The notes beneath the pieces are model-generated. The model was not told the origin of the DNA and ran no database searches. It saw only the letters and a list, made by a program, of their open reading frames with translations. From Nanopusillaceae archaeon (lineage in GTDB: Archaea > Nanobdellota > Nanobdellia > Nanobdellales > Nanobdellaceae): a stretch of 6,327 bases of DNA. The position numbers and the translations under genes were made by a program. Each line of letters opens with the position of its first letter. Positions within the stretch are counted from its first letter, which is position 1. The stretch covers positions 1-6,327 of the forward strand of contig JAWBIX010000023.1 in the NCBI GenBank assembly GCA_038833255.1, in the 5' to 3' direction. Shown here in pieces: positions 1 to 6,327 of the stretch.

Positions 1-1
1 T

Positions 2-148
2 AAAATAGATAAATTTATAGAAATATTCGTCAAATGTCCTGTTTGTAAAAAATTAGATACACAAATAATAAAATTAGATAGAAATCTAATTCTAAAATGT
101 GAAGCATGTGGCGCAGAATCTTCCATCGTTTACAATATTAAGAAGTGA
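2..148 (+). CDS. eif2b: Translation initiation factor aIF-2 beta subunit, C-terminal fragment (5' end lies outside the window)
   Basis: Frame 2 is open from the window edge and reads KIDKFIEIFVKCPVCKKLDTQIIKLDRNLILKCEACGAESSIVYNIKK, ending at TGA 146..148. The CPVC...(P/L)DT...LKCEACGA pattern is the C-terminal CxxC-x17-CxxC zinc ribbon of the aIF-2 beta/eIF2 beta family. The ORF track misses it because it has no start codon in the window. Confidence 0.8.
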   Translation, partial: KIDKFIEIFVKCPVCKKLDTQIIKLDRNLILKCEACGAESSIVYNIKK

Positions 149-441
149 TTCTCTTGAAAATTATAAATTCCCCGCAAGGAAATATAGTTATTTTATGTGA
201 TGAAGATCTATATGGTAAAGAATTTATTAATGGAGATAAAATCTTAAAAATAACTTCATTTTATAAAGGAGAGTCTGTAAAGGGCGTTGATAAGAGTATT
301 TTAGAAAAAGCAAATATAATAAATGCTATAGGAAAAAAATCTATAGAAATTTTAATAAAAAATGAAATAATTTCTAAAGACGAATTAAAAGAAATAAAAT
401 ATATAAAGGATATTCCATATATCTTTATAGTAAAAGAATGA
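145..441 (+). CDS. Conserved archaeal protein of unknown function, DUF424-like
   Basis: 98-aa ORF with a GTG start at 145..147 that overlaps the aIF-2 beta stop (aaGTGA). Motifs LCDEDLYGKEF, SFYKGE, ANIINAIGKKSIE and IKDIPY match my recollection of the roughly 100-aa DUF424 family, which is commonly adjacent to aIF-2 beta in archaea. Confidence 0.72.
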   Translation: MILLKIINSPQGNIVILCDEDLYGKEFINGDKILKITSFYKGESVKGVDKSILEKANIINAIGKKSIEILIKNEIISKDELKEIKYIKDIPYIFIVKE

Positions 442-959
442 CTTACAAAAGATTTTGTGCTAATTGTGGAAAAGAAGCTGAAAAATTAATAGAAAATTTA
501 TGCGAATCCTGTTATAATAATTTAAAAAATATTAAAAAGCCGATAAGGAAAATAAAAGTTTGTAAATATTGTAAAAAAATTTTTTATAAAAATAAAATAA
601 TAGAAAAAGAAAAATTGAATGGATTTGAAATAAAAGAATATTATTTTATATGTGAAAACTGTAAAAAAATGCATAGTAAAAGATATAACACTATTATACA
701 AATAAGAAATTTATCTGAAAAAGAAATTACAATGTTTTTAGAATTTTTTAATAAAGAAAATATTGTAATAAAAAAGTATGATAAATTAAATGATACTTCT
801 TTAGATTTATATGTTTTTTTAGAAAGAAAAATGTTAAAAAAGCTTGTAAAATTTATAAAAAAGGGGAATTTTAATATGAAAATAACTAGAAAGTTAAAAG
901 CATATGATGCTCAACATAGTAAAAAAATATATACCTTAACTTTACTTATACAAAAATAA
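438..959 (+). CDS. NMD3-like zinc-binding protein (short form: N-terminal NMD3 domain only)
   Basis: 173-aa ORF whose ATG overlaps the DUF424 stop (ATGA at 438..441). It has four CxxC pairs (CANC, CESC, CKYC, CENC). The last is followed by KRYNTIIQIRN, resembling the NMD3 signature CxxC-x(5-7)-Y-x-A-I/V-I/L-Q-L/V-R. Confidence 0.62.
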   Translation: MTYKRFCANCGKEAEKLIENLCESCYNNLKNIKKPIRKIKVCKYCKKIFYKNKIIEKEKLNGFEIKEYYFICENCKKMHSKRYNTIIQIRNLSEKEITMFLEFFNKENIVIKKYDKLNDTSLDLYVFLERKMLKKLVKFIKKGNFNMKITRKLKAYDAQHSKKIYTLTLLIQK

Positions 960-990
960 GCTAAATTTTTTAACCCTTTCGATATATAAT

Positions 991-1131
991 ATGGCTATGA
1001 AAGTTTACTTTGCTAAGATAGACGAAGAAGAAGAAGAAGAGGATTGGGAAGAGGAGTGGGAAGAGGAAGAATGGGGCGATGAAGAGTGGGAAGAGGATTG
1101 GGAGGAAGAGTGGGAAGAGGAAGAGGAATAA
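991..1131 (+). CDS. Candidate microprotein, 46 aa, hyper-acidic Trp/Glu repeat (MAMKVYFAKIDEEEEEEDWEEEWEEEEWGDEEWEEDWEEEWEEEEE)
   Basis: Hand translation gives ATG 991..993 and TAA 1129..1131, below the ORF-track length cutoff. It occupies the only large unassigned gap (960..1178); the other spacers are 51 nt or less. It is on the same strand as its flanking genes. An A/T-rich TATA-like stretch (aaatttttta, 963..972) lies about 20-28 nt upstream of the ATG, compatible with a leaderless mRNA. A hairpin plus T-run follows the stop. G+C is well above the surroundings, driven by TGG and GAG codons. Confidence 0.5.
   Translation: MAMKVYFAKIDEEEEEEDWEEEWEEEEWGDEEWEEDWEEEWEEEEE
1021..1128 (+). repeat. 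Purine-rich imperfect tandem repeat with 12/15-nt period (units like gAGTGGGAAGAGGA / gATTGGGAAGAGGA)
   Basis: gagtgggaagagga occurs exactly at 1054..1067, 1084..1097 and 1108..1121. Variants are gattgggaagagga at 1042..1055, gattgggaggaaga at 1096..1109 and a degenerate unit near 1069. Unit spacing is 12, 15, 15, 12, 12 nt. The + strand is almost entirely G/A. Six GGG(G) tracts lie at 1046, 1058, 1073, 1088, 1100 and 1112. Confidence 0.85.
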
Positions 1132-1163
1132 AATAAATAGGAATTTCCTCTTTCTTTTTTTAT
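1115..1163 (+). terminator. Possible stem-loop plus oligo-T terminator after the acidic micro-ORF
   Basis: aagaggaagaggaa (1115..1128) pairs with ttcctctttctttt (1145..1158), giving 14 bp including two G-U wobbles and a 16-nt loop. The 3' arm runs into a T7 run at 1155..1161. Oligo-T is the usual archaeal termination signal. Only 17 nt remain before the aIF-1A ATG, so read-through or co-transcription is equally possible. Confidence 0.35.
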
Positions 1164-1178
1164 GTTATTAAAACATTA

Positions 1179-1469
1179 ATGGGTGAAGAGGAAAAAATTT
1201 TAATACCTAAAGGAAAACAGGTTATTGGAATCATTGAAGAAGTTGTTGGATGGGCACATGCTAGAGTTAGATGTTTTGATGGAAAAGTAAGAATTTGTAG
1301 AGTCCCAAAAAAACTATCTGGAAGGGTTTGGTTAGTTAAAGGAGCATATGTTTTAGTAGATCCTTGGGAAATAGAAGGAGATAGAAAAGGAGATATTTTA
1401 TATACTTATTCTTCTACTGAAATTGAATGGTTAAAGAGAAAAGGATATATTAAAATTGAAGAAATATAA
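1179..1469 (+). CDS. eif1a: Translation initiation factor aIF-1A (S1/OB fold)
   Basis: 96-aa ORF. GIIEEVVGWAHARVRCFDGKVRICRVPKKLSGRVWLVKGAYVLVDPWE...GDILYTYSSTEIEWLKRKGYI matches the aIF-1A/eIF1A core (vRC.DG..R...IpGK...RiWi..GD.VLV.PW......K.DI...Y....v.wL...GYL). Confidence 0.9.
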   Translation: MGEEEKILIPKGKQVIGIIEEVVGWAHARVRCFDGKVRICRVPKKLSGRVWLVKGAYVLVDPWEIEGDRKGDILYTYSSTEIEWLKRKGYIKIEEI

Positions 1470-1478
1470 TAAAATTAT

Positions 1479-1551
1479 GGGCCCGTAGTCTAGCCAGGCA
1501 GGATGTTGGGCTCCAGACCCAATGACCGGGGTTCAAATCCCCGCGGGCCCA
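1479..1551 (+). tRNA. trnW: tRNA-Trp (anticodon CCA), intron-less, CCA end not encoded
   Basis: Hand-folded cloverleaf. The acceptor stem GGGCCCG/CGGGCCC (1479..1485 with 1544..1550) is followed by discriminator A1551. U8, A14, G18G19 and A21 are present. The D stem is GUCU/GGAU. The anticodon stem is UUGGG/CCCAA with loop CU-CCA-GA (anticodon 1513..1515). The variable loop is 4 nt. The T arm is CGGGG-UUCAAAU-CCCCG. About two thirds of the bases are G+C by hand count, against a very AT-rich background. Confidence 0.93.
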
Positions 1552-1573
1552 TAAAAAACTTGTAAAAATTAAT

Positions 1574-1861
1574 TTATCTTAAATGTGCTGGATGAACTAT
1601 AATTATTTTCTCTTTATTTTTATCTTTTACTAAAACTTCATAACAATCTCCCCTTCTATTAATTACTCTTCCTGTCAATCCATGAAATTTTGGATGTGGC
1701 ATACCTTTATGATATGAGGGATCTATCACAATAGAAACTATGTCTCCTACGTTAAACTCTCTTAATATATTTCTTATTTTAATTTTTCCTCTATCTCTAA
1801 TATTTTTTGATAATTTATCTCTACTTTTTCTTCTAGAACCCTTGCCCTTTCTATCAACCAT
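1574..1861 (-). CDS. rpl21e: 50S ribosomal protein L21e
   Basis: 95-aa ORF. SRRKSRDKLSK..RDRGKI.I...L.EF..GD.V.I.IDPS.HKGMPH.KFHG.TG.V...RG..Y.V.V.D....K..IV.P.HL is the canonical L21e pattern. Confidence 0.92.
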   Translation of the reverse strand: MVDRKGKGSRRKSRDKLSKNIRDRGKIKIRNILREFNVGDIVSIVIDPSYHKGMPHPKFHGLTGRVINRRGDCYEVLVKDKNKEKIIIVHPAHLR

Positions 1862-1912
1862 AAGTATAACTTCTATAAATACTTTTTTATTTTTTTGTTA
1901 AGATATAAGAAA
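1862..1912. promoter_or_regulatory. Putative shared divergent promoter region between rpl21e (-) and rpoF (+)
   Basis: 51-nt A/T-only-like spacer containing ctataaatac (1872..1881) and a T-rich run (1884..1896). The TATA-like element lies about 32-39 nt upstream of the rpoF ATG at 1913. On the other strand A/T-rich sequence lies about 13-35 nt upstream of the rpl21e ATG. No experimental support; assignment is by position only. Confidence 0.3.
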
Positions 1913-2230
1913 ATGAATATATTAGAAATGAAGCCTATCCTTCCTGGAGAAGTTATGAAACTTTTAGAAGAATATGAAAAAGAAAGAGATTTAACTTATA
2001 TAGAAGATCGTTTATTAAAATTTTTGAAAAATACAAGAAATATAGATTATGAAAATGAAAAAAGACTTTACGAAGAATTAAAATCTGTTAATATTCCTGA
2101 AGATATAAGAATAAAAATTGTTGAAATGTTACCAAAAAATGAAGAAGAACTAAAAACAATTTTATATACTTACACTTTATCAAGAAATGAAATAGAAAAA
2201 ATTTTATCCATAGTCAAAAAATATATTTAA
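1913..2230 (+). CDS. rpoF: DNA-directed RNA polymerase subunit F (Rpo4)
   Basis: The pattern ...P.EV.KLLEE...L.Y...RLLKFL......D.E....LYEELK...I.EDIR.KIV.MLP....ELK.IL......LS..EIEKIL.IVKKYI parallels archaeal RpoF (compare Sulfolobus ...VAKKLL...TYDYLNSV...VIEEL...REDVRAILASICP...EVRSIL...TSEDIQKIIDIIRKYI, from memory). The track starts at TTG 1895. I prefer ATG 1913 (MNILEMKP...), giving 105 aa. Adjacency to L21e and DUF655 is the conserved archaeal neighbourhood. Confidence 0.85.
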   Translation: MNILEMKPILPGEVMKLLEEYEKERDLTYIEDRLLKFLKNTRNIDYENEKRLYEELKSVNIPEDIRIKIVEMLPKNEEELKTILYTYTLSRNEIEKILSIVKKYI

Positions 2231-2246
2231 TAAAAAATAAAAAATA

Positions 2247-2792
2247 ATGAATCAAAAAAAGAAAGAGAATTTTGCAATAATATTAGATTTTCTTCCTCTT
2301 GGAGATCAATCTAAAGGAATCTCAGAGCCTACTGCTTATGCTATAGGTGTAGATTATTTTACTCTTCTTTTATTAATAACAAAACCTGGTATAAAGGTAG
2401 AGGTTTTTGAAGAAGTATATATAGGGGAAGGAAAGAGGGATAAAATAAAATCTGTATTAAAAAAAATATCTGTAAATGATTTATCTCTACTTGCTAAAGA
2501 AAATTTAGAAAAAGCTATAATAAAAATAATAGAAAAAAAGGAATCAAAATTTGTCGAATTTTTTAATAAAGCTGGTCCATTAAATTTAAAAGTTCATTCT
2601 TTAGAGCTAATTCCTGGAATTGGAAAAATAATATTAAATAGAATTTTAGAAGAAAGAGAAAAAGAGCCATTTAAATCTTTTTCAGATATAGAAAATAGAA
2701 TAAAAGGACTTAAAAATATAAAGTTATTATTATGTAGAAGAATTATTGATGAATTATATGGAAATGAAAAAATAAAGCTATTTACAATTTAA
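2247..2792 (+). CDS. DUF655-family protein with OB-like N-terminus and helix-hairpin-helix motif; function unknown
   Basis: 181-aa ORF, 16 nt downstream of rpoF. Matching segments are AIILDFLPLG, AYAIGVDYFTLLLL..KPG, VYIGEGKRDKI, FVEFFNKAGPLNLKVHSLELIPGIGKIILNRILEEREKEPFKSFSDIENRI and KLFT. These match the DUF655 family (YvLDyLP.G; FtLLEv.pk; vYIG.g.RdKI; FV.FFN.A.PiT.rlH.LELLPGIGKK....IleER...PF.SFeDI..RV). It is classically linked to rpoF. Confidence 0.85.
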   Translation: MNQKKKENFAIILDFLPLGDQSKGISEPTAYAIGVDYFTLLLLITKPGIKVEVFEEVYIGEGKRDKIKSVLKKISVNDLSLLAKENLEKAIIKIIEKKESKFVEFFNKAGPLNLKVHSLELIPGIGKIILNRILEEREKEPFKSFSDIENRIKGLKNIKLLLCRRIIDELYGNEKIKLFTI

Positions 2793-3048
2793 AGTTATTT
2801 AATTTTGCTATTAATTTAATTAATTTTTCTTTTTTTGTAAGATCTATTCCATTTTCTTCTTTTATTTTTATAATCAATAGTTTTTTAATAAATTTTTTTC
2901 TTTTTCTAATATCTTTTGGTATATTTCTAAGATGGGATTTATTTAAATGTTTTGTATACTTTTTATTGTTTGGAAATATATGCCCACATAATGGACAAAT
3001 ATAAACTTCTCTATTACATCTATTAATTTTTTTTATGCTACCTATCAT
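2782..3048 (-). CDS. Small basic protein (88 aa) with a single classical C2H2 zinc finger
   Basis: ICPLCGHIFPNNKKYTKHLNKSH fits C-x2-C-x3-F-x5-(aromatic/hydrophobic)-x2-H-x4-H. The rest is Lys/Ile-rich (KRKKFIKKLLIIKIKEE...KKEKLIKLIAKL), probably helical and basic. It lies 33 nt downstream of, and co-directional with, fibrillarin. Its 3' end overlaps the convergent DUF655 gene by 11 nt. Confidence 0.65.
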   Translation of the reverse strand: MIGSIKKINRCNREVYICPLCGHIFPNNKKYTKHLNKSHLRNIPKDIRKRKKFIKKLLIIKIKEENGIDLTKKEKLIKLIAKLNNFKL

Positions 3049-3081
3049 TATAATTTCAAATCTTAGATAAAAATAAAAATT

Positions 3082-3750
3082 TTATTTTTGTAACAAAAAC
3101 ATCATATGTTCTTTATGAAATGGTTCTAATCTAACTTTATTAATTATTTTTATTCCGTATTCTAATAATTCCTTAGTGACTTCTTCAAATATTATTTTTG
3201 ATTCTTTTCTAACATCTATAGATTTTGCTTTAACTGCATAAAATGCATATCCTTTACTTTTTAAAAACAAATCTATATTATCTACAAGTATCTTTGTTTG
3301 ATGGGGTTGGGCTATATCTTGATATAAAACATCTACTTTAGAAACTAAATGAATGTAATTATATGGTTTTGCTGCATCTGCCAATATAGGAACAATGTTT
3401 TTTCTATCCTTAACTACTTTCATAAGCTCAATTAGAATTCTTGCCGAAATATCTATACCATATATTATCCCTTTCCATCCAATAATATCTGAAATATGCG
3501 AAGCTGTTGTTCCGGATGCAATACCTAAATATAAGACTTTATCTCCTTCCTTTATAGGAACTTCTCCAATATTTTTCTTTATTGCTGCAGCTAATTTTGA
3601 TCTATTTGCTATCCACTCTCTATACTCCTCTCCCTTATATTTTATTAATTTCTCTCCATATACTCTTTGTCCTATTACAAGATTTTTAGTATACAAAGTT
3701 CCTTTTTTATCAATATATATTCTAGGATTTTCTTTTAACGGTTTTATCAT
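3082..3750 (-). CDS. flpA: Fibrillarin-like rRNA/tRNA 2'-O-methyltransferase (box C/D sRNP catalytic subunit)
   Basis: 222-aa ORF with hallmark motifs YREW.A.RSKLAAAI, VLYLGIASGTTASHISDI, IYGIDIS.R, RKNIVPILADA..P, VDVLYQDIAQP.Q, AVKAKSIDV and LEPFHKEH. The start overlaps the nop5 stop (ATGA at 3747..3750). Confidence 0.97.
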   Translation of the reverse strand: MIKPLKENPRIYIDKKGTLYTKNLVIGQRVYGEKLIKYKGEEYREWIANRSKLAAAIKKNIGEVPIKEGDKVLYLGIASGTTASHISDIIGWKGIIYGIDISARILIELMKVVKDRKNIVPILADAAKPYNYIHLVSKVDVLYQDIAQPHQTKILVDNIDLFLKSKGYAFYAVKAKSIDVRKESKIIFEEVTKELLEYGIKIINKVRLEPFHKEHMMFLLQK

Positions 3751-4748
3751 TCTTTCTTTTTAGATTTTAATTCATTAAATCTTTCCTCTAGATCTTTCAT
3801 CAATTCTTCATAAATTTTTTTATCTTTTGTAAAAGCATCTACTTTAGCAGCAATAGCTATTTTAGCTGCTAGAGTTCTTGCCATTGCACCTCTAAATTTT
3901 TTAGGCAATCTTTGTATATATGGATGATTAAATATAACGCCATGTTTTGGTGGTGGGGTTTTTTTTGTTAAATGCTTAAATAATGCTTTTTCTGCACCTA
4001 AAACTTGGATTGTTGACGCTGGTAACATAGCTAACTCTTTTAATCCCCCAGCAAGAGCTATTAATCTTGCACCAATTGTTGGAGTAGCAATTTTTGATAA
4101 ATTTGGACAAACTTCATCCATTAAATCCTCTATATAACTTTTTAAAGAATCTCTAAGTTTGTATAATTTTATTATTTCCTCTGCTATTTTGTTTATTTGT
4201 TCTATATCCTTTTCTTCAAAATCTCCTCCCATTGTTTTTTCTATTTTATATTCTTTCATTAATTCCTCTCTCTTTTTATTATAAACTATTTTTAAGAATT
4301 TTTCATGATCCTCTATCATTTGAGATAATTCTGGAAAATATAAGTTATATATTTCTCTAAATCTCTCTACTAACAAATTAATTATCTTATTTAAATCGTC
4401 TAAAAGCATAATTGCCTGTATTATAATACTGTCCCTAGTAATTGCTTTTGAAATAAGTTCTTTAGTCAAAAGATATATCTTCTCCTGATCTATTTTCTTT
4501 TCTTCTTCAGATATTATTTCCATCGCTTTTCTTAATTTTTCTTTATCCCATTCAACTTTATAATTTTCAATTTCTTGACCTAAAAAAATATAATCTTCTT
4601 TTATATATTTTTTAACTCTCTCTGGTAATCTTCCAGATGATAATTCTTTTAATTCTGCATCATTTAATTCTAATTCTATAAATTGTTCTTTTTCTATTTT
4701 TTCATTAAAAATATATATTCCGTTATGTCTAACAATAACATACTTCAT
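3747..4748 (-). CDS. nop5: Nop5 (Nop56/58 homologue), box C/D sRNP scaffold protein
   Basis: 333-aa ORF. The Nop domain reads NLSKIATPTIGARLIALAGGLKELAMLPASTIQVLGAEKALFKHL....PPKHGVIFNHPYI...P...RGAMARTLAAKIAIAAKVDAF. A central coiled-coil-like region and a short KSKKKE tail are present. The conserved nop5-flpA gene pair is translationally coupled here. Confidence 0.95.
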   Translation of the reverse strand: MKYVIVRHNGIYIFNEKIEKEQFIELELNDAELKELSSGRLPERVKKYIKEDYIFLGQEIENYKVEWDKEKLRKAMEIISEEEKKIDQEKIYLLTKELISKAITRDSIIIQAIMLLDDLNKIINLLVERFREIYNLYFPELSQMIEDHEKFLKIVYNKKREELMKEYKIEKTMGGDFEEKDIEQINKIAEEIIKLYKLRDSLKSYIEDLMDEVCPNLSKIATPTIGARLIALAGGLKELAMLPASTIQVLGAEKALFKHLTKKTPPPKHGVIFNHPYIQRLPKKFRGAMARTLAAKIAIAAKVDAFTKDKKIYEELMKDLEERFNELKSKKKE

Positions 4749-4777
4749 AAAAAATATTTATTGAAAAAATAAATAAA

Positions 4778-5086
4778 TTATTTTTTAACAACTTTCATTA
4801 ATAATTTAACATCTGGTGGAATTTGCAATCTCAAAAAATTCTTTATAAATCTATCATCATAAGCCACATCTATAAATCTTTTATATATTTTCATTTGGTA
4901 TGTTTCATAGATTTTTGTTCCTCTTTTTCCAAGAGTTCTCATAGATGGTACCCTCAAAATTTTTGTTGGAAGATTTACTGGTCCTCTTTTTTCAATTCCA
5001 AGCTGTTCAACTATTTTTATTATATCATTTGTAAATGAGTTTATAGAATCTAAATTCGTTCCCCAAATTTTTATTCTGAGATACAT
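4778..5086 (-). CDS. rps10: 30S ribosomal protein S10 (uS10)
   Basis: 102-aa ORF. LRIKIWGTN...I......I......G....GPVNLPTK.LRV...R.......T...YQMKIYKRFIDV fits the S10 family. It lies immediately downstream (23 nt) of EF-1 alpha, the conserved tuf-rps10 arrangement. Confidence 0.92.
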   Translation of the reverse strand: MYLRIKIWGTNLDSINSFTNDIIKIVEQLGIEKRGPVNLPTKILRVPSMRTLGKRGTKIYETYQMKIYKRFIDVAYDDRFIKNFLRLQIPPDVKLLMKVVKK

Positions 5087-5109
5087 TATTTAATTAAAAA
5101 ATAAAAAGG

Positions 5110-6327
5110 CTATTTTATTTCTACTTTCTTTTCTTTTATTTCCAATACTTGTCCTACTGCTATAGTTTTACCCATATCTCTAATTGCAAATCTTCCTAAA
5201 GATGTATTCGGAAAATCTTGATATCTTTCTGCTGCTAATGGTTTTAATGGAACTATTCTTACTATTGCTGCATCACCCGTCTTTAAAAATTGTGGATTTT
5301 TTTCTATTTCCTGACCTGTTCTAGGATCTATTTTTGCAACTATTTCTACAATTTTTGCTGGTACAGAAGCCGTATGTATGTGCAAAACTGGAGAATATCC
5401 AACAGCTATTGCTGAGGGATGCCATAATACAAATATTCTTGCAGTTAACTCTTCAACTAATTTGGGTAAAGGTTCATTTACTTTTCCTACTAAATCTCCT
5501 CTTCCAATATCTTGTTTTTCAATTCCCTTTACGTTAAATCCTATGTTATCTCCAGCTATTGCTTCTTCTATATCCTGATGATGCATTTGTATAGATTTCA
5601 CTTCTCCTAAAGCCCCATTTGGTTTTTTTGAAGGTAATATTATTATCCTATCTCCAGGTTTTAATTTTCCTGACTCTACTTTTCCAACAGGAACGGTACC
5701 TACTCCTTTTATAGAGTAAACATCTTCTATGGCTAATCTAAACGGTTTGTCTACTAGTCTTGGTGGTTCTTCAAGCAAATCTAAAGCTTCATATACGGTT
5801 GGACCTGTATACCATGGCATTTTTTCAGATCTTTGAACAATGTTATCTCCGTTGTATGCAGATATAGGAATTATTGCTTTTATATTCTTATTTGGATCAT
5901 ATCCTATACTTTTTGCCAAATTTATAACCATTTCTTTAACTTGTTCATATCTTTTTTGATCATAATTAACTGTATCCATTTTGTTTATTGCTACAATAAA
6001 TTGCGTAATTCCTAATGTTCTTATTAATAGCAAATGTTCTCTTCCTTGTCCTTCTGGTCCTAAAGCTGTTTCAGCCTCTCCAGGTTTTGCTGATACTACT
6101 AATATCGCTGCATCTGCCTGACTAGCACCAGTAATCATATTCTTAATGAAATCTCTGTGTCCTGGTAAATCTCCAAAAGTAATTTCATATTTTTTAGTTA
6201 CTAGTTTATAAAATGTTGGATCTATTGTCAATCCTCTTTCTCTTTCCTCTTTAGTTTTATCCATAACAAACGCGAACTCAAATGTTTCCTTTCCTAATTG
6301 TTTCGCTAACTCTTTTAACTGGTTCAA
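5110..6327 (-). CDS. tuf: Translation elongation factor EF-1 alpha (aEF-1A), N-terminal ~35 aa including the P-loop outside the window
   Basis: Matching motifs are FAFVMDKTKEERERGLTID, D.PGHRDFIKNMITGASQADAAILVVSA, EGQGREH, NKMD, MPWYTGPT, PFRLAIEDVYSIKGVGTVPVGKVESG and GRFAIRDMGKTIAVG. The stop is TAG at 5110..5112. The M at 6327 in the ORF track is a window-edge artefact (a TTG Leu codon); the ORF continues beyond the window. Confidence 0.97.
   Translation of the reverse strand: MNQLKELAKQLGKETFEFAFVMDKTKEERERGLTIDPTFYKLVTKKYEITFGDLPGHRDFIKNMITGASQADAAILVVSAKPGEAETALGPEGQGREHLLLIRTLGITQFIVAINKMDTVNYDQKRYEQVKEMVINLAKSIGYDPNKNIKAIIPISAYNGDNIVQRSEKMPWYTGPTVYEALDLLEEPPRLVDKPFRLAIEDVYSIKGVGTVPVGKVESGKLKPGDRIIILPSKKPNGALGEVKSIQMHHQDIEEAIAGDNIGFNVKGIEKQDIGRGDLVGKVNEPLPKLVEELTARIFVLWHPSAIAVGYSPVLHIHTASVPAKIVEIVAKIDPRTGQEIEKNPQFLKTGDAAIVRIVPLKPLAAERYQDFPNTSLGRFAIRDMGKTIAVGQVLEIKEKKVEIK

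Follow-up and report, generated by a model that had tools for sequence, protein, structure and literature searches.

A conserved acidic, tryptophan-rich micro-ORF beside aIF1A in Nanobdellota and its possible place in archaeal translation

The C-terminal tail of eukaryotic eIF1A is acidic, disordered and contains aromatic residues; it has a hydrophobic end and docks on eIF5B. DSS1/Sem1 is a small free-standing disordered acidic protein, a few conserved Trp residues of which bind pockets, including those of OB folds. In regulatory arrest peptides, the last residue ahead of the stop codon is typically conserved. A Trp in the acidic motif of eIF3j inserts into a Lys-flanked pocket that the RRM of eIF3b provides, and eIF1A is a genetic interaction partner of eIF3j (PMC2824034); on the 40S subunit, eIF3j contacts eIF1A and ABCE1 and acts in the passage from recycling to initiation (PMC7780240). 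The C-terminus of the archaeal ribosomal stalk also binds ABCE1 (PMC6125642). Lto1 serves ABCE1/Rli1, and a C-terminus in which acidic residues are followed by Trp or Phe is a recognition signal (PMC4523923, PMC10245660). Furthermore, hyperacidic nascent chains destabilise ribosomes (PMC9718836). The micro-ORF described here lies in a window of 6,327 nucleotides (the whole stretch of DNA that was analysed), between genes for an NMD3-like protein and aIF1A, with the following features:

438..959, + strand: shortened NMD3-like gene, 173 aa (Pfam NMD3, E = 2e-14), the upstream neighbour that defines the slot
963..973, + strand: TATA-like promoter box AAATTTTTTAA, with TTTTTTAA at 966-973, -31..-24 from ATG 997
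991..1131, + strand: micro-ORF of 46 codons, ATG 991 to TAA 1131, with a hyperacidic Glu/Trp product
1024..1038, + strand: (GAA)5 run inside the micro-ORF (TRF, period 3)
1045..1113, + strand: Trp/Glu repeat core, W19 to W41, with imperfect 12/15/24/30-nt periodicity (TRF)
1072..1080, + strand: W28-G29-D30 hinge with the sole Gly; WG[DN] is kept in the relatives L007, L009 and L010
1129..1136, + strand: stop codon inside the conserved TAAAATAA, invariant in L003, L009 and L010
1144..1161, + strand: pyrimidine tract ending in T7 (1155-1161); the T-run is kept in all relatives
1179..1469, + strand: aIF1A gene (Pfam eIF-1a, E = 1.4e-16), the downstream neighbour
1478..1552, + strand: tRNA-Trp (CCA) (ARAGORN, Rfam), 8 nt past aIF1A and third member of the triad

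An earlier note on this DNA had described the frame from ATG 991 to TAA 1131 as 46 codons long, exactly as we found it; the translation is MAMKVYFAKIDEEEEEEDWEEEWEEEEWGDEEWEEDWEEEWEEEEE, with a net charge of about -27. A recount past the 10-residue head returned the 25 Glu, 4 Asp, 6 Trp and 1 Gly that it had reported, and the Trp residues, at positions 19, 23, 28, 33, 37 and 41, have the 4-5-5-4-4 spacing it gave. Asp and Glu make up 66% of the protein. The unusual frequency of Trp (13% of the micro-ORF against 0.52% elsewhere) and the excess of GAG among the Glu codons (15 GAA and 10 GAG, compared with 143 and 29 across the remaining genes of the window; Fisher p = 0.013) were likewise borne out. 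The G+C island that the note had taken as a mark of selection is present (45% against 26% for the window), but it follows the amino-acid composition and loses its force as that argument. Because GAA and GAG interchange freely among orthologues, the case for selection rests on dN/dS and not on GC. Three copies of the motif W-E-E-[DE]-W lie in the micro-ORF, against none in 200 dinucleotide-preserving shuffles of the window. The (GAA)5 run is the sole part of the micro-ORF with microsatellite behaviour, and the number of GAA codons differs by one between the close strains L005 and L007.

Although the ORF had been called unlisted, a 44-aa gene at 997..1131 is already among the genes called publicly for the source MAG, GCA_038895895.1. 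The second ATG, at 997 (44 codons), is a likelier true start than ATG 991, because the TATA-like box at 966-973 stands at -31..-24 from ATG 997, the geometry of all relatives. Boxes of the TTATAAAA type lie at equal distance from the ATG in all relatives, and the box of the window itself is kept in L009 and L010. Judged by general archaeal promoter geometry, it is probably the promoter for a leaderless mRNA. Downstream, 47 nt separate the micro-ORF from aIF1A (29-49 nt in all relatives), with the conserved T-run placed right before the aIF1A ATG in every relative. The pyrimidine tract at 1144..1161, a likely oligo-T terminator by prediction, could base-pair with the micro-ORF's GA-rich 3' end. 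The tRNA-Trp gene lies 347 nt downstream of the micro-ORF. The identities proposed earlier for the two neighbouring genes agree with the Pfam matches listed above, and aIF1A is a candidate partner or co-regulated gene. In Nanobdellota, the cluster runs MCM, an RPA_C-like/OB-fold protein, aIF2beta, DUF424, NMD3, micro-ORF and aIF1A; no ABCE1 gene lies in the neighbourhood of the window. The cluster is not fully co-directional as had been thought, since L21e is encoded on the minus strand, as are the genes that follow from 2782 on.

The micro-ORF is a genuine, conserved and syntenic gene under purifying selection. In all 34 Nanobdellota loci examined, an acidic Trp-rich ORF is retained in the slot, always with the NMD3-like gene upstream. 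The order NMD3-like gene, micro-ORF, aIF1A, tRNA-Trp is constant across these loci, and tRNA-Trp follows aIF1A at every micro-ORF locus with enough sequence to show it; at L138, where the micro-ORF is absent, tRNA-Trp is likewise absent after aIF1A. The loci span down to about 31% NMD3 and about 64% aIF1A identity and include cultured Nanobdella aerobiophila, and frame, start and stop are preserved across this large divergence. From these loci come 30 distinct peptides, each in frame and 39-70 aa long, and every length difference among orthologues is a multiple of 3. The retained slot and the in-frame indels are the outcomes that the checks set out in the earlier note would predict for a real gene. 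The earlier view that the segment is selected coding sequence and not drift is upheld by the substitutions between L003 and L009 (86% NMD3 identity), which are almost all synonymous. These two differ at 12 nucleotides, 11 synonymous and 1 non-synonymous (omega about 0.005), and the probability of such a split is 4.7e-5 under a transitions-only neutral model. The core DWEEEWEEEEWG[DN]EEWEE is the same in L009 and L010 despite dS > 1.5, and in a relative with 71% NMD3 identity it is unaltered beside an in-frame 10-codon difference.

Within 129 kb of slot loci, the micro-ORF alone reaches at least 40% Asp/Glu with at least 2 Trp. Members of the slot family contain at least 43% Asp plus Glu and 3-8 Trp at a spacing of 3-6 residues, a pattern that the window protein with its 6 Trp fits, and their net charge ranges from -12 to -40. 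In the wider family, a head of the MDWEDLKRR type precedes an acidic body with W/F, and the C-terminus is ...EEW. The N-terminal MDW[ED][DE]LK+ motif of the family is basic and amphipathic, and 27 of the 30 distinct peptides start with MDW; the window protein has MAMKVYFAKID instead, which is a lineage-specific replacement. The MxxKVYF head singled out by the earlier note is kept only in the three closest lineages, whereas the wider family has MDWEDLK+ in its place. E-E-W or E-E-F ends the peptide in 25 of 28 Nanobdellota metagenome loci. The window protein ends WEEEEE, with five Glu past the last Trp, and L010 ends WDEE; in L221, L223 and L228 the C-terminus is W plus 2-3 acidic residues, and the remaining family ends in W. 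Two family features, the MDWEDLK head and the C-terminal Trp, are thus missing from the window protein. The window ORF is a somewhat divergent local member of a microprotein family fixed in the NMD3-like/aIF1A/tRNA-Trp slot.

No described archaeal family accounts for this protein, as the earlier note had supposed: no Pfam, NCBIfam or PDB match was obtained, and literature searches found no record. Scans of 16 family and class peptides against Pfam, NCBIfam and PDB at E values up to 10 gave only noise. A phmmer search against 5.8 billion clusters gave no match among 888 word-sharing candidates at E values up to 10, and one against 1.84 billion representatives gave 0 matches for the micro-ORF peptide; because of composition correction, phmmer searches with this peptide are uninformative. 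An exact look-up of 10 micro-peptides in a collection of 15 billion proteins found none present. The single-sequence AlphaFold2 model consists of two low-confidence helices broken at WGD (pLDDT 67.6). As the confidence of this model is low, it is from composition that the window protein is probably intrinsically disordered. The suggestion that the Trp residues line one helical face is weak: five of the six fall within an 80-degree arc in the window protein, but they are scattered in the relative with 71% NMD3 identity (helical resultant 0.56 and 0.29, respectively).

A genome scan showed at least 23 look-alike E/W ORFs of 22-71 aa in other archaea (Thermoprotei, Bathyarchaeia, Nitrososphaeria, Thermococci and others). 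They consist almost entirely of Glu and Asp with Trp or Phe every 4-5 residues, and the window protein, which fits this pattern, is by composition one of a broader class of E/W micro-ORFs in archaea. Among the 23 listed look-alikes, 21 stop directly after W or F (P = 4e-13), the exceptions being L048 and L063; the window protein is an exception, too. The listed look-alikes carry TATA-like boxes, Shine-Dalgarno sequences of the GGAGGTG type and T-runs, and the 12 differences between L073 and L119 include no non-synonymous one. ABCE1 adjoins 9 of the 23, Cgi121 is near 7, and a TFS/Rpb9-like gene lies between or beside at 4. The look-alike of Bathyarchaeia precedes a same-strand ABCE1 gene by about 60-150 nt, and that of Desulfurococcales is divergent from TFS-ABCE1; in Thermococci and Methanobacteriota, the gene context varies (Cdc48, Trm5, Lhr, MoeA). 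Carriers with a thermophilic habit comprise Thermoprotei, Desulfurococcales, Thermococcus, hot-spring Bathyarchaeia and Nitrososphaeria, and Nanobdellota. Convergence may explain the likeness between the Nanobdellota family and the E/W ORFs of TACK archaea and Euryarchaeota; in HMMER comparisons, composition correction removes any signal of common descent. Synteny differs, with ABCE1, TFS and Cgi121 beside the look-alikes and NMD3 and aIF1A in Nanobdellota, and a phmmer comparison of 14 proteins of the window cluster with the TACK look-alike loci found no shared neighbours. A link to tRNA genes did not hold outside Nanobdellota (just one tRNA-Glu and one tRNA-Met near the 23 listed loci). A viral origin was rejected, the 62 IMG/VR pattern matches being mostly segments of long proteins or devoid of the class architecture, and so was a RiPP or cofactor precursor, as the neighbours include no maturase-type genes.

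By analogy, the product could plausibly serve a basic partner as an acidic/aromatic adaptor or as a nucleic-acid mimic. We put at about even the chance that the product is a disordered, polyanionic, Trp-anchored microprotein that acts in trans by docking on translation components of the aIF1A/ABCE1/30S axis. The gene would be separately promoted, its mRNA probably leaderless from ATG 997, and its product a polyanion of 44-46 residues, probably disordered, with a Trp every 4-5 residues. The microprotein would behave like a free-standing acidic tail: Glu and Asp would steer it to a basic surface that binds nucleic acids or factors, and the Trp side chains, including the C-terminal Trp in most family members, would plug into hydrophobic pockets. 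The N-terminal acidic motif of eIF3j, the C-terminal tail of eIF1A and the C-terminus of stalk P-proteins act in this way. The probable target is a component of the small-subunit path from recycling to initiation, that is, aIF1A, ABCE1, aIF5B or the 30S subunit. Unknown to the earlier note were the constant downstream tRNA-Trp and the ABCE1-adjacent look-alikes; the latter point to the recycling/initiation interface and to eIF3j as the sharper analogy. The position 47 nt upstream of aIF1A and tRNA-Trp fits cis action as well, and the heterogeneous contexts in Thermococci and Methanobacteriota also run counter to the trans model, as do the two family features that the window protein lacks.

The main rival, unlikely though by no means negligible, is a cis-acting leader ORF of which the translation matters and the peptide does not. 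A Trp codon run and a hyperacidic nascent chain would make translation hard, and ribosomes that stalled or were spontaneously destabilised there would set the level of read-through or re-initiation into downstream genes (aIF1A and tRNA-Trp in the window; ABCE1 or TFS in TACK archaea); such a leader could sense charged tRNA-Trp, the stability of ribosomes or the capacity for recycling. Like TrpL-type attenuators and MgtL-type acidic destabilising leaders, the micro-ORF is short, rich in one amino acid and upstream of the matching tRNA gene, and its 6 TGG in 46 codons give it the richness in Trp codons of a TrpL-like leader. Consecutive N-terminal acidic residues intrinsically destabilise ribosomes in bacteria and eukaryotes, where recycling factors and ABC-F ATPases handle the destabilisation (PMC9718836, PMC12673854, PMC11162784). 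The invariant ORF-aIF1A-tRNA-Trp triad in Nanobdellota and the joint absence of ORF and tRNA-Trp at L138 suit such a leader, as do the 29-49-nt spacer with a conserved T-run and no Shine-Dalgarno sequence, a predicted 19-bp hairpin of the micro-ORF 3' end with the T-tract, the placement upstream of same-strand ABCE1 in Bathyarchaeia, and the conserved W or F before the stop in 21 of the 23 listed look-alikes, as in arrest peptides. However, the peptide sequence is strongly conserved, unlike that of bacterial leader peptides, and the fixed Trp and Gly positions and N-terminal MDWEDLKRR exceed the needs of a codon-run sensor. Pairing in the hairpin does not surpass that with other windows of the locus (median fraction 0.30, only 4 of 28 loci below 0.05), and no convincing alternative hairpins like those of bacterial leaders were apparent. 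Adjacency to tRNA-Trp is restricted to Nanobdellota, and the genes downstream of look-alikes vary by lineage (TIM, MoeA, Trm5). A same-strand downstream gene is always present in Nanobdellota, but 6-7 of the 23 listed look-alikes are convergent with the next gene and therefore have no downstream gene to regulate, which disfavours a purely cis role; those of Desulfurococcales, divergent from TFS-ABCE1, also tell against it. To our knowledge, leader-peptide attenuation has yet to be established for archaea. It is quite unlikely that the product is a generic polyanion without a partner, serving as a heat-stable aggregation shield or as a buffer or carrier of polyamines, Mg2+ or K+ in thermophilic cells and binding through Trp/Glu cages by cation-pi and charge interactions. 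Nearly all carriers are thermophilic lineages or hot-spring/vent metagenomes, although this bias may come from which scan matches were listed, and the plastic length of the acidic body (39-70 aa), the spread of net charge (-12 to -40) and the heterogeneous Euryarchaeota contexts are in line with such a shield. The shield would have no need of fixed Trp positions, a WG[DN] hinge, an N-terminal motif or a C-terminal aromatic residue, nor would it explain why the gene is kept in a fixed translation-gene slot of the Nanobdella genome of about 0.67 Mb.

We consider it improbable that the microprotein is a DSS1/Sem1-like nucleic-acid mimic serving OB folds of the replication and repair machinery encoded upstream, or other DNA-binding proteins, and not translation. 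DSS1 is an acidic protein of about 70 aa with conserved Trp that binds OB folds; the cluster includes MCM and an RPA_C-like/OB-fold protein upstream, and aIF1A is itself an OB fold (Pfam eIF-1a). Against this, the window protein and 15 relatives gave no match to Pfam DSS1 even at E = 10, MCM is three genes away whereas aIF1A directly abuts, and the TACK look-alikes stand beside ABCE1, TFS and Cgi121 and not replication genes. DSS1 is also eukaryotic, has other spacing and motifs and no C-terminal Trp signature, and archaea lack its partners (proteasome lid, BRCA2 and TREX-2). It is very improbable that the microprotein is an adaptor or tag in the Fe-S maturation of ABCE1 that is recognised through a C-terminal aromatic residue. 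There is published evidence for the targeting tripeptide [LIM]-[DES]-[WF]-COOH and for a C-terminal Trp in Lto1 (PMC10245660, PMC4523923). Class members resemble them in ending E-E-W or E-E-F (W/F in 21 of 23 listed look-alikes; 25 of 28 Nanobdellota metagenome loci) and in often adjoining ABCE1 (9 of 23 listed), but position -2 is Glu and not Leu, Ile or Met in nearly all of them, only L079 among the listed look-alikes ending L-E-W. The window protein, in whose gene neighbourhood ABCE1 is missing, ends E-E-E, and from its WEEEEE and the WDEE of its relative it follows that a free C-terminal Trp is dispensable in this lineage. The complex that recognises the tripeptide is eukaryotic, and archaea are not known to have the Cia1/Met18 targeting complex. 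Finally, there is a next to negligible chance that no functional gene exists and that the ORF is a neutrally open GA-rich repeat or a purine-rich non-coding RNA element. The imperfect 3-, 12-, 15-, 24- and 30-nt periodicity (TRF) and the single-codon GAA copy-number differences between close strains would fit this reading, which the substitution pattern refutes: differences between orthologues are nearly all third-position and synonymous. Frame, start and stop are intact in 34 loci, the pattern never arises in shuffled sequence, an Rfam scan found no family matching the micro-ORF, and its RNA fold z-score is -1.3.

If the trans-acting microprotein is real, it would be a new component of an archaeal translation cycle thought to be fully inventoried, would act at the ABCE1/aIF1A step, where eukaryotes use eIF3j, and would offer a simple model for acidic-aromatic tails that steer factors on the small subunit. 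If the leader ORF is real, it would be the first control by a leader peptide or by ribosome destabilisation to be described in archaea, tied to a tRNA gene and a recycling factor. A conserved family in genomes of about 0.6 Mb and in several archaeal phyla escapes standard HMM pipelines, a concrete warning on composition masking and length cut-offs. Because position and simple rules of sequence define the family, it is directly testable with synthetic peptides.

Returning to the trans-acting reading and its closest known systems, the tails of aP1 and P1-P2 likewise combine an acidic linker with a hydrophobic or aromatic C-terminal anchor, which recruits aEF1A, aEF2, aIF5B and ABCE1 (PMC6125642). 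The stalk tail differs in belonging to a ribosomal protein and ending in a conserved Leu/Phe-Gly motif, whereas the micro-ORF product has its Trp at periodic positions and is without the N-terminal domain of the stalk. With respect to the C-terminal tail of eIF1A, the micro-ORF adjoins aIF1A, which has no such long tail, but it is a separate gene, its aromatic residue is Trp and not Phe, and aIF1A of the clade already ends ...IEEI or ...EEEF. A simple gene split is not the explanation, because the micro-ORF lies upstream, not downstream, of aIF1A. With eIF3j/Hcr1, it shares acidic stretches around Trp, six in the window protein, as a resemblance only, and the partners of eIF3j, eIF1A and ABCE1, match the factors whose genes flank the archaeal micro-ORFs. 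No homology is detectable, the 46-aa window protein having neither a Pfam match nor eIF3j domains. Moreover, eIF3j is about 260 aa long, with a helical dimerisation bundle, a basic C-terminal tail and one such Trp, while the archaeal peptide is free-standing, 22-70 aa long and has many; the eIF3b RRM is absent from archaea. It is rather unlikely, but conceivable, that the micro-ORFs encode a widespread archaeal translation cofactor, overlooked because gene callers discard such short ORFs and composition filters erase the homology signal. Such an acidic, Trp-anchored protein would work on the small subunit with aIF1A and ABCE1 at the hand-over from recycling to initiation, as the functional counterpart, possibly the forerunner, of the acidic motif of eIF3j or the C-terminal tail of eIF1A.

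The window annotation agrees with the earlier note on the neighbours of the micro-ORF: the end of aIF2beta, DUF424, an NMD3-like gene, the micro-ORF and aIF1A follow in that order. A tRNA-Trp gene beyond aIF1A was absent from that description. The features concerned are:

438-959, NMD3-like gene
966-973, + strand, TATA-like box TTTTTTAA, whose -31..-24 spacing fits ATG 997, not ATG 991
991..1131, + strand, micro-ORF, translation MAMKVYFAKIDEEEEEEDWEEEWEEEEWGDEEWEEDWEEEWEEEEE
1179-1469, aIF1A
1478-1552, tRNA-Trp(CCA), beginning 8 nt past aIF1A

The hyper-acidic Trp/Glu ORF that had been noticed at 991..1131 was confirmed in the sequence, and its residue counts, Trp positions and GAG fraction were all correct on recount. 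Past the head it contains 25 Glu, 4 Asp, 6 Trp (residues 19, 23, 28, 33, 37, and 41) and 1 Gly, and Trp makes up 13% of the product compared with 0.52% in the other genes of the window. GC content is 45% in the micro-ORF and 26% in the AT-rich window, GAG is used for 10 of its 25 Glu codons versus 29 of 172 in the remainder of the window (p = 0.013), and the ORF contains three copies of a W-E-E-[DE]-W DNA motif that never arose in 200 window shuffles. The ORF is not unlisted, as had been thought, because public gene calls (GCA_038895895.1, contig JAWAML010000004.1, in a part identical to the window) already hold a 44-aa gene at 997..1131. We also took ATG 997 as the probable start, because the TTTTTTAA box has the TATA geometry of the family relative to it; judging from general archaeal promoter spacing, a leaderless mRNA probably begins at ATG 997. 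In its +2 frame, the GA-rich repeat gives a 30-aa Lys/Arg-rich ORF (1079-1171, + strand; MKSGKRIGRKSGKRKRN...), which we regard as a by-product of the repeat because substitutions synonymous in the Glu/Trp frame would alter it.

The micro-ORF is a genuine gene, and purifying selection acts on it. It is present in eight near-identical assemblies, two of which differ by one GAA codon within a (GAA)5 run, and two relatives found through the NMD3-like protein (86% and 71% identity) both retain an ORF in the slot between the NMD3-like gene and aIF1A. Against the 86% relative, 11 of 12 nucleotide differences are synonymous (dS ~1.7, dN 0.008, omega ~0.005), a pattern with a probability of 4.7e-5 under a transitions-only neutral model; selection, not drift, had been proposed, and these values bear it out. 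The 71% relative differs by 10 codons in frame (EEKKKKEEEE), and its core DWEEEWEEEEWG[DN]EEWEE is identical. Because the differences are mainly synonymous, the core unchanged and the indel in frame, the readings as neutral repeat or RNA element were ruled out; the region also gave no Rfam match and an RNA fold z-score of -1.3. One assembly (L011, about 1520-1790) has an N run and a duplicated micro-ORF end and aIF1A start, apparently an artefact of scaffolding across the repeat.

Distant Nanobdellota genomes were reached starting from aIF1A homologues. In Nanobdella aerobiophila (aIF1A 64% identical) the slot ORF is MDWDALEKKEMRYRMKADEDEDDEDLELDEGEFGDWEDEEW, and two further Nanopusillaceae lineages have similar slot ORFs with EEW endings. 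In the L138 lineage (aIF1A 54%), a flavin reductase takes the place of NMD3, and there is only a 62-nt spacer with neither ORF nor tRNA-Trp at that position. Scanning metagenomes with an NMD3 alignment yielded 31 loci; the ORF is present in all 28 in which the slot is visible, with a C-terminal ...EEW in 25 of them. The family comprises 30 different peptides, 39-70 aa long and with net charges from -12 to -40, with the head consensus MDWEDLK[RKN][RK]xxEL[RK]M and an acidic body that varies in length and has W/F/Y at 3-6-residue intervals. All family loci share a TATA box of the TTATAAAA type, placed at -31..-24 relative to the ATG, and a T6-7 run that separates the slot ORF from aIF1A. Apart from the slot ORF, no ORF in 129 kb of family loci reaches both 40% D/E and 2 Trp. 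The earlier note had looked to this slot in relatives and to indels in multiples of 3, and all length changes across the family are indeed in frame; the MxxKVYF head that it singled out holds in the window's lineage and not in the wider family, which has the MDWEDLK-type head. The window lineage is thus atypical, with the head MAMKVY[FV]AK and 2-5 acidic residues after the last Trp.

The tRNA-Trp gene directly follows aIF1A in every micro-ORF-bearing Nanobdellota locus with a long enough contig, including the metagenome loci L203-L229, and is inverted in one lineage (L136/L202). In relatives, tRNA-Trp(CCA) lies at 6041-6115 (L009, the 86% relative), 6066-6140 (L010, the 71% relative), 4331-4404 (L132), 4439-4511 (L134) and 4308-4378 (L136, minus strand). 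Because both are present together and both are missing in L138, we link the Trp tRNA gene with the most Trp-rich ORF of these loci. L009 (1501-1590, minus strand) and L010 (1500-1591, minus strand) also have a 90-nt tRNA-like gene between the ArgRS and MCM genes (ARAGORN) with an undetermined two-base anticodon, possibly a nanoarchaeal tRNA with an intron or some other unusual trait. The NMD3-like protein (173 aa) is a strongly shortened NMD3, since its best Pfam stretch reaches only positions 1-53 of the 243-position model. Between DUF655 and fibrillarin (2782-3048, minus strand) is a gene whose basic 88-aa product has one zinc finger of the C2H2 type, scoring below the Pfam threshold; its position is kept in all close relatives.

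A degenerate, acidic W-x3-W-x3-5-W pattern was searched for at the DNA level in a single genome of each species, which gave at least 118 loci. Among the matches listed, at least 23 archaeal ORFs of 22-71 aa consist nearly entirely of E/D with W, or with F in Nitrososphaeria; the lineages represented are Thermoprotei, Desulfurococcales, Thermofilum, Bathyarchaeia, Nitrososphaeria, Geothermarchaeota, Thermococci/Methanobacteriota, Thermoplasmatota and Micrarchaeota. Several features suggest that they are genes: they carry TATA-like boxes, a Shine-Dalgarno sequence of the GGAGGTG type stands 5-10 nt ahead of the ATG, and T-runs follow the stop; two Bathyarchaeia copies have 12 nucleotide differences and no amino-acid change, and two Nitrososphaeria copies have 6 synonymous and 2 D/E changes. 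In 21 of the 23 listed, the stop directly follows W or F (aromatic frequency 0.20, P = 4e-13). ABCE1 (Fer4_RLI and two ABC domains) adjoins 9 of these 23 and Cgi121 is close to 7. At 4 of the listed loci a TFS/Rpb9-like Zn-ribbon gene separates the ORF from ABCE1 or lies alongside them.

ABCE1-adjacent loci: L014, L028, L032, L047, L060, L061, L073, L080, L119
Cgi121-near loci: L014, L032, L047, L076, L101, L111, L124

In TACK archaea, the recurring neighbourhood of the Trp-terminated, E/W-only micro-ORFs is phosphoribosyltransferase, Cgi121, THUMP, micro-ORF, TFS/Rpb9-like gene and ABCE1. Thermococci and Methanobacteriota show no uniform gene context. The window gene belongs to this broader archaeal set, which is grouped by composition and invisible to standard pipelines; the sole specific feature tying the Nanobdellota family to it is the C-terminal Trp found in most of that family's members. 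Open frames of 66-142 aa with similar long E/D/W repeats (e.g., ...EDWEEEEDWEEEWDEDWDEEEWEEEEEW...) occur in thermophilic bacterial MAGs (WOR-3, Caldipriscus; L084, L087, L091). Five viral contigs (L173, L180, L181, L185, L195; IMG/VR, one giant-virus MAG) share an identical open stretch, RPRITDLEEEWEEEWEEEWEEEWEEEEQEGKKGVKKQKQ, which we set apart from the archaeal class because it lacks a starting Met and a Trp at the end.

HMMER searches returned no matches, even for self-like micro-ORF sequences, the exact peptides were absent from a 15-billion-protein collection, and 16 family and class peptides had no match in Pfam, NCBIfam or PDB. Text searches found no prior description within the searched literature, and one may exist outside those papers. 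This real and conserved gene appears to be undescribed, in agreement with the earlier note, which did not recognise a described archaeal family in it.

Acidic residues make up 66% of the window protein, which should therefore be disordered when alone. An AlphaFold2 model gave low-confidence helices at 12-25 and 31-45, broken at WGD (pLDDT 67.6), and the proposed alignment of Trp residues along one helix face is not conserved among relatives. That the peptide is a thermophile's generic polyanion or a buffer for cations is quite unlikely: the conserved Trp and single-Gly positions, the N-terminal motif of the wider family, the aromatic residue ending most members and retention in ~0.6-0.7 Mb genomes argue for a peptide that would bind something specific. 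The neighbouring genes, NMD3/aIF1A in the window and ABCE1 in TACK archaea, suggest the translation apparatus as the context. As far as sequence can indicate, the chances are about even that the product is a trans-acting acidic, Trp-anchored microprotein, which would dock on a translation component; that the target would specifically be aIF1A, ABCE1 or the 30S is doubtful. The earlier interpretation is partly supported.

A cis-acting, hard-to-translate leader ORF would fit the invariant triad of ORF, aIF1A and tRNA-Trp, the short spacer to aIF1A (29-49 nt, without Shine-Dalgarno), a hairpin predicted to join the ORF end to the T-tract, the Bathyarchaeia ORF upstream of ABCE1, and the documented tendency of N-terminal acidic runs to destabilise ribosomes (PMC9718836, PMC12673854, PMC11162784). 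However, 6-7 of the 23 ORFs among the matches listed are convergent with the next gene, the Desulfurococcales ORF is divergent from TFS-ABCE1, the genes that follow vary from lineage to lineage, the hairpin does not exceed chance pairing, and the peptide is conserved beyond the needs of a codon-run sensor. We consider this reading unlikely. A DSS1-like OB-fold/DNA mimic is improbable, a C-terminal-Trp adaptor for ABCE1 Fe-S loading very improbable, and a non-functional repeat scarcely credible given the synonymous differences from the 86% relative.

For a docking microprotein there are precedents of acidic tails with aromatic anchors at the aIF1A/ABCE1 site. The Trp of the eIF3j acidic motif fills the eIF3b RRM pocket and eIF3j interacts genetically with eIF1A (PMC2824034), on the 40S subunit eIF3j touches both eIF1A and ABCE1 (PMC7780240), and the archaeal stalk C-terminus binds ABCE1 (PMC6125642). 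The aIF1A C-terminus in the clade (window, L132, L134, L136) is itself an acidic stretch with a hydrophobic residue (...KIEEI, ...TEEEF, ...VEEEL), a miniature likeness of the DIDDI end of eukaryotic eIF1A. Acidic-aromatic disordered binding modules are already known, and the archaeal microprotein would be a free-standing, Trp-periodic version of them.
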